Source: a virus. From it: a stretch of DNA of 64,000 bases. The notes beneath the pieces are model-generated. The model saw only the letters and a program-made list of their open reading frames with translations, did no database searches and was not told the origin of the DNA. Of the stretch, positions 1 to 64,000 are shown in pieces. A program made the translations under genes and the position numbers. The DNA is taken from positions 16,663 through 80,662 of IMG/VR virus record IMGVR_UViG_3300032214_001462. One strand, given 5' to 3'. Positions within the stretch are counted from its first letter, which is position 1. Every line of letters begins with the position of its first letter.

Positions 1-24
1 TCATGCTCAGGACGTATGACTTAG

Positions 25-267
25 TTAGTCAAGCTCTACAAGTTGCCATTGAGGATCGAGGGAATCAAGATAGCTACAGAAGCCGTCTTCATCAAGAGGT
101 ATTGGTTCCTCTGGATCCAGTTCAATAGTTGCTTGACACAATGCTGGAGCCCACTCTTCAGGTTCGAAGCGAGTCGCCCGATAGAGGAGGCGCATTTCGT
201 CAACAAGAGCTGTAACTGTGACATGAGTATCTGTGAATTGAGTATGTTCGATTGCGAGTACAGTCAT
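25..267 (-). CDS. hypothetical early protein (acidic)
   Basis: 80-aa ORF whose start overlaps the stop of 267..452. Confidence 0.7.
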   Translation of the reverse strand: MTVLAIEHTQFTDTHVTVTALVDEMRLLYRATRFEPEEWAPALCQATIELDPEEPIPLDEDGFCSYLDSLDPQWQLVELD

Positions 268-452
268 TAGTCAGGTTCCACAAATGAAACTGTGTTTGAT
301 ATGAAACACTTGTAACGAGTCCACGCCCTTGCAGTTGTGTGCTCGCCCATGAAACGATTGTTATCAAGGCAATTTTGATGTGCACGTTCCGATGCACAAC
401 GTGCAATGTTGATGCGTTCGAACAAGCTGAGGTTTGTGTCTCTGTTGTACAT
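267..452 (-). CDS. hypothetical early protein
   Basis: ATG preceded by the CTCAACTCAACTC leader typical of this cluster. Confidence 0.7.
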   Translation of the reverse strand: MYNRDTNLSLFERINIARCASERAHQNCLDNNRFMGEHTTARAWTRYKCFISNTVSFVEPD

Positions 453-476
453 GAGTTGAGTTGAGTAATTGGATTT

Positions 477-510
477 GATCTAGGACTTACACCTTACGGA
501 TGCCTAGATC
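477..510 (-). promoter_or_regulatory. intergenic hairpin, family III copy A
   Basis: GATCTAGG/CCTAGATC stem, C-GTAA-G tetraloop, GTGTAAGTCC shared with 1567..1607. Confidence 0.55.
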
Positions 511-511
511 T

Positions 512-709
512 TTAGATTAATTTAATGTTTGGAATGCTCAATCCTGTGCCAGGAACACTGAGTGATCCTTTGACACCATTTGGATTGGCATTGAGAGTTA
601 GTTGGAATGGACCAAGCTTAATCGCTTTGGTCATTGATTTAATTCCGTGTTCAGTTATGTTGACACCATGGATGGTGCGATCAAAACTGATGAGTGATTT
701 CTTAGTCAT
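512..709 (-). CDS. DUF4236-like small protein
   Basis: IKLGPFQLTLN...GSLSVPGTGLS resembles the DUF4236 signature. Confidence 0.55.
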   Translation of the reverse strand: MTKKSLISFDRTIHGVNITEHGIKSMTKAIKLGPFQLTLNANPNGVKGSLSVPGTGLSIPNIKLI

Positions 710-915
710 TTGAGGTCTTCAGGTAGGAGTGCATTGGCATCATCGTCATCCATATTTGTCATGACGAATTTCTGTCCATCGGGGGATATAAAGCCACCGA
801 TGAAACCGATGCCATGTTTATCTGCTGATTCTTTCATCTTTGCTACAAGCTGCATAGCTTGAAGTCTTTGCATATCCAGAGAGTCTGGTATGCGAGGAGT
901 GTTTGGTGTTGGCAT
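706..915 (-). CDS. hypothetical early protein
   Basis: ORF with A/C-rich leader, ATGA-coupled to the next gene. Confidence 0.7.
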   Translation of the reverse strand: MPTPNTPRIPDSLDMQRLQAMQLVAKMKESADKHGIGFIGGFISPDGQKFVMTNMDDDDANALLPEDLK

Positions 916-1077
916 TGATGTTGAGTTGATTAACTGATGAAGTCTATCAGGGTTGTAAAGGGTTGATTGATGTATTAAAAGATATTACTTATAGATAGTA
1001 CTTATATAAACCATAGATCCCCCCTGGTACTCCACTGGGGGAGTGTGAGGGGGGGAATACATGTGTACTACCTGATG

Positions 1078-1548
1078 TTACCGATGCATCTCCTGGTGTT
1101 CTTTCCATGCAGCTGCATGCATTTCTGCTGCAGTGATGGGTGGTTCACCAGGTTCGTTAGGTGTTGGATCGTAGTCGATCTCATCTTCCAACATGCCGAT
1201 GACCTCATCGACAATGTTACGCATGTGCGGATCAAGATGCTCGTCCATTTGATGACGCTTATCTTCGCGAGCACAAATGGCTTTAAGTGCATCAACTACT
1301 AGCTTTAGTTGATGGTACTCATTCTTGGTCCAATCAATTGCTGGATACTTCTTGGTTTGTTCCATGGTTGAGTTAAGGTTGAGGTTGGGTTGTAGATACC
1401 AATCGTGTTTGTTTACCATTGCTTCACAGTGGTAACACTGAAGTGCTGTCCACTGGAAGTGATAAACAGTTGTCCGATTGTTGCACTGTGGGCAGTAAAT
1501 AGATTTACCACCTTGCGATGCACGTGTTGAGTCTGTTACTTGTGTCAT
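1078..1548 (-). CDS. zinc-ribbon protein; possible internal start at about 1365 (MEQTKK)
   Basis: CPQC...CYHC motifs; an A/C-rich leader is embedded in frame before the second Met. Confidence 0.6.
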   Translation of the reverse strand: MTQVTDSTRASQGGKSIYCPQCNNRTTVYHFQWTALQCYHCEAMVNKHDWYLQPNLNLNSTMEQTKKYPAIDWTKNEYHQLKLVVDALKAICAREDKRHQMDEHLDPHMRNIVDEVIGMLEDEIDYDPTPNEPGEPPITAAEMHAAAWKEHQEMHR

Positions 1549-1566
1549 TGACAGATCACAGTAAAT

Positions 1567-1607
1567 CCTGGGACTTACACACCGTACTTACGTAGGTGAA
1601 GCCCAGG
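1567..1607 (-). promoter_or_regulatory. intergenic hairpin, family III copy B
   Basis: CCTGGG/CCCAGG stem, C-GTAA-G tetraloop, GTGTAAGTCC. Confidence 0.55.
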
Positions 1608-1676
1608 TGTGGACTGATGTATTGGCATGTATTCGCTATTTGCGAATAGCAAATATATAACGGAAGTGTTATGGAG

Positions 1677-1931
1677 TCATAGCCCGGTCTTAGGTTCGAG
1701 CATGATCCAGCCAGTGTAGTTAGCACTGGTTCGATCAACGCGTAGTAATCCGTATTGTTCTAGTTTGATCAATGCGTTGAGATATTGATCAAGCCTTGAT
1801 ATTTGGGTTGAACACCGTGGCACATAGCACGGAGTGTTCTTATGCTTCTTCTTGTGATTCAAGAAGTAGAGATATAGATTTCGCTGATTGATTGTCAGGC
1901 CTGGTGCTAGGCCCAGTACTTCTGTTGTCAT
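1677..1931 (-). CDS. hypothetical protein, winged-helix-like
   Basis: LTINQRNLYLY...LIKLEQYGLLRV pattern. Confidence 0.5.
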   Translation of the reverse strand: MTTEVLGLAPGLTINQRNLYLYFLNHKKKHKNTPCYVPRCSTQISRLDQYLNALIKLEQYGLLRVDRTSANYTGWIMLEPKTGL

Positions 1932-2299
1932 CAGCAGTAGTGTGGTTTGATTTCGGGATAGACTTTAGCGTATCCGTTGTCAAAGTTGACTTCGTAGTTC
2001 GAGTACGTCGTTGAGAGGCCAAGGCTTGGCTGCTCTTGGATCTCGTACTCGTCGAAGTATTGGATGAAGGTTTGGACTGCTTGCTTCTTGGAGAAGATGC
2101 AGTGGGTAAGGACTGGGTATCCTGCTTGGTAGTACCAACCACCTTCCTCTGGACCACCGTAGTTGAGTGTGGTTTCGTGGATGGTGATTGTCGTTGGGGT
2201 TTCGTATTCCCATTCAAGGTGTGTGTTGTAGCGCTGGAGGGCGTAACGCACTTTGTAAGTTCTGGGGTAGAACTTTTGGAGCTCACTGAGATAAGACAT
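1931..2299 (-). CDS. hypothetical phage protein (YGGPEEGGWY motif)
   Basis: 122-aa ORF with a protein-like composition, coupled to the downstream gene. Confidence 0.7.
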   Translation of the reverse strand: MSYLSELQKFYPRTYKVRYALQRYNTHLEWEYETPTTITIHETTLNYGGPEEGGWYYQAGYPVLTHCIFSKKQAVQTFIQYFDEYEIQEQPSLGLSTTYSNYEVNFDNGYAKVYPEIKPHYC

Positions 2300-2374
2300 T
2301 GAATTGAATCGATGAGTGTTGTGATGAGAATGGAGATGAGGGTAATGATGACAATGACGATGTCATCTTCGTGA

Positions 2375-2503
2375 TTACGATTCGTCATCATAGCCCTCCC
2401 ATTCTTCTTCAGTTGTTTCACGCATAGCTTGCTCTTGTTGATATGCAATGTCAGCCATTGCATCAAGCAAGTCTGCGTTGAAGTTGTTATCGAGGTTAGT
2501 CAT
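2375..2503 (-). CDS. 42-aa acidic microprotein (not in ORF track)
   Basis: MTNLDNNFNADLLDAMADIAYQQEQAMRETTEEEWEGYDDES after a CTCAACTCAAACC leader. Confidence 0.65.
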   Translation of the reverse strand: MTNLDNNFNADLLDAMADIAYQQEQAMRETTEEEWEGYDDES

Positions 2504-2535
2504 GGTTTGAGTTGAGGTAAGTGGATAAGTGGACA

Positions 2536-2763
2536 CTAGCCGTGGGGTACGAAGTCAGAGTCGCTGAGCAATTGGTGGACTGACAGGCAGTCCTCTGCAA
2601 TCTCATCTCTGGTGCAGCCGTCCCAATCATCAGATTGATCTTCGATCACTTCGCAGCCAATGTCTTCGAGTTGATCGACGAATTGATTCCAGGTACGTGC
2701 TTGGCCCCAGACGTGGGCATAACGCCCAGTGAGGTCAGCGACTAGTGCGATGTGGAGTCCCAT
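2536..2763 (-). CDS. hypothetical acidic protein
   Basis: probable start MGLHIALV. Confidence 0.6.
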   Translation of the reverse strand: MGLHIALVADLTGRYAHVWGQARTWNQFVDQLEDIGCEVIEDQSDDWDGCTRDEIAEDCLSVHQLLSDSDFVPHG

Positions 2764-2938
2764 TGTTCTGTGGTGTGATGTTGGTGATGTCAACGCCTAA
2801 CAGTGCAGGCACTGTGAATGAGGCGATGATGATGGCAAAGGTTGCGACCAGTACATTCCCTAGTCGATTCTCATGAGTCTCACCATAAGAATCAAGGGTG
2901 ATGTACTTGCCTTTGCCCATGGAGTAAATAGTTCGCAT
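2735..2938 (-). CDS. small membrane protein
   Basis: start MRTIYS after an A/C leader; one hydrophobic segment. Confidence 0.6.
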   Translation of the reverse strand: MRTIYSMGKGKYITLDSYGETHENRLGNVLVATFAIIIASFTVPALLGVDITNITPQNNGTPHRTSR

Positions 2939-2958
2939 GGTGTTGTGTGCAGTTGCTG

Positions 2959-3028
2959 CAGGAGGTGAGTCCTGCAGTAAACCCACCACCGATACGGATC
3001 CGTATCAATGGAAGGGTTAAGAGCAGGA
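2959..3028 (-). repeat. intergenic long hairpin, family II copy 1
   Basis: TCCTGCTCTTAA...TTTACTGCAGGA-CTCACC-TCCTG. Confidence 0.7.
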
Positions 3029-3033
3029 GTCTG

Positions 3034-3417
3034 TCAGAAAGGAATTTCTTCCAGTGTAGGTTCTACCTGGAGTGTTGGTTCAACCGTTGCCTTGGGCTTA
3101 GGTGCTGAACCAATGGTTGCCCTTACGTTTGTAAGAGCGATCTCTGGGTAGCGAAGAGGAAGTAGTTGTTCATCCTTGGTGTAGTGCGTACGAATACTTG
3201 CGATCCGTACGTCCCACTGGCTAAGGATGAGTTGCTGTCCGACAACGAATGTACCGTTGCGGTAAGCAGTTAACAATCCGTTGGAATTGTTAAATTTAAT
3301 CCGACAAGACTTGTCGTATGCATCATTGACTGCAACTGTGATTGCAAGGAATTCACGTCCTTCATAGGTCGCGACTTCCATGTAAGTAACGTTGCCAATG
3401 ATGGTGTTAGAGAACAT
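3034..3417 (-). CDS. single-stranded DNA-binding protein-like
   Basis: N-terminal TIIGNV OB-fold start and C-terminal EEIPF tail. Confidence 0.6.
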   Translation of the reverse strand: MFSNTIIGNVTYMEVATYEGREFLAITVAVNDAYDKSCRIKFNNSNGLLTAYRNGTFVVGQQLILSQWDVRIASIRTHYTKDEQLLPLRYPEIALTNVRATIGSAPKPKATVEPTLQVEPTLEEIPF

Positions 3418-3443
3418 GGTTGGTATGAAGTTGAGTTGATGTA

Positions 3444-3515
3444 CAGGATGTTGAGTCCTGCAGTAAACCTACCGTCGTAGTACATACGTACTGACGGCAG
3501 GGCTTAGAGCAGGGA
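3444..3515 (-). repeat. intergenic long hairpin, family II copy 2
   Basis: 25 nt (3443-3467) identical to 4043-4067. Confidence 0.7.
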
Positions 3516-3719
3516 TCAGTTTAGATACTTTGCATTAATGCAGTAGTAGCTATCACCAAGGAAGCTCTTGGTGTAGATCAGGTTATGTCCTGGTCTGTTG
3601 TTGCATGTCTTCTTGTAGTGTTGGTTGAGTAGCTTCTGGCCTCCAGCAGAAAGGAATAAGCCACAACCAACGCCGAGAACAAGAGCAACACAGGAATCGA
3701 TAAAGTGATTGTTTGTCAT
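3516..3719 (-). CDS. small membrane protein
   Basis: N-terminal hydrophobic helix; A/C leader. Confidence 0.6.
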   Translation of the reverse strand: MTNNHFIDSCVALVLGVGCGLFLSAGGQKLLNQHYKKTCNNRPGHNLIYTKSFLGDSYYCINAKYLN

Positions 3720-3745
3720 GGTGTTATGTAGTGTGTTAAGAACGC

Positions 3746-4018
3746 TCACATCATTTGCATGATGCGTTCTTGTTCCATGTCGATGCTGTACTCGTAGTAC
3801 TCATGCATCTCCATGAGCATGTCTTTCATTGAGCTTGGTAATCCACCGCCGAGAGTACGGACATCACGCTCCAACCATTCCTGGTATGTAGCATTGGTAT
3901 CGGCGTCGAATGTATTCCATAGCTTCTCGAAGTGAAGCATGGTTGATTCACCGCCGTACCATGTGATGCGATACTGATGTTCGCCGGATGGTTTGTAGAC
4001 CAGTGCAGGTGTTGTCAC
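3746..4018 (-). CDS. hypothetical early protein
   Basis: GTG start at 4018 after CTCAACTCAACA; the ORF-track extension runs through a hairpin. Confidence 0.6.
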   Translation of the reverse strand: MTTPALVYKPSGEHQYRITWYGGESTMLHFEKLWNTFDADTNATYQEWLERDVRTLGGGLPSSMKDMLMEMHEYYEYSIDMEQERIMQMM

Positions 4019-4043
4019 TGTTGAGTTGAGGTAGTGTTGATGA

Positions 4044-4091
4044 CAGGATGTTGAGTCCTGCAGTAAAGGCCCGTAGGCCCTTAGTGCAGAA
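4044..4091 (-). repeat. intergenic hairpin, family II copy 3
   Basis: TTCTGCACTAAGGGCC-TACG-GGCCTTTACTGCAGGA-CTCAACA-TCCTG. Confidence 0.7.
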
Positions 4092-4092
4092 G

Positions 4093-4266
4093 TCAAAGTT
4101 CAGTCTTGGGAGTAATGACAAATGCCATATCGTTAGGCATCAGCAGGGCTGCTGCACGTATACGGTATTCATTTAGCTTGGTGCTGACATACTCCTTAGA
4201 TTTGTCACTCTCCAGCATTGCTGCTGTTGAGATAAGTGCATTGGCTAGTCCTTTGCGGATACCCAT
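4093..4266 (-). CDS. hypothetical early protein
   Basis: start MGIRKG after an A/C leader. Confidence 0.6.
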   Translation of the reverse strand: MGIRKGLANALISTAAMLESDKSKEYVSTKLNEYRIRAAALLMPNDMAFVITPKTEL

Positions 4267-4281
4267 ATTGTGTAGTGTAGA

Positions 4282-4349
4282 TGCCACGGGATTGTGGCAA
4301 TAACTGGGCAGGGGTTTGCACCCTGCCACCCGCTTTAACGGATCAGCTA
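4282..4349 (-). ncRNA. tRNA-like three-way-junction element, copy 1
   Basis: P1 TAGCTG/CAGTTA; P2 loop TTAAAG; 7-bp P3 with TGCAAAC T-loop; then a TGCC..GGCA hairpin. Confidence 0.55.
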
Positions 4350-4546
4350 GTTTGGAAGGCTGACCTGAACATTGAGTCATACACCTTATGTGTAACCTCG
4401 CGGTTCGGATCGTTAATCGCAACAAAGCGATCAACCATTTCAGCTAGGCAGACTTCATAGTCAACCATTCTCTGACAACAATCTTCAATTGCTGCCTCAC
4501 GAAGTGAGATCAGCACTTCAAGAGTGTGAGCAAGAGCTTGGTCCAC
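4343..4546 (-). CDS. hypothetical early protein
   Basis: AGGAG followed by a GTG start. Confidence 0.6.
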   Translation of the reverse strand: MDQALAHTLEVLISLREAAIEDCCQRMVDYEVCLAEMVDRFVAINDPNREVTHKVYDSMFRSAFQTS

Positions 4547-4568
4547 AGGAATCTCCTGTTGTGTGCGG

Positions 4569-4641
4569 TGCCTATCTCCGCTGGAGGCAATGACCAGAGC
4601 CAGGCATTGCACCTGGCTTGGGAGCTATAACTCACCTGGCC
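4569..4641 (-). ncRNA. tRNA-like three-way-junction element, copy 2
   Basis: P1 GGCCAG/CTGGTC; P2 loop TTATAG; 7-bp P3 with TGCAATG loop; then a TGCC..GGCA hairpin. Confidence 0.55.
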
Positions 4642-4811
4642 TGAAGCTGACGTACGAACTTACGTGCGTTGTTAACTGACATCGTGGTGCTGCAGTCGTA
4701 ACCCTTCTGGCTCTTACGAACCAGCTTGGTGATACGAGCTAAGCCCACTTGCTTGTTAACCACGAAGTGATACGTTGCTTGCTTGGTTGAGATTGTGAAG
4801 AAGATGTCCAT
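4632..4811 (-). CDS. 59-aa basic early protein (not in ORF track)
   Basis: MDIFFTISTKQATYHFVVNKQVGLARITKLVRKSQKGYDCSTTMSVNNARKFVRQLQAR. Confidence 0.6.
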   Translation of the reverse strand: MDIFFTISTKQATYHFVVNKQVGLARITKLVRKSQKGYDCSTTMSVNNARKFVRQLQAR

Positions 4812-4834
4812 TGATTTGAGATGGATTGAAGGTT

Positions 4835-4860
4835 GCTGCGTTTAACGTCCAGCTCGACGT
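4835..4860 (-). promoter_or_regulatory. compact H-type pseudoknot in the leader of the early region
   Basis: ACGTC-GAGCTG-GACGT-TAAAC-GCAGC. Confidence 0.45.
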
Positions 4861-4967
4861 AGCTATCAAAGTAGATAGATAAGAATCAAGTGCTGAACTG
4901 CGTTCTCACCCTTGGTCCTCCCTTGAAAGCTACTGTCTTATATGGACGAGAGCGGGGCGGGGCGCAG

Positions 4968-5028
4968 ATTATACCCATGTGCGATACGGATTCGTATCAA
5001 AATCAAGGTAAATGTATCAAATTATACA
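4968..5028 (-). promoter_or_regulatory. candidate early promoter (TATAAT), GATAC-N6-GTATC palindrome and NtcA-type box
   Basis: minus-strand TATAAT at 4968-4973; TGTA-N8-TACA at 5013-5028. Confidence 0.35.
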
Positions 5029-5278
5029 GTTCTAAGGGTGTTTAGTGAGCGCAGCGAGCGCTCCCTTCGTGAACGAAGTGAACTCTACATGCTTCTAAGC
5101 ATTTATACTCACTTCCTCACAGGTAACACCCTATCCTTTCTTTTTTTCTATACGTAATCCACTACGCGTAGGGTATATAAGAAGCGTCAGCAAATTTTTT
5201 ATCCTTTTTTGACCTCTATAGGAGCCGATTTTTGTAAAGAATGTAAGGTTATACTTGCTTTTGCCCAAGAAAACACAC

Positions 5279-5303
5279 AAAAAAGCCGGGTTTTTACCCC
5301 GGC
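5279..5303 (-). terminator. intrinsic terminator
   Basis: GCCGGG stem plus T6, downstream of 5333..5542. Confidence 0.7.
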
Positions 5304-5332
5304 GTTACCAAAATTTATTTTTAATTTTTTAT

Positions 5333-5542
5333 TCAGAGGTTTTGTTTACCCCATTTTGCTGCAGCTGAAGAAGCCTTTGCGTAAGCTTCGGGATCTGGAC
5401 GCTCTGAAGAGAGTTTATTCCGTGCCCCAATAATAAATTGCTGGACTTCTGTATCGCTAGTCCCTTCTTTTTTTAATTTATCCGCTGCATCAGCAATTGC
5501 ATTGAGTGCAATCGCTTTTTCAATGCGATTTTTTGGGTTCAT
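5333..5542 (-). CDS. hypothetical protein
   Basis: 69-aa ORF followed by a terminator. Confidence 0.65.
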   Translation of the reverse strand: MNPKNRIEKAIALNAIADAADKLKKEGTSDTEVQQFIIGARNKLSSERPDPEAYAKASSAAAKWGKQNL

Positions 5543-5660
5543 AAGCCCAATTCCCGTTTTCTTGACTTATTTTCTTGTCAATAGTCTAGCGTATTCGCAT
5601 TTTTCTTAAATTCTTCGAAGTAAAATACACATAACAAAGATACAAAAAAATAAATTAACC

Positions 5661-7358
5661 ATGGCGCTAGCACCTGCTGATTTTTACGCCTACAGCCAGG
5701 CCACTGGTACGCCATACCCAGAAGATCCGGAAGAACGTGCAGCTCTAGCCCCACAGGTCGCTGCTTTCCGCCGTAGTCAGCTTCAGCCTGCCCAGGAGCA
5801 GTCCAACCTTCCAGGCATTCTTGGCGCCGCAGCCCTTGGCTTAGGTGCCTTAGCCGGTGGTGCAGTACTTGCTAGACGTTTCGCCGGAAAGAAACCTACT
5901 TCTACTGTTGGGCTGACAGCTGAAGGAGCACAGAACGTACAAAATATTGGAACAATGGCACGGCAAGCAGCAAATGAAGCTGCTGTAATCCAAGCTCGCG
6001 CAGAACGTCCACAAGGAATTCAACAAGTTGACCTGTCTGCTGTCAATAAACTTTTAAATGACAAATCTTTGTTAGCTGCCGTTGAAGCACAAGAAGCTGT
6101 TGAGTCTTTAACGCCGCAACAACTATCTGAATTCCGTGGTGCTGAGTCACGTGCACGTAATGAATATCGTGGTGCAATCACCGCAATAGGTGATGAGATC
6201 ATTGCACAAGAAAGAGCAGCTGCAAAGATTCCTGTTGTCAACCAAACGTTAGGTGCATTGGAATCTGGTGAAGACCAGGTGACTGGTCGTATCTTGCGTG
6301 GTGTACAGAGAAATGAAGATCTTGATTCTTCCGTTGTTAACGCAGTTGCTAAACAAACTGGTAATGCAGAAGTTGCAGCATCTTTAACACCTGATGGTGT
6401 ACCTAAAGATCAGCTGGAACTTAATCAACCCTACACAGCTCAAGAACTTGTTGAGGTAGCAAAGCAAGAAATGCTTTCGCGTCGCCAGTCTTTAGAGCAA
6501 GCTGGGATGCGTCCAGGAACCGTAAGGTTTGAAAGGGCACTCGCTCAGCCTTTCCGCACATCACAAAACGCTGTTGTCACTGGTACAGCACCCGTTGGTC
6601 TTGCCTTACCGGCAGGAGCAATTCGTCAGACCGTTGAATCAGTTGGTGCCGGTGAACCGTTAATTGAAAAGGCTGTTCTTAACATTGGCCCACAAGCAGT
6701 TTTAACATCTACAGCGGCAGGCACCGCAATCCGTGGTGCATCACCCAGCTATTACGAGGCGCTTCCCAAACAAGAGCTTCGTCAGCTTTACGGAGCGGCT
6801 GATCCCTTGGTGCCAGGTGCACCTGATGAATTAGTGCCAGATCTTCCTGCTTCCTTGCGCATCCGCGGAGGTGTCGCACCAGATGTGGAGCCAGAACTTC
6901 TTTCCAAACAAGAAATTCAATATAGTGTTTTAGATAGGCCCCAAGTTGCTGGCCCTGCGGGTGGCTCTGCAGGCATCGGCATTTACGGTATCGAACCAGG
7001 CTTCGTACCCGGAGCAGTTACAAAATCAACTGGCGAGTACAGTGAAGCGTCTTCTCGTAAGCCAAGCTATGTTCCAGGTTGGCTGCAACGCAAAGCAGGA
7101 CGTACCGGTTTTGAGAATCTAAATACTGCACAGCTTGCGACCGCTGCCGAGAACGCAAAGGCACCTAAGATTCAAGCTGCGTTAGAGAACGAACTAGGCA
7201 AAAGAAAAGCCGCTCAAGAGAGTATAGAATTATCAGAAGAAATGCGTCGAACTAGAATGGAAAGACCAGATGCACAAAATTTCTTGGCAGAAAAAATGCA
7301 GCAATTAGGCATTTCTGCCATTGGTGAGTATTCACCCTTACCTCGCCGCTATCGTTGA
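5661..7358 (+). CDS. Ala/Gln-rich putative virion/internal protein
   Basis: 565-aa ORF with one hydrophobic Gly/Ala segment. Confidence 0.65.
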   Translation: MALAPADFYAYSQATGTPYPEDPEERAALAPQVAAFRRSQLQPAQEQSNLPGILGAAALGLGALAGGAVLARRFAGKKPTSTVGLTAEGAQNVQNIGTMARQAANEAAVIQARAERPQGIQQVDLSAVNKLLNDKSLLAAVEAQEAVESLTPQQLSEFRGAESRARNEYRGAITAIGDEIIAQERAAAKIPVVNQTLGALESGEDQVTGRILRGVQRNEDLDSSVVNAVAKQTGNAEVAASLTPDGVPKDQLELNQPYTAQELVEVAKQEMLSRRQSLEQAGMRPGTVRFERALAQPFRTSQNAVVTGTAPVGLALPAGAIRQTVESVGAGEPLIEKAVLNIGPQAVLTSTAAGTAIRGASPSYYEALPKQELRQLYGAADPLVPGAPDELVPDLPASLRIRGGVAPDVEPELLSKQEIQYSVLDRPQVAGPAGGSAGIGIYGIEPGFVPGAVTKSTGEYSEASSRKPSYVPGWLQRKAGRTGFENLNTAQLATAAENAKAPKIQAALENELGKRKAAQESIELSEEMRRTRMERPDAQNFLAEKMQQLGISAIGEYSPLPRRYR

Positions 7359-7360
7359 TC

Positions 7361-7585
7361 ATGGCTGAAGAAAAGAAAGACAAAAAATGGATTCAAGGCA
7401 TGGAGATGAAGGAAGGCGCCTTTACACGTAAGGCAAAACGTAAGGGCATTACCTCTGCTCAGCTTCAGCAGAACGTTCTTGCAAATCCTGACAATTATGA
7501 TGAAAAAACAGTAAAGCAAGCGCAGCTGCGTAAAACTCTTGTAGGGTTAAAAAAGGATAAAGACAAAAAGAAAGCTGAAAGCTGA
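7361..7585 (+). CDS. small basic phage protein (KKWIQ motif)
   Basis: Lys-rich ORF coupled to both neighbours. Confidence 0.65.
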   Translation: MAEEKKDKKWIQGMEMKEGAFTRKAKRKGITSAQLQQNVLANPDNYDEKTVKQAQLRKTLVGLKKDKDKKKAES

Positions 7586-8151
7586 TGGCAAAAGATTATC
7601 GTCTTGACCTTGGCCGTTATATCGATTACACAGCCGATATCTTTGCCAAAAAAAAGAAACTTAATTTTGATGACTTATTTTCATCAAAGCCATCTTCTGG
7701 CACATCTCCATGGATGCCAAGTCGTTTTGAAGGAAATGACCTGGTACGTAAACTGCAGACTCGTAAATTACAGCTAAACCCAGGTCTTAACTTTGTTGGC
7801 GAACAGCCTGAGGAGTATGAAGTATTTGCTGGGCTTGGGCGCTTCAAGCGCCAAGAGGATTACGACTTTCAAACAGGTAGGCCAAATACAAAACTTCGTC
7901 CAGAAGAACAACCTGGCTACACACCTTTGTGGAAAGAAGCTTACGAATTAAGTCCTACCCTAAATCCAGGTCAACGCATTTCCAATCCAATGCCACGTGC
8001 CACAAACCCAGATCCCAAGGGATACTTGATGTCTATGGCTGAAAGAAAAGTGGAGAATGAAATGGAAGGAAATATGTCAGTTGCCCAATTGTTGGAAGAC
8101 AAGAAAACTTCTGACAAAGATAAAGATAAAAAAACAGAAGAGGCTAAATAA
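7585..8151 (+). CDS. hypothetical protein
   Basis: 188-aa ORF. Confidence 0.7.
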   Translation: MAKDYRLDLGRYIDYTADIFAKKKKLNFDDLFSSKPSSGTSPWMPSRFEGNDLVRKLQTRKLQLNPGLNFVGEQPEEYEVFAGLGRFKRQEDYDFQTGRPNTKLRPEEQPGYTPLWKEAYELSPTLNPGQRISNPMPRATNPDPKGYLMSMAERKVENEMEGNMSVAQLLEDKKTSDKDKDKKTEEAK

Positions 8152-8188
8152 AAAAAGCTTAGCGTTTATAATAAAAAGAAAAGATACC

Positions 8189-8755
8189 ATGGCAATCGGC
8201 GGTGGTGCTTTCCAGGGCATCTTAAATTTAATCAAAAAAAATCCTGATGTCATTAAAGAAGCAGGGATGAGCGCTGCTTTGACGACAGGCATTGGTGCGT
8301 TGACTGGAGATATTCCTGGGGCATTGAAATATGGTCTTGCCGACTTTGCTCTTTCTTATCCAGCAACACTTGCTGTTAGAGGTTTACGCCCAAAACCAGC
8401 TACGCGTGTAATGGATGTTAATACAGGAAAGATAGTTGAAAAACCTGGTAGAAGCTCTTTAGAAGTACCTGCGAATATTGGTGCATCCGTCTTATCTGGC
8501 ATTGCGGTTTCTTCTTTAGATTCACCTGCCGTCATGGGGCAACAGCAACAGATGGCGCAACAGATTGAACAACGTTCAATGATGAATCAACTCCCTTTAC
8601 CGGAACAAAATTTATCGCCAGGAACACAGTTTCAAATGACTGGACTTCCTCCTATTGATGGCTTTCAAAACTTATTAAATAAAAGAAATAATTGGACGCA
8701 ATACCTAAGCCCGCAAGATCAAGCTTTAATTCAACAAACTTTAGGAGCGCAATAA
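8189..8755 (+). CDS. putative internal virion protein
   Basis: start MAIGGG after TATAAT; Gly/Ala hydrophobic segments. Confidence 0.6.
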   Translation: MAIGGGAFQGILNLIKKNPDVIKEAGMSAALTTGIGALTGDIPGALKYGLADFALSYPATLAVRGLRPKPATRVMDVNTGKIVEKPGRSSLEVPANIGASVLSGIAVSSLDSPAVMGQQQQMAQQIEQRSMMNQLPLPEQNLSPGTQFQMTGLPPIDGFQNLLNKRNNWTQYLSPQDQALIQQTLGAQ

Positions 8756-8756
8756 A

Positions 8757-9692
8757 ATGGCATTCCAAGATCTTTTAAATAAAGTAAGTAATGTCAAGGA
8801 AAAACTTGCAAGTGGTGCAAGAGCTAGTGCAGAGGCAAGCAAACGCGCTTCTGGCGTCGAATATTATCCAACTGCTTTAAATCTAAAAGGACGTTATTCA
8901 GAAGAACTTCGTTCACTTGGTGTTTCTTTTAAAGAAACCCCTGTAGAAGCGTTAGGTGCTCTTGGCACGCGTATCATGACTGATGTAACCAATGATGGAA
9001 CGCGTGGCATCTACTGGCGCTACAACAGCCCACTTGCAATGCTTGAAACAGGTATACAAAAAGCAATTGGTAAAGAAGCATACAAAGAATTAGGTCCAGC
9101 AAAAACTGGATTGATCGGTGCCGCAATCAGCATCCCAGTAACAGCTGCCGCTGGTGCATACAACATTCTTAATCCACAAGAGCAATTCAGGCCAAAAGGC
9201 TTTGCACAAAGTTATGCAGAGGAAGGTTCAGAAGATCGCAGGGAAACATCTCAACCTGGTCCAGAGTTATTTGAACGCTTTTTCTTAGGTAGGACTGGAA
9301 GACCTCTTAATTACGAAACAGCAAAACAAGATATTCCTTCTTTGACGCCAGAACGCTATGGCAATTATTTAAGAGATTATTATCAAGACAAAGGATTCCT
9401 GGGAATTGTAAAAGGAACAACTGAAAACTTAGAGGGCGTGCCAGAAGTCCGCGTTCTTGGCTATCCGGTTACAATTCCTGCTGTTACCGCAGCAGCGGGT
9501 GGTATCGCTGGCGCAGCAACCGCAATACGTACAGCACCAACTGTTAAAAATTCTTTCAGGCGCGGATTAGCCGGCGCTGCGCTGGGATCTGGAGCGGGTG
9601 TGATTGTTGGTAACTTAGCAAACGCTGTACTTGCATCGAAAGCTACAGAGCAAACATTGCCAACTTCAGCTCAATATGAAATGCTGCAATGA
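8757..9692 (+). CDS. putative internal virion/ejection protein
   Basis: glycine-zipper-like hydrophobic segments. Confidence 0.6.
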   Translation: MAFQDLLNKVSNVKEKLASGARASAEASKRASGVEYYPTALNLKGRYSEELRSLGVSFKETPVEALGALGTRIMTDVTNDGTRGIYWRYNSPLAMLETGIQKAIGKEAYKELGPAKTGLIGAAISIPVTAAAGAYNILNPQEQFRPKGFAQSYAEEGSEDRRETSQPGPELFERFFLGRTGRPLNYETAKQDIPSLTPERYGNYLRDYYQDKGFLGIVKGTTENLEGVPEVRVLGYPVTIPAVTAAAGGIAGAATAIRTAPTVKNSFRRGLAGAALGSGAGVIVGNLANAVLASKATEQTLPTSAQYEMLQ

Positions 9693-9722
9693 TAGAATTT
9701 ATTTAAATAAGGTTATTTATAA

Positions 9723-10634
9723 ATGCAACCTCCTATTCCTGGACTTGAATCTTATTTATCTTCCGGCGCTGGTGGCGGTATGTCCGGAGGAGCAGGCAAT
9801 TACGACCCCAGGATTAGGGAGTTACTTGCCAAAGGCGTAGATCCACGTGTCATTCGTACGCTTGGCACTGAAAATGCAGGACGAACCGTCCAAGGTGCAA
9901 AGGGCACACAAGAGTTTCTTGGTAATTTTGTAAGTGGTTTAGGCGCCCTTCCTGTTGGCCGCTTATCGCTTGTTGGCGGCCTTGTTGGTCCTGCAATGAC
10001 TGCTGTAGAAGAAGCACAGGCTGGACGTCCAACCGGCGCCGTAGGTGCATTAGGCGGCGGTGCCCTTGGCGCAGCTGGCGGCTTAGCTTTGGGACGAGTT
10101 GCCTTAGGTGGTCTTGCAAAAACAGGCGGTTTACCCGGACTTATTGGTAAAGTTGGTCAGGCAGCACTTCCTGCTATCGGTGGCCTTTTAGGCGCTCCTG
10201 TTGGCGCACAGGCAGCTGAATCTTTCCGTCAGAAAGCAACAGGTGAGCCCACAAAAGGAAAAGAAGGTGAGTTCAGTACTCAACTTGCCATGGCAGGGCA
10301 GATCAATGAGCTTGGCGCTACACAATACCGTGATCAGCTTGGCACCTACACAGGAGCAGTGCGTGATCTCCAACGTGATATTTCCAACCAACAGTTTTTA
10401 GATCTCCAGCGCAATATTCCTCTTATCGAGAAGATGAAGAATAATGAGCTGATTCGTCAGCAAGCTCTTCTCAATACCCAAGGTCAGCTGCAAAGCCAGC
10501 TTGGTGTTCTTGCAACAGCAGGTGCCCTGGCCCAAGGTGCACAGGCTGAAACAGGCGCAACGCTGCGTTCTGCTTTAACCTCTGCTCCTTACGCTGGCTC
10601 CGTACTTCAGGCTCCCCAAATTCGCTTCGGGTGA
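9723..10634 (+). CDS. putative ejection protein (glycine zipper plus Gln-rich coil)
   Basis: amino-acid composition. Confidence 0.6.
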   Translation: MQPPIPGLESYLSSGAGGGMSGGAGNYDPRIRELLAKGVDPRVIRTLGTENAGRTVQGAKGTQEFLGNFVSGLGALPVGRLSLVGGLVGPAMTAVEEAQAGRPTGAVGALGGGALGAAGGLALGRVALGGLAKTGGLPGLIGKVGQAALPAIGGLLGAPVGAQAAESFRQKATGEPTKGKEGEFSTQLAMAGQINELGATQYRDQLGTYTGAVRDLQRDISNQQFLDLQRNIPLIEKMKNNELIRQQALLNTQGQLQSQLGVLATAGALAQGAQAETGATLRSALTSAPYAGSVLQAPQIRFG

Positions 10635-10639
10635 TAGCA

Positions 10640-11122
10640 ATGCAAAAGTATAATTTTCCGAATTATTCGGCAGCAGCATTTAAGGGCGGCCCAGTCATGG
10701 GTACCACTCAGCCCATGCAGGCAATGCAGCCAGTACCCCTTGCTGGAAGGTACGGGGAAGTGATGCCAGAAAAGACTAAATCCCAAGAAGTAAAAGAACA
10801 GCTTTCAGAGCTTGGTATTGATACTTCCACTCCAATCGGCAGCGCATTAGCTGTCAATCTTTTCCAACGTGCCCAAGAAAACGATATTGGAAAAGTTAAA
10901 GAGCAAGGCGAGTACTTTAAAGGTTTAATGAATGAGATGGCAGATGCCGCTCAAAAACGTGCGATGGAAGCAAATGTTTTTGCTGGCATCATCAACCTAC
11001 CTAACCAATTCTCTCGTGCAATGGCAGAGAAATATAGGTACTTCCCTGAGACAATGGAAGTGGTAGCGCAAGGCATCCGTCCAGGTACCTCGTTTGCTAA
11101 CCGCCAATACATCAATCTTTAA
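10640..11122 (+). CDS. hypothetical virion-associated protein
   Basis: ORF containing LAGRY. Confidence 0.6.
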   Translation: MQKYNFPNYSAAAFKGGPVMGTTQPMQAMQPVPLAGRYGEVMPEKTKSQEVKEQLSELGIDTSTPIGSALAVNLFQRAQENDIGKVKEQGEYFKGLMNEMADAAQKRAMEANVFAGIINLPNQFSRAMAEKYRYFPETMEVVAQGIRPGTSFANRQYINL

Positions 11123-11134
11123 TAGGTAAACGTC

Positions 11135-11536
11135 ATGTCTTTATTTGGCTTTGATCTTGCTTCTCAAGGAATTAATCTTGCACCTGGTGCAGCAGGCGCA
11201 TTATCTGGCGGTGGAAGCGGCGGTTTTGGCAGCTTCTTTAGCGGTGGTAACGGCCTTGGCTTTTTAACTGCTGCTAATTCGGCATTATCTGGTTTAGCGC
11301 AAGCGAATGCAAACCAATCTGCCGAAAACCAACTTGCTGCTGCAAATGCAGTATTTGATGCAAACTTTGGTAAGGATATATTCTCTTCTAACTTAGATTA
11401 CTTCCGGCAAAAGGAAGCTCCTGCCTGGGCCGCCAAGTTTGCGGTGAATGATCCTTTCTATCGTCAGCAACGTACGATGCAAGGTCTTCCTGAACTTGCG
11501 GGACGTTATGGCCGTTTCGGCGCATTTGTATCGTAA
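11135..11536 (+). CDS. Gly/Ala-rich putative ejection protein
   Basis: composition; contains LAGRY. Confidence 0.6.
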   Translation: MSLFGFDLASQGINLAPGAAGALSGGGSGGFGSFFSGGNGLGFLTAANSALSGLAQANANQSAENQLAAANAVFDANFGKDIFSSNLDYFRQKEAPAWAAKFAVNDPFYRQQRTMQGLPELAGRYGRFGAFVS

Positions 11537-11585
11537 GTTCTCTTCCGCTAAAATAAAAAACAAGAGCAATAATAGGTCGTTTTAG

Positions 11586-12215
11586 ATGGCATTTCCTTTA
11601 GCTGCTGTTGCGGGAGGCCTTGCAACTAGCCTTGGTGGATCCCTGGCAGGATCTCTTTTTGGTGGCGGTGGGACAGAGTTCCAGCCGTCTGAAACGATGC
11701 AAGCCCTAAGTGATTACGGCTTGGGACAACTTAAGGCAAGTAAAGCGCAGAAAAAGAGCCTTAAATCTCAATTTAGAAATCTAATTGAAGAAGGTAATAG
11801 AGGTGGCGCAGAAGCATTTCTATCTTCTTATAGGGATCGCTTTGCTAATCCAAAGTTTATTGATAAAGCATTAGGAAAAAGCTATAAGCAAGATGTTAAT
11901 TACGACACCAGCCAATTCTTTAATGTGGCTGATCGTGTGTTTAATCAAGCAGGCGTAGGCTTCTCTGGTGAAGACTATCAAAACTTTGCAGAACAAGCAA
12001 AGGCCTTTGGTATCCGCAGCCCCCAAGCTTTCCAAGACATGTTAAAGCAAGACTTGATTGCTTCCGGTAAGATCATGACTCCGGAGCAAGAAAGGCTTTC
12101 TTATATGTTTGGCATGCCATCTCGTGATGCATCAGGCATGATTACAAACATGTACAAGCCGTTGCGTCGTATTGATGGCAACGCAATTGCACAAGGCGTA
12201 CCCGGCACCTTTTAA
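11586..12215 (+). CDS. putative ejection protein
   Basis: hydrophobic Gly-rich N-terminus. Confidence 0.6.
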   Translation: MAFPLAAVAGGLATSLGGSLAGSLFGGGGTEFQPSETMQALSDYGLGQLKASKAQKKSLKSQFRNLIEEGNRGGAEAFLSSYRDRFANPKFIDKALGKSYKQDVNYDTSQFFNVADRVFNQAGVGFSGEDYQNFAEQAKAFGIRSPQAFQDMLKQDLIASGKIMTPEQERLSYMFGMPSRDASGMITNMYKPLRRIDGNAIAQGVPGTF

Positions 12216-12246
12216 TATTTAAATAGTATTTAATGAGAGCGTAAAA

Positions 12247-13302
12247 ATGGCTAAAGACAATAAGAAAAATAATCAAGCAGTTAATCCTTTGATTGCCTAC
12301 GCTCAGCAAATGGCTGGCGGCGGTGGCAATAAAGGAGGCGGTGGCGGTGGCGGCAATAAAGGCGGTGGCGGTGGCAATAAGAATAATGGTGGCGGTGGCA
12401 ATAAGAATAATGGTGGCGGTGGCGGTAACAAAGGAGGCGGTGGCGGCAATAAAGGCGGTGGCGGTGGCGGCAATAAAGGAGGTGGAGGAGGCAATAAAAA
12501 CAACGAACAGACAAAAGCAGAGTCACGAGAAAGAATCAAACAGAAAGCTGCAGCTGGTATCTCTTTAGCTCAGATTAAACAAAGTAAAGCAGGACAAAAC
12601 GTTAATCCTGGCAAAGTAAAGGAGCTTTTTAATGCGTTCACTACCATCGAAGGTGGTGGCGGTGGCGGTGGCGGTGGCGGTGGAGGAGGAAACAGAGGCG
12701 GCGGTGGCGGAAACAGAGGTGGTGGCGGCGGTCGCAATAATGGCGGTGGCGGCGGCGGTGGTGGCGGTGGTGGTACCCCTGTTGACACCTCAGGTGGTGG
12801 CGGCGCAACAGGTGGCGGTGGAGCTGCAGGAACTGATTTTGCGACCATCTTTGAAAACTTAAGTACAGCTCAAGAAAACCTTGCTAATATTCAAGGTGGC
12901 TTTAGTGTTCAAGCCGCACAGATTGGCGCTGATGCTACCGTTGCATCTGCTGGTTTAAGAGCTGATGCTGATAAAGAAGTAGCTAAAGCGTACGCTGATG
13001 CTCAGAAGTTTTCCGCTGACCGTGGCCTGGAAGGCACCAAATATGTTGCCGACCGTGAGTCTGAGTGGCGCCAAGCAGTCGCTAACATTGAAGTAAAAGG
13101 TCGCCTGGATCTCCAACCAATCATTAATGCGGGTATCCAACGAGTGGCCGAGATTGAAGGCGCTACTCAGCGTGATGTCGCTGATATCACTGGTAAATTC
13201 AACCTGGCATCTACAAAGGCTCGTACTGATGCGGATGAAAGAATCAGCAAGGTACAGCTTGCCGGTAACTTATATGGCCTGATTAATTCCGTATTTGGAT
13301 AA
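12247..13302 (+). CDS. poly-glycine low-complexity protein with coiled-coil C-terminus
   Basis: GGGG(N/K) repeats at about 12315-12495 and 12652-12825. Confidence 0.7.
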   Translation: MAKDNKKNNQAVNPLIAYAQQMAGGGGNKGGGGGGGNKGGGGGNKNNGGGGNKNNGGGGGNKGGGGGNKGGGGGGNKGGGGGNKNNEQTKAESRERIKQKAAAGISLAQIKQSKAGQNVNPGKVKELFNAFTTIEGGGGGGGGGGGGGNRGGGGGNRGGGGGRNNGGGGGGGGGGGTPVDTSGGGGATGGGGAAGTDFATIFENLSTAQENLANIQGGFSVQAAQIGADATVASAGLRADADKEVAKAYADAQKFSADRGLEGTKYVADRESEWRQAVANIEVKGRLDLQPIINAGIQRVAEIEGATQRDVADITGKFNLASTKARTDADERISKVQLAGNLYGLINSVFG

Positions 13303-13339
13303 TATTGTTTAAAATATAAGGAGACGGATTGATCTAACT

Positions 13340-13519
13340 ATGACTAGTAGCGTACCCACTGGCCAAAGCGGTGCTGATGACTTTTTTGACATCGATAAGT
13401 TTCAGCAGCTTCTCGATCGATTAGAAGGCTCTAAAGGCCGTCAGCGTCGTCAAGAAGGCCTTGAGGGCCGGCGTAATATCTTTACGCAGGGTCTCGCCAG
13501 CATGATGAGCAACTTCTGA
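13340..13519 (+). CDS. 59-aa microprotein, paralog 1 (not in ORF track)
   Basis: MTSSVPTGQSGADDFFDIDKFQQLLDRLEGSKGRQRRQEGLEGRRNIFTQGLASMMSNF. Confidence 0.8.
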   Translation: MTSSVPTGQSGADDFFDIDKFQQLLDRLEGSKGRQRRQEGLEGRRNIFTQGLASMMSNF

Positions 13520-13539
13520 TCTTTTAAAAGGTTTTAACA

Positions 13540-13719
13540 ATGACTAGTAGCGTACCCGCCGGACAAAGCGGCGCAGATGACTTTTTTGATATCAACAAGT
13601 TCCAGCAGCTTCTTGATCGTCTCGAGGGATCAAAAGGTCGTCAGCGTCGTCAAGAAGGTCTTGAGAGCCGCCGTGACATTTTTGCTCAAGGCCTTTCAAG
13701 CATGATGAGCAACTTCTGA
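13540..13719 (+). CDS. 59-aa microprotein, paralog 2 (not in ORF track)
   Basis: near-identical protein with many synonymous changes, 200 bp after paralog 1. Confidence 0.8.
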   Translation: MTSSVPAGQSGADDFFDINKFQQLLDRLEGSKGRQRRQEGLESRRDIFAQGLSSMMSNF

Positions 13720-13743
13720 TTTACTATTGGAGAATAAAAAGCC

Positions 13744-13992
13744 ATGACTAGCAGCGTACCTGCAGGTCAATCTGATCTAGACGATTATTTTGACCTAGAC
13801 AAATACAAACAAGCTGCTGAAGTGGCTTATAGTTTTTCCAAGAAAAAAATCGAAGATGCTGGAACCCAAGAACGTGAAACTATCGGCAAAGGGGCCCAAG
13901 AACAAAGGACCTCTGCCGAGCAAGCACAGCGGTTCCGAGATACAGACGAAGCAAGGGATTCAGCTCAGGCCCAACGAGCGTATCGATATTGA
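13744..13992 (+). CDS. 82-aa paralog 3 (shared N-terminus only)
   Basis: MTSSVPAGQSDLDDYFDLDKYKQ. Confidence 0.75.
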   Translation: MTSSVPAGQSDLDDYFDLDKYKQAAEVAYSFSKKKIEDAGTQERETIGKGAQEQRTSAEQAQRFRDTDEARDSAQAQRAYRY

Positions 13993-14482
13993 GATATTTG
14001 ACCAGTGGGTCGATAACTTAACATCTGCAGAACAAGAAGCATTCAATATTTTTGCCGAAGAAAATTATTCGGTAATTGAGTGCTTCTTATATGCGCGTTT
14101 CCTTGGTTACAACGGAAGTATTATCCCATGTGAACTATGGGTTAAACAGCTGTACCCAAAGCCAGATCATCGCAAAACACTTCTATATGAAGTGGAAGAG
14201 ATGCAAGAAGATATCCGTAAGTTACGTGAAGACGTTGATAACGGTGTTGTAAAAAGAGATGCGGGCGTTGCACGTATTGCCTCTATGCAGAAAGAGCTAC
14301 GTGGAACGATTGCTCAGATAGAACAGGCGACAGCTGGTCGTGATCGCAAAGGCTTGTTAATGGCTGGTGCAGATAGAGCCATACGTGAATTAATGTCTGT
14401 CTTTAAGGATGATCCCATTGAACTCCCCCTTGAAGAAGCGTCAATGAGTGTCTGGGCTAAAATGCAGTTTGAAGAAGGTTAG
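13856..14482 (+). CDS. helical hypothetical protein; small-terminase candidate by position (start uncertain)
   Basis: coiled-coil ORF just upstream of the large terminase. Confidence 0.5.
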   Translation: MLEPKNVKLSAKGPKNKGPLPSKHSGSEIQTKQGIQLRPNERIDIEIFDQWVDNLTSAEQEAFNIFAEENYSVIECFLYARFLGYNGSIIPCELWVKQLYPKPDHRKTLLYEVEEMQEDIRKLREDVDNGVVKRDAGVARIASMQKELRGTIAQIEQATAGRDRKGLLMAGADRAIRELMSVFKDDPIELPLEEASMSVWAKMQFEEG

Positions 14483-14492
14483 TTAATTAAAA

Positions 14493-14846
14493 ATGGATTT
14501 AAATCAACAAGCTATTCCCGCAGGTGATGAGCGTCTCGCTGGTAGCTTGATGAATGTTGTTTTAACATTACAAAAAAACCGTCGACGTGGTATTGATAGT
14601 TCAACGCCAAGTCTTAAAGGATCGCCGCAAGAAGGCGCAGAAGTATTAGGCGCTGTGCGCGATCAAAAACAAAATGAACAAAAAGAAAATGCCACCGGAA
14701 CTCCTGGAGCACTTCCGCAAGAACGAGGCCAAGAGGGAGGACGGCAGCGAGATGTCGGACAAGGAGAAGAGGAAAGCGGCATTGGACAAAGCTCGCAAGT
14801 ACAAGGAGCAGACAAAATGAGGCAATATGGAAGAAAAATGATGTAG
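14493..14846 (+). CDS. hypothetical protein
   Basis: 117-aa ORF whose 3' half is dual-coding. Confidence 0.55.
   Translation: MDLNQQAIPAGDERLAGSLMNVVLTLQKNRRRGIDSSTPSLKGSPQEGAEVLGAVRDQKQNEQKENATGTPGALPQERGQEGGRQRDVGQGEEESGIGQSSQVQGADKMRQYGRKMM
14674..14820 (+). CDS. 48-aa Lys/Glu-rich protein nested in the +1 frame
   Basis: MNKKKMPPELLEHFRKNEAKREDGSEMSDKEKRKAALDKARKYKEQTK. Confidence 0.55.
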   Translation: MNKKKMPPELLEHFRKNEAKREDGSEMSDKEKRKAALDKARKYKEQTK

Positions 14847-14876
14847 CATTCAGTAACTAATTAGATAGTTAATCAA

Positions 14877-16403
14877 GTGCCGTCTTATCAACACCTTGCT
14901 TACCGTCGTAACGCTAGGGCAGCGGCACAAAAACAACAGTTACGTCCCCCCAAGAATGCTGCGAGTATTCAGAAAGCTCGCGATGATTTTGGTTTCTTTT
15001 GTGAGTATGTAGCCGATAAGCCACCTGCTGAACACCATCAACATTGGCATCGCCATTTCATTACAGATCAAGATAGTACTTGCCTCATAAAAATTGCAGG
15101 TCCCAATGTTGACTTGCTTGCTCCACGGGGTTCTGCAAAATCTACAGTCCTTGGACTTTTAACTGCATGGGCAATTGGAGTTCATACACATGCCAGGATG
15201 CCACTGCAGATCCTGTATCTCTCCTATACCGTTGACATTGCTCGATCAAAGTCCGCAACAATTAAAAGGATCATTGAAAGCAAGCGCTATCAAGAAGTTT
15301 TCCCAAAAGTAAGGCTTTTGAAAAATGTCACCAGTAATGAGTACTGGTCCATTGATCACAAGTTTGCTGGTATTGATACTACAGGTGAAGAGCAGTTCAC
15401 CCTTTGCGCTGCTGGTCTAAAAGGATCTGTGACTTCGAAGCGTTCTCATCTTGTCATGATCGATGACGCCATTAAGTCTGCAGCTGATATTGCTAATCCT
15501 GATATCAGGAAGCAGATGCAAGAAAACTGGAATGCAGTGATTGCACCAACAATGTTTGAAGGGGCCAGGGCCATCTGCCTTGGTACGCGCTTTAGACATG
15601 ATGATATTCATGCAACAACTTTTAACGAGCAAAATAATTGGCAGCAGATCGTTCTTTCTGCAATCCTTAATGATCCAAAAACAGGAGATGAAAAATCATA
15701 CTGGCCCGAGATGTGGTCACTTGATTACCTAAAAGAAAAGAAGAGGCAAGCACCTATTGCTTTTTCTTTCCAATATATGAATCAAGTGATTAGGCAAAAT
15801 GAGCTGTCACTTGCACCTGAACTAATTGTTAAAGCTGAAATTGCAACTGAGTTTGACACGCTTGGAATAGGTGTTGACTTGTCTGCTGGCACCAAGGAGA
15901 AGAATGACTATACGGTGATGATTCTTGGCGGACGCATCGGAGATCAGATTCATATTATTGATTACCGACGTATACGCGTCATGGGAAATCTAGAAAAACT
16001 TGATCAATTAAAAGAACTTCTCAATGATTGGTCAATTCTTGGAAAGGATGAAAACGGTCTTTACTACCCAACACACTCAACGTGTGACATTTGGAGTGAA
16101 GCAGTCCAATACCAAGCATCTCTGGAAGCCGACTTTAAGAGAGTGTGTCTTAACGGAGAGGGACTCTGGAATTTGATCTGGCACCCTGTCAAAGGATTCC
16201 GTGCGGATAAGCTTGCACGTTTTCGTGGTTGCATGGGCTTATTTGAAGAAAGAAAAATTATTTTTAATCGTTATCGCAATTTCACAGCCATGTTTGAAGA
16301 GCTGACTAACTTTGGAGTCAGTAGTCATGATGACACGGTGGATGCTTTGGTTTGGTTAATTACAGGTCTAATGAGAAAAGGACAGCTTCACATTGATTAC
16401 TAA
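14877..16403 (+). CDS. terL: terminase large subunit
   Basis: Walker A APRGSAKS, Walker B VMIDD, motif III GTR, nuclease GVDLS...DYT...HDDTVDA. Confidence 0.92.
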   Translation: MPSYQHLAYRRNARAAAQKQQLRPPKNAASIQKARDDFGFFCEYVADKPPAEHHQHWHRHFITDQDSTCLIKIAGPNVDLLAPRGSAKSTVLGLLTAWAIGVHTHARMPLQILYLSYTVDIARSKSATIKRIIESKRYQEVFPKVRLLKNVTSNEYWSIDHKFAGIDTTGEEQFTLCAAGLKGSVTSKRSHLVMIDDAIKSAADIANPDIRKQMQENWNAVIAPTMFEGARAICLGTRFRHDDIHATTFNEQNNWQQIVLSAILNDPKTGDEKSYWPEMWSLDYLKEKKRQAPIAFSFQYMNQVIRQNELSLAPELIVKAEIATEFDTLGIGVDLSAGTKEKNDYTVMILGGRIGDQIHIIDYRRIRVMGNLEKLDQLKELLNDWSILGKDENGLYYPTHSTCDIWSEAVQYQASLEADFKRVCLNGEGLWNLIWHPVKGFRADKLARFRGCMGLFEERKIIFNRYRNFTAMFEELTNFGVSSHDDTVDALVWLITGLMRKGQLHIDY

Positions 16404-16434
16404 CTTTTAGAATTAGGAAAAGCATTTTTTTCTG

Positions 16435-16731
16435 GTGGGACCTGAATACGTTGCCATTGGCTTAACAGCTATTATTTCATCTATTACCGGCGGCGGTTGG
16501 GCCGCCTCAAAAATACTTAGCCGCTACAACGATCAAGTACAACAAGCCTTCAGCTATATTGGATCACAGAAACGAAGGATTGATGTTTTGGAAGAAGATC
16601 TTAAGCGCCTCCCAATGGACTATGTACTTAAGGTTGATTTCTTAAGAGAAATTCAAGACATGCACAATAATTTTCGTGAGATCAACAATAAACTTGATAA
16701 ACTAATCGAAAAGATGTTATCAAGCAAATGA
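16435..16731 (+). CDS. membrane-anchored coiled-coil protein
   Basis: N-terminal TM segment then YVLKVDF...INNKLDKL coil. Confidence 0.65.
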   Translation: MGPEYVAIGLTAIISSITGGGWAASKILSRYNDQVQQAFSYIGSQKRRIDVLEEDLKRLPMDYVLKVDFLREIQDMHNNFREINNKLDKLIEKMLSSK

Positions 16732-16910
16732 GTTACGTTCTCGAAGTCCAAGAAGATACGAACGGAGATCAGTACATTATTTTGCCAGACGAGATAACCG
16801 AAGATCTTGGTTGGCAAGAAGGTGACCTATTGAACTGGGATGTTCGAAGCAATGGAATTATCCTGAGTAAAGTTAACGACATCTCTGGTTACGAAGTTAT
16901 AGAAGATTAG
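16728..16910 (+). CDS. AbrB/MazE-like DNA-binding protein
   Basis: YIILPDEITEDLGWQEGDLL. Confidence 0.7.
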   Translation: MSYVLEVQEDTNGDQYIILPDEITEDLGWQEGDLLNWDVRSNGIILSKVNDISGYEVIED

Positions 16911-16934
16911 AATAAACAAATTGAAGTAAGTGAA

Positions 16935-17363
16935 ATGACTCAAGGTTTTTACGGTGGTTACATGGGTAACGCAGGTGCCATTGATGATTTGGTATACCGA
17001 GGAGAGCCTAGGCAGATGATGCCAATGCCGTATTACGGTGGTGGTATGAATATGCAGCAACTCGCTGGCTTTTATGGGCCAGGGCAGATGTCGACTGATG
17101 TGATTAAGGCGAACATCCCAATGGGCCAAATGGCTGGCGCACCAAGCTTTGATATCAACCGTCGTCCCGGCGCTCTTGGCGAACGCTCTGGTGAACAGCT
17201 CAAAAGGATTTATGAAGGCGGCACGCAAGATAATCGGAAACTAAACGAGGAGTTAATGCGTCGTGGCATTATGCCCGGTGGCCCTAGCTTGCCTATGGCG
17301 ATGGGTTCACAAATGGGAATGCAGAGCATGCCTGCAGGTTTCCAAAATAAAATGGTTTATTGA
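16935..17363 (+). CDS. Met/Gly-rich hypothetical protein
   Basis: low-complexity ORF. Confidence 0.6.
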   Translation: MTQGFYGGYMGNAGAIDDLVYRGEPRQMMPMPYYGGGMNMQQLAGFYGPGQMSTDVIKANIPMGQMAGAPSFDINRRPGALGERSGEQLKRIYEGGTQDNRKLNEELMRRGIMPGGPSLPMAMGSQMGMQSMPAGFQNKMVY

Positions 17364-17379
17364 TTACTAGTTAACTAAA

Positions 17380-17559
17380 ATGGAACCGGAAATCGCAGGC
17401 CGCTTTATGTCTGACCTAGAAGCTTTGCAGGCTGTAAGAGCTCCTCAGTTTCCATTGGAACCTTTTACTACACAAGGAGACATCACTTCTCGACGTCCCT
17501 CACGTGTTCCATCGCCAGCAGTATTCGTATCACCTGGACCCAAGGGCCCCGGCTTCTAA
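17380..17559 (+). CDS. 59-aa microprotein (not in ORF track)
   Basis: MEPEIAGRFMSDLEALQ...PGF fills the gap before the portal gene. Confidence 0.5.
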   Translation: MEPEIAGRFMSDLEALQAVRAPQFPLEPFTTQGDITSRRPSRVPSPAVFVSPGPKGPGF

Positions 17560-17603
17560 ATAGTAAAAACTGCTAACATAATTAAAAGTATCAAAGGGGA
17601 TAG

Positions 17604-19883
17604 ATGTCTGACGCAAAGGCCCGCTTAAAGGAAATAATCAATTCCTATCTCGACAAAGATAGTGACATTGTTGTTGACACAGGCGTTGTTGCGTCACATA
17701 TTGCACAGATGAAATTATTTGGCATCCGTCAGGGTGTTGAATTTTTCCCTTCTCAAGACAACTTCGGTGCGCAGCGCAAGGATTTTCTTGATCGCGTATT
17801 GAAATACAACAAGATGGATACGCGCCTGGATTCTATCTGGGAGTATTTTCTTTGTGATGGTAAAGGGCTTTTCTATATTCGTCCCACTAAGCAAAGCTAT
17901 CGTCTTTACTATTTTCGTGAACACGAATACAGAAGCTATTACAACGTAGATGGTGAGCTCGACGAAGTTGTGATCATCTATAGCTATAAAGTGCGTCGTG
18001 GCAACGGGTTTGGTGATCAAATAAATGTCGCTAATTTAAGCGGCATGAAAAATAGTTACGGCCCAGGTGCTAAACGCTATATCCGTTTATCTATCAAGAA
18101 TAGTCAAATCGAAGAGACTCATTCTGATAGTGACATGTCCTTCGACATGCCCAGTTATTCCTATGGAACTAACACCAAAAAATTCAAGAACACTTTAGGC
18201 TTCATTCCTTGTGTTGAGATCGTCAATAATCCACAAGGCTTTTCAACAGAAGGCAGTGGTGAATTTGATGCGATGGCAAATCATATTTGCACGCACGATG
18301 ATTTGATGCGTACGATTCGTAAAAATATTAATTTCTTTGGTAACCCCACACTCCTTTCTTCCAGGCCTAAAACAGACTTGATGGAAGCAGGTGGGGATAT
18401 GTCCATCCAGCGTCCTTCCATCGCGGCCAACTCAGGTTTCACAAGCGCTTCTCCCTTGAGCCGTTCCATGTTCAAGGCTGATCCCGTCAGTCGCGGCATG
18501 GATGGCCAGCTGCGAGTACCAAGGGTTATTGCAAACCTGGAGCCTAATGACCGAGTTGGTTACATTGTTCCCGATGCAATCACAGGCGACCAAAACTCTT
18601 TTGCTCGTCAGTATCGCGAAGAGATTCGCACTGCTCTTGGTGGTGTAGATGAACTTTCGATTTCAGCTGGTGTTACTGCGACTGAATATAAGTCTTTGTT
18701 TGGACGAGTATCTGCAACTTCAAAGAAAAAAGCAAATGCTATCTATACACATGGCATTTCTCGTTGCTTGGAATTGATCATTTACCAAGAAGAACAGCTA
18801 TTTAAATCAACACTTGCAGCTGCTGCTGGCATCGAAAAGCCAGTAGATTTGGGACCTAACGCCCCTCCGGAAGAAGAGCAGGCCTATAAGCAAGCACTTG
18901 ATCAATACAACGAAAAGATCAAGAGCATCATGATGGCCTGTATCGAAACACAGATGATTCCACCTGGAGTAATGGGACTTATTCCAGATGGAGACATCAC
19001 TGTGCTTTGGCGCTGGATGGGCCCTGTTTATGAAGATTCCACTCAAGATATCTTGAATAACTCAATTGTGGTTAGGAATCTTCAAGAATTAGGTGTTGAT
19101 AGCATTGAAGCACTGAAGTACCTCTTTCCGTCCAAAACGGATGAGGAAAGAGCCGAGATGTTATCTGGGTTCCCGTTCAGGATGGTTAACGAATTGCAGG
19201 GTGCTTATTCTGCATTCGCTAAACTAGTGGGGGGAATGATGCAGACTCCCCACCCGCAAGCACCGGATCTTCCGATGGCTGCGGATCCAAGATTGGATTT
19301 AACGCCATATCTGTATCGAACTTTAGAAGCTCTACAAAAGGAGATGAGTTATGCAGGACGCTACCGTCCAATCGATCCCACAGACGAGCCAAGTTCCGGC
19401 AGCGGTGGCTCCGAGCAGCTACGTGGCACCGGCACCCAGCAATTACCAGGCGGCTCCGGGTCCAGTGGCGTATCAAGTGGGTACCAACTACCCTCAAGCA
19501 GTTCCACAGGCGGTCCCCAATTACCAATCCGCCCCTACTCAGTACGCCCCCCAATCCCCATCGGAGGCGACGAGCAGCCCATGGGAATCGGCGTTCAACA
19601 AGGTGGTGAATCTGCTGAGCGCACCAGTTCAATCCCCGTTCCAGGGTCAGTCCTCAGCGACGACGACTCAGTACGCCCCGGCGAACTACGGCCAGCAAGT
19701 AAACCCAGCTACGCAACAATCGGCTCAGCAGACCTGGTCTCCCAACCAGATCTCGTCGCCCAGCTCTTCCCAAACCTTCTCGGTTCAATCCTTGGGGGAC
19801 GTGGCGGATCTGCTCCAGTGGAGTCCGGAGACGCGCCACGTGGTAAGCGCGTACGGAGTAGAGGCTCCCGCAATCCTAAATAA
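17604..19883 (+). CDS. portal protein with a low-complexity C-terminal extension
   Basis: size and position between terL and capsid; LGFIPCVEI...GSGEF and SAG...SLF patterns typical of portals. Confidence 0.75.
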   Translation: MSDAKARLKEIINSYLDKDSDIVVDTGVVASHIAQMKLFGIRQGVEFFPSQDNFGAQRKDFLDRVLKYNKMDTRLDSIWEYFLCDGKGLFYIRPTKQSYRLYYFREHEYRSYYNVDGELDEVVIIYSYKVRRGNGFGDQINVANLSGMKNSYGPGAKRYIRLSIKNSQIEETHSDSDMSFDMPSYSYGTNTKKFKNTLGFIPCVEIVNNPQGFSTEGSGEFDAMANHICTHDDLMRTIRKNINFFGNPTLLSSRPKTDLMEAGGDMSIQRPSIAANSGFTSASPLSRSMFKADPVSRGMDGQLRVPRVIANLEPNDRVGYIVPDAITGDQNSFARQYREEIRTALGGVDELSISAGVTATEYKSLFGRVSATSKKKANAIYTHGISRCLELIIYQEEQLFKSTLAAAAGIEKPVDLGPNAPPEEEQAYKQALDQYNEKIKSIMMACIETQMIPPGVMGLIPDGDITVLWRWMGPVYEDSTQDILNNSIVVRNLQELGVDSIEALKYLFPSKTDEERAEMLSGFPFRMVNELQGAYSAFAKLVGGMMQTPHPQAPDLPMAADPRLDLTPYLYRTLEALQKEMSYAGRYRPIDPTDEPSSGSGGSEQLRGTGTQQLPGGSGSSGVSSGYQLPSSSSTGGPQLPIRPYSVRPPIPIGGDEQPMGIGVQQGGESAERTSSIPVPGSVLSDDDSVRPGELRPASKPSYATIGSADLVSQPDLVAQLFPNLLGSILGGRGGSAPVESGDAPRGKRVRSRGSRNPK

Positions 19884-20307
19884 TTATGCTCTCCAGCTTG
19901 AGAATATGCTGGATAGCGCAGTTGCTTGGGGAAGCCAGGCCAAAGGTTTGATCGAAGGATACGCAACGTTTGCTGTTAACGAGCATTCCGAGAATCTTTC
20001 CTATAACGAGATTCTGACGAATCCTGATGTACTGAGCGATTACACGCTTAAGTTCTTTGGTCCTGAAGGTCCTTATCCTGTTTACGAAAGTGAGCAGGAA
20101 CTTGATAACTACGGTTATCGCACTGAGGCTGTTGATCCTTACATGGGTCAGTTCCCTGCCCCTCCTGTTGCTGAAGCACCTCAACAGCCTGAGAACTTCT
20201 GGGGTTCCTTCAAGCAGCAAATGGATCTCGATCCCGCTAACGCTTGGCGCCTTTTAAATCAGGCTCAACCTCAAGTTGTTGCTAACAAACTGTTAGTCAT
20301 GGAGTGA
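19351..20307 (+). CDS. putative capsid scaffolding/assembly protein
   Basis: AAGGAG RBS; Pro/Gln/Ala-rich N-terminus; between portal and capsid. Confidence 0.65.
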   Translation: MQDATVQSIPQTSQVPAAVAPSSYVAPAPSNYQAAPGPVAYQVGTNYPQAVPQAVPNYQSAPTQYAPQSPSEATSSPWESAFNKVVNLLSAPVQSPFQGQSSATTTQYAPANYGQQVNPATQQSAQQTWSPNQISSPSSSQTFSVQSLGDVADLLQWSPETRHVVSAYGVEAPAILNNYALQLENMLDSAVAWGSQAKGLIEGYATFAVNEHSENLSYNEILTNPDVLSDYTLKFFGPEGPYPVYESEQELDNYGYRTEAVDPYMGQFPAPPVAEAPQQPENFWGSFKQQMDLDPANAWRLLNQAQPQVVANKLLVME

Positions 20308-20311
20308 TGCC

Positions 20312-20854
20312 ATGCGTGGCGCTCTTAAATACGGCGTACCCATCGCTGCCGGCTTAGGCACTGGTGCGTACGCCCTTTCTCAAGGTGAAGATATTGGCTC
20401 TGCTGCTCTTGCGGCAGGTGCCGGTGCATTAGGCGGTGCAGGTGGTTTGCTTGCAGGTCGTTTGGCTGGCAAGTATTCCCCGCAGCTTCTTGAAGTGATT
20501 CAAGAAAAGGCAGTAGTTCCCGTTGGCAATATTGTCGGTGATATTGGCCGCAATATTCCACAGGGATCTACAAAGCGTGCTGGCGTCGTTGGTAAAGCAG
20601 CTGATATTCTTGCCGCCGCAGAAGGTGCTGCAATGAATCCGGCCGCACAACGTACAGTCGGCAAAGCAGCTGCTGGCCTAGGTGTTCCACTTGGAGCATT
20701 AACTGCCGGACTTGGTGGAGTTGCTCTTGGAGCTATTCCAGGCTCATTGGGCGTACCTGGCTTTGTTCAGGATCCTTCCATTGATCCCGAGTCTTACGGC
20801 TCCAGCAACTCAATGGGTGCTCGCTATAAAGAGCCCACTATGCAGTACATGTGA
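20312..20854 (+). CDS. Gly/Ala-rich hydrophobic protein
   Basis: 180-aa ORF. Confidence 0.65.
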   Translation: MRGALKYGVPIAAGLGTGAYALSQGEDIGSAALAAGAGALGGAGGLLAGRLAGKYSPQLLEVIQEKAVVPVGNIVGDIGRNIPQGSTKRAGVVGKAADILAAAEGAAMNPAAQRTVGKAAAGLGVPLGALTAGLGGVALGAIPGSLGVPGFVQDPSIDPESYGSSNSMGARYKEPTMQYM

Positions 20855-20953
20855 ACATATAAGTTCACTACCTGCTAAAATTTGTGTTAGATAAGACACG
20901 TGTGTCTTTATCTTTCACCCGATAAAAACACTGACACTGGAGGATAAACCAAG

Positions 20954-22938
20954 GTGTTTATTGATAGCTAGTTCAGATCCTGGTAGGTATGACCCTTCAA
21001 GATTTGGTAAATAGCTCCGTGATTGCAATCAAATTTTTCGGCAATTTTTCTATAAGAAAGACCAGCCTCTTTTAAAGATTTGATTTGATTCACGTCACCC
21101 GAAGAAAACTTTCTCAAAGACTTCTTCGGTTTTCCTTTACTGGCAAAGCCATTGTTTTTATAACAACCACTTTCCCAGGCTCTTGTTAAATTCTCTTGTT
21201 TGGTAACAATCTCAAGATTGTCAAGATAATTATTTCTCTTGTCATTATCTTTGTGATCAACTTGCAAGGAAAAGTTACTGGTTCCATGAGAACGCAGATC
21301 TAATCCTAAAAATGCAACTGCCATCAAGACATGAAGATGAAAACGCTTTCTCTTCCCGTCAACAAGAACTGAGATGCGGTCGTAAACACTGGTTGAACTG
21401 ATTGGAATCTCTAAAAAATATTCTTGATTATCGGGATCAAGTTGTTTTTCAAAAGCTTTTCCTTCTTCAGTTAAGTAAAGATTACCAAATCCTGGAACAA
21501 GTTTTGGATTCATGTTGTTCATAAACAAGTTTCCAAATAGTAACATGCCTCAACTGAACGCTCAACGTTGTCACCTCACCGAGCAATCGATGAGTGCAAA
21601 CCGGATGAATTCAGGGAAGCCCTAACGTAAAGACGAGGGTAATCCTGAGCCAAGCCAATCAAGCGTGATTGGAAGGTGCAGAGACTAGGCGGCTGGTGAC
21701 GCTTCACCTGTAATACGCCATTAGCGTCCGGCATCCCACAGGGATGAAGAGATAGTCCACCCCTCTAAGAAACTAGAGACCAGGAGAACGATTTTCCAAA
21801 AATCTTGGGTGCGGAACTTTATCGCCCCCACCCTGCTTACATCGCAGAAATGGCAGTCGAGCCTGTGGTCGTTCACGACTTCACTCGTCAGCCCGGTCAA
21901 ACTGTTCAGTTAGATCGCTATAAGTTCTGGGGTACCCCTGGTACTAAGGACAGCCGTGAGCGTATTGCCGATCAAACCATCGGTACCGCTAACAGCCGCA
22001 ACATCACGAAGGAGAAAGTCCTTGTGGTGCTGAAGGAGTACACTGGCCCTGCAGACCCGGGTGATCCGACTCAGCCTTCTACCTTCAAGATTGCACGTGA
22101 AACTCTGATTACCGCCCAGCGTCTTCTGCTGGACACCGGTAACCTGAATATGTTCCACCAGTCGATCGGTAGCCTGACGCTGCTTGACGACTATCGCCGT
22201 TGGCGTGATCGCGTGTTCATTGATGAACTCGCCAAAGCAGAAGCCAATGGTGCTGCCTCTACTACCCAAGGCGGTTACTACTTCCCTGGTGCTAAGACCA
22301 AGAACGCTTCTGGTCAGATCACCTATACCTCTGATGAGTACACCGCAGAAACTCAGCAGTTCCAAGTGCGCACCGATCTTCTGACTGTGGTCAAGGATCT
22401 CCGTAAGCGCAACACTCCTACCTTCGCTGATGGTCTGTATCGCTGTATTTGCGATCCAACCTTCATGATGCACCTGCGTCGTGATCCTGACTTCCGCGAA
22501 ATCGCACGTTACTCCGGTAACCCTGGCCAAGGCATGTACATGGGCAACCCCATGATGCCTAACAACGCCAGCTTCTACATGGGTCCCCAGGCTGGTCAAG
22601 GTTACTTCCTGGCTGGCGAACCTGTAATGCCTACTGGCGTGCAGTTCGAAGGTGTTAAGTTCTTCGAGTCGACCAACTTCCCGACCAAGAACGTCAGCGC
22701 TTCGTTCAACAACGGTTCTACCTACACCTCCCAGGAAGTTGCACAAGGCTACTTCTTTGGTCCTCAGTCCATCGGTGTTGGCATCGGCGGCCCTAATGCC
22801 CAGGTGCTCATCAACAACAACGATGACTTCAGCCGTTTCATCATCCTGATCTGGCAACTGTATGCAGGCTTCGAGATCCTGAACAAGGACTTCGTGACCA
22901 CCGCATTCAGCTTCGTTCAAGACGACGGCAACATCTGA
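20954..22938 (+). CDS. major capsid protein, spliced join(20954..20965,21787..22938), 387 aa
   Basis: GGAGG plus GTG TTT ATT GAT joins in frame to AAC GAT TTT CCA AAA ATC TTG GGT; strong codon bias; HK97-type features (PGQTVQL, FEGVKFFESTN). Confidence 0.85.
20966..21786 (+). mobile_element. group I intron (821 nt)
   Basis: exon 1 ends in T and intron ends in G; core motifs GAATTCAGGGAA, AATCCTGAGC, GCAGAGACTA, AAGAGATAGTCC; P3 CCGGATG/CGTCCGG; IGS CGTTGTCA at 21566-21573. Confidence 0.93.
20968..21546 (-). CDS. intron-encoded HNH homing endonuclease (I-HmuI-like, C-terminal HTH), antisense to the intron
   Basis: HVLMAVAFL...VDHKDNDKRNNYLDNLEIVTKQEN; SYRKIAEKF HTH; the real start may be a downstream Met. 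Confidence 0.88.
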   Translation of the reverse strand: MLLFGNLFMNNMNPKLVPGFGNLYLTEEGKAFEKQLDPDNQEYFLEIPISSTSVYDRISVLVDGKRKRFHLHVLMAVAFLGLDLRSHGTSNFSLQVDHKDNDKRNNYLDNLEIVTKQENLTRAWESGCYKNNGFASKGKPKKSLRKFSSGDVNQIKSLKEAGLSYRKIAEKFDCNHGAIYQILKGHTYQDLN

Positions 22939-22974
22939 TAACTATTAATAGTTCCAAAACATAAGGAAAGATAA

Positions 22975-23766
22975 ATGACCTATTTGTCCTCTAAGAAGAT
23001 CTATCCAGGTAACTGGGCAGAGCCTCTGAATGGTTGGTACAAGAATATTGATACCAACTATGATTCCACTAACAATGGTTCCAAGGGCGGCCCCACTTCT
23101 GTGCTGGCTGTCCCTGGCTATCGTTACTTCCAGCAGCGTGGTTACGTAGCTGTTACCACCGCCTCTGGCGCAGGTGCAGTTGCTTCTGGCAGCGTGATCG
23201 TTCCTTCCCCTTATCGGAATGACGACACTCGTACTGATATCACCGGCATGGTGATCTCTGGCAGCACCACCCTGCCTGCCTATGTGTATCGCGCAGCAGT
23301 TTCTGTCGCTTCTGGTTGGGGCGACGGCCGTGTTGCTTCTGGTATCTACGCTGCTACCGGCAACGTGATCACCTTTGGTCCTGGCCTCACCTCCACCGGC
23401 AACGCTGGTGAAGCTGTGGCACAAGCCAACCTGACCTCCACTACTTCTGGTTCTCAGCCTGGTGAAATCTTATTCACCGCTGGTACCGCCGCCTATAGCG
23501 CTAACGCTTTCCTCACCGCTACTGGTGCTGCTGGTGTAAGCGTCAATAAGGTTTACAAGGAAGTCACTACGGCTACTACCTATACCGTCCAGGCTCGTGA
23601 GTCGCAAACCGCTACCTCCACCTCTGGTGGCTGGTACATCTCCAGCGGTGATGCAACTGCCGGCCGTATTGGTTACTTTGTGGTTGAAGTGTGCTACATC
23701 CAACCTGATGAAGCACCTGGCTACGAAGATATCGATGGCTATCTTCTTGGCCGCACTGTTAGCTGA
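22975..23766 (+). CDS. abundant virion structural protein (decoration/minor capsid candidate)
   Basis: directly after the capsid gene with the same codon bias; Thr/Ser/Gly/Ala-rich. Confidence 0.65.
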   Translation: MTYLSSKKIYPGNWAEPLNGWYKNIDTNYDSTNNGSKGGPTSVLAVPGYRYFQQRGYVAVTTASGAGAVASGSVIVPSPYRNDDTRTDITGMVISGSTTLPAYVYRAAVSVASGWGDGRVASGIYAATGNVITFGPGLTSTGNAGEAVAQANLTSTTSGSQPGEILFTAGTAAYSANAFLTATGAAGVSVNKVYKEVTTATTYTVQARESQTATSTSGGWYISSGDATAGRIGYFVVEVCYIQPDEAPGYEDIDGYLLGRTVS

Positions 23767-23801
23767 ATAAGTTAAACTAGGACCAGACAACATCTGGTTC
23801 T

Positions 23802-24230
23802 ATGACATTTACTCCAGCAATGCTTTATCAGCATAAAAAAACCGGCGCAAGAGTAAAGGTTGTAAGCGAATGGGATAATGGCGATTGGTTCATGGTCGAA
23901 GATCAGGACGGTCGCCTTTACACCGCTTATAAAACCGAGCTTTGCCCTGATGAAGCTGCTACTAAAACAGTAAAAACTCTTCAGGTAAAAGATAAAGCAG
24001 CCAAAGAAGAGCCCCGTACTTTTCCCCCGGACCATCGTTTAAATATCAATTCAGCTACCGCACAAATGATCGCTGATCATATTAAAGGTATTGGATTGAA
24101 GACAGCCCGAGAGATTAAAGATCTTCAGATGTCCTTATCGGGTGAAAGGTTCAACAATCTCGAACAGTTAAAACAGATTAAACGTGTGGATTGGGAAGCG
24201 GTTCTAGCGGCTGACCTTATCCGAGTTTGA
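23802..24230 (+). CDS. helix-hairpin-helix (ComEA-like) protein
   Basis: LNINSATAQMIADHIKGIGLKTAREI...RFNNLEQLKQI. Confidence 0.75.
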   Translation: MTFTPAMLYQHKKTGARVKVVSEWDNGDWFMVEDQDGRLYTAYKTELCPDEAATKTVKTLQVKDKAAKEEPRTFPPDHRLNINSATAQMIADHIKGIGLKTAREIKDLQMSLSGERFNNLEQLKQIKRVDWEAVLAADLIRV

Positions 24231-24246
24231 TAGATAACATAAATAC

Positions 24247-24271
24247 ACCCCTGGGAAACCAGGGGTTTTTT
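24247..24271 (+). terminator. intrinsic terminator
   Basis: ACCCCTGG-GAAA-CCAGGGGT plus T-run. Confidence 0.85.
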
Positions 24272-24299
24272 AGTCCTAAAATTAAAAATAAAACATAAG

Positions 24300-24938
24300 A
24301 TGGCGGAAAGATCTATTGTTGATGTGGGCAAATACCTACAACGCGTTGGTTTGCGTGTAGGAGAAAACCCTGCGTTTGGTGGTGTAGGTGGCGGCCATTC
24401 CCCCACTGGCTACCACCCAAAAGGCATGGCAATCGACGTGACGGACTGGCGTCCTGATGTCGCACCAGCATATGCAGGAGGTAAAGCAATTCCCTGGCAA
24501 CAACGCACAGGTGAATTGAGCTGGCGTGCAAAGCAGTTAGGACTGTTCAATGAAGCTTTAGGGCCTGGCGACCCAGGTCACCCTACACACGTACACCTGG
24601 CACTAGGGGGCAAAAAATTTATTACAGACCCACAGCTCGAATGGCTCGCCACCGGACGCTATAAAACTCCTGATGGCAAATTGACTGATGTCATGCCGAC
24701 TGCAAGCATGCCCATGGGTGGTATGGTAGCCAATAATATGCAGCAAGATATTGTTCAGCCAGAGGTAAAGAAAGATGCAGATAAATTCTTGAATGATTAC
24801 ATGAATGAGTATGCGCAATCTGCGATTATTGCAAGTGCATTAAGCCCTTCGTCGCCAGCGGCAAATCCAATGGCCCAGTTCCAGCAGATGTATCAGCAGA
24901 TGGCACAAACAAATATTCCAAATCCATTGCTTGGTTGA
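24300..24938 (+). CDS. M15-like zinc peptidase domain protein
   Basis: H-x6-D (HPKGMAID) and HVH motifs. Confidence 0.6.
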   Translation: MAERSIVDVGKYLQRVGLRVGENPAFGGVGGGHSPTGYHPKGMAIDVTDWRPDVAPAYAGGKAIPWQQRTGELSWRAKQLGLFNEALGPGDPGHPTHVHLALGGKKFITDPQLEWLATGRYKTPDGKLTDVMPTASMPMGGMVANNMQQDIVQPEVKKDADKFLNDYMNEYAQSAIIASALSPSSPAANPMAQFQQMYQQMAQTNIPNPLLG

Positions 24939-24973
24939 GTTCATTTATAATGAAAAACATACGGAAATAAGCT

Positions 24974-25435
24974 GTGCAACTCAGCGACTTTGATAAAAGT
25001 AGAGTCCGGTATCACCTGGGCTACTTCACGGTTTCCGTGCCGGCAGGTGATTACGCTCGTCTTGAAGAGAGTATGAATACCATTCCGGATTCATACTTCT
25101 ACGACAAGATCTCTATTCAGATTGGTCGCTGTGACACTGCTGAAAAGAAGACAGAGGTTGCTACCTCTCCTTCTACTCGGCTAGAAAGCATCGCTGGTGA
25201 TGTCGACCGTACGATCCGGTCTAGCAACGCCAAAGAAGCTCTCAAGGTTTGGGATGAGATTTATCTCTACGAAACCAACCGTCTGGCTCAAATCCTTTAC
25301 GTTCCCAACTATAAGGATCCTTTCCAAGCTCGTTATCGTTACGAGCGTTCAGGCGCTGAGTTTATTCAGGCGCTTCCAGGACCCGCTGATGTTTCAGTGG
25401 GCACACGCATTTATCTGAATATTAATTGGAGGTAG
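24974..25435 (+). CDS. putative head completion/adaptor protein
   Basis: position; LSDFDKSRVRYHLGY start. Confidence 0.5.
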   Translation: MQLSDFDKSRVRYHLGYFTVSVPAGDYARLEESMNTIPDSYFYDKISIQIGRCDTAEKKTEVATSPSTRLESIAGDVDRTIRSSNAKEALKVWDEIYLYETNRLAQILYVPNYKDPFQARYRYERSGAEFIQALPGPADVSVGTRIYLNINWR

Positions 25436-25437
25436 TT

Positions 25438-26154
25438 ATGCCAACAGGACCCTTTTCTCGTCAGACTTGGCAAACAATTGAGGCGCTGCCCGGCAGACTG
25501 CTGGGTGGTCTTGGAAGGCTAGGTAATTATCTCGGTTCAGAAAGAGCTGCTCAAGACTATGCCAACATGCTATCTGGCACCAGACCAGCCAATGCCGCAG
25601 GCTTACCGAAACGAGGTGTGCCCTTAACTCCAGCAGAGCGGCAATCTCAGATGAATGCAATCAGAGCTTTTGAAGCTGCTCCAGGTATGCAAACAGGAGT
25701 TTCCTACGCCATGGGCTCTGGTTCGCCTGCCGTAGAACGTGCCTACCAACAAGAAAAAGCACGTGTTGCACAGATGACGGCACAGGATCCCGAGCTTCAG
25801 CGTTATGAAAAAGCCCGTATTGGAGCTAAGACACAAGATGAAATGAACGCAGCACGTGATATTGGCATGGAGATTTGGGCTAAAGCAAATCCTCAATTAG
25901 CCGCAAAAGTAAGTGCTGGTCAGTCAGGCTACGACACTATTCAAGGTGTGTTAGCTGGGCAAGCTGTTAATCAAGGCTATGGTTATCAGATGCCGCAGCA
26001 AATTATCGGCACACCAGCTATGGGGATGAATGCCCCACAAGGACTCCCAGCTGTGCAGTCAATGGGAGCGGCAGATACCTATGGACCACAAGGCATCGAA
26101 TTTGATCCGGAAATGGTGAACAAGTTCCAGGCCTTACTGAACCTTAAAAAATAA
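25438..26154 (+). CDS. hypothetical virion-associated protein
   Basis: GGAGG RBS; Ala/Gln-rich. Confidence 0.6.
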   Translation: MPTGPFSRQTWQTIEALPGRLLGGLGRLGNYLGSERAAQDYANMLSGTRPANAAGLPKRGVPLTPAERQSQMNAIRAFEAAPGMQTGVSYAMGSGSPAVERAYQQEKARVAQMTAQDPELQRYEKARIGAKTQDEMNAARDIGMEIWAKANPQLAAKVSAGQSGYDTIQGVLAGQAVNQGYGYQMPQQIIGTPAMGMNAPQGLPAVQSMGAADTYGPQGIEFDPEMVNKFQALLNLKK

Positions 26155-26158
26155 ATAC

Positions 26159-26233
26159 CTTGGCGTTGCTGAGCATGTAAGTCCAACCAACTGGATACGA
26201 ATCTTTTGATTCATGGAGGCCAGTGTAGTTGCT
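26159..26233 (+). ncRNA. wcaG-like cyanophage RNA motif
   Basis: two tandem stems TTGG/CCAA and CTGG/CCAG, TGGCG motif, GAATC-TTTT-GATTC hairpin; resemblance recalled, not searched. Confidence 0.5.
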
Positions 26234-26241
26234 TTAAACCA

Positions 26242-26358
26242 ATGATTCTCTGCCCTAAGTACGTCAAGCGAACTCTGCTGTCTTTGTCGACACTCCTCGC
26301 ATTACAAACAGTCTTCGTTCCTGGTCTTAGGGCAAGTTCAAATTGGGTAGGAGAATAA
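26242..26358 (+). CDS. 38-aa signal-peptide-like microprotein (not in ORF track)
   Basis: MILCPKYVKRTLLSLSTLLALQTVFVPGLRASSNWVGE. Confidence 0.5.
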   Translation: MILCPKYVKRTLLSLSTLLALQTVFVPGLRASSNWVGE

Positions 26359-26371
26359 AGAGAATAAAGAA

Positions 26372-27022
26372 ATGTCTCTAAATCCAAATGCTATCGCTGT
26401 AGCAAAACGCTTACAGGGCCTTGGTTTATCCACTGCACAAATTGCCGGTGTTCTTGGTAATTTTCAGTTGGAATCAGGGTTCAATCCACGCATCAATGAA
26501 GGCGGTAAAGTAGGCGCTCCTGCAGGCGCAGGTGGCTTTGGATTGGCACAATGGACGGGAGGCAGACAGAATGCACTCGTTAATTTTGCTAAGAAAAAAA
26601 AGCTTGATCCCGGCTCCATAGAAGCCCAAGCTGACTTCTTGGCTTATGAATTGCAGGGCCCTGAGAAACGTGCATTTGAATCCCTGAAAGGAGCTGTGTC
26701 TCCAGAGGAATCGGCAAGGCGTTTCTTGGTTGATTTTGAACGTGCTGGTGTTCCCAAAACGGATCAACGCCAGAAAGCAGCACGTTCTATTTACGAAAAG
26801 CTTGGGCAATTAGACCTTAATGCACAAGGTCAACAGCAGCAAAATCCACCCGCTGGGGCCGCACAAAAACCACAGAACACGCAACTTGCTGGCGAAAAAG
26901 ACCCCGTTCTTTTGATGATGGCACAACAGTTGGCTGCACCATTGATACAATCTTTGGTTCAGCCACAGCAAGCATCTCCGTTCAGTAAGTTCATGAACAT
27001 ATTTGGAATGGTGGGCCAATAA
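26372..27022 (+). CDS. phage tail lysozyme (Phage_lysozyme2-like)
   Basis: AGVLGNFQLESG...GFGLAQWT...FER. Confidence 0.85.
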   Translation: MSLNPNAIAVAKRLQGLGLSTAQIAGVLGNFQLESGFNPRINEGGKVGAPAGAGGFGLAQWTGGRQNALVNFAKKKKLDPGSIEAQADFLAYELQGPEKRAFESLKGAVSPEESARRFLVDFERAGVPKTDQRQKAARSIYEKLGQLDLNAQGQQQQNPPAGAAQKPQNTQLAGEKDPVLLMMAQQLAAPLIQSLVQPQQASPFSKFMNIFGMVGQ

Positions 27023-27055
27023 GTTCTATAATGTAAACAAATAGGAAGTAGAAAA

Positions 27056-27835
27056 TTGTCCTCCACCAGCTCGAACAAGCAGCCACTGTTAATTGATCGC
27101 CCGTTATTTGACTCTGTTCGAGTAACGACGCAGACGGTTGGTAGCGCTAGCGCAAGCACTATCTTTGTGCAAGGCGGACAAGCTCCATCAATCCTGGTGG
27201 ACATGGACGCTGATTTAAGTGAAGACAACAATAGTGGTGGCATTGTAGATTCCATTACGATTACTCGTAACGATTTCTATCGTGCTGCTGACTACACGGT
27301 GAATAGCGGCACATCTGGAACCGTTATTTCTCTCACCAGTGGTCAAATTGTTTTTGTTCAGCAGCCAGGCGTTGTTTCTCCTACACCAGCAAACGGTTAC
27401 GGTTATTACATCTACACAGGTGTTACAACACTGACAGGTGTTAATACTGCATTTAACTACAGCGGTGGCACTGCAACAGGCTTCCTCTACAACGGTTCTA
27501 ATTACGGCACTCAACCAGCAGTGACCTTTGTGTTTTACCACACCCGTGGCAAGACCGTACCTATTCCTGCATCTGGTGATTACCGCGTACTGTTCGCAAA
27601 AACAGTTCCAGCAAATAGTGGTACTGTCGATTGTTCCGACTTGATGCCGCAACTTGCAGCACCTGTTGCACAAGCAGGTAATACAAATGGCTTAGGTCCT
27701 ACTGCTCCGCTGCGTAATAAAGGCATCTACTTGGAGCGGGGCGACCGCATTTACGTTGGTGTATTCCCAGATGGTCCAAACGTCTCTGGCTATACACCAG
27801 GTGCTCACGTCATTGCACAAGGCGGCTTCTTCTAA
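27056..27835 (+). CDS. virion structural protein
   Basis: beta-rich Thr/Gly/Ser composition and position. Confidence 0.6.
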   Translation: MSSTSSNKQPLLIDRPLFDSVRVTTQTVGSASASTIFVQGGQAPSILVDMDADLSEDNNSGGIVDSITITRNDFYRAADYTVNSGTSGTVISLTSGQIVFVQQPGVVSPTPANGYGYYIYTGVTTLTGVNTAFNYSGGTATGFLYNGSNYGTQPAVTFVFYHTRGKTVPIPASGDYRVLFAKTVPANSGTVDCSDLMPQLAAPVAQAGNTNGLGPTAPLRNKGIYLERGDRIYVGVFPDGPNVSGYTPGAHVIAQGGFF

Positions 27836-27837
27836 AA

Positions 27838-29355
27838 ATGGCACCAAAAAGAGGAAGCTCTTTTGGTAATTTTGTTCAGTCGCCTGTAAATCCTCCTAAT
27901 GGAGTGAAGCCAATCACGACTGAATTCTCTAAGGGTTCAGTACCTGATTCGATCTATTCTGCAAATAGAGAATCAGCCTGGTCCCGGTGGCGACGTGGTT
28001 ACGAAATAGCAACAGCTACGTTTTACGACAACAGTTACGAATATCCTTTTCAATATGAGCTTCCAGCTAATTTTGGAAGCGGTGATGGAATGCCAGTGGT
28101 TTCTGGTACTTTTGTTGGGTTTCCGACAAAGAATAAAGAGATGGGAATGCACTGGGCAGGCTGGCGTTTTGCCGGTGCAATGCGCAGTGATCAATTGGTA
28201 GATCCAATCACTTCCGAAAGACTTTATATTGAATCCGTAACAGAAGATAAAGATAATTGGTATGTAAAGCTTGCTGGATCCTGGAGCGAATCAAATCCAT
28301 TGCCACCTTTGTTTTATGTGGAAGATCCGAACGTACCTGGTGGATTAACTCCGTTAAATTCTGAAATACTGGAAGATCGGGTTATCACACCTGGCGGTGA
28401 GATCATTGATAAAGATACGCTTAATCCAGAGACACAAAGAAGATATGGATACGTACAAGCTGTTCTCACTAACACAAATCAAACAACTGGCGTTTTAACT
28501 TTAATAAAAGCAGGCTCAATTCAAGTTACGCCTGACCAAGAGTATTTAACACCGTCACCAATAGGCTTTACACCAGGTCGTTATCTTATTACCGGCTCCA
28601 GGTTTTGCTGTTCTTGCCAGGACTTCACTCATCGTGATTACGCATTTATGCGTGACATCTCGAAAGGCAATAGAAAAATATTCCCTAGGAATAAAGTCTC
28701 CTACATAAAACCAGGTCGTTTTGAGTTAACACGTCGTGATGGCATATTAGATAACAATGCAATGACACCTGGGGATGTCAATAGAACTATGGAGGTTTAT
28801 GCACCCCCTGGCTACCAACTTCCACCAAATACTGCTAATAGTTTTGTAAAAGACAACATAGCAAGAGATAGCCCTGGCATCTATGCAGACTTTGGTGCAA
28901 CTTATATTAGGAGCACAACCGACCCTGGAACGCTTGGAGCAAAAGCAGAAGGCATGCCCAAGTTTGGCGACTACTCTTCTAATCAAGGAGAGATTACAGC
29001 ATTGACAGATAACTGGGAACCACTTCTTGATGAGTTGCGATACTGCAAACACATCTATGCACTTAAATTTGCAGATAATACATTCCCTCCTGAGCCTTCC
29101 GATTTCCCAGTTGGAAGAGATAGTATGGCTGATTGGGAGCAACGACTAGTAGATCAAACTGAAAATGAACAGCAATCACTTAAGGCAGCAAACTTAAATA
29201 GATTTTCTTTGTCCCAAATGGATGTGCCTCCATATAACTGCCAGACACCAATGATGATGCCAATGATGCAAAAACTGTTTAATGTTCCAACTGATTTAAT
29301 TCAGATGCAAGGTTTTACAATGTTTGACAAAGAAGGAAGACCTTACAAACCATAA
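27838..29355 (+). CDS. hypothetical protein with a split SWIM-type zinc finger
   Basis: CSCQDF ... YCKHIYA. Confidence 0.6.
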   Translation: MAPKRGSSFGNFVQSPVNPPNGVKPITTEFSKGSVPDSIYSANRESAWSRWRRGYEIATATFYDNSYEYPFQYELPANFGSGDGMPVVSGTFVGFPTKNKEMGMHWAGWRFAGAMRSDQLVDPITSERLYIESVTEDKDNWYVKLAGSWSESNPLPPLFYVEDPNVPGGLTPLNSEILEDRVITPGGEIIDKDTLNPETQRRYGYVQAVLTNTNQTTGVLTLIKAGSIQVTPDQEYLTPSPIGFTPGRYLITGSRFCCSCQDFTHRDYAFMRDISKGNRKIFPRNKVSYIKPGRFELTRRDGILDNNAMTPGDVNRTMEVYAPPGYQLPPNTANSFVKDNIARDSPGIYADFGATYIRSTTDPGTLGAKAEGMPKFGDYSSNQGEITALTDNWEPLLDELRYCKHIYALKFADNTFPPEPSDFPVGRDSMADWEQRLVDQTENEQQSLKAANLNRFSLSQMDVPPYNCQTPMMMPMMQKLFNVPTDLIQMQGFTMFDKEGRPYKP

Positions 29356-29466
29356 CAATTACTGTATACTTATATTAAGTCTCACGAGACTTATTAAGCT
29401 TTCCTTTACCCCTTGCGAGCAGAACCCACCGTTGGATATGGTGCGGTTACTTAGCTCATACCAAAC

Positions 29467-29889
29467 ATGAACCACCAACCGCCCCTGGATCAGCGGATTG
29501 TGGATGAGTATTTCCGCTTGGCATCTAGCAGAAAAACAAAAGACATTGCATGGCTTTATGCAATGGTAGCCACCTACGGCTTGACCCCAGAAGAATTGTC
29601 ATCTTTCGAATGGAGTGCCGAATACTCCATTTCAGTCCCAACTAAAAAAAGAGCAGTGCGCCCACTACATCCACAGTGGGTATTTTTGTTTAGCCTAAAA
29701 GAAAAGCAGCCCCGCGACCTGCAGAGCTGCTATGTACCCCTTTGTTCACACCTTTATGAAGCAATGGCTTTTCAGAATGTTGAACTCAACATTACTGATT
29801 TAATCCTTGCTCATAAGCTCCGGAAAAAGCACTACAAGCAAATCAAGCAGCCATCGGAATCATGCCTTGTTTTTGCAGGTGCTTTTTAA
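29467..29889 (+). CDS. truncated tyrosine-recombinase-like protein, probably inactive
   Basis: WLYAMVATYGLTPEE...VRPLHPQWV resembles cyanobacterial integrase box I (YGLRPHE) with Arg replaced. Confidence 0.5.
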   Translation: MNHQPPLDQRIVDEYFRLASSRKTKDIAWLYAMVATYGLTPEELSSFEWSAEYSISVPTKKRAVRPLHPQWVFLFSLKEKQPRDLQSCYVPLCSHLYEAMAFQNVELNITDLILAHKLRKKHYKQIKQPSESCLVFAGAF

Positions 29890-30061
29890 CAGCTGCTACA
29901 TTCCACTTGTAGCTGTCCCTGGACATGGTCCCAGGAAATGCCGCGAAATGGGGTCCAAGCTTTAAAGTGCCGTCATCACGGTACTTAAAGAGCGTTTTGC
30001 GTTCAATGCCAAGAAGTTCTTCTGCTTGCTGAGCAGAGACCCAGCCTGGATGCTTAGCCAT
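29843..30061 (-). CDS. excisionase/MerR-like HTH protein
   Basis: WVSAQQAEELLGIERKTLFKYRDDG; TTGACA-N16-TAGGTT upstream. Confidence 0.65.
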   Translation of the reverse strand: MAKHPGWVSAQQAEELLGIERKTLFKYRDDGTLKLGPHFAAFPGTMSRDSYKWNVAAVKKHLQKQGMIPMAA

Positions 30062-30197
30062 TGGAGTGGCGTTGATTACTCATACAACCTAACGCGAGTC
30101 AAGGCCCTGTCAATAGGTTTAATAAAGTTTTTATCTCTTTACTATGATCTTGTAGATATGTGGGGAAATTAGAATAAATTAACGGCAATCGAAGAGT

Positions 30198-30536
30198 ATG
30201 TTTTGCAACGAGCACGAGCCTCTCGCCCTGCTAGTTGAATTAACTCCAAAGCTTGCCAAGAAACGTTTTAGAGAAAGTATATATCAATCCTGGAACAATA
30301 AGTGTGGTTATTGTGGAGACAACGCAACAAGCCTTGATCACATCATTCCACGCTTTAAGTCGGGCTCATCTAATCGACATAATCTAATCCCTTGTTGCAG
30401 GAGGTGCAACGCACATAAGGGATCAGAAGAAATGCGGAGTTGGTTTGAAAAACAACCCTTCTTTTCTTCTGAAAACCTTGATAGGATTGAAGCCTGGATA
30501 AAGCAAGAATCCTTTTTTATTTTTGGTGAGTGTTAA
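30198..30536 (+). CDS. HNH endonuclease (McrA-like)
   Basis: CGYCG...SLDHIIP..KSG..NRHNLIPCCRRCN. Confidence 0.85.
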   Translation: MFCNEHEPLALLVELTPKLAKKRFRESIYQSWNNKCGYCGDNATSLDHIIPRFKSGSSNRHNLIPCCRRCNAHKGSEEMRSWFEKQPFFSSENLDRIEAWIKQESFFIFGEC

Positions 30537-30542
30537 AGAAAA

Positions 30543-33500
30543 ATGGCATTTTGGAATCCTCAGCAAGGCTGGCAAACTTACAACCTACCCGCCAACTTTA
30601 GGGTTGATTTTACGCCCGCTGAATTTGCTGGTGAGTTTCCTGCTAACTTCCCAACAAACTTTAAAGTCAATTTTACTCCTGGCGAATTTGCATCTGAGTT
30701 CCCTGCAGACTTAGCGACCAATTTAAAAACAAATTTTGTAGCTAATGATTTTGTTGCTCAGTTTCCAGCGGATAAACCAGATAAGCAAGTCGTTTACGTA
30801 ACTTTTACTGATAATGGTAATTCGGCAAGTATTAGCAAAGATAGCAGCCCTGGTTCAAAGGCAGTCACAATCAACGGTAACGCCCTTAATGCCGAACAAG
30901 CAATTGGCTCTGATACCTTTAAAAAATTAAAGGGATCCAACCCATTCATATTGCAGGGTATTTTTAATACAGTACAAAAGGCTGCAATTTCAAACCAGCA
31001 AGATATTGTTAAAAGATCAACAGAAGCAACTAAACAAAATAATACAAACAAAAAAACAAACGAGGACAACAAAGCGCTGAATGATCAAAACATTCAGAAA
31101 AGACAAGATAAAGCAAATCAATTAAATACTGAGAACCAGCAAAAGAACGAAGAGAACCAATTTAAAAACCAAGAAGCAACAAAGTTACAACAGCAAAAAG
31201 TTGATGAATTAAATGCAGAAGGAAGAGAGTTAAATGAAAAGAATACTGCAATTAATAGGTGGAGTCAGAACACTGTCAATCGCTTATCCATAGCACAAGA
31301 CGGCACTTATAAAAACAACGCAAATGCAATTGAGTCTGAAGAGCTAAGAGAGATTTTATCTCCAGAAGAATATTCAACTTATATCAATACTGCAAGTGAT
31401 TCATTTGATGGTTTTTATACTGCAAAAGTAATTACCAAGTGGGACCCAAAAACACAAGGTGCTCAGCCACCTGTTGGTGGTTTTGATCCGACTTATTATC
31501 GGACACAAACGCAAGGTGGTACTATTGCAGATGAGCAATGGAATGAAGCTTTAACAGCGGTCTCAATTAACGGTAGAGATAAACCAGATCTTGACATTGT
31601 AGGCAAATACGGAAATACAGATAACTATGCTTTCTTCTATTACACAACACAGGGCAAAGCCGCAGGTGATCGAGGCAATGCAGCGCAAAGGGCTGGTATT
31701 GCAGAGGACTACAGCGAAGCCCTAACCGATGCCGATTTCCAGCTTTATAGAGATAAAGTCCTCGGTTTATCGGATCGCTTTGATGACCTTCAAGATTGGA
31801 TCGACGCACAGGATCCGACAATCCTGGCAGAGTGGGTAAATAGCTTACCAGCGGATCAAAGGAGAGCTTTTAATGATGGAACTTTGCCCGTTCCAACCTT
31901 AGATAGCGTACCCGATCGTTTAAGAGGAAGAATTGTACTTGAGAAAGAAAAAACAATTTTAGAAGGAGAACTTGGCGCTGTTATTAACGCAAAAGATAAG
32001 CAACAGCAGCAGACTTTTGGCTCTTTAACCAGTGATTCGCTTAAGCAAGCGGCAGCTGAATTACAACGCGTACAAGCAAGCCAAACTCAGTTTGATTTCC
32101 TCAGTGGTCTTGAAGGCTTTAACGAAGTATTTTCAATCAATGAAAGTATTTCTAATTCAATCCTTGGTGATTCGGGAATCGGCGGCGTTCTCGGATTTGT
32201 AGCAAATACTGAACGTACCTCAGAAGGCTTAGAAAAATCCCTGGGAAACGTTACAGGCATTCCCAGTAGAAGCAATGCTGTTTATAACTGGCAGAAATGG
32301 TTCGATGATCAGCTATTAACACGTTACGGTGAAGGTGCTACTTTTCAAGATCCAACAGATCCCAACAACAAATTTACATTAGATGCGGAATTTGCTAAAG
32401 ATTATATTGAGCGTTATTTAAAGCCGCGTTTTGATAACTCAAAATCATTAACTGAGTTCATCAGCTATCTAGATGTAAAGCAAAACGAACAAAACATTTT
32501 CCAAACTCAAAGTGCATTGGATTCTTTGAGAGATATTGCAGACTTACGTGCACGTGCATTCCTTGATGGCGTTCGTGGACAAGATCCTTTAAACTTTGAC
32601 ACAAAGTTTTATTTTGATCCCACAGGCAACTTCTCGGCTGATGATCCTAAATTTGCAAGGTACGCAGAACAAAAATCTGAAGTCGCTAAAGATTGGGAAG
32701 ACGCCAGAACAAGAGGGGATACTGTAAAAGTTGACGGGCTTACCTGGAACCAATGGGCATACTTTTACGGACTTGACGTAAATGATCCAGATCAATTTGC
32801 AAAGCTTAATTACCAAGTCAAAGGTGCAGCAAAAGGTTTTGACCCTGCAAAAGATTTGATTACATTAAAAGACGCAGAGGACTATATTCAGAACACAATT
32901 ATTCCTGAAATTGCCAATGAAAAATTAAACATTGGCGATATTAGTTTTTTAAACTTTGTCACACCTGAAGAGTTTGCCGACAATCTACTCGAAGGTATTG
33001 ACCCAGAGAAACAAAAAGAAGAGTTCGATAAAGTACTTGAATCTCTGGGCTTAGGCGGTCAACAGTTAGGCATCGACGAAGTTAAGCAGTATATTGTTGA
33101 GGCATTTAGAACAGGTGCTGCAGAAAAGATCAGAGAATCAATCAAGTTCTTAAATGAAAAAAAACTAAAACCTACACAAGAAAGGCTTGGCGTTGATTAC
33201 ATTGAACGACCAGAAGATTTCAAACCAACCTCATCTCCGAACGAGACAGAGCTCTATAAGATATTCAGAAACGCTGGTTATCAAGGTAGCGAGGATGAGT
33301 TCTTTGATTCTTTCTTAACAGATGTAGATAGAGGTGAAGTTCAGTTATTAACACAAGGTCAAAAGGGTTTACAGCTTGGCGGAGCCTTTGCTGGGCTAAC
33401 AAGCAGAGATCCTTTTAAAGCCTTGTCTTCTATTGAAACTCTATTTCCAGATGACAAGCCGACAGGATTAAGTAGTAGAAGAGAAGCTGCTGCGCCTAGT

Positions 33501-33605
33501 TATTTTAGTATATTTACAGACAACAATAGAGCAGAAGACTTCAAGAGTGAAAGCGGCAAAAAGATACTTGGTGAATTCACTGCATTATTTAAAGGTGTTG
33601 ACTAA
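30543..33605 (+). CDS. large virion-associated protein
   Basis: 1020 aa; three N-terminal repeats of about 21 aa (NF.V.FTP.EFA.EFPA) then a coiled coil. Confidence 0.65.
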   Translation: MAFWNPQQGWQTYNLPANFRVDFTPAEFAGEFPANFPTNFKVNFTPGEFASEFPADLATNLKTNFVANDFVAQFPADKPDKQVVYVTFTDNGNSASISKDSSPGSKAVTINGNALNAEQAIGSDTFKKLKGSNPFILQGIFNTVQKAAISNQQDIVKRSTEATKQNNTNKKTNEDNKALNDQNIQKRQDKANQLNTENQQKNEENQFKNQEATKLQQQKVDELNAEGRELNEKNTAINRWSQNTVNRLSIAQDGTYKNNANAIESEELREILSPEEYSTYINTASDSFDGFYTAKVITKWDPKTQGAQPPVGGFDPTYYRTQTQGGTIADEQWNEALTAVSINGRDKPDLDIVGKYGNTDNYAFFYYTTQGKAAGDRGNAAQRAGIAEDYSEALTDADFQLYRDKVLGLSDRFDDLQDWIDAQDPTILAEWVNSLPADQRRAFNDGTLPVPTLDSVPDRLRGRIVLEKEKTILEGELGAVINAKDKQQQQTFGSLTSDSLKQAAAELQRVQASQTQFDFLSGLEGFNEVFSINESISNSILGDSGIGGVLGFVANTERTSEGLEKSLGNVTGIPSRSNAVYNWQKWFDDQLLTRYGEGATFQDPTDPNNKFTLDAEFAKDYIERYLKPRFDNSKSLTEFISYLDVKQNEQNIFQTQSALDSLRDIADLRARAFLDGVRGQDPLNFDTKFYFDPTGNFSADDPKFARYAEQKSEVAKDWEDARTRGDTVKVDGLTWNQWAYFYGLDVNDPDQFAKLNYQVKGAAKGFDPAKDLITLKDAEDYIQNTIIPEIANEKLNIGDISFLNFVTPEEFADNLLEGIDPEKQKEEFDKVLESLGLGGQQLGIDEVKQYIVEAFRTGAAEKIRESIKFLNEKKLKPTQERLGVDYIERPEDFKPTSSPNETELYKIFRNAGYQGSEDEFFDSFLTDVDRGEVQLLTQGQKGLQLGGAFAGLTSRDPFKALSSIETLFPDDKPTGLSSRREAAAPSYFSIFTDNNRAEDFKSESGKKILGEFTALFKGVD

Positions 33606-33904
33606 TGTCTGATAAAAGAAAGAAAGCTGTAAAAGCATCAAAGATTGCCAAGGACTCAATGCAATGCAATAAACCCCGCCGTACTCCCGGTCATCCAACA
33701 AAGAGCCATGTCGTGAAGGCTTGCGAAGGTGGTAAAGAAAAGATTATTCGTTTTGGCCAGCAAGGTGTAGAAGGTGCTGGTAAAAACCCAACAACAGCCA
33801 AGGACAAAGCACGCAAGAAGTCATACTACGCGCGACACAATGCTCAAGATGCTAATCCTGACAAGATGTCGGCAAGATACTGGTCCCATAAAGTAAAATG
33901 GTAG
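33605..33904 (+). CDS. small basic phage protein
   Basis: KIIRFGQ...RKKSYYARH...SARYWS..W pattern. Confidence 0.7.
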   Translation: MSDKRKKAVKASKIAKDSMQCNKPRRTPGHPTKSHVVKACEGGKEKIIRFGQQGVEGAGKNPTTAKDKARKKSYYARHNAQDANPDKMSARYWSHKVKW

Positions 33905-33920
33905 ATAAAACCAAACAGTA

Positions 33921-34172
33921 ATGGAATTAGCCGGAAAGTACACAGATTTAAAAAAATGGTCCGAAACGCCAGAAGCAACTGGAGGCGAGTACCCAACGTT
34001 AAAACAAGAATTGAATCGGCAATTAAACATTTTAAAAACATCGATTCCCGGATCAAAAGAAGCAGCACAAGCCATGATCACAATCAGTGAACTTCAAAAC
34101 ACAATTGCAATCGTTAAACAAAACACAAGTGCAATCCTTAAATCTGAAAACGGACTAAAAAATTATCTCTAA
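33921..34172 (+). CDS. hypothetical protein
   Basis: 83-aa ORF beginning MELAGKY. Confidence 0.55.
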   Translation: MELAGKYTDLKKWSETPEATGGEYPTLKQELNRQLNILKTSIPGSKEAAQAMITISELQNTIAIVKQNTSAILKSENGLKNYL

Positions 34173-34215
34173 GCCCGATAGGCTGCTAGACTGCGTGGGC
34201 TGATTTCTTACCAGA

Positions 34216-34338
34216 ATGGCAAAAACCAAAGCAACAGCTCTTCTAATCGAATCGAAGCCCAAAAAGACACGTCAAGGAGATGGCAAGCATTCACGTCCTA
34301 ATCACGGACGCAAACTATCTCGCGGTCAAGGTAAGTAA
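34216..34338 (+). CDS. 40-aa basic microprotein (not in ORF track)
   Basis: MAKTKATALLIESKPKKTRQGDGKHSRPNHGRKLSRGQGK. Confidence 0.6.
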   Translation: MAKTKATALLIESKPKKTRQGDGKHSRPNHGRKLSRGQGK

Positions 34339-34375
34339 TTTTTATGTATGATTGGGGGTAATAATATTTGCCCCC

Positions 34376-35041
34376 ATGTCAGATTTTTCTGCCGCAATCA
34401 ATATCATTAGAAAATACGAAGGCTTTAGCGAAAAGGCATACCCAGATCCTTGCACTGGAGGAGAACCTTATACGATCGGGTATGGCAGTCAATACTATCC
34501 AGACGGTGCGCCAGTACGTAAAGGACAGCTTTGCAGCAAACAAAAAGCATTGGAATATTTATTTCATGAAGTTAACGTCATTGATACTCAACTCGCAAAA
34601 TTAAATCTGGGCATTGACCACTCTATGCACCAGGCACTGATCTCATTCATTCATTCGATTGGGTGGGAGCCGTTCCTTTACAGCAACATTGTTGATTGTT
34701 TGGAAAGAGAAGACTTTTGCAGTGCCACAGAAGAGATGGGACGCTGGATCTTTGATGAAGACCATAAAGCTATTGGTGGCCTCCTGGATCGCAGGCGGGA
34801 AGAGATCACCTTATTCTTGCTGGATGTTGACGCAAACCCTTGGTCTTCTACAGAAGTCCTTCTGAAGGCTTTCCGGAACTACACTGCAGCACCCCATCAG
34901 GTACGTGCAATCCGGGCACTGGAAGAAAACATCAATCCCTATGTTCTTTCCGAATTTGCAAACAGTTTTTTAATTGGCCAAGAAACATGGGATTCTTTTT
35001 GGGATAACGAAGCAGAGTGTTTGTTTGATAGCTACGATTAG
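34376..35041 (+). CDS. GH24 lysozyme with a C-terminal accessory domain
   Basis: YEG...AYPD...YTIGYG...GLLDRRREE. Confidence 0.85.
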   Translation: MSDFSAAINIIRKYEGFSEKAYPDPCTGGEPYTIGYGSQYYPDGAPVRKGQLCSKQKALEYLFHEVNVIDTQLAKLNLGIDHSMHQALISFIHSIGWEPFLYSNIVDCLEREDFCSATEEMGRWIFDEDHKAIGGLLDRRREEITLFLLDVDANPWSSTEVLLKAFRNYTAAPHQVRAIRALEENINPYVLSEFANSFLIGQETWDSFWDNEAECLFDSYD

Positions 35042-35059
35042 AATAATTTCATCGAAAAC

Positions 35060-35359
35060 ATGCAAAGCGGAATGGAACGATCTGTCGAACCAAGGGAATT
35101 TGAGCTCCCACTTGAGCTTCAGTTTTCTATGCGCAAAGCAGAGCTTGCAGCCAAAGAGCTAACATGGGACGAACTCTATTGTGCACTTCTTAACCTGTAC
35201 CACCAGCGATTGATGGAGTGGTACGCAGTGAAAGCTTTGATGGAAGAGGAGAATGTTTCTATTGACTTTGATATGCCAACAGATTTGGAGCTAGCAGAAC
35301 TCGCCGCCGCATGTGCATACGACGACGAGGATGAGGAAGACGATCTTCAGCCGTTCTGA
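35060..35359 (+). CDS. nblA: NblA-like phycobilisome degradation protein with an acidic tail
   Basis: LPLELQFSMR...LTWDEL..ALLNLYHQRLM matches the NblA helical-hairpin pattern. Confidence 0.65.
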   Translation: MQSGMERSVEPREFELPLELQFSMRKAELAAKELTWDELYCALLNLYHQRLMEWYAVKALMEEENVSIDFDMPTDLELAELAAACAYDDEDEEDDLQPF

Positions 35360-35442
35360 GCCTCGTCTAATTCAATAAGGCGGTTCAGATACCACTGTGC
35401 TTTCTTCAGTGATTCTGTGCCGCCTTTGTGGCGTTCACGCCA
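35347..35442 (-). pseudogene. orphan alternative 3' end of the DUF3310 gene
   Basis: WRERHKGGTESLKKAQWYLNRLIELDEAQNG* with no start codon. Confidence 0.7.
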
Positions 35443-35473
35443 ATTTAAGCAGACCAAGTTTCCTTGGATACTG

Positions 35474-35971
35474 TTAGTACGTTTGAATCAGCCTCTTTAG
35501 GTACCATTCGCATTTTTGCAAGTCCTCTTTCGAGTTTCCTTTGAGATTACAACGCCAGAGGTACTTAATGCAATTTCCTTTGCAGTAACCACGAAATTCT
35601 TCGTTTGTTAAAGCTGCCTCAATAGCTTCAATGCACTCAATACTTCCATCTGCGTAGTGAGAAGGGCGATTGACAGCATCCCCCTGGATCACAGGAATTT
35701 GTTCTTTAGTGGCCCAGGGAACCGGGCACACGCCTCCAGGGCAATCACTGATTACTTCGTCAGTCACAGATAGATCTATCGGATCAAACCACGACGTTTT
35801 GCTGACAGCATCATCTCCTCCTCGTCCGGCTCTTCCAGTTCGATCACTAAGTTCTTCGGTCGCGGAGACGCTCCCATCGACAAGCCCTGCTCCATCGAAG
35901 GAATGTAACCCGTCGCTCCAAGTCGTGAGCCCTCGAGATTCAGTGGATTCCGCTCCAGCCCTTGTTCGCAT
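35474..35971 (-). CDS. DUF3310 (T7 gp1.7/SaV-like) protein; start uncertain
   Basis: DAVNRPSHY...IECIEAI...GYCKGNCIKYLWR...EDLQKCEWYL. Confidence 0.8.
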   Translation of the reverse strand: MRTRAGAESTESRGLTTWSDGLHSFDGAGLVDGSVSATEELSDRTGRAGRGGDDAVSKTSWFDPIDLSVTDEVISDCPGGVCPVPWATKEQIPVIQGDAVNRPSHYADGSIECIEAIEAALTNEEFRGYCKGNCIKYLWRCNLKGNSKEDLQKCEWYLKRLIQTY

Positions 35972-36117
35972 GCAACTAAGCCTCTGTTATACAGGTCATA
36001 TAAGGGTACATCATTTTCTTGATTTGCGAGAGGTTGACCAAAGTCTTCCTCATCAAGACAACGACACTTAAGCTCATCTTGAACAAAGCTATCTAAGAAA
36101 CCAGCTGCTGAGTGCAT
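35776..36117 (-). CDS. hypothetical acidic protein
   Basis: ORF overlapping the 5' region of the DUF3310 gene. Confidence 0.6.
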   Translation of the reverse strand: MHSAAGFLDSFVQDELKCRCLDEEDFGQPLANQENDVPLYDLYNRGLVACEQGLERNPLNLEGSRLGATGYIPSMEQGLSMGASPRPKNLVIELEEPDEEEMMLSAKRRGLIR

Positions 36118-36155
36118 CACGTTTTTGATCGATTTACTACTTCTACAATAATAAG

Positions 36156-36527
36156 ATGGCAAATATCTTTACACCTACATACGATCCAAGGCAAGATTCT
36201 GGTACTTCAGGAGCAGAAGTATCTGATCTAAACCCCGAACAGGCGTACGACACTGACTTACGTCGTCTTAGTCAAGATGAAAGGGGTTCAGCGCAATCAG
36301 TTAATAATTTACAAAACCGTGTTGCTAAGTTTATGCGAGCGGCAAAGAGTGCTGGTGCCTACCAACAAAGGGCTGGCATCGATGAGCCAACAATTCGTGG
36401 AAAGACTCCACGCACTCAAGCTGTGATTGCAGGTACTGAACTACCATCAACTGGTGATTCCGGAGGGCGTACCGGTGCTGTTGGCTACGCCCGCAAACCA
36501 GGAGCTCAGTTCGGTAAAGGTTTCTAG
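36156..36527 (+). CDS. hypothetical protein
   Basis: 123-aa ORF. Confidence 0.65.
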   Translation: MANIFTPTYDPRQDSGTSGAEVSDLNPEQAYDTDLRRLSQDERGSAQSVNNLQNRVAKFMRAAKSAGAYQQRAGIDEPTIRGKTPRTQAVIAGTELPSTGDSGGRTGAVGYARKPGAQFGKGF

Positions 36528-37111
36528 ACCTGAGAGAAGACAACGTTATTTGGTTGGTCTTGATACTTACCTTTCCTATCCTGGTAAGTTGTTTTACAAG
36601 GATTACCGCGATAGAAAAGAAGTTGCGTAATTCCTTCGTTCGCATAGATGCGATTGAAGAGACCAGTGCAATTACTAATCTCAAGTGTTAGATAGCCTTC
36701 CCACCCACTTTCTGCTGGTGTAATATTGACCAAAATTCCAGAACGTGCATAAGTAGATTTCCCCACCGCAACAACAGTGACATCTCTGGGGAGCTTCAGA
36801 CGTTCTTGCGCAACACCAAGGCAATAACCATACGGAGGAAGAAGGAAATATTCACCGCGCTCATCTTCTAGTAAGTCTGCGGGCTTCAGGATATCAGGAT
36901 CAAAGTCCTTTGGATCGCAATCCCCTGCTTGCACTTTACCAAAAATCAAGCACTGACTTGGTGACAAACGAATGTCATAACCATAAGAACTAAGTCCATA
37001 GCTGAGCAACTTGCGTTTTCCTTCTTTACTGACCAAGTGGTCAACAAAAGGAGAAATCATCTCCTCCTTTTCGGCAAGCTCTTTGATTTCCCAGTCGGCC
37101 AGAACGCTCAT
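36524..37111 (-). CDS. dcd: dCTP deaminase
   Basis: SYGLSSYGYD, GKSTYARSG, TPAESGWEGYLTLEI, GKYQDQ. Confidence 0.95.
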   Translation of the reverse strand: MSVLADWEIKELAEKEEMISPFVDHLVSKEGKRKLLSYGLSSYGYDIRLSPSQCLIFGKVQAGDCDPKDFDPDILKPADLLEDERGEYFLLPPYGYCLGVAQERLKLPRDVTVVAVGKSTYARSGILVNITPAESGWEGYLTLEISNCTGLFNRIYANEGITQLLFYRGNPCKTTYQDRKGKYQDQPNNVVFSQV

Positions 37112-37144
37112 GGACCCTTTTAATCGTTCTTCAGTATACAGAAT

Positions 37145-37732
37145 TCAACAAAGAACACGCCCTTTTTCTGAGTAAATAGCAATAAAGTTTTCAATAGCTT
37201 TCTCGGTATTGTGCTTGGGAGGCAGATAGACCAAAAAAGAAGTACAGGTTTTATGTGTCTTTACTTCGTTTTCTACCCTGCGCAATAAAAAGGGTGCGGT
37301 TTTTAAAATGCACATGGGGAAATCAAATATCTTTTGTTCGTAACGAATCATGTCAGGGCAGTTGCTGAAATAAAGACCTTGCTCTACTTCTCCTGCTAGC
37401 CATTCACGATACAAACGACGAAACCAAACTGCATGCGATGAGGTCAACGTAATAGCAGATGAACGTGTCATCTTCCATCGTTCAGTTTTTTTGTCCCAGA
37501 AATAACATCCACTGGGAGGAAAAAGATAAACTTTCCCAAACCAAGGTTGGCAGTTCAAGCCGTCATCAGAAGGTGTATAGAAATTTTCGGCGCCGACGTA
37601 CTCGTTTGCAAGCTTTGAACTGGCAACATCAAGATCAATGCCACCAAGCAATTCGTTTGCAGCAGTTGCAAGGTCAGTACTGGTGATCATTTCAGTGTCT
37701 TCTCGCCTGGCACCAACGGCAAAGACTGTCAT
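37145..37732 (-). CDS. phage Dam-like N6-adenine methyltransferase homolog with an atypical catalytic motif
   Basis: IDLDVAS...FYTPSDDGL...WFGKVYLFPPS (NPPY expected). Confidence 0.65.
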   Translation of the reverse strand: MTVFAVGARREDTEMITSTDLATAANELLGGIDLDVASSKLANEYVGAENFYTPSDDGLNCQPWFGKVYLFPPSGCYFWDKKTERWKMTRSSAITLTSSHAVWFRRLYREWLAGEVEQGLYFSNCPDMIRYEQKIFDFPMCILKTAPFLLRRVENEVKTHKTCTSFLVYLPPKHNTEKAIENFIAIYSEKGRVLC

Positions 37733-38118
37733 TTGTTTTCGGCTACCTTGTTGTAATCGACTTCAAAATAACGCATACCCGCTTCGTCGTTAATAAGGTA
37801 TCCCGCTTTTTCTTGCGGATCTATTTTTTGAGCGGCAGACAAGATGCGACGAAAGCTTTCAGCCATATCACCGTCTCTATTGCGTTCGCACTCTTCCTGT
37901 GCTGAGTGCATCTCCTTCAATGTCATAAAAAACATTGAACGTTCTTTGTTCTCCGGCTGAAACACAAGTACACCAGGGCCCTCTGCTTGCCAAAACTTGG
38001 AATATTGCTGCCCCATGTCGCCAAGAATTAGGCGCACGGTGGCATCAAGCATCTTCGCTTTCGTCTTGTCCATCTCTGGACCGATCACCGAAGCAATTAG
38101 TTTTTCCCGCCTGTCCAT
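37729..38118 (-). CDS. hypothetical protein
   Basis: 129-aa ORF in an operon. Confidence 0.7.
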   Translation of the reverse strand: MDRREKLIASVIGPEMDKTKAKMLDATVRLILGDMGQQYSKFWQAEGPGVLVFQPENKERSMFFMTLKEMHSAQEECERNRDGDMAESFRRILSAAQKIDPQEKAGYLINDEAGMRYFEVDYNKVAENK

Positions 38119-38572
38119 TTTCTAGTAATCCTTGACGTTTAAGTGATTCTAAAAGCTTTGGCATAGGTTTGTATAGTACAACAAGCTTGCCAAGGACTCC
38201 TCGTTTTTTTACTAACTTACCTTTATCGTCCCTTACCTTATCGAATTCACCTGATCGAATCAGATATTCGGCCACACACCTAAGCCTTCTTTTAAGGGGA
38301 AGCTCTGCCTGAGGAAATTTACCACAAATTGTGTCCTGACTCATGTCTTTGAAGGCCAATCGCAATCTATTGGCCAAAGTCATGCCAGAATTTGCGTCTT
38401 CTTCCTCGTAATTTTTTACGTTCTCTAGATAGCGACGCAGGCAAGCATCATCAAAAGAGCCTTCGGGAGGCAAAAAGAATAGGACCTGCTTACTTAAAGA
38501 TTCAGGCAAAAATTCTTTGTAGTTTTCGATCGTGATGATTTCTATATTCACCCCCTTAAAACGATGTGACAT
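38045..38572 (-). CDS. hypothetical protein
   Basis: 175-aa ORF. Confidence 0.7.
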   Translation of the reverse strand: MSHRFKGVNIEIITIENYKEFLPESLSKQVLFFLPPEGSFDDACLRRYLENVKNYEEEDANSGMTLANRLRLAFKDMSQDTICGKFPQAELPLKRRLRCVAEYLIRSGEFDKVRDDKGKLVKKRGVLGKLVVLYKPMPKLLESLKRQGLLENGQAGKTNCFGDRSRDGQDESEDA

Positions 38573-38997
38573 TATCCAATCCTTCCAAAGGTGCGGTTTT
38601 TATACATCTTGTCGACAACACCTTCTTTGCCCCTGGTATCGGTCTGATCGATCTCCTTGTTTTTTGCAAAAGATTGCACTAATTGATTCCAGGGAATCCT
38701 CAAAACTGCTTTCTTTTTGTGATCTGGGGAAATGTTGACGTAATGGATACCCTCTACCCAGCCCTTTTCTGGATTTTTACGCCCAATTGCAATCCAATTA
38801 CGCACGGTTTGATCCGAGACACCTAAACGTCTACCACATTCTTCTGTCGAAATGTACTCGTCGCAGTAAGCCTCAGGATTTAATACGTCAGTCTCACCGC
38901 TTGAATAGCGACTATGCCACATAGAGGCAAGGATGTTCTTGATACCCTTCAATTCGTGGGCAACATCTTCAAATCCTTTTCTTATCCCGTAATTCAT
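38572..38997 (-). CDS. HTH DNA-binding protein
   Basis: YISTEECGRRLGVSDQTVRNWI. Confidence 0.75.
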   Translation of the reverse strand: MNYGIRKGFEDVAHELKGIKNILASMWHSRYSSGETDVLNPEAYCDEYISTEECGRRLGVSDQTVRNWIAIGRKNPEKGWVEGIHYVNISPDHKKKAVLRIPWNQLVQSFAKNKEIDQTDTRGKEGVVDKMYKNRTFGRIG

Positions 38998-39045
38998 AGC
39001 AGAACAGTTTTTTAAATGCTAGTGTGTGAGAAAGTTTTTTGCGTT

Positions 39046-39357
39046 ATGGAAGAGCAAATCCCACCCAGCCAAGCAATACCTAGCTTTGAAGGTAAGATCA
39101 CGCCGGAGCAGCTGGCAGAAATGAAGGCAAGAGCACGTGAGCTTGCAATTCAACAAACCTTGGCGCAACAGGCGGCACTACAGGCAAGCCAGCCACAGCA
39201 ACCACAACAACCACAGTTTGTTTACGTAAGGCGCAACTTAACAGTTGCTGAAATTCTGTTGGTATTCCTCATTTCTTTGGGAATTGTAACAGGAATTCAA
39301 TGGTCTTGGAACATGCTTTCAAATGTATTGCCAAGGATTGAAGTAAAGGTTCGTTAA
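39046..39357 (+). CDS. membrane protein
   Basis: C-terminal TM helix. Confidence 0.65.
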   Translation: MEEQIPPSQAIPSFEGKITPEQLAEMKARARELAIQQTLAQQAALQASQPQQPQQPQFVYVRRNLTVAEILLVFLISLGIVTGIQWSWNMLSNVLPRIEVKVR

Positions 39358-39402
39358 ATAAGACGAACTATAATTAGGAGAAAGAGTTGCGCAGTAAAGT
39401 AG

Positions 39403-40707
39403 GTGTCAAACAGGAGAATTTCTGAATTTCCGTCAATTAACGGAATTCAAATTGTTGATCAGGATCTTCTGACCTTGGTTGACGTTTTCGAAGCGGACCC
39501 TACGCTGCGCAATAAAAAAATTACGTTTACTGAATTTAGAAATTACCTAGATCAATACTATACAAATACATCAGGAACAACTTTCAATGGTAATGTCGTC
39601 ATCAATGGCGACCTTACGGTAACAGGTACTACCTCTATTGGTGATATCACCTTTACGGATCTTGTAACCTTTAGTGGCGTTATTGTACAAAACAGTTTAT
39701 ACGCCTCTGGTACCGTAGGTGCATCTAGCGTTACAGGCGACAGTGCAATCTTTACAAACTTTGTTGCTGGTACCGGGCGCTTTTTAAACGAGGTATCAGG
39801 ACAAGTCATAACAGGCAATACGATCAGGGCAACAAACATAACAGGAGTATCTGGGGTATTTACCACTTCTGTTACAAGCTCACTCGTTAATGCCACAACA
39901 GTTCAGGCGAACGTTGTTAACAGCGTCTCCGGCATTTTCACATCACAAATCTCTGGCGCCACCGTTACAGGAGATACGGTCAGAGCAACTAGCATAACTG
40001 GCGTATCAGGCGTCTTTACTCAAAACCTATTCGGTGCCACAGTAACCGGAAATACGGTTGCTGCTACAACCGGTACATTTAGGAACGTAACCACCAGTGG
40101 TCAAGTAGTACAAGATACATTAACAGTATCAGGGTTTCTTAATGTACCAGGCTCGGGTCAGTTTAATACACTCACAGGCACTAGCGCAGGCTTTGCAACT
40201 GTTACTGGTCAAGTAGTAACAGGAATAACTGCAAACTTTGTTTCAGGTATTTTTACAAATTCTTTATCTGGCACAACTGTAACTGGAAACGTAATCAATG
40301 CAGCGACATTAAACGCAGTTAGCGGTGTATTTACCACGCGTGTTTCAGGAACAACTGTCACTGGTAATCAACTGTACTTCACTTCTGGAACGTTCCAGAA
40401 TCTTAATGCCACCAACATGACGTTCGGTGGGGACCAAACAATTAGCGGTTCTTTTACAGTTCTTGGAGCCGGCTCTTATGGATCTGGGCTTTTAATTACG
40501 GGTGGCATCAGTGGAGATTCAGCTAGTTTTACAACGGTATCCGGACAGACAGTAACCGGAGAGACTGGTTTATTTACAAATATAACTGGAAGTACAGTCA
40601 CAATTACAACTCCATCTGGAGCAACGCCAGCACTTATCTGCTCAGGTGTGGTATCAGGAAGCACAAGTGGTTTTGTAATTAAAGGCCCACTAATTGTTCT
40701 TCCTTGA
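39403..40707 (+). CDS. tail fibre-like repeat protein
   Basis: RRISEFP start; repeated SG.FT...SG.TVTG units. Confidence 0.75.
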   Translation: MSNRRISEFPSINGIQIVDQDLLTLVDVFEADPTLRNKKITFTEFRNYLDQYYTNTSGTTFNGNVVINGDLTVTGTTSIGDITFTDLVTFSGVIVQNSLYASGTVGASSVTGDSAIFTNFVAGTGRFLNEVSGQVITGNTIRATNITGVSGVFTTSVTSSLVNATTVQANVVNSVSGIFTSQISGATVTGDTVRATSITGVSGVFTQNLFGATVTGNTVAATTGTFRNVTTSGQVVQDTLTVSGFLNVPGSGQFNTLTGTSAGFATVTGQVVTGITANFVSGIFTNSLSGTTVTGNVINAATLNAVSGVFTTRVSGTTVTGNQLYFTSGTFQNLNATNMTFGGDQTISGSFTVLGAGSYGSGLLITGGISGDSASFTTVSGQTVTGETGLFTNITGSTVTITTPSGATPALICSGVVSGSTSGFVIKGPLIVLP

Positions 40708-40747
40708 GTTAATGGAATCCATTTAAAATAATAAAAAGGGTAACAAA

Positions 40748-42763
40748 ATGAATTACGGTACCATCAAAGTTGATCAAATTACATTTACTAATGCTGGCGT
40801 CGACGATACGTTGACTGTTTCTGGCATCATGCAGTCGATGTCAGGCAGCATGACTGTAACTGGCACCGTTCAAGGCGAGACAATTATTGGTACGAGTACT
40901 GTTTCAGGTGCAACTGTAACTGGAAATATAGGTCAGTTTACTGTAATTACGGGAGGCTCTGCTGGCTTTACCACAATTACAGGTACTACCGTAACGGGAA
41001 CGACTGCTAATTTTGTTAGTGGTGTTTTTTCAGCTGAGGTATCTGGATTAACAGTAAGGGGAACAACTGTTTCTGGTGCAACAGTCACAGGCGATGTAGG
41101 AAGTTTTGCCACCCTTACTGGTGGCGTCGTAACGTTAACTTCTGGCGTTTTTGGTGCAGGCACTGCAGCCCTGCCAAGTATCTCATTTAGTGGTGATCCC
41201 AACACTGGAATCTATAGCCCTGGTGCAGACCAAGTAGCCATCAGCACTGCTGGGTCTGGCAGGTTTTTTGTCAGCGACACAAAAGTTCAAGTCAGTAATC
41301 CGGGTAATACTGCTGAGTTTGATGTAGGTGCTGGTGCAACTGGAAATAACTTTGCGGTTGTCAACCTAATTGGAGATACAACCTATCCAACCTTTGGTTT
41401 ACGAATAATACGTATTAACGCAGGAGCAAATGCAGATAGTCAAATCAACCATAGGGGAACTGGCCCGCTTGCGCTAAATGCAATAGACGCTGGAAATATC
41501 CAATTCAAGACAACCAACACCGAACGCCTGCGCATCACCTCGGCAGGGCTTGTAGGCATAGGGACCAGTTCGCCTGATAACCTACTATCCGTTCGGTCTA
41601 CATCTGAAGTCATTAATTACACAGCCGCAGACTTTAGAAGCAACGCTGCGGGAACCGGACTATCCAACACTTATATAAAACTAGAAAAGGGGAGCGGCTT
41701 TGGCGGAGCAATCGGCGGTTTTATTGAGCAAGGTGTTGGCTCCGGCCTAAAACTTTCGACATTAAACTCTGGAACGATTTCAGATGTAGTTGTTATACGA
41801 GATACAGGCCGTGTAGGGATTGGCACTACGAGCCCTGGCAATACACTAGACATCTCGCCCGGCTCAGCAGGAGATGTACTGCGCATCCGTGGTGGTACTG
41901 GCGGTACATCTATTGTTCAATTTACTGATAATACGGCATCGGCTCAATGGGGTACTATTGCTACTACCTCTAGCTCTGCTGATTTAACGCATAGTTCTGT
42001 CGTTCGATTTTTAACGGCATCCTCCGAACGCGCCCGCATCGACAGCTCCGGCAGGCTCTTAGTTGGTACGTCTACTAGCACCAACGTTATCGGTGTTGAG
42101 TCTGGACTACAGGTTCAAGGAACAGGAGCAGGCTCTTTTATCACCTCAGCAAGGTGGGCAAACAGCGCAGATAACCCAGGCTTCTTATTCGCAAAATCCC
42201 GTGGAGCTTCGGTCGGCACAAGAGGCGTTGTATCAAATGGAGACGCTCTTGGCATTCTTTATTTCACTGGTGACGATGGTACAAACTTTGTCCAAGCAGC
42301 AACTATTCAAGCCAGTGTAGACGGCACCCCTGGCGCTAATGACATGCCAGGCCGACTAGTGTTCTCCACTACTGCGGATGGGGCGAGTTCTCCGACGGAG
42401 CGGATGCGCATTGCACAAAATGGTGTTATCACGATTCAAAATGGTGCTGTTGCTGTTATCGGTACACTTACAGATGCAGCTACAATCACACCAGACCTAG
42501 CAGCAGATTGTAATTTTACAGTCACACTCGGTGGTAGTCGTACCATTGCTAACCCCACTAATATCACAGCTGGTCAAAGTGGTTCTATCTTCATTGTGCA
42601 AGATGCCACTGGATCACGTACACTGAGCTGGGGTAGCTATTGGGATTTCCCTGGTGGTACAGCTCCTACACTATCAACAGCTGCTAATGCTATTGATCGT
42701 GTGGATTATATTGTTCGCAGTGCTACATCAATTCACACTGTCTTTACTGCTAATTATTCCTGA
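40748..42763 (+). CDS. tail fibre protein
   Basis: SGATVTG repeats, PSISFSGDPNTGIYSPGAD, repeated ER.RI.S.G.VGIGT modules. Confidence 0.8.
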   Translation: MNYGTIKVDQITFTNAGVDDTLTVSGIMQSMSGSMTVTGTVQGETIIGTSTVSGATVTGNIGQFTVITGGSAGFTTITGTTVTGTTANFVSGVFSAEVSGLTVRGTTVSGATVTGDVGSFATLTGGVVTLTSGVFGAGTAALPSISFSGDPNTGIYSPGADQVAISTAGSGRFFVSDTKVQVSNPGNTAEFDVGAGATGNNFAVVNLIGDTTYPTFGLRIIRINAGANADSQINHRGTGPLALNAIDAGNIQFKTTNTERLRITSAGLVGIGTSSPDNLLSVRSTSEVINYTAADFRSNAAGTGLSNTYIKLEKGSGFGGAIGGFIEQGVGSGLKLSTLNSGTISDVVVIRDTGRVGIGTTSPGNTLDISPGSAGDVLRIRGGTGGTSIVQFTDNTASAQWGTIATTSSSADLTHSSVVRFLTASSERARIDSSGRLLVGTSTSTNVIGVESGLQVQGTGAGSFITSARWANSADNPGFLFAKSRGASVGTRGVVSNGDALGILYFTGDDGTNFVQAATIQASVDGTPGANDMPGRLVFSTTADGASSPTERMRIAQNGVITIQNGAVAVIGTLTDAATITPDLAADCNFTVTLGGSRTIANPTNITAGQSGSIFIVQDATGSRTLSWGSYWDFPGGTAPTLSTAANAIDRVDYIVRSATSIHTVFTANYS

Positions 42764-42778
42764 TTAGAGAGAAATATC

Positions 42779-45202
42779 ATGGCCCTTTTTCACGACAGTG
42801 CAATCGTTGGTGCAAGCGGACAAGCTGGTGGTGCACAATATAAAATTGAGCGCAGCCTGAGGTTTAACTCAGCGGACTCGGCGTACCTCAACCGCACACC
42901 AGCATCAGCGGGCAACAGGAAGACGTGGACTTGGAGTGGGTGGGTCAAAAGAAGTGCGGTTGGCTCCGGCGACCAAATGCTTTTTTCGACTGGCACTACT
43001 GGGGCTACCACATCGGCCGTCATCTTTTTTAGAAACGATGCTTTTGTATTCTCTACTCTTTCCGCCGACATCTTAGCCACATCTGCTCTGTTTCGTGACC
43101 CTTCCGCTTGGTATCACTTCGTTGTCTTATTTGATTCTACGCAAGCTGCTGCCTCGGCTCGGCTTCGCTTTTTTGTGAACGGATCAGAAATTAGCCAGTT
43201 CTCCATCGATGCTCGGTTGACGCAAATCTCTCAAAATACGGATTACGGGTTTAATCTTAATCAAGTGCACGAGATAGGTCGTTTTACATTTGATAGCTCT
43301 CGCTATTTGAACGGTTACCTCGCGGACGTTCACTTCATCGACGGCCAAGCCCTAACTCCCACGAGCTTCGGCGAGTTTGATACCAATAACATCTGGCAGC
43401 CCAAGGCATACACCGGCACCTACGGCACTAACGGGTTCCAACTTAAGTTTGCTGATAACAGCAACAACACTGCCACCACACTCGGTAAAGACACCAGCGG
43501 CAACGGCAATAACTGGACACCAAATAACCTCAGCGTGACGGCTGGTGCTGGTAACGATTCGCTGGTAGATAGCCCGACGAACTACGGCACCGACACAGCC
43601 GCTGGCGGTGAGGTGAGGGGGAATTATTGCACTCTGAATCCGCTTGCAAAAGGTTCTGCACTGACGCTATCAAATGGCAATCTAGACTTAAGTGATAGCG
43701 GCAGCGCGTCTCCAGTAGTAGGCAGTACGTTTGCTGTAAACTCCGGCAAATGGTATTATGAAGTCACGCTTGGAAACCAATTTTCATATATTGGTTTATC
43801 TGCGCCTACAGTTTTATCTACCTCTGTAAGTTTTCTTGGTGCTATATCTGGTCAGATAGTATTTAACACTGGCACAACCTCATTTAGTTGGATAGATGGG
43901 GTTGTGTATAACTACTCAACTGCATCATCATGTACTACAGGTGATGTAATAGGTGTGGCGTTAAACTTTGATACCGGCGTACTTACATTTTACAAGAACG
44001 GTGTAAGTCAAGGACAATTTGGAACAAATGTATTAACTGGTCGGACATTAACTCCAGCATTTAAATCGAATACGTCTACATCCGCGTCATTTAATTTCGG
44101 CCAACGCACCTTCGCCTACCCGCTAAGCGGATTCAAAGCACTCTGCACACAAAACCTGCCCACACCCACCATCACCAATGGTGCCACCGTCTTTGACGCC
44201 AAGCTCTACACCGGAAACGGCAGCACGCAAACCATTAGTGGGCTAGGGTTCTCGCCGGATTTTGTATGGCTAAAAGCACGAAATAACAGTTTTGTTCACG
44301 GCTTATTTGACACGGTGAGAGGGGCTTCAAGGTTCCTTGTTTCAAACAGTACAGTCGCAGAGCTTGTTAACGAGGTAGATGGATTCCTGTCTGCTTTTAA
44401 CTCTGACGGATTCACTCTTTCTGCGGGCACCAACTCTTCAAATACGTTCAACTCAAATGCAGGCACACAAGTTGCCTGGTGCTGGGACGCGGGCAGCTCT
44501 ACCGTCACCAACACACAAGGCAGCATCACTAGTCAGGTGAGGGCAAATGCTAGTGCGGGGTTTTCGATTGCTACTTTTACAGGACCAACATCAGGCACAA
44601 GCACTGTTGGGCATGGATTAAATATTGCTCCAGGGCTGATCATTACCAAAGTAAGAAACTTAACCGGAGGTGGTTGGGTTGTCTACCACTCAAGCATCGG
44701 AGCAACCGGCTCGTTGGCATTAAATTCAACAGCTGCAACTGACACAAACATTGGTTATTACAACAACACTGCGCCCACGTCTTCTGTTTTCAGTCTTGGA
44801 AGTTTCTACGCAATTTCTCCTACTCCTTATGACTTTCTTGCCTACTGCTTCGCCCCAGTAGCCGGGTACTCTAGTTTCGGCAGCTACACCGGCAACGGCA
44901 GCACAGATGGGCCGTTTGTTTATACCGGATTTAGGCCGAAGTTTGTGCTCGTGAAAGGCAGCTCTACTGTTTCTGAATGGTGGATAAACGACTCAGTGAG
45001 GAGTGCCTACAACCAAACCGCAAACAATCTGGTGCCCAATAGCTCTGCGGCAGAATACACGGCAAATGATTTTAATTCCATTGATATCCTGTCAAACGGA
45101 TTCAAGATGCGAAATACCAACAACAGTTCAAATGCCAATGGCAATACCTACATCTACGCCGCCTTCGCCGAATCACCCTTCCAGTTTTCTAGGGCGCGCT
45201 AG
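42779..45202 (+). CDS. receptor-binding/tail protein with LamG (concanavalin A-like) and SPRY-like domains
   Basis: TWTWSGWVKR, WYHFV, SGKWYYEV, GDVIGVAL, YTGNG repeats. Confidence 0.8.
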   Translation: MALFHDSAIVGASGQAGGAQYKIERSLRFNSADSAYLNRTPASAGNRKTWTWSGWVKRSAVGSGDQMLFSTGTTGATTSAVIFFRNDAFVFSTLSADILATSALFRDPSAWYHFVVLFDSTQAAASARLRFFVNGSEISQFSIDARLTQISQNTDYGFNLNQVHEIGRFTFDSSRYLNGYLADVHFIDGQALTPTSFGEFDTNNIWQPKAYTGTYGTNGFQLKFADNSNNTATTLGKDTSGNGNNWTPNNLSVTAGAGNDSLVDSPTNYGTDTAAGGEVRGNYCTLNPLAKGSALTLSNGNLDLSDSGSASPVVGSTFAVNSGKWYYEVTLGNQFSYIGLSAPTVLSTSVSFLGAISGQIVFNTGTTSFSWIDGVVYNYSTASSCTTGDVIGVALNFDTGVLTFYKNGVSQGQFGTNVLTGRTLTPAFKSNTSTSASFNFGQRTFAYPLSGFKALCTQNLPTPTITNGATVFDAKLYTGNGSTQTISGLGFSPDFVWLKARNNSFVHGLFDTVRGASRFLVSNSTVAELVNEVDGFLSAFNSDGFTLSAGTNSSNTFNSNAGTQVAWCWDAGSSTVTNTQGSITSQVRANASAGFSIATFTGPTSGTSTVGHGLNIAPGLIITKVRNLTGGGWVVYHSSIGATGSLALNSTAATDTNIGYYNNTAPTSSVFSLGSFYAISPTPYDFLAYCFAPVAGYSSFGSYTGNGSTDGPFVYTGFRPKFVLVKGSSTVSEWWINDSVRSAYNQTANNLVPNSSAAEYTANDFNSIDILSNGFKMRNTNNSSNANGNTYIYAAFAESPFQFSRAR

Positions 45203-45266
45203 TAGTGACCACCTCTTCTCTTGCTTAAAAGGGATAAGTTAAAATAAAGAAAATAGTCCTATAAAT

Positions 45267-45764
45267 ATGTTCATCCTGGATGGAAAGCCACTCTCTCCTG
45301 ATGTGGCTTTTACACATGACGATATACAATATCCCGCTAATTGGTTACGTTTAAGTACACCAGAAGAGCGGGAAGCCATTGGCATCACAGAAGTTCCTGA
45401 TCCCGCTCCCTACGATCAGCGTTTCTACTGGGGCTATGACAGTGATGGGAACCTCATCCCTAAGGACCACACCCAGCTGGTGGAGCAGTGGACGCAACAA
45501 ACACGCCAAACTGCTAATACACTTCTGTTCCCAAGTGATTGGATGATCATTCGAGAAGCTGATAACGGCATCGCTGTTGATCCAAACTGGCGCACCTGGC
45601 GGGAAAACGTACGTTTAGCAGCAGGCAGCAAGAATTTTGAAATTGAAGCAACAACTGCAACAGATGAGTTGGCTGCTTACATTACGGGCGTTGATTATCC
45701 CACCTGGCCGCCAAGTCCAGATGCACCTGTTGTAGAAGAACCTACCGTCACGACAGAGAACTAA
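45267..45764 (+). CDS. tail fibre assembly-like protein
   Basis: LLFPSDWMIIR...WRTWRENVR...TWP. Confidence 0.65.
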   Translation: MFILDGKPLSPDVAFTHDDIQYPANWLRLSTPEEREAIGITEVPDPAPYDQRFYWGYDSDGNLIPKDHTQLVEQWTQQTRQTANTLLFPSDWMIIREADNGIAVDPNWRTWRENVRLAAGSKNFEIEATTATDELAAYITGVDYPTWPPSPDAPVVEEPTVTTEN

Positions 45765-45809
45765 AAACACTTATTGAATATTGTCGTAAAATAATAAAAA
45801 ACATTAGCC

Positions 45810-46133
45810 ATGGCTAACACACTTTGGGATATTGCTCAGCTTGAGCGTCATCTTCCTGATGGTGATACCTGTCCAGATGGTGCTGTCTACACTGCACACT
45901 GGACGGCATCCCTGGAAGAAAACGGTGAATCAGCCAGTTGTTATGGCTCCGTTGGTTTTAGTGCTCCTGATCCGGATACCTTTGTACCTTTCAGCCAGCT
46001 CACCAAAGAAGAAGTCATCAACTGGGTATTTGAAGCCTTGGGACCAGATCAAATTGTTACCATTGAAGAAGGTCTTTACAACCAAATCCAACAAAAGATC
46101 AACCCAACTTCAGAAACTGGTGTACCTTGGTAA
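45810..46133 (+). CDS. tail-associated hypothetical protein
   Basis: FVPFSQLTKEEVINWV...GVPW. Confidence 0.65.
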   Translation: MANTLWDIAQLERHLPDGDTCPDGAVYTAHWTASLEENGESASCYGSVGFSAPDPDTFVPFSQLTKEEVINWVFEALGPDQIVTIEEGLYNQIQQKINPTSETGVPW

Positions 46134-46167
46134 TTTTTGTTATACTTTTTGAAGTTATTTGTTCGTT

Positions 46168-46353
46168 ATGGCTTGCAAAAAGTCTGAGTTAGTGAGCGCC
46201 ATCAATTCATTTGGCTCTGCACGTGCTACCGGTGACGGTAACCTCATTGCTTTCTCTGCTAATCTCATCGGTCAATTGATTGATACGATTGAGTTTGCCC
46301 CAGAAGAGGAAGCAGTAGAAGACGCAGAAGTCAAAGAAGCCGTACCTGCTTGA
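46168..46353 (+). CDS. hypothetical protein
   Basis: 61-aa ORF. Confidence 0.6.
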   Translation: MACKKSELVSAINSFGSARATGDGNLIAFSANLIGQLIDTIEFAPEEEAVEDAEVKEAVPA

Positions 46354-46395
46354 TTATTTAGTTGACCTAGAGTAATACAAAGGCTCTAGGTCGAT

Positions 46396-47508
46396 ATGGC
46401 AATCAAACTTAAGGATGCTGCTAAGTTTTTTGTAGAAGAAACACATCAAATCGCAGCATGGGATTGGCTCCAGTCTCGGGTTTCCACCGAAGACCTGGAG
46501 CTTTTTGCTGACAAATATCGCAATAAAGAAAAACCAAACGCAGAATTAGCTAATACATGGGAAGGAGTTGTTGCAGCTGCTAAACAAGCAGGTAGCAAAT
46601 GGCCCGAATGTGTTGCTGCCCAATGGGCACTTGAATCAGGGTGGGGTAAACACACCTCAGGTAAAAATAACTACTTTGGTTTGAAAGGATCAGGATCAGA
46701 AGTCAGTACACAAGAATTTATTAATGGCAAGTGGGTAACAATCAAAGCTGGCTTCCTTGATTTTCCCGACTTACAAACCTGTGTTTGCTACTTAGTTGAT
46801 CGCTGGTATAAAGATTTTGGTCGATTTAAAGGTGTCAATCGCGCAACCAGTAGGAATGAATGCGCTCAGTTATTGGTCAAGGAAGGCTACGCCACTGATC
46901 CAGCTTATAGTACAAAATTAATACAGATCCTTGACAATAAACTAGGCACACCTGGTGCCAACAGCAATGATGTAATCAATGAAAAAATACTTTCAGTTCC
47001 ATATGAATATCAATTAGACAATAAATCTGGCAAGGGATACAGAGAGTGTTTTTCATCTACTTGCGCAATGATTGCTAAATATTATGGAAAAGTTAAATCA
47101 GACGATGAATACAATCAAATTCGCTCCAAGTATGGAGACACAACTTCAAAAGATGCACAGCTAGCTGCACTGAGATCCTTGGGACTGAATGCAAAATTTA
47201 TTACGAATGGCAATCCCGCGTTACTTGAAAATGAAATTAGGAACGGTAGACCAGTTGCAGTTGGTTGGTTACATCAAGGAGTAGTATCAAAACCAATTGG
47301 CGGTGGTCACTGGACTTGCTGCATTGGCTTTACGCCAACACATTTTGTATTCAACGATCCAAATGGAGAAGCCAATCTCATTAACGGAGGCTATGTCAAG
47401 CACAGCCCTGAAGCTGGTAAAGGCGTAAAGTACAGTCGCAAAAATTGGCTACCAAGATGGGAGTGCGACGGAAAGAATACAGGCTGGGCAATACTAGTAA
47501 ACAAATGA
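46396..47508 (+). CDS. endolysin: GH73 glucosaminidase plus C39-like cysteine peptidase
   Basis: AQWALESGWG, NNYFGLK, GYATDPAY; ECFSSTCAM...GHW...NDP. Confidence 0.85.
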   Translation: MAIKLKDAAKFFVEETHQIAAWDWLQSRVSTEDLELFADKYRNKEKPNAELANTWEGVVAAAKQAGSKWPECVAAQWALESGWGKHTSGKNNYFGLKGSGSEVSTQEFINGKWVTIKAGFLDFPDLQTCVCYLVDRWYKDFGRFKGVNRATSRNECAQLLVKEGYATDPAYSTKLIQILDNKLGTPGANSNDVINEKILSVPYEYQLDNKSGKGYRECFSSTCAMIAKYYGKVKSDDEYNQIRSKYGDTTSKDAQLAALRSLGLNAKFITNGNPALLENEIRNGRPVAVGWLHQGVVSKPIGGGHWTCCIGFTPTHFVFNDPNGEANLINGGYVKHSPEAGKGVKYSRKNWLPRWECDGKNTGWAILVNK

Positions 47509-47666
47509 AGAAATATAAAGACAAACCAACACGCATTAACATGTGTTGGCAAATCGGTGATGAAAAAAAATGCGTGACTCTACCAAAAGAGCACGCATAC
47601 GAAACAAAAGATTGGGTAGAAGAACAAGGGGGAGTCGTCTTCTGGACTCAGGTCTTGCCTGATTGA
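47505..47666 (+). CDS. small hypothetical protein
   Basis: ATGA-coupled to the endolysin. Confidence 0.55.
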   Translation: MKKYKDKPTRINMCWQIGDEKKCVTLPKEHAYETKDWVEEQGGVVFWTQVLPD

Positions 47667-47831
47667 TCAGCGCTGCTTGGCACGACCGATAACTAAGGCG
47701 GCAATCTCAATTAACTTATAGAGCTTGCCAACAAGCTTGTCATCAGAAGGTGTCGGGGTCAATGCGCAAATGGCAGAAGCAGCTGCATGGATAGCGAGAG
47801 CTACTTCGAGATACTGGTTAAGGTGTTCCAT
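47667..47831 (-). CDS. 54-aa holin-like membrane protein (not in ORF track)
   Basis: ...AAASAICALTPTPSDDKLVGKLYKLIEIAALVIGRAK. Confidence 0.6.
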   Translation of the reverse strand: MEHLNQYLEVALAIHAAASAICALTPTPSDDKLVGKLYKLIEIAALVIGRAKQR

Positions 47832-47881
47832 GGTTATATTCCATTTCCTTAATTCTAAAAGTATATGTCTAAATTAAATAT

Positions 47882-47998
47882 CTAGACATCATAAATACGG
47901 CAGCCCAATGCACTTGGGTTTTGCTCACAGTATAAATGCCAAGGATGAGTTTGTTTAAGAGCTTTTTTACTGAAAATAGAAAGTAAATATTTAATCAT
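47882..47998 (-). CDS. cp12: 38-aa minimal CP12-like protein (not in ORF track)
   Basis: C-terminus YCEQNPSALGCRIYDV matches the CP12 C-x3-P-x4-C-x2-YD motif; ATGA-coupled to the upstream gene. Confidence 0.65.
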   Translation of the reverse strand: MIKYLLSIFSKKALKQTHPWHLYCEQNPSALGCRIYDV

Positions 47999-48750
47999 GG
48001 CCTATTCGTTAAAGGAACAAGGATTTCTGGGAACGGGTCAGTGTCTTGGTGCTCTCTTGCCCATACGGTTTTCCATTCTGACAGTGAATGATCATGGACC
48101 GTTGAGTAGTAGGCGTCATCCCCTGGCTCCAGGATAATCTCAAATTCATCAGTTTGCGTCTCTTGTAAGCACATACTCCCATCATTGTCTTCCAATTGAA
48201 ACAAAGATTGATTGTGTGGGAATTCAATAACAAGAGCTACGTGGTAATTAATTGGTTCATTGCGTGTAGAAGAAACGCAAATCAGATAGCTGCCTGCGCC
48301 AAGCGGATAGTAACGTTCATCGCCACGGTCAAGCCTAATTTGGTCGAATTGGTTATATAGATCTGATTGGGTATGCATCACCGTATTTAAATACGGGAAA
48401 TAAACAAACCCCTCTGAATCTATGCGTATTGAGTCAGCATCAAAAATTGAGTTTCCTTCAATTGGATTCTTGTTCAAGTCATAGGCAGACACTTGAATGT
48501 ACTGAGGTCTCGGCGGACCCTTCGTTACAATAATCCAAGCCGGTTGCTCAATGTTGATCTGGAACCAGTGGTTGTAAGTACCGCCGCCATAACCACCATT
48601 TGAGTTTTGATTGGTATCTGCGCGGCCAATAACTTTGTATTCAGGACCAAGGGATCCACTTAGATAGCGAATAGATGTTGAAGTAAAATTACCGAGCAGC
48701 AAAGGGTTGTCTTTTGTTCTTTGCCTTTGCGTTAGCTGGTTTCTTGACAT
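47995..48750 (-). CDS. hypothetical protein (beta-sandwich-like)
   Basis: HWFQINI...LGAGSYLICVSS pattern. Confidence 0.6.
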   Translation of the reverse strand: MSRNQLTQRQRTKDNPLLLGNFTSTSIRYLSGSLGPEYKVIGRADTNQNSNGGYGGGTYNHWFQINIEQPAWIIVTKGPPRPQYIQVSAYDLNKNPIEGNSIFDADSIRIDSEGFVYFPYLNTVMHTQSDLYNQFDQIRLDRGDERYYPLGAGSYLICVSSTRNEPINYHVALVIEFPHNQSLFQLEDNDGSMCLQETQTDEFEIILEPGDDAYYSTVHDHSLSEWKTVWAREHQDTDPFPEILVPLTNRP

Positions 48751-49448
48751 TCTATCTCGTAACACTGCTGATATTGATCATCATAAACCCGGCAATTCTG
48801 ATGCACCAAGGGATGTTGAATCGTTTGCTTGCGTCCACGATCCCTAAGGATCCTGATCTGGGTCTCATTTGAGATGCTTGCAAACTGCATCAGCTTTTCT
48901 GGTTTGAATTCGTAGTCAAATGGGCTGATGCTGGCAGGAGGAAATAAACGATTCCAGTTTGAGACCAGGTGTAAAGGGTTGAGACAAGTTTTGTTTCCGC
49001 ATACACGTGTTACGAACAGAGTGCCCACGTCTCCCCACGCGCATTGGTAGATGGCTTTGTGTGCGGTGACATTCGTTGCCTTATCCCTGGTGTAAAGGGA
49101 CCTATAGGAAGGCATGCGGATACGCTTTTCCGTTAGTTCAGGCGCCTCCCAGCAGTCTTCAAAGGGACCAACCTGGATCTTGGCCCACAGCTCCGCATAC
49201 CTGCCTTTGTAGTCCTTGTGCAGGTAGTTCAGGTCAAACCCACAGATGTTGTCGCGGATCCTGGTGGCGCAGTGGTAGCACCAGTGACCATCAAGAGAAC
49301 GGATGGTATGGCCATGGGCGCAGGGATAACCCTCATACAGGCCTTCCCGCGTCAGCTCGTCACCAGAGAGGGCATCAACGTCTGGAACATGACGGAAAAT
49401 ATCGTGCTCCTTTACCAGGTTTGCAATCTTTTTGGGGATATTTGCCAT
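48732..49448 (-). CDS. Zn-finger plus degenerate His-Cys/HNH nuclease-like protein
   Basis: CAHGH..CYHC; CWE; AHKAIY; VTRVCGNKTCLNPLHL. Confidence 0.6.
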   Translation of the reverse strand: MANIPKKIANLVKEHDIFRHVPDVDALSGDELTREGLYEGYPCAHGHTIRSLDGHWCYHCATRIRDNICGFDLNYLHKDYKGRYAELWAKIQVGPFEDCWEAPELTEKRIRMPSYRSLYTRDKATNVTAHKAIYQCAWGDVGTLFVTRVCGNKTCLNPLHLVSNWNRLFPPASISPFDYEFKPEKLMQFASISNETQIRILRDRGRKQTIQHPLVHQNCRVYDDQYQQCYEIECQETS

Positions 49449-49478
49449 GAATTGGAATCAGCTTGCCTGCTAGTAGGG

Positions 49479-49688
49479 CGGACTTTCCGACTTTACCCCC
49501 TATTTCATCTTTATTCTAAGAGGGGTCATACATTTCGAGGGTCTAGCCTGTATGGTTTTCTCATACTGAGACCAAATAAGTCTCATAAGACAGTAATCAA
49601 TACACCTTGCACCCCCAAAATGTATGCCCCTCGTACGATTAAAGATAAAACGACCCCCAAAGTCGGAAAGTCCGACCAAAGTCCGACC
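49479..49688. repeat. candidate replication origin: 16-bp inverted repeat of AAAGTC(G/C)G units
   Basis: CGGACTTTCCGACTTT (49479-49494) versus AAAGTCGGAAAGTCCG (49659-49674), plus a further unit at 49678. Confidence 0.55.
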
Positions 49689-49751
49689 GTTCTTCCCCTT
49701 ATCCACAACCAAACCGTGTCTCCCCTGGTACAAGCGAGACCAAAAGTCCAC

Positions 49752-49778
49752 AAAAAAGCCCCCGCAGAAGCGGAGGCT
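49752..49778 (-). terminator. intrinsic terminator of the primase-speD-GT operon
   Basis: AGCCTCCGC-TTCT-GCGGGGGC plus T6. Confidence 0.75.
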
Positions 49779-49802
49779 GGACTCGTTGTCTCCGGTGACA
49801 GC

Positions 49803-51071
49803 TTATACGGAAACGGCGAGCACTTCCTTGCGGTGACTCTTTTTCTTTTTCTTAGGGCCAGGAGGCTTGACTGGCAGCTCATGGCTTACCTCCTTCATCA
49901 CGTCCTCAAAGATGCCGCCAAACTGAGACGCAACCGTGTCCCATGAGAACTGTTCATCCGTAACACGCTTGTAGCAGGCCTCACCAACCTCTTCGCGAAG
50001 CTTGGAATCCTGGTACAGATCGTTCAAGATTTCAGTGAGGTGATTTGCAGATGGGCATGGCATCTCGCGTGCGTAGTTAACGTCCACATCAACGTGGTCG
50101 CAGCGGATCAGTTCACCGCAGCCCTCAAAAATCTCTTTGCATGATGTGTGGTTAGGCACTACTTGCGGCACCTTGCAGGCTGCGTGCTCAAAGTTAACGA
50201 GTCCCCAGCCCTCACCTTTACAAGTGTTGACACCTACATCACAAGCGTTGTAGATCGTGTTAAGCATTTCCACATCTACATTCGGAGGACCTTCCGTTTG
50301 CGTGGTCATAATGATGCGGCCATTTGGATCTAGACCAACCTTGGACATCTCTCGGCCAAAGACACCCATCACATCCCAGCCTTGGTCCTTCATTCCCATG
50401 TGCAGGTAAAGACGTGCATCAGGCTTATCGACAGCAAACTGAGCAAATGCCTGGATCGTGATATCAATCCGCTTACGGAATTGATTGCGATTCCCGTTGA
50501 AGACAATGAATAGGTCTTCCGACAAACCAAGAGCACGGCGACACTCTGCCTTGTCCTTGGGATAGAACTGACCAGGTGTTACGCCATGGGGGATGACGGC
50601 GATTGGGTTGCGAATGCCGCCCCTTACAAATTCGTGCGCACCAAATTCTGTATAAGAAACGATTGCATCCCAGTCATTGGCGGTCTCTGCTAAGCAGCCA
50701 ATCCAGCCATAGGAATCCATTGGGGCGTAACCAATGAATTTAAACTTGCCCTGCTTGTGAAGGTCTTGGATCTGCTGGTACTGCGTATTAATGATCCACA
50801 TGTCATTAATCGTGAAGACAATATCCGGCTGTTCACGCTCAACGACCTCTCGAATGCGCTGCTCACCAAAGGGCGCCGTCTGGAATCGATTAGAGGAAGG
50901 ATAAATTTTGAAGTCATCTTGCTGCTTACATGGATCACCCCACCAGTTATGGCCAAGAACTACGATTTCAAAGTCATCTTTCAATCGGGCGAGCACATTT
51001 TCAGTGACACGTGCAAAGCCAGTCATGGCTACGATGTCACCACACCATAAAATCTTTGTCTTTTTAGTCAC
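49803..51071 (-). CDS. GT-B (GT4-like) glycosyltransferase
   Basis: TGFARV, IPHGV, RNQFRKRID, EGWGLVNFE. Confidence 0.88.
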   Translation of the reverse strand: MTKKTKILWCGDIVAMTGFARVTENVLARLKDDFEIVVLGHNWWGDPCKQQDDFKIYPSSNRFQTAPFGEQRIREVVEREQPDIVFTINDMWIINTQYQQIQDLHKQGKFKFIGYAPMDSYGWIGCLAETANDWDAIVSYTEFGAHEFVRGGIRNPIAVIPHGVTPGQFYPKDKAECRRALGLSEDLFIVFNGNRNQFRKRIDITIQAFAQFAVDKPDARLYLHMGMKDQGWDVMGVFGREMSKVGLDPNGRIIMTTQTEGPPNVDVEMLNTIYNACDVGVNTCKGEGWGLVNFEHAACKVPQVVPNHTSCKEIFEGCGELIRCDHVDVDVNYAREMPCPSANHLTEILNDLYQDSKLREEVGEACYKRVTDEQFSWDTVASQFGGIFEDVMKEVSHELPVKPPGPKKKKKSHRKEVLAVSV

Positions 51072-51096
51072 AGTTAATTAGATATTCTCGGATTAA

Positions 51097-51456
51097 CTAT
51101 ACACAAACTTTAGGAGTGATTGAGCGTGTTATCTCTTTTTCTTCTACAGTAGTTGCCTTTAGTTTTTCACTTAAGAACCTAGCTGCCTTGTGGGTTTGTG
51201 TTGTATCGCCACACGTATAAAGATCAATTGCGCAATAACCCATCTCAGGCCAGCTATGAACAGATGCATGGGATTCAGCCAGAAGTGCAAGCAGGGTCAC
51301 GCCTTGCGGCTTGAACTTCTCACCAAAAATTCGCAGGATGGTCGCTTTTGCCATCACAAGAGAAGCTTCAAGTAATCGTTGAAGCTCCTCGTAATCATCA
51401 AGGATCTCTGGATCACAACCGTAGAGATCCAAAATGAGATGGCGGCCGTTGCTCAC
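51097..51456 (-). CDS. speD: S-adenosylmethionine decarboxylase proenzyme
   Basis: GRHLILDL, PQGVT, LLAESHASVHSWPE, DLYTCG. Confidence 0.93.
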   Translation of the reverse strand: MSNGRHLILDLYGCDPEILDDYEELQRLLEASLVMAKATILRIFGEKFKPQGVTLLALLAESHASVHSWPEMGYCAIDLYTCGDTTQTHKAARFLSEKLKATTVEEKEITRSITPKVCV

Positions 51457-54089
51457 ATGTCTAACGCGTTTTCATCCATTATCTCATCCGTAGTTGTTAC
51501 TATCGTGGATCCGTAAAACTCTTTATATTTCTCCGGATTCGCCGCTACTTCAACAATGGATGGATAGCCATCGTACTTCGTTTCATTTGCTTCCCTGACA
51601 GATGCATTAATGATGCGAAGTCCTTTGCTGTTCTTGACGCCATAGACATTGATCTTCAACTGATGACGGCAGATGTCAAGGAATAGTGGCTCAAAGCGAC
51701 CACGCGACATGATGCCGACATTACAACTACGGCAAAATTCAGCGTAGCTTGCATACAACCACTTGTTCCAGTTTGTGTAGTAACCAGAGCCACCACCAGC
51801 CTGGACCTTACAGAAACCAACAGGTGTAGAAGTACCTGGATCAAAAATTACTTTGTGATCCATCCAATCAAGCAGTGGATTAGAGCGCAGGCTTTGCGTC
51901 TTCTCATACTTCTGGAAGAAGCTGACGTTCTTACCCGTTTCCATCAGATAAGAGCGCATGTCATCTTCTGACATATCAAGAAGCCAGTTCACAAGACCAG
52001 GCAGCAAAGGAGCAAACACACCTTGTGGATTGCCCTTAGCGTCAAACTTGATCAATTCTTTTTGATCTGCCTGCCCTCCTTGGAATGGCCTATCGAAAGG
52101 AATTGTGAGACGACGACGTGCCAGTCCAGATGTGTAATCTGTCGACTGAATTGCTTCATTGGCAGTAATCATTACCATTCCGTGGTACTGGAATGGATCT
52201 TGTCCTTCACTTTGATACTTGCGTTCCGAGCGGATCCAATCATTACCGGTGATAGCTTTCAGTTTTGATACCGAGCCACCCCAACGATCTGCATCCTGGA
52301 ACAGCAAAAGTTTTTTACCCATGTAACTAGCGGCTTCAAACCTGTTCTTCTCAAGATTTTCAAAGTCAGTTGAATAGGTGTTTTGCTTACCGACCAGTGC
52401 TACTGCCAGGTTTGCGTAGGTAGATTTACCTGATTTACCAGGGCCTACGATCTCTACAAATTTTTGAATTTCGTAGCGACCAAGCAGTGTGGCACGCAAC
52501 CAAGCACGTAGCACTTGAGCACGATGCCAGCTGTCATGTTGAGTGTGCTTGAGCCAGATGATGATGTCTTCACATGTAGCCGATGGGTTGTATTCATATG
52601 GCATCTGTTGAGTCAGGTATAACTCACGGTCAAAATGAAGCAACTCCCTTGCCTTTACATCTAATACACCATTGGTGAACAGCAGGTAGTCAGAGCCGTC
52701 ATACCACTCATCAAATGGGATGATCGATTGCAATTGTGCGTACACATCATTCATCAGGTTCGTGCTAAACCCTTTGAAATTTTCCTCTGTATCGACCAAA
52801 ACCTTAAGTTTTTCCCGAATATCACCAAGCATTTCAATCTTGGTCATCGGTTCCCACAATCCTTTCCTGTAGTTGTAAGCAAAGAACTGGTTGTGGGGTT
52901 GACTGTAGCGGAGATTGCCTGTATACATGGCGAACACACGATCCGCCACGACATCAGATGAGAGCTTCTTTGGTTCCTCTTGGTCTGATTTGCGCTTTGT
53001 TTTTTCCCCAAGCATCTGTTGCTTTGTATTCCAACCCTCAATCATTAACGGAGTGCCGCTCTTTTGGGTATTCGCCATTTGTTTTAGATCCGAATCAATC
53101 TGCTTTGCCAATTCCGCAATATGCTCCAGTGTCTCATCATCAACATTCATCGCAAGATGCTCCTTGGATTCGCGCCATCCATTTTCCTGGGCGATATGAA
53201 TCAGAGAGCCAATACCACGACCACCATTGCGACTAAAAGAAAGCCAGCGTTTATGGCATTCCCCTTCTCGATATTTAGCCGACTGCTGGGACCAAGCATC
53301 CCACTCATCAAGTAGGGACTCATCCAATGAGTGTAGGGATTGCCCCACTGTGATCCAGATGTCGTAGTCATCACAAGCATCTGCGGGCATACCCCACATT
53401 GCTTCTTTAGCACGTTGGATATCACGGTCAAGATCAACTTCCATTTGGACGACAGAACCAGCTGTCACCATGCGTGTTATTTCACGCGCCGGCTTACCCT
53501 GCTTGACATTTTTATTGATGATGCCATTGAGTAACCAATCTGGAAATTCTGGCAGCTTATCAACCCACTCGAAACCAAGCCCTTCTCCCGTGTAATAGCC
53601 TTCAGTTTCTGGATGCACACCCATCAATACACCCTGGTGCCGCTTCCAAAGAATTTCAAGTTTTTCTTTGTTTTGCTCGCCGTGCCAGGTGTACTTATTA
53701 CGCAGAAAATGCTTGTGTTTATCGCGGGCTAACTTGTATAGCTTGCGTTCGCGCCCAACTTTACCGCTGAAAATAGTGAGAGTAGGCGGCAGTGCCTCTT
53801 GTAACGGCAGCTCACTCAGTTGTTCGACCAGTGGATAAACACTTGGACCATCAATATCAACCCAAATCAAGCCATAAGGATGGTTGTAGACTGGCCCGCC
53901 CAGCAGACCGATTGCCCTACAATCACCTGTTGTTAATTCCTCTTCTATTTCTTTAACACTAAATGGCTTGTTCTGCCAGCCTTGTACGTATGGATCTTTA
54001 TTTGCACCCAGTGGCGTCAGCGGCCAATCAATGGGAAGAAATTCAAGACGGATTTCACCAGGCTTTAGGGCGTATTGGTTTTGCGTCAT
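51453..54089 (-). CDS. primase-polymerase/PriCT-2/D5-type SF3 helicase
   Basis: VDID, WITVGQSLH...WDAWSQQSAKY, GPGKSGKST, KAITGND, ARRR. Confidence 0.9.
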   Translation of the reverse strand: MTQNQYALKPGEIRLEFLPIDWPLTPLGANKDPYVQGWQNKPFSVKEIEEELTTGDCRAIGLLGGPVYNHPYGLIWVDIDGPSVYPLVEQLSELPLQEALPPTLTIFSGKVGRERKLYKLARDKHKHFLRNKYTWHGEQNKEKLEILWKRHQGVLMGVHPETEGYYTGEGLGFEWVDKLPEFPDWLLNGIINKNVKQGKPAREITRMVTAGSVVQMEVDLDRDIQRAKEAMWGMPADACDDYDIWITVGQSLHSLDESLLDEWDAWSQQSAKYREGECHKRWLSFSRNGGRGIGSLIHIAQENGWRESKEHLAMNVDDETLEHIAELAKQIDSDLKQMANTQKSGTPLMIEGWNTKQQMLGEKTKRKSDQEEPKKLSSDVVADRVFAMYTGNLRYSQPHNQFFAYNYRKGLWEPMTKIEMLGDIREKLKVLVDTEENFKGFSTNLMNDVYAQLQSIIPFDEWYDGSDYLLFTNGVLDVKARELLHFDRELYLTQQMPYEYNPSATCEDIIIWLKHTQHDSWHRAQVLRAWLRATLLGRYEIQKFVEIVGPGKSGKSTYANLAVALVGKQNTYSTDFENLEKNRFEAASYMGKKLLLFQDADRWGGSVSKLKAITGNDWIRSERKYQSEGQDPFQYHGMVMITANEAIQSTDYTSGLARRRLTIPFDRPFQGGQADQKELIKFDAKGNPQGVFAPLLPGLVNWLLDMSEDDMRSYLMETGKNVSFFQKYEKTQSLRSNPLLDWMDHKVIFDPGTSTPVGFCKVQAGGGSGYYTNWNKWLYASYAEFCRSCNVGIMSRGRFEPLFLDICRHQLKINVYGVKNSKGLRIINASVREANETKYDGYPSIVEVAANPEKYKEFYGSTIVTTTDEIMDENALDM

Positions 54090-54274
54090 TGGTCTTGCGA
54101 GCAGTCTTCTACGGTTACTTTAAAGTTTTTATCAGGGAAAGAGCCTTCTTTTAAAAGAAGATATGCATGTAGATGCATTGTTGTGGGCAGATAAAAACAG
54201 TCCCCGTCTGCCGCATTCATCATGCGACTCATGAGACTATTCATCCACTCACCCGTGCAGACATTGATGTCCAT
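54086..54274 (-). CDS. hypothetical protein
   Basis: ATGA-coupled to the primase gene. Confidence 0.6.
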   Translation of the reverse strand: MDINVCTGEWMNSLMSRMMNAADGDCFYLPTTMHLHAYLLLKEGSFPDKNFKVTVEDCSQDQ

Positions 54275-54383
54275 GGTGAGGGCTCAGTTGTGTTCCCTTT
54301 ATCCTACGCGGACCAATCTGTGAAGGGCATCAAGAGATCGTTAAAATCTTGGAGTCTTGCAAGACGCAACTCAACACAGTGGT

Positions 54384-54530
54384 TTACCTATCTTTGTTTT
54401 CAAAATCTTTCATGATTGTTTGATAAATCTCGAGAGCATCTTTATTTTTTGCTGCTGCTTGCTCAACTGCAATTTGCCATGCGATGCGCTTGCGAGCTTC
54501 TTTTTTATTACTTGAATCGCAGTTTTTCAT
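54384..54530 (-). CDS. 48-aa hypothetical protein (not in ORF track)
   Basis: MKNCDSSNKKEARKRIAWQIAVEQ... Confidence 0.45.
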   Translation of the reverse strand: MKNCDSSNKKEARKRIAWQIAVEQAAAKNKDALEIYQTIMKDFENKDR

Positions 54531-54598
54531 CGCTTAAATAGATACTTTCTATCATGCTTGTCAGATGTAGACTGTAAAAGTAGGCAACAAAATGAAAA

Positions 54599-55252
54599 AT
54601 GGTTTCACCACGTCCTCGCTCAGGTAGAGATCCTCAAGAAGCAGCAAAGAGAAAAGAAGCAGTAGAAAAGCTAAAGCTTAAGAAAAAAGTTCCAGGGAAA
54701 GCGCCAAGTGATGAGTCTCGCGCAGCAATTCGCAAAGCTGCGCAAGAAAAAATTGAAGCTGCTAGAAAAGATAAGGCAGGTCCCAAAAGGGTCCCACGGG
54801 AAGAGATGATTGGTAACCGTAAAAAGCCTGAATCTGCAAATAAACCAGTAGGAAGGCCCGTTATTAAACCAGAGAAAAAACCTGCAGACCCCAATCAAAC
54901 TCCCAAAACAAACGATTACATTATCACTGAACGCGCCGAGAACTTTGGCATTTATCCTAATCAACCAGCTGTAATTCCACCCGACAAGCCAATTATTATA
55001 GCAGGTTATGCACCACAAAAACAAGGTCCTGTACCTCCAATGCAAAAACAAGGTCCTGTACCTCCAATGCAAAAGCAGGGTCCTGTTTCACCGATGCAAA
55101 TGATGCAAGGCATGGGACAAGCTAGTCCCAGTATGGCGCAACCTGGTCCTGCACAACGCGCAAATGCACAGCAATTACAAGCACGTGCTCAACAACTGCA
55201 AGCACGTTTAAATGCTGCCCGTGGTCAAGGTGGCCAACCTCGCTTCCGTTGA
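54599..55252 (+). CDS. basic Pro/Gln-rich protein with three QKQGPV.PM repeats
   Basis: 27-bp tandem repeats at about 55016-55096. Confidence 0.65.
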   Translation: MVSPRPRSGRDPQEAAKRKEAVEKLKLKKKVPGKAPSDESRAAIRKAAQEKIEAARKDKAGPKRVPREEMIGNRKKPESANKPVGRPVIKPEKKPADPNQTPKTNDYIITERAENFGIYPNQPAVIPPDKPIIIAGYAPQKQGPVPPMQKQGPVPPMQKQGPVSPMQMMQGMGQASPSMAQPGPAQRANAQQLQARAQQLQARLNAARGQGGQPRFR

Positions 55253-55256
55253 TTTT

Positions 55257-55508
55257 TTATTCATCTAACCAAGGAGCTCTTAGCCGCATCTCACCACCCA
55301 GTTGTTGAGATTCACCAGTCTGGAGCTCAGGATCAATAGGCTTCTCGCTATAGAGGGGCCTATTTTTTTCCTCTAATTCACGTTCAGCTTCCCATTGGTT
55401 TTCCCATTCGATCATTGTGAGCCGAGCCTTAAGCCTGGCTTCAAACCAAATTTTTTTCAGCCACTGAGTGACGGCTTTAATCACGTCGTTAAATAAGATC
55501 TGGATCAT
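55257..55508 (-). CDS. hypothetical protein
   Basis: 83-aa ORF. Confidence 0.6.
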   Translation of the reverse strand: MIQILFNDVIKAVTQWLKKIWFEARLKARLTMIEWENQWEAERELEEKNRPLYSEKPIDPELQTGESQQLGGEMRLRAPWLDE

Positions 55509-56343
55509 ACTGATTACAATTTTCTATTTGTGTATAATATTCTTCAACAATTTTGTACCAATCTTCCCGAAGAGAGTCCAAAAAGCGACGAGAGATTTTA
55601 AAGATTTGTGTACGTACAGGCGTTGACACAAGAATTGCCGCCTGTTGCACAGTCATACCAAGAGTCTGTTCAATTGCGATGTCATATGCAGCGAGTTGCT
55701 TGCAGGTCTTTTTAAATTTCATATGACCACCAAGCAGATCCCTCCATTCCTGGGACCCCTTCTCCAAATCTTTTGGCCACTTACGGCTATATGGTTTGAC
55801 GCTAGTTTTTAGGTCGGCAAGCGTGAGTTTGTTATTAGCAACAGCGATAATGTCAGGAGCACCAGCCCAAGCCCTGCCTTCGTTATCACAACCCCAGACA
55901 CGAGCGACGTCATCAGCACCAATAGTGAAATCAAACTTATCGAGTACAGGAGACTCTGCCCAGAGAATTTCAGAAAACTGATCAAGAATTGGCGGCATAC
56001 CAGCCCAGAAATCTGAATATTCATCTTTGATGTCTGGATTTTTATTCCCTTTAAGGTATTGTTCCATTCCATAGTGGATGGCTGTACCCCTCTCAGCTGC
56101 TTGTTCTTTGACGCCTGGGTTTGCTTTCGACCACATTTCAAGCTTCCGCTTGTTTGCTTCGGAAGCTGTTTCACTAATGATTGTAGTTACGGACGGCGCA
56201 GGTCCAGTGGGTAACGGAGTTGTATAGTGACGTTTTCCGTTAAGCGTAATTCTGGCTGCGGTCCGATTAATCGACCGCATCATCTCTGGTTGCTCTTCCT
56301 TGGCCTTAATCCAAGGATCTGATGTATTCAGTTTAGCAACCAT
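55489..56343 (-). CDS. PD-(D/E)xK exonuclease
   Basis: PSVTTII, RGTAIH, AGAPD, ADLKTS, QLAAY. Confidence 0.85.
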   Translation of the reverse strand: MVAKLNTSDPWIKAKEEQPEMMRSINRTAARITLNGKRHYTTPLPTGPAPSVTTIISETASEANKRKLEMWSKANPGVKEQAAERGTAIHYGMEQYLKGNKNPDIKDEYSDFWAGMPPILDQFSEILWAESPVLDKFDFTIGADDVARVWGCDNEGRAWAGAPDIIAVANNKLTLADLKTSVKPYSRKWPKDLEKGSQEWRDLLGGHMKFKKTCKQLAAYDIAIEQTLGMTVQQAAILVSTPVRTQIFKISRRFLDSLREDWYKIVEEYYTQIENCNQYDPDLI

Positions 56344-56394
56344 TGATGGTTTTGTATATTGCTGCTAACTTAACATATAAATCAAGTCTCTGTA

Positions 56395-56499
56395 ATGGAC
56401 GATTTTAACTACGCGATTGCTTCGATTCTTGGGGCTATGCTTGTAGTGATTGGCATGGATGCCTACCTGTTCTTCACAGAAGTAATGTCTCGGCAATGA
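56395..56499 (+). CDS. 34-aa single-TM microprotein (not in ORF track)
   Basis: MDDFNYAIASILGAMLVVIGMDAYLFFTEVMSRQ, ATGA-coupled to hli. Confidence 0.55.
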   Translation: MDDFNYAIASILGAMLVVIGMDAYLFFTEVMSRQ

Positions 56500-56738
56500 A
56501 CAAATTCCTACTTGGCATTCAAGGCTATGCCTCATGCCTGGGCTGGTTTCTGCCAGCCTTATGGAAATGGCTCCGGGAATCCGCACCAGATATCCAATTT
56601 TGGAAATGGCACACAAATTGGGGTGATCATTTTTGGTACGCCGAACGTGTCAACGGGCGTATTGCCATGCTGGCATTGACCTTTTTATTTATCTGGTGCT
56701 TAACACATGGCCTCAAACTTAACTCGTTTTTATTTTGA
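56496..56738 (+). CDS. hli: high-light-inducible protein with a Trp-rich N-terminal extension
   Basis: AERVNGRIAML chlorophyll-binding motif. Confidence 0.8.
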   Translation: MNKFLLGIQGYASCLGWFLPALWKWLRESAPDIQFWKWHTNWGDHFWYAERVNGRIAMLALTFLFIWCLTHGLKLNSFLF

Positions 56739-56868
56739 ATTTGACGAAGACTGCCGCACAGGTTGCTTTGAAGGCCTCGCTTTCGAAGATGTAGAAACTA
56801 TTGAGGCAGATGAGTACGAAACAAATTTAAAAGAGCAGGAAATTCCCTATACTCGAATAGATCTGTAA
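56707..56868 (+). CDS. 53-aa acidic protein (not in ORF track)
   Basis: MASNLTRFYFEFDEDCRTGCFEGLAFEDVETIEADEYE... Confidence 0.55.
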   Translation: MASNLTRFYFEFDEDCRTGCFEGLAFEDVETIEADEYETNLKEQEIPYTRIDL

Positions 56869-56877
56869 ACAAGTGTC

Positions 56878-57540
56878 GTGAAAGTTCCGGCCAAAGATAT
56901 TGTTTTGTATGCTGTTTGCCTAGAGAATTCAGACGTTCGTTTTAAAACCTCAGCAAGGGTCGTGCCTTTTTATGGTGACCAAGGAGAACATGCAGACGTT
57001 AATCCTTACTGGGGCGAGCTCAGCTGCATGTATTCCCTGTGGAATGAGTGCACAGACCCGTTTTTTGGTATTGTTAATTATCGACGAAATTGGGAAGAAC
57101 GATTCTTAAACGAAGCAGAGGATGATACTTTATATATTCCACGCCCAGTAACTTTCCCTTTTTCTGTTCAAAAGCAATTCTCTCAAGGCCATGGCCAAGG
57201 CCTAGATGAAACAGTTGAGCTTTCCCTGGATCTAGCACGCAAAAAACGTATTCCTTTAACAGAGGAGATGCTTTTGCAGATGTGGAATCAACCGAAGTTT
57301 TTTGAAACGTTACAGGTGATGGGACCAAATGAAGCAATGCATACTTACTTTGATCTTGTCTTTGACATCCTGCTCCCAATTTGGGAGGAAGGCAAAGATT
57401 ATTTCATGAGCCGTACTGGTTACAATAGGCGTGGTCCTGCTTTTCTGATGGAACGACTGCTTACTGCAGTATTCTTGAACAAAGAACATTTCTTTGGTAA
57501 ACAAAAGATTAAAGAAATTCCTTTTGTTATTTATCGTTAA
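56878..57540 (+). CDS. DUF4422-like glycosyltransferase-related protein
   Basis: NPYWGELSCMY, GIVNYRR, R.PAFLMERL. Confidence 0.7.
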   Translation: MKVPAKDIVLYAVCLENSDVRFKTSARVVPFYGDQGEHADVNPYWGELSCMYSLWNECTDPFFGIVNYRRNWEERFLNEAEDDTLYIPRPVTFPFSVQKQFSQGHGQGLDETVELSLDLARKKRIPLTEEMLLQMWNQPKFFETLQVMGPNEAMHTYFDLVFDILLPIWEEGKDYFMSRTGYNRRGPAFLMERLLTAVFLNKEHFFGKQKIKEIPFVIYR

Positions 57541-57542
57541 TC

Positions 57543-58259
57543 ATGCAAGTTACACAAATTTTTCTTACGGATAACAACTCCGAGATTGGTCCTTTTCTGC
57601 AGGAGGCAACGACTAGTGTTAGGCGTGCTTTTCCCCAACTCAAACATCGTATTTATCGCAACCAAGAAGTAGAAGAATTCTTGGAAGAACATTACGACCA
57701 GGGTGTTGTTAATGCTTATCACAAAGCAAAGCCTTATTCCTACAAGTGCGACTTAGCTCGTTATTGTATTACCAATATTGTTGGCGGTTGGTACTTTGAC
57801 GTAACAGTGCGCTGTCTTCTTGGTATTGAGCTACCAAAAGATTGCACCTTGCTTGCATTTAGGGATATCAACCGTTATACGCGTGTCTCATGGGCATGTG
57901 ATGGAGCAGTCTTTTATAGTCCTGCGAACAATCCTATTCTTGATGAAGCGATCTCTCAGATTGTCAGCAACATTGAAAATGAATATTACGGCATGACACC
58001 TTTGTGCCCCACTGGCCCAACTGTATGGGGTAAAGCAATTGCCTTGGAAAACCACCTTATTGATGACAAGGTGATCTTTGGTGATGCTATTGAACTGACG
58101 CCCGACCACATGAATAAAAATAAGGCGCTTGTACTACCTGATGGCACGATCTTTGCCTTAAAGAAACCAGCCATGGGCGGAGACCTAAGTGCACTTGGCG
58201 CTACAGGCGTGAACAACTACAATGAACTCTGGTACAAAAAAGACTTGTATGTCAAATGA
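57543..58259 (+). CDS. GT32 (OCH1-like) glycosyltransferase
   Basis: KCDLARY...GGWYFD...TGP. Confidence 0.8.
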   Translation: MQVTQIFLTDNNSEIGPFLQEATTSVRRAFPQLKHRIYRNQEVEEFLEEHYDQGVVNAYHKAKPYSYKCDLARYCITNIVGGWYFDVTVRCLLGIELPKDCTLLAFRDINRYTRVSWACDGAVFYSPANNPILDEAISQIVSNIENEYYGMTPLCPTGPTVWGKAIALENHLIDDKVIFGDAIELTPDHMNKNKALVLPDGTIFALKKPAMGGDLSALGATGVNNYNELWYKKDLYVK

Positions 58260-59106
58260 TGCAAAGCTTACCCTCTACGGAGGCACTGGCATCATTGGGA
58301 CTTACTACAGAGGGATGTACCCGTCTCAATACGTAGAGCGTGAACACTGTTGTCCGCTTACAGAAGATGTTTTGTACCTAATTAGTACAACGGATAACAC
58401 TAATATTTACACCAGCCCTCAGCTAGACATTCACACAAATTTATCTGTGCTTGCTAATCGGTTAGATCACTGCCGAGACTTTGGCATCAACACATTTAAC
58501 TTTGTTAGCAGCTGGTTTGTTTATGGGCCCGGGCATGTCAAGCCTAGTGAGCGTTCGATTTGCAATCCAAATGGTTTTTATTCGGTGACCAAGTATGCAG
58601 CTGAGAAGCTAGTCATGGAGTATTGCAAAGCTCATAAAATGAACTGGCGCATATTCCGCTTAGGTAATGTTTATGGCGGACCTGATAAAGGCACAGAAAA
58701 GCGCAATGCTCTTCACCACCTTATTGAATTATTACGTAAAGATGATGACATCAAGATTTACGAAAATCTATCCAGGGATTACATCCATATTTTGGATGCA
58801 TGCCGAGCCATGAATTTTCTTTGTAACAATGGACACATCAACCAAATCTATAACATTGGCACCGGCATTGAAACAAGGCTTTTTGATTGCATCGCAGATG
58901 CAAAAAATATGTTGAAATCACGCAGTAAAATTGAGCGCATCGTACCAAAAGAAGACTATAATCAAGCAATTAGATTCAGTCTTGATTGCACCAAGTTATA
59001 TGAGCTTGGATTCCAGTCAACGCTGACATTACAAGAAGGTTTAGAAGACTTATGTCGCGATCAAAAGTTTTGTACTCCGGTCCGTACTTTGACGGTCGCG
59101 AAATAG
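58249..59106 (+). CDS. NAD-dependent sugar epimerase/dehydratase/reductase (extended SDR)
   Basis: GGTGIIG, YSVTK, RLGNVYG, RDYIHILD. Confidence 0.88.
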   Translation: MSNDAKLTLYGGTGIIGTYYRGMYPSQYVEREHCCPLTEDVLYLISTTDNTNIYTSPQLDIHTNLSVLANRLDHCRDFGINTFNFVSSWFVYGPGHVKPSERSICNPNGFYSVTKYAAEKLVMEYCKAHKMNWRIFRLGNVYGGPDKGTEKRNALHHLIELLRKDDDIKIYENLSRDYIHILDACRAMNFLCNNGHINQIYNIGTGIETRLFDCIADAKNMLKSRSKIERIVPKEDYNQAIRFSLDCTKLYELGFQSTLTLQEGLEDLCRDQKFCTPVRTLTVAK

Positions 59107-60308
59107 AAGCAGCGATTGCGACACTAAAAGAAGGAGCCTGGTACCCAGCCGGTAAAGAAGTCGATAAATTTGAAAGGGCGTTTTCCAAACAGTTTGGATT
59201 TACTTCATCACTTATGGTGAATAGCGGTAGCTCCGCTAATTTGGTGATGCTTGCCGCCTTAAAGAAATACTTTGAGTGGCCGGATGGCGCTGAGGTAATT
59301 GTTAGTGTGGTCGGCTTTCCCACTACCATCAATCCAATTATCCAGAATGGTTTAACACCTAAGTTCGTAGATATCACCTGGGAAGATTTAAACTGGGATC
59401 TGGATCAGGTAGAAAATGCAATCACGGACAAAACAGTTGCAGTTTTTAGTAGCCCTGTTTTGGGTAATAGTTACGACCTGGATCGTTTACTCGATATCTG
59501 TGAACGGCGTTCACTGAAATACATTGCAGATAACTGTGATTCTCTTGGCTCAAAATGGAATGATGATTACTTAACCAAGCATGCTGTTGCAGCATCTTGT
59601 TCTTTTTACCCAGCGCACCATATCACCACCCTTGAAGGTGGCATGGTTTCATCCAATCTTCCTGGGCTAACGACACTTGCCCGTCAATTTGCTTGGTGGG
59701 GGCGTGATTGCTATTGCGTTGGCGAATGCAACATGCTGGCCAATGGTAGTTGCGGCAAGCGTTTTGATACGTGGTTGCCAGATTATGACGTTGTCGTTGA
59801 TCATAAATATGTCTTTAGCCAGATTGGCTACAACCTCAAACCTTTGGATCTACAGGGTGCAGTCGGCTTGGTACAGCTAGAAAAGTTTAATGAAGTACAC
59901 ACTATTCGTCGTTTAAATTACCAGACAATTGTTAATTATTTCCAGGACTATCCTGATGAGCTAAAGATTATAGGTGAGAAACCACAAGCAGAAACCTCTT
60001 GGTTTGGCGTACCTATTGTGTGTGACAATCCCAAAGTCAAACAAGGTTTACAACAGCATCTTGAAAGCAATGGCGTACAGACTCGAAATTATTTTGCTGG
60101 TAATTTGCTGCTCCATCCTGCATATCGGCACCTGGGCAGTGCTAAAGATTTCCCCAATGCGTACGAAGTCCTTAAACGTGTCTTCTTCCTTGGCACCTCC
60201 CCTTCCCTTAACTACGATCAGATCCATTATGTAGGGGAAACCATCCATTCATTTATGGTAAATACACCTATTTCATGTGATGGTTATAGCTGCAGATTTA
60301 AATTATAG
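59052..60308 (+). CDS. rfbH: CDP-4-keto-6-deoxyglucose 3-dehydratase (RfbH/DdhC-like, DegT fold)
   Basis: NSGSSAN, SFYPAHHITT (His at the usual Lys position), WGRDCYC...C...CGKRF. Confidence 0.8.
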   Translation: MSRSKVLYSGPYFDGREIEAAIATLKEGAWYPAGKEVDKFERAFSKQFGFTSSLMVNSGSSANLVMLAALKKYFEWPDGAEVIVSVVGFPTTINPIIQNGLTPKFVDITWEDLNWDLDQVENAITDKTVAVFSSPVLGNSYDLDRLLDICERRSLKYIADNCDSLGSKWNDDYLTKHAVAASCSFYPAHHITTLEGGMVSSNLPGLTTLARQFAWWGRDCYCVGECNMLANGSCGKRFDTWLPDYDVVVDHKYVFSQIGYNLKPLDLQGAVGLVQLEKFNEVHTIRRLNYQTIVNYFQDYPDELKIIGEKPQAETSWFGVPIVCDNPKVKQGLQQHLESNGVQTRNYFAGNLLLHPAYRHLGSAKDFPNAYEVLKRVFFLGTSPSLNYDQIHYVGETIHSFMVNTPISCDGYSCRFKL

Positions 60309-60377
60309 TTATTAAATGCAGAATGATTACAGATGTTATTGATTGGCCCTATACTGAGAAGACCAAAGGAATCAGAG

Positions 60378-60590
60378 ATGTCGCTTTCTAACCAAGTAAA
60401 GGATTCTATTCAACAAGCAGGTGATTGCTTGCGTGATGCCCTCGCCTTTGCGGCACGTACCGAGCACCCTGTTACCATAACAACGATTTCTGATATCTTA
60501 TGCCGCCTGGAATCCTTGGAGCAGGTCGATGATTTGATGCAGCACTTTGCAAAGCGAGATGAGGAAAAAAAGAATCCCTACCGAAACTGA
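60378..60590 (+). CDS. hypothetical protein
   Basis: LRDALAFAARTEHP. Confidence 0.65.
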   Translation: MSLSNQVKDSIQQAGDCLRDALAFAARTEHPVTITTISDILCRLESLEQVDDLMQHFAKRDEEKKNPYRN

Positions 60591-60729
60591 ACGCCTTGAA
60601 AAATACTTTGACGATTTAAGGCGTCTTTTTCCGGAGCCACCTAGGAACTGGGCTGTCAATGCCAAGGAATGTCGTTGGGCTAAAATACTAAAAGAAAAAG
60701 ATAAAAATCCTGATGTCTCAGGAGAATAA
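60559..60729 (+). CDS. hypothetical protein
   Basis: short ORF overlapping both neighbours. Confidence 0.5.
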   Translation: MRKKRIPTETERLEKYFDDLRRLFPEPPRNWAVNAKECRWAKILKEKDKNPDVSGE

Positions 60730-60994
60730 ATATACAAAACCAGAGTTACGCGAGAGTATTAAAGATCGTGTAATGGCTGGTTCAAAAGGTGGCAAGCCTG
60801 GTCAATGGTCTGCACGTAAAGCTCAGCTTGTTGCTAGTGAGTATAAAGAAGCTGGTGGTGGATACAAAGGCGATAAAGGTGAGAAACAAAAGTCCCTTGA
60901 GAAGTGGGGCAAAGAAAGTTGGATGACTAAAGATGAGTATGAGAAACGTGGAAAGGCTAAAGCTGCTTCAAAAAAATATCAAGATGAGAAATGA
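60713..60994 (+). CDS. basic conserved protein (DUF5872-like)
   Basis: YTKPELRE...GGKPGQWSARKAQ...YK.AGGGY. Confidence 0.7.
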   Translation: MSQENKYTKPELRESIKDRVMAGSKGGKPGQWSARKAQLVASEYKEAGGGYKGDKGEKQKSLEKWGKESWMTKDEYEKRGKAKAASKKYQDEK

Positions 60995-61194
60995 TGGCGG
61001 ACAAAGCAATTCAAAAAGGCTATACCAAACGTTACTTACCAGAGAGTGCATGGGCTTCTTTATCTAAAGAAGAACGCGAACAAACTGATCAAAAGAAAAG
61101 AGCTGCCAGTAAAGAAGGAAAACAATTTGTTCCTAATACAGAACGCGCCAAAAAAGCCGGACGTGCAGCTAGACGTTACAAGGGAAGTAAGTAA
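60991..61194 (+). CDS. basic conserved protein
   Basis: RYLPESAWASLS...KQFVPN. Confidence 0.65.
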   Translation: MMADKAIQKGYTKRYLPESAWASLSKEEREQTDQKKRAASKEGKQFVPNTERAKKAGRAARRYKGSK

Positions 61195-61224
61195 TTTTAT
61201 AATCAATAGAGATACTTAAATATC

Positions 61225-61410
61225 ATGGCACCAGCAAAGAAAGCAATGGGTGGCAAAGGCATGCCAATGAAAGGCAAGCCAATGGCCGAGAAAGGTAAGC
61301 CAGTTCCCCCTAAAGGCAAGGGTGGCGCTTCTGAAAAACAGATGGCTGCACGCGAAAAGTTTAAAGAGATGGCTGCCAAAAAGAAAGCTGCGCCAACCAA
61401 GAAAAAATAG
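61225..61410 (+). CDS. Lys-rich microprotein
   Basis: histone-like composition. Confidence 0.65.
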   Translation: MAPAKKAMGGKGMPMKGKPMAEKGKPVPPKGKGGASEKQMAAREKFKEMAAKKKAAPTKKK

Positions 61411-61425
61411 TGATATCCTGACAAC

Positions 61426-61541
61426 GGAGCAATATCGCTCTGGGACTAATAGTCGCAAGTCCCTCCACGTTACGAACGTGGTGCTCAACACAATTGAGCG
61501 AGAAGGAAGTTATGATCCCGGTATAACAACCGGGATTTTTT
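61426..61541 (+). ncRNA. candidate five-hairpin small RNA
   Basis: extended -10 TGATATCCT at 61411-61419, four adjacent hairpins, then a terminator hairpin and T-run. Confidence 0.6.
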
Positions 61542-62219
61542 GTGACGACTCTTGTTGCCAACGTGCCACCGGTTAAAGTTTGGGTTCGCAGAGAGTACCT
61601 TCGTGATCTAAGGGATGGCTATGGTGAATATACACTGGGCTATTGGGTAACTTGTAAATCGTTAACAGGCAGAGCATTACAGTTTGAAACTTACCTAACT
61701 GAATATGGTGCGCTTTACGACAAGCTTCCTATTAGCGCTTTCCTTGCCTGGGACTCAGATTACCCAGATAAACCGCAAGCACCAACACCAGACCTGGAGC
61801 TAACCGACCTGCAATTCTGGAATGGATTTGATACTGGCCTTACGGTTGTAGAAAAGAACTTGATCTATAACATGGAATTCCAGGTGATGACACGTAGTGC
61901 TGGTGTAATGAAGGGCACATATTTATTTACGGTTGACAATTATCATCCTCATAGGAACGAACCTGATTTTTATTTTGCGGAATTTCCTGATGAGCACAAA
62001 TCCCATAACATTGTGGCTTTGGACAACGGTCAAATTGGCGCTTATCCCAACAATCGTTGTCGGATGGTTGACCCATCACTAAGCAATCACAACCTCAAGA
62101 CTCCAGACTTTAAGGTATCCACGAGGTACTTTGACTCCGAGAAAGCGCTAAAGTGGGGCCGCCTAGGTGAATGCGACGATTATTTCTGGAAGACACCAAA
62201 CGAAAAAGATGTAGAATAA
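61542..62219 (+). CDS. conserved hypothetical phage protein
   Basis: 225-aa ORF; EHKSHN...NGQIGAYPNNR. Confidence 0.75.
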   Translation: MTTLVANVPPVKVWVRREYLRDLRDGYGEYTLGYWVTCKSLTGRALQFETYLTEYGALYDKLPISAFLAWDSDYPDKPQAPTPDLELTDLQFWNGFDTGLTVVEKNLIYNMEFQVMTRSAGVMKGTYLFTVDNYHPHRNEPDFYFAEFPDEHKSHNIVALDNGQIGAYPNNRCRMVDPSLSNHNLKTPDFKVSTRYFDSEKALKWGRLGECDDYFWKTPNEKDVE

Positions 62220-62228
62220 CTTTTCTAC

Positions 62229-62300
62229 CGGGAATTAGCGCAGCGGTAGCGCGTCTGCTTTGGGAGCAGAAAGTCGCAGGTTCGATCCCTGCATTCCCGA
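62229..62300 (+). tRNA. tRNA-Pro(UGG), CCA not encoded
   Basis: acceptor CGGGAAT/ATTCCCG, anticodon arm TCTGC-TTTGGGA-GCAGA, T-arm GCAGG-TTCGATC-CCTGC. Confidence 0.95.
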
Positions 62301-62354
62301 TTATTCAACTACTTGATAAATAAAGTATATTATCTATACAAATAAAAATTATGC

Positions 62355-62609
62355 ATGGGTTGGACTGAGTCCAAGAAGCGCATCGACAAGAATCGACAAA
62401 AGCTTTTGGAGTACAAAAAGACTTTGCAATGCGATAAGTGTGGGCTTAATGATCACCGTGTCCTTGAGTTCCACCATATAGGTGATAAGGATAACAACAT
62501 TTCAACAATGGTGAACCATGGTTACGCCTGGAGCAGGGTAGAGCAAGAGATTGAGAAATGCATCCCGCTCTGTTGCAACTGCCACAGACTTACCCATTAC
62601 GAAGGGTAG
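62355..62609 (+). CDS. small HNH-like zinc-binding protein
   Basis: CDKCG...LEFHH...KCIPLCCNCHR..H. Confidence 0.75.
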   Translation: MGWTESKKRIDKNRQKLLEYKKTLQCDKCGLNDHRVLEFHHIGDKDNNISTMVNHGYAWSRVEQEIEKCIPLCCNCHRLTHYEG

Positions 62610-63141
62610 CTTTTAAAAACCAAGCCGCTTTGAAAGCTTGACCACAAAGGTCTGCCATGTAGTTTTGGATATCAATAGCACCAATTTTGGCGGCGATTGG
62701 CTCCAGCTTTTTGGTCTTCATGCCTAGCTCTTCTAGGTTTTTGTAGTAGGTAGCAAGCATGTCGGTACCTTTGTAGCTCGTAACATGCTGGATACCTGGG
62801 CCAGAGTCAGCCAATCCTCTACCACACATTGGGAGAAGATAATCCATACTGCGGATAAATTCAGCAAGTGTATCGAACTGTCCCAGATGTGCTTCGTATT
62901 GATCTTTCAAGAATGCATGCACACCTAAGAAGTTTGCACCTTCATAGTTGAGATGGATAAGGTGACTTTGTGTCTCAAGTTCCTTGAGATAAGAACATAA
63001 AGAAATGCACTGTTGAATGAAAGCTCCTACATCACCACTCTTTGATTTACCAGGTGCCTTGGGCTTGGCTTGTGGTTCAGGAGCAGCTTGAGGTGGAGGG
63101 GTTTGAGCTTGTTGAATCTGACCGGGACCAGGAGTATACAT
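62590..63141 (-). CDS. dps: Dps/ferritin-like protein
   Basis: SHLIHLNYEGANFLGVH...FDTLAEFIR...AAWFL. Confidence 0.75.
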   Translation of the reverse strand: MYTPGPGQIQQAQTPPPQAAPEPQAKPKAPGKSKSGDVGAFIQQCISLCSYLKELETQSHLIHLNYEGANFLGVHAFLKDQYEAHLGQFDTLAEFIRSMDYLLPMCGRGLADSGPGIQHVTSYKGTDMLATYYKNLEELGMKTKKLEPIAAKIGAIDIQNYMADLCGQAFKAAWFLKATLRNG

Positions 63142-63186
63142 AGCTTTTAGTCAATAGATCTAGTTTACCAAAAACAAATCAACCAC

Positions 63187-64000
63187 TCAGCGGCTGATTT
63201 CTTCCCAATCTACAGACGCCAAGATATCAGAACCAGCTTGTGCACTGCTACACACCAACGTTAGTTCCGTGGGGGTACCAGTGAGACCATTGCGTTCTAG
63301 TTGGAATGCAAATAATGCTTCCTTCAAGATGTCAACAACGGTTGAACCTTGGTTAGAACCAGTAGCAAAACCACTGGCAAGAACACGTCCAGTCCCCATG
63401 GTAAAAGATGTACCAGTGATGTTGTATTCAACGGAAGAAGTAGTTCCCGTGGTATCCCATGAACCTGCTGTGGTTGTGCCACCAACAATCACTTTCCAGT
63501 TGTAGTTTGAGTTGTTGGTAATACCCATGATTGATAACGCAGTCAAGATGACAATTGCATCAAGACGCGTTGTTTTAAGACGAATAGAGATAACAGGATA
63601 CTCAGTGGAGATGACTGTTAAATCACGCGGAGATGCGATTGGTGTTCCGATTGCAGATTGCGCTCCACGTAATTCATAACCGCCTTCCGACAGTACGGTA
63701 GAGCAAACTTGCTTTAAAGTACTGCTGCTTGCCGTAGTGCCAACATTAGTAATTTCATAACGCAACGGCAAAGATGCCGTTGTTATATAGGTGGACGTAA
63801 TTAAGTTGGCATGATGGAATGAATGGCAATGAATGAATGCACCATTAATTACAAAACCTGCACGTACGGTGCCAAGGCCAAGCCATTCAATATCAAACCA
63901 AAGGATCTGAGCCTTGGTGATGTCAAGCGTAAAACCAGATGGACCGTTGCCATCCAGTTTGTCAATGTTCCAATTAGCTTGTGCAACCCGTGTTTCAGCA
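63187..64000 (-). CDS. virion structural/tail protein, 5' partial
   Basis: frame stays open to the window edge; WLGLGTVRAGF...LPLRYEI...WEE. Confidence 0.65.
   Translation of the reverse strand, partial: AETRVAQANWNIDKLDGNGPSGFTLDITKAQILWFDIEWLGLGTVRAGFVINGAFIHCHSFHHANLITSTYITTASLPLRYEITNVGTTASSSTLKQVCSTVLSEGGYELRGAQSAIGTPIASPRDLTVISTEYPVISIRLKTTRLDAIVILTALSIMGITNNSNYNWKVIVGGTTTAGSWDTTGTTSSVEYNITGTSFTMGTGRVLASGFATGSNQGSTVVDILKEALFAFQLERNGLTGTPTELTLVCSSAQAGSDILASVDWEEISR

Follow-up and report, generated by a model that had tools for sequence, protein, structure and literature searches.

A group I intron carrying an antisense HNH endonuclease gene in the major capsid gene of an S-EIV1-like cyanophage

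The major capsid gene in the window (the whole 64,000-nt stretch of viral DNA analyzed here, to which all positions refer) is interrupted after its fourth codon by an insertion that is a genuine group I intron and a very well supported instance of a layout known from the mycobacteriophage LittleE. We are highly confident that the insertion is a functional group I intron, that it is mobile, and that its host gene encodes the major capsid protein of an S-EIV1-like cyanophage. Exon 1 consists of GTG TTT ATT GAT (M-F-I-D; 20954-20965, plus strand), followed by AGC TAG, and the letters show a GGAGG Shine-Dalgarno sequence (20939-20943, plus strand) 10 nt ahead of the GTG, which is kept in all relatives, intron-bearing or intron-less alike. 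The intron spans 821 nt (20966-21786, plus strand) and ends, again as read from the letters, in a terminal G (omega G, 21786), after which exon 2 (21787-22938, plus strand) starts with AAC GAT TTT CCA and comprises 383 codons and a stop.

The boundaries of the intron are set independently by the allele of Synechococcus phage S-EIV1, which is the nearest isolate, and by 59 IMG/VR loci that lack the intron. Since the capsid gene of S-EIV1 is uninterrupted (MFIDTDFPKILGAEL), the insertion can be placed at exactly 20966-21786. S-EIV1 and the 59 loci read GTG TT(C/T) (A/C)T(T/C) GA(T/C) and then continue directly with A(A/C)(C/T) GA(T/C) TTT CC. A U precedes the 5' splice site, a G closes the intron's 3' end, and CCAGGAG|AAC at the 3' splice site is invariant across all alleles. 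The intron-less alleles and a full-length Rfam match (see below) bear out the preliminary description of this DNA, which had placed a group I intron after capsid codon 4; the positions it gave for the intron, the CTAG, GTTCAG/CTGAAC and the guide are all correct. The CTAG (20968-20971) contains a stop codon on either strand (20969-71 on the plus strand, 20968-70 on the minus strand), and the unspliced message encodes MFIDS-stop only. Upstream of the capsid gene, a consensus scan picked out a promoter-like site (TGAACA, 18 nt, TAAAAT with TG; 20852-20881, plus strand), whose CTGCTAAAAT part is conserved in S-EIV1 and IMG/VR relatives and which may act as a promoter. The host phage itself is an S-EIV1-like freshwater cyanophage, with terminal repeats on an 80.7-kb genome.

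The intron matched the Rfam model RF00028 at 21541-21779 with 95.5 bits (E 2e-23; gathering cut-off 50 bits), covering model positions 1-253 and thus the full model. In the Rfam alignment the ribozyme core occupies 21575-21778 on the plus strand, with P2 at 21575-94, P3 at 21601-07 with 21725-31, P4 at 21611-16 with 21643-48, P5 at 21619-23 with 21636-40, P6/P6a at 21649-77, P7 at 21681-87 with 21753-58, a P7.1-like hairpin at 21688-21719, P8 at 21733-45 and P9 at 21763-78. Across the core alignment, 98.3% of cells were paired and six pairs were altered on both sides in a compensatory manner; none of 500 shuffles matched this pairing, and slid controls paired at 28-45%. The core helices P3-P9, including the P3/P7 pseudoknot, are maintained by selection. 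The P7.1-like hairpin, which sits between P7 and P3', retains its shape in two unrelated sequence versions. Introns of subgroup IA carry P7.1/P7.2 between P7 and P3'. The preliminary description had likened the core to that of cyanobacterial tRNA-Leu introns, the type of subgroup IC3, which would have no helix at this place. In a second intron clade P2 and P9 differ and the guide is identical, and the nearest DNA matches of the intron are other phage introns.

The last four nucleotides of exon 1 form the exon half of P1, whose 5' strand UGAU|AGC (20962-20968, plus strand) pairs with 21567-21573. The internal guide sequence CGTTGTCA (21566-21573, plus strand) contributes GUCA, which pairs with UGAU of exon 1 in P1 and includes the U20965-G21570 wobble at the splice site, and CGUU, which pairs with AACG of exon 2 in P10. 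The guide had been presented as complementary to the ligated junction, and this holds; the helix itself could be refined, the simplest form of P1 being an uninterrupted 7-bp helix of UGAU|AGC with GUUGUCA, so that its intron half overlaps the P10 guide. P1 is the minimum-energy fold of gene-less alleles, and its 5' strand is invariant in all complete alleles, as are the P10 pairs among 14 distinct cores. TGAT|AACG is retained in all intron-bearing alleles, and the same positions are variable in 12 of the 59 intron-less ones. Natural variants of the junction include GAT|ACC, GAT|AAT and GAC|AAC, and these may withstand the endonuclease. A helper stem, P1a, formed by GTTCAG (20971-20976, plus strand) and the complementary CTGAAC (21554-21559, plus strand), had been suggested to clamp the P1 loop; both strands are indeed present and are invariant in 97 complete introns from two clades, HNH-bearing or not. 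No variation occurs in P1, the guide or the helper stem, so that conservation and folding, rather than covariation, back their pairing; local fold z-scores were weak (-1.6 and -0.4). It is possible that a 600-nt P1 loop antisense to an mRNA slows or hampers folding, and the intron lends itself to a compact test of ribozyme folding around a P1 that closes over a loop of this length, antisense to another gene. We also considered an alternative 5' splice site, with UGAAC (21555-59) pairing with UUGUCA in a local P1 hairpin directly upstream of the guide, and rejected it, since it requires bulges, has no exon or start codon ahead of it and conflicts with the intron-less alleles.

Loop L1 contains, on the minus strand, a gene for an HNH homing endonuclease of the I-HmuI type (20968-21513; 181 aa plus stop). 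Its product matched PF13392 (HNH_3) with 35.5 bits (cut-off 24.8; 7e-9), PHROG 59 (6e-26) and the structure of I-HmuI, PDB 1U3E (E 2.6e-5, residues 43-176 against 38-160). The latter match spans the HNH motif and the putative C-terminal helix-turn-helix, with VDHKDNDKRNNYLDNL aligning to VDHKDGNKDNNLSTNL; HTH_38 scored 22.4 bits, under its cut-off of 27, in a region that aligns with the C-terminal part of I-HmuI. The earlier placement of this antisense gene inside the P1 loop is corroborated by the gene-less alleles, which have a short hairpin at exactly that place. The start codon ATG 21513 is conserved and the reading frame intact in 15 of 15 alleles, whose median dN/dS is 0.10 (dS up to 0.75), and the frame is likewise intact in 85 of 85 further copies; the HNH gene is under purifying selection. 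A start at ATG 21546 was discarded, because relatives have CAC, TAT or similar there and only ATG 21513 is conserved. The gene and the intron share sequence at the 5' splice site: the last seven HNH codons overwrite intron P1a/P1b sequence, the CTAG adjoining the splice site provides the HNH stop codon, and the helper strand GTTCAG (20971-20976), read on the other strand, encodes the last two HNH codons (L-N). A consensus scan reported no sigma-70 promoter for the HNH gene. A tentative candidate on the minus strand (21537-21565), composed of TTGAGC (21565-21560), a 17-nt spacer and TACTAT (21542-21537), might hypothetically take this role; the TAnnnT hexamer occurs in most alleles with variable middle bases, and the distance from it to TTGAG is altered in clade B and in one clade A type. 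Transcription of the HNH gene is predicted to start near 21525-21535 on the minus strand.

All 119 core matches fall on one and the same capsid site, which exists in three states among IMG/VR relatives: without an intron (59 of 81 loci), with a 271-277-nt intron that lacks a gene, or with an 821-827-nt intron that carries the antisense HNH gene in its P1 loop. In the introns without an HNH gene (12 of the 97 complete ones), P1, the guide and the helper stem are preserved, and a covarying hairpin takes the place of the gene. On a capsid tree of 78 alleles, intron presence changed at least 13 times, with 11 changes forced by well-supported branches, and near-identical pairs of capsid alleles differ in whether the intron is present. 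These changes argue that the intron is mobile. Judged by its sequence record, with an HNH gene under purifying selection and a patchy presence at a single site, it is a mobile, probably homing, element. All three stages of the intron life cycle thus coexist at one site: it may be empty, occupied by an intron whose endonuclease gene looks active, or occupied by an intron from which the gene has been lost. This makes for a good natural system in which to study environmental homing dynamics. The phages in which these three states occur are a widespread group of uncultured freshwater cyanophages.

The protein encoded by exon 2 is 87% identical to that of S-EIV1, and uninterrupted capsid homologues have 387 aa, corresponding to the 4 codons of exon 1 and the 383 of exon 2. 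Pfam returned no match for the capsid, the portal or neighboring proteins. The capsid protein matched PHROG 1357 (major head protein; 1e-16, residues 25-367), and its AlphaFold model (pLDDT 78.6) was compared with other structures using Foldseek. Among the matches listed, almost all were phage capsid proteins (best E 6.7e-14), with one encapsulin and one gene-transfer-agent capsid lower down, and the probability was 1.00 for the capsids of cyanophages P-SCSP1u, Pan3 and A4 and of phages GP4 and N4. At the level of this structural model, the host protein of the intron is confirmed as an HK97-fold major capsid protein.

It had been suggested that capsid synthesis depends on splicing, and variation at the start of exon 2 backs this indirectly. 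Among 23 intron-bearing alleles, 12 of exon-2 codons 1-18 vary and every change is synonymous, marking selection on the exon-2 N-terminus; the first conserved ATG is codon 22, and all 23 alleles have an in-frame stop 7 codons ahead of the 3' splice site. Since codons 1-18 change only synonymously with no conserved start ahead of them, translation must enter from the four-codon exon, and splicing is therefore required. Alternatively, the intron could be an inactive relic that does not splice, with capsid translation starting inside exon 2, at TTG 21805 or the codon-22 ATG, and the four-codon exon left over. Gene callers did annotate the capsid as 377 aa or 362 aa from these internal starts, the window itself has TTG 21805, and the only contig across the site in RNA library X4 retains the intron. 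However, TTG is present at this position in just 10 of the 23 intron-bearing alleles and is replaced by TTA, CTT or CTG in the other 13, the window sequence has no ribosome-binding site before 21805, and the synonymous-only codons lie ahead of the first conserved ATG. The compensatory pairs of the core and the retention of the P1 and P10 exon bases in all intron-bearing alleles likewise speak against a relic, which we consider very improbable. The gene callers missed the capsid gene entirely in the S-EIV1 record; as they mis-annotate or miss it, obtaining the correct 387-aa product requires an intron model. RNA-library contigs from two studies carry the exact 20965|21787 joint beside contigs that retain the intron. 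These joined contigs are not proof of splicing, because intron-less strains, which are common in nature, could yield them through their DNA or RNA, and we do not take the RNA-library contigs as evidence that the HNH gene is expressed; we infer splicing from the evidence on the exons and the core. The metatranscriptome contigs cover 0.07-0.13 of sampled words and carry no strand information, and the parts they leave uncovered mean nothing. They do cover the 5' part of L1 and cross its 3' edge into the core, which counts against a split intron. In such an intron the pre-mRNA would be broken in L1, for example through head-on transcription of the HNH gene, and the halves would meet via P1 and the helper stem for trans-splicing. 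The insertion does sit in a loop where a break would spare the core, and trans-spliced group I introns are known in organelles (according to an excerpt of PMC3873408). Yet the halves would be joined by no more than 7 + 6 base pairs and the gene-less alleles are plainly cis-spliced forms, and we regard a split intron as extremely improbable.

The preliminary description further raised the possibility that the antisense gene gates the timing of capsid synthesis. Transcription of the HNH gene, or pairing of its RNA with L1, the 5' splice site and the ribosome-binding site, would delay splicing or translation, and capsid protein would appear only after HNH transcription ceases. The HNH gene is the sole real minus-strand gene in a 24-kb plus-strand structural block, its transcript would extend into exon 1 and the capsid leader, and there is a possible -10 element at the 3' edge of L1; antisense interference has also been discussed for nuclear antisense endonuclease genes (PMC9548176). 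However, the promoter candidate is weak, and with the intron absent from 59 of 81 related loci and the HNH gene absent from 12 of 97 complete introns, the phage needs no such gate. An intron that is gained and lost this often looks more like a selfish element than a regulator, and we think a timing gate unlikely. A more elaborate version, which we rate lower still, would place the promoter and 5' end of the HNH gene within the antisense strand of the helper stem and the P1 internal loop, and would have the 3' end of the gene overlap the 5' splice site and the region of the capsid start, so that early HNH transcription or RNA and late capsid splicing would be mutually exclusive and form an early/late switch for the coat protein.

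We therefore favor a functional, mobile intron and propose that it works as follows. A late pre-mRNA would begin upstream of the GGAGG and GTG and contain the 12-nt exon, the intron and exon 2. The 5' splice site UGAU|A would pair with the guide GUUGUCA 600 nt downstream, and the helper stem GTTCAG/CTGAAC, an invariant 6-bp element at the foot of L1, would join the splice site and the guide. The core P2-P9 might then perform both guanosine-dependent steps, and P10 (CGUU with AACG) could position exon 2 to give MFID|NDFPKILGAEL at the start of a 387-aa HK97-fold capsid protein. Since the entire late operon runs on the opposite strand, the HNH gene would have to be expressed from a separate promoter, which probably lies at the 3' edge of L1. 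The most likely targets of the predicted enzyme are capsid alleles without the intron in co-infecting relatives; it would nick or cut these, and repair would copy the intron into them (homing).

The intron is not a new kind of element, and the novelty implied at first was overstated. In the Cluster J mycobacteriophage LittleE, a group I-type intron likewise lies in the major capsid gene, with the endonuclease gene 14 transcribed leftward on the bottom strand, and its splicing has been demonstrated by RT-PCR and N-terminal sequencing (Pope et al. 2013; PMC3706429). The LittleE endonuclease has been called both HNH and LAGLIDADG-like, and a related intron without a gene is found in a tail gene (PMC3706429). 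The two systems differ in that the LittleE intron is located at nucleotide 496 of the gene (PMC11855218) and not after codon 4, and in that LittleE has an actinobacterial host, whereas the phage studied here is a cyanophage. Endonuclease genes antisense to their intron are also present in the nuclear rDNA introns Dsq.L2066 and Dir.S956-2, where an internal promoter drives the endonuclease gene and the host transcript could suffer antisense interference (PMC9548176). Unlike the intron described here, these are eukaryotic elements with His-Cys box enzymes, pol II promoters, polyadenylation and spliceosomal introns, residing in rRNA genes (PMC9548176).

Closer to the enzyme itself, I-HmuI, the nicking HNH endonuclease of the SPO1 DNA-polymerase intron (PDB 1U3E), is homologous to the present enzyme over the HNH motif and the putative C-terminal helix-turn-helix region and is similarly encoded within a phage group I intron, although the interrupted gene is a polymerase gene and not a capsid gene. 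The I-HmuI gene lies on the sense strand. The gene for I-PfoP3I of Pf-WMP3 is a sense-strand gene as well, and the psbA-linked endonuclease is free-standing. An excerpt of PMC3428280 describes I-PfoP3I as an intron-encoded nicking HNH enzyme and its intron as belonging to subgroup IA2. Our literature search for phage introns with an endonuclease gene in opposite orientation found no account of this cyanophage intron. Group I introns in protein genes of cyanophages include the psbA introns of S-PM2 and S-CBWM1 and the DNA-polymerase intron of Pf-WMP3, all with host genes that differ from the one described here. The S-CBWM1 psbA intron matches the present core with 69% identity over ~180 nt.

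The preliminary description had placed a group I intron after codon 4 of the major capsid gene, with an HNH gene on the opposite strand in the loop of P1 (L1), and our analysis confirmed this observation. Every listed element is present in the sequence: on the plus strand, GGAGG (20939-43), the first exon GTG TTT ATT GAT (20954-65) followed by AGC TAG, the helper-stem strands GTTCAG (20971-76) and CTGAAC (21554-59), the guide CGTTGTCA (21566-73), and the intron-final G (21786), after which exon 2 begins AAC GAT TTT CCA AAA ATC TTG. The palindrome CTAG (20968-71) supplies stops on both strands: a plus-strand TAG in frame with the GTG (20969-71) and a minus-strand TAG (the reverse complement of 20968-70) that terminates a 192-codon open frame. 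The Rfam group I intron model matches 21541-21779 (+) over its full length at 95.5 bits (gathering score 50; E 2e-23), the sole such match in the complete 80,662-bp phage genome, which carries terminal repeats. Together with alleles lacking either the entire intron or only its HNH gene, this match supports the proposed structure.

Comparison with intron-less alleles fixes the splice sites beyond what the guide sequence alone provides. The nearest isolate, Synechococcus phage S-EIV1, encodes an 87% identical capsid protein in an uninterrupted gene with the junction ctggaggataaacacaaGTG TTC ATT GAT ACC GAC TTT CCT AAG ATT TTG GGC (translation MFIDTDFPKILGAEL), so that the insertion in the window is exactly 20966-21786; a one-base boundary ambiguity (an A at either side) is settled by the group I rule that a U precedes the 5' splice site and a G ends the intron. 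Among 80 IMG/VR loci with 90-94% identical protein (numbered with an L), we found three states at this one site. The intron is absent in 58 loci (59 counting S-EIV1), whose N-terminus reads VF(I/L)D(N/T)DFPKILGAELY, 14 complete loci carry an 821-826-nt intron with the HNH gene, and two (L003 and L064) carry a 276-nt gene-less intron. The remaining six, not fully assignable, are cut by a contig end, with part of the HNH gene still visible in L040. Database capsid homologues are typically 387 aa (4 + 383), and those of 377 aa are intron-bearing genes that were called from TTG. The S-EIV1 record (KJ410740.1, our locus L001) does not annotate the capsid gene as such: it lists a 253-aa minus-strand 'hypothetical protein' (locus positions 3011-3772) and a 156-aa plus-strand fragment (3767-4237), and the true 383-aa frame is L001:3086-4237.

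The gene-less introns place the HNH gene in the P1 loop. They read TTGAT, then AGCTGGTTCAGGTCCTGGTAAACAATTTAATTGTTTAATCTGAACGCTCAACGTTGTCACC after the splice site, and keep the 5' splice site, helper stem and guide, with a short hairpin in place of the ~545 nt of HNH gene seen in the window. RNAfold of this segment gives a 7-bp P1 (UGAU-AGC with GUUGUCA), a P1a helix from the helper stem (GGUUCAG with CUGAAC(C)) and a tip hairpin; its z-scores are weak (-1.6, -0.4), making the fold a consistency check, not proof. The tip hairpin covaries (AAACAAA/TTTGTTT, AAGCAAT/ATTGCTT, AGGCAA/TTGCCT). Scanning IMG/VR with a 24-nt core motif returned at least 119 matches, and all those listed lie at the capsid site. 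Complete introns number 97 among the matches listed: 85, of which 70 belong to clade A and 15 to the divergent clade B, contain the antisense HNH gene, and the other 12 are gene-less (271-277 nt). No sense-strand frame of at least 100 aa occurs in any of them, and all share the same GTTCAG/CTGAAC and CGTTGTCA. Where HNH-bearing alleles have AGCTAG, most gene-less ones have AGCTGG and thus lack the shared stop on both strands. The few that retain AGCTAG, including L105, which also retains GGTAGG...GCCT, look like derivatives formed after loss of the HNH gene. Clade B (L185, L195, L196, L103 and others) is inserted at the same codon in a capsid gene that is more distant (NDFPKLLGAEL...); it differs from clade A in P2, P9 and the P1 internal loop, and its guide and helper stem are identical.

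Several patterns indicate that the ribozyme is under selection. When P2-P10 were mapped onto an alignment of 16 cores, standard pairs occupied 98.3% of cells, and both partners had changed in six pairs: two of P2, three of P6/P6a and one of P8. These values were not reached in any of 500 shuffles, and in a control with the 3' partners slid by 1-3 columns pairing was 28-45%, with no more than one double change. Clade B supplies a further fully compensated P2, CUUAGCGA with UCGUUAAG. No variation occurs in P1, P1a or the guide, and their pairing is therefore supported by conservation and by the gene-less alleles. The P7-P3' hairpin (21688-21719) exists in two unrelated sequence versions of one shape: an outer stem of 4 bp, an inner stem of 5-7 bp and, on the 3' side, a UAAUA bulge. 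One version occurs in the window and L025 and the other in all remaining alleles (for example L003:1998-2031), a split independent of HNH presence that suggests module exchange by recombination between introns.

The insertion site is conserved in intron-bearing alleles: AACG opens exon 2 in 23 of 23, and TGAT precedes the splice site in all 17 that are complete at the 5' end. In contrast, 12 of 59 intron-less alleles deviate at these eight positions (ACC, AAT, GAC, ATCGAT), a split with a chance of ~0.014 by our own uncorrected hypergeometric estimate. Some of these changes, right at the insertion site (in L044, L054, L058, L060, L038, L066, L072 and L080), are synonymous (GAT-AAT, GAC-AAC) or conservative (GAT-ACC, N to T), and these three variants occur in no intron-bearing allele. 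Such sites may be resistant to the endonuclease or, alternatively, unfit for P1/P10. On a tree of exon-2 DNA from 78 alleles (first 150 nt left out), intron presence changes at least 13 times, 11 of these forced by well-supported branches, and almost identical alleles differ in presence (L047/L051, L025/L028), as would be expected of an element still being gained and lost.

The HNH gene itself appears to be alive. Its start conserved across alleles is ATG 21513, giving 181 aa (20968-21513, minus strand); ATG 21546 was rejected as not conserved. The gene is intact and of equal length in all 15 alleles first examined, with a median pairwise dN/dS of 0.10 (dS up to 0.75). The product scores above the Pfam cut-off for an HNH_3 domain, matches a helix-turn-helix more weakly, and also matches PHROG 59 (HNH endonuclease; 6e-26). 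By sequence it resembles I-HmuI of phage SPO1, an intron-encoded nicking enzyme with a solved structure (1U3E, E 2.6e-5), with the HNH motif and C-terminal DNA-binding part aligned; relatives in isolated phages reach only 33% identity or less. The phage genome holds one copy. The gene ends in seven codons (H-T-Y-Q-D-L-N) that read, in reverse complement, as the conserved intron 5' segment, P1a included. Since it is the only real minus-strand gene within a 24-kb run of plus-strand structural genes, it would need its own promoter. A candidate on the minus strand comprises TTGAGC, 17 nt and TACTAT, 23 nt before the ATG; the latter hexamer keeps TA...T in most alleles with varying middle bases, its clade B version is TAAAAT at inconstant spacing, and the candidate is absent from the output of a consensus promoter scan.

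The interrupted gene encodes a major capsid protein. The protein matches PHROG 1357 (1e-16), and nearly all top Foldseek matches listed for its AlphaFold model (pLDDT 78.6, pTM 0.79) are solved phage capsids, the best being cyanophage P-SCSP1u (E 6.7e-14, a near-certain match). The proposal that capsid synthesis depends on splicing gains strong indirect evidence, not a demonstration. Every one of the 23 intron-bearing alleles has an in-frame stop seven codons upstream of the 3' splice site. Initiation within exon 2 would be the alternative; only 10 of the 23 have TTG 21805 (the remainder have TTA, CTT or CTG), and the first conserved ATG is codon 22. Twelve of the first 18 exon-2 codons vary, all synonymously, which shows that they are translated, and the 4-codon exon offers the only way into the frame, via splicing. 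A hypothetical timing gate, in which antisense HNH transcription would control capsid synthesis, can hardly be essential, given that the intron is missing from most relatives.

Contigs from four metatranscriptomes cover parts of the window and are compatible with splicing. The exact 20965-to-21787 joint occurs in contigs of two studies beside intron-retaining contigs, a third study contains GTTCATTGAT directly before 21787 as well as the gene-less form, and in the fourth library (X4) the site is crossed by a single contig, which retains the intron. These joints are no proof, since intron-less strains are common as DNA and the contigs are strandless. In RNA library X1, a single low-depth contig (depth 2.9) links the intron-final G (21786) back to C21559. 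The latter base immediately follows CUGAA, a sequence similar to the UGAU of the exon. Further letters may lie between the joined ends. This joint could be a truncated 228-nt intron circle made by the ribozyme; a chimera or a tandem arrangement would explain it equally well.

Group I introns in capsid genes are already known, as in mycobacteriophage LittleE (Pope et al., PMC3706429, who also cite one from the lactococcal phage Tuc2009). Nuclear rDNA introns have been described with antisense endonuclease genes that have internal promoters (PMC9548176), and a nicking HNH enzyme encoded in an intron is known from cyanophage Pf-WMP3 (PMC3428280). Particular to the window intron are its 12-nt first exon, the overlap of the HNH gene end with P1 elements, and a placement of the HNH gene in L1 that forces P1 to close over 600 nt; the three allele states, moreover, are all found side by side in natural populations. 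All of this stays within a known kind of element, valuable mainly as a natural setting in which to study intron and endonuclease dynamics and for annotating this capsid gene correctly.

Upstream, a capsid leader hairpin (20890-20912) lies between a promoter-like site and GGAGG. Its arms, GATAAGACA and TGTCT, are conserved around a loop that differs in nearly every relative (CGTGTG, ATCT, TTT, AAAAC, TAGTAA), and it may stabilise the transcript, act in regulation or terminate the upstream gene. A 759-aa portal-like frame (17604-19883; PHROG 20475, plus a weak portal match) shares 533 nt (19351-19883) with the following frame of 318 aa, which lies in another reading frame. A tRNA gene lies at 62229-62300 (+; Rfam RF00005, 70.7 bits).
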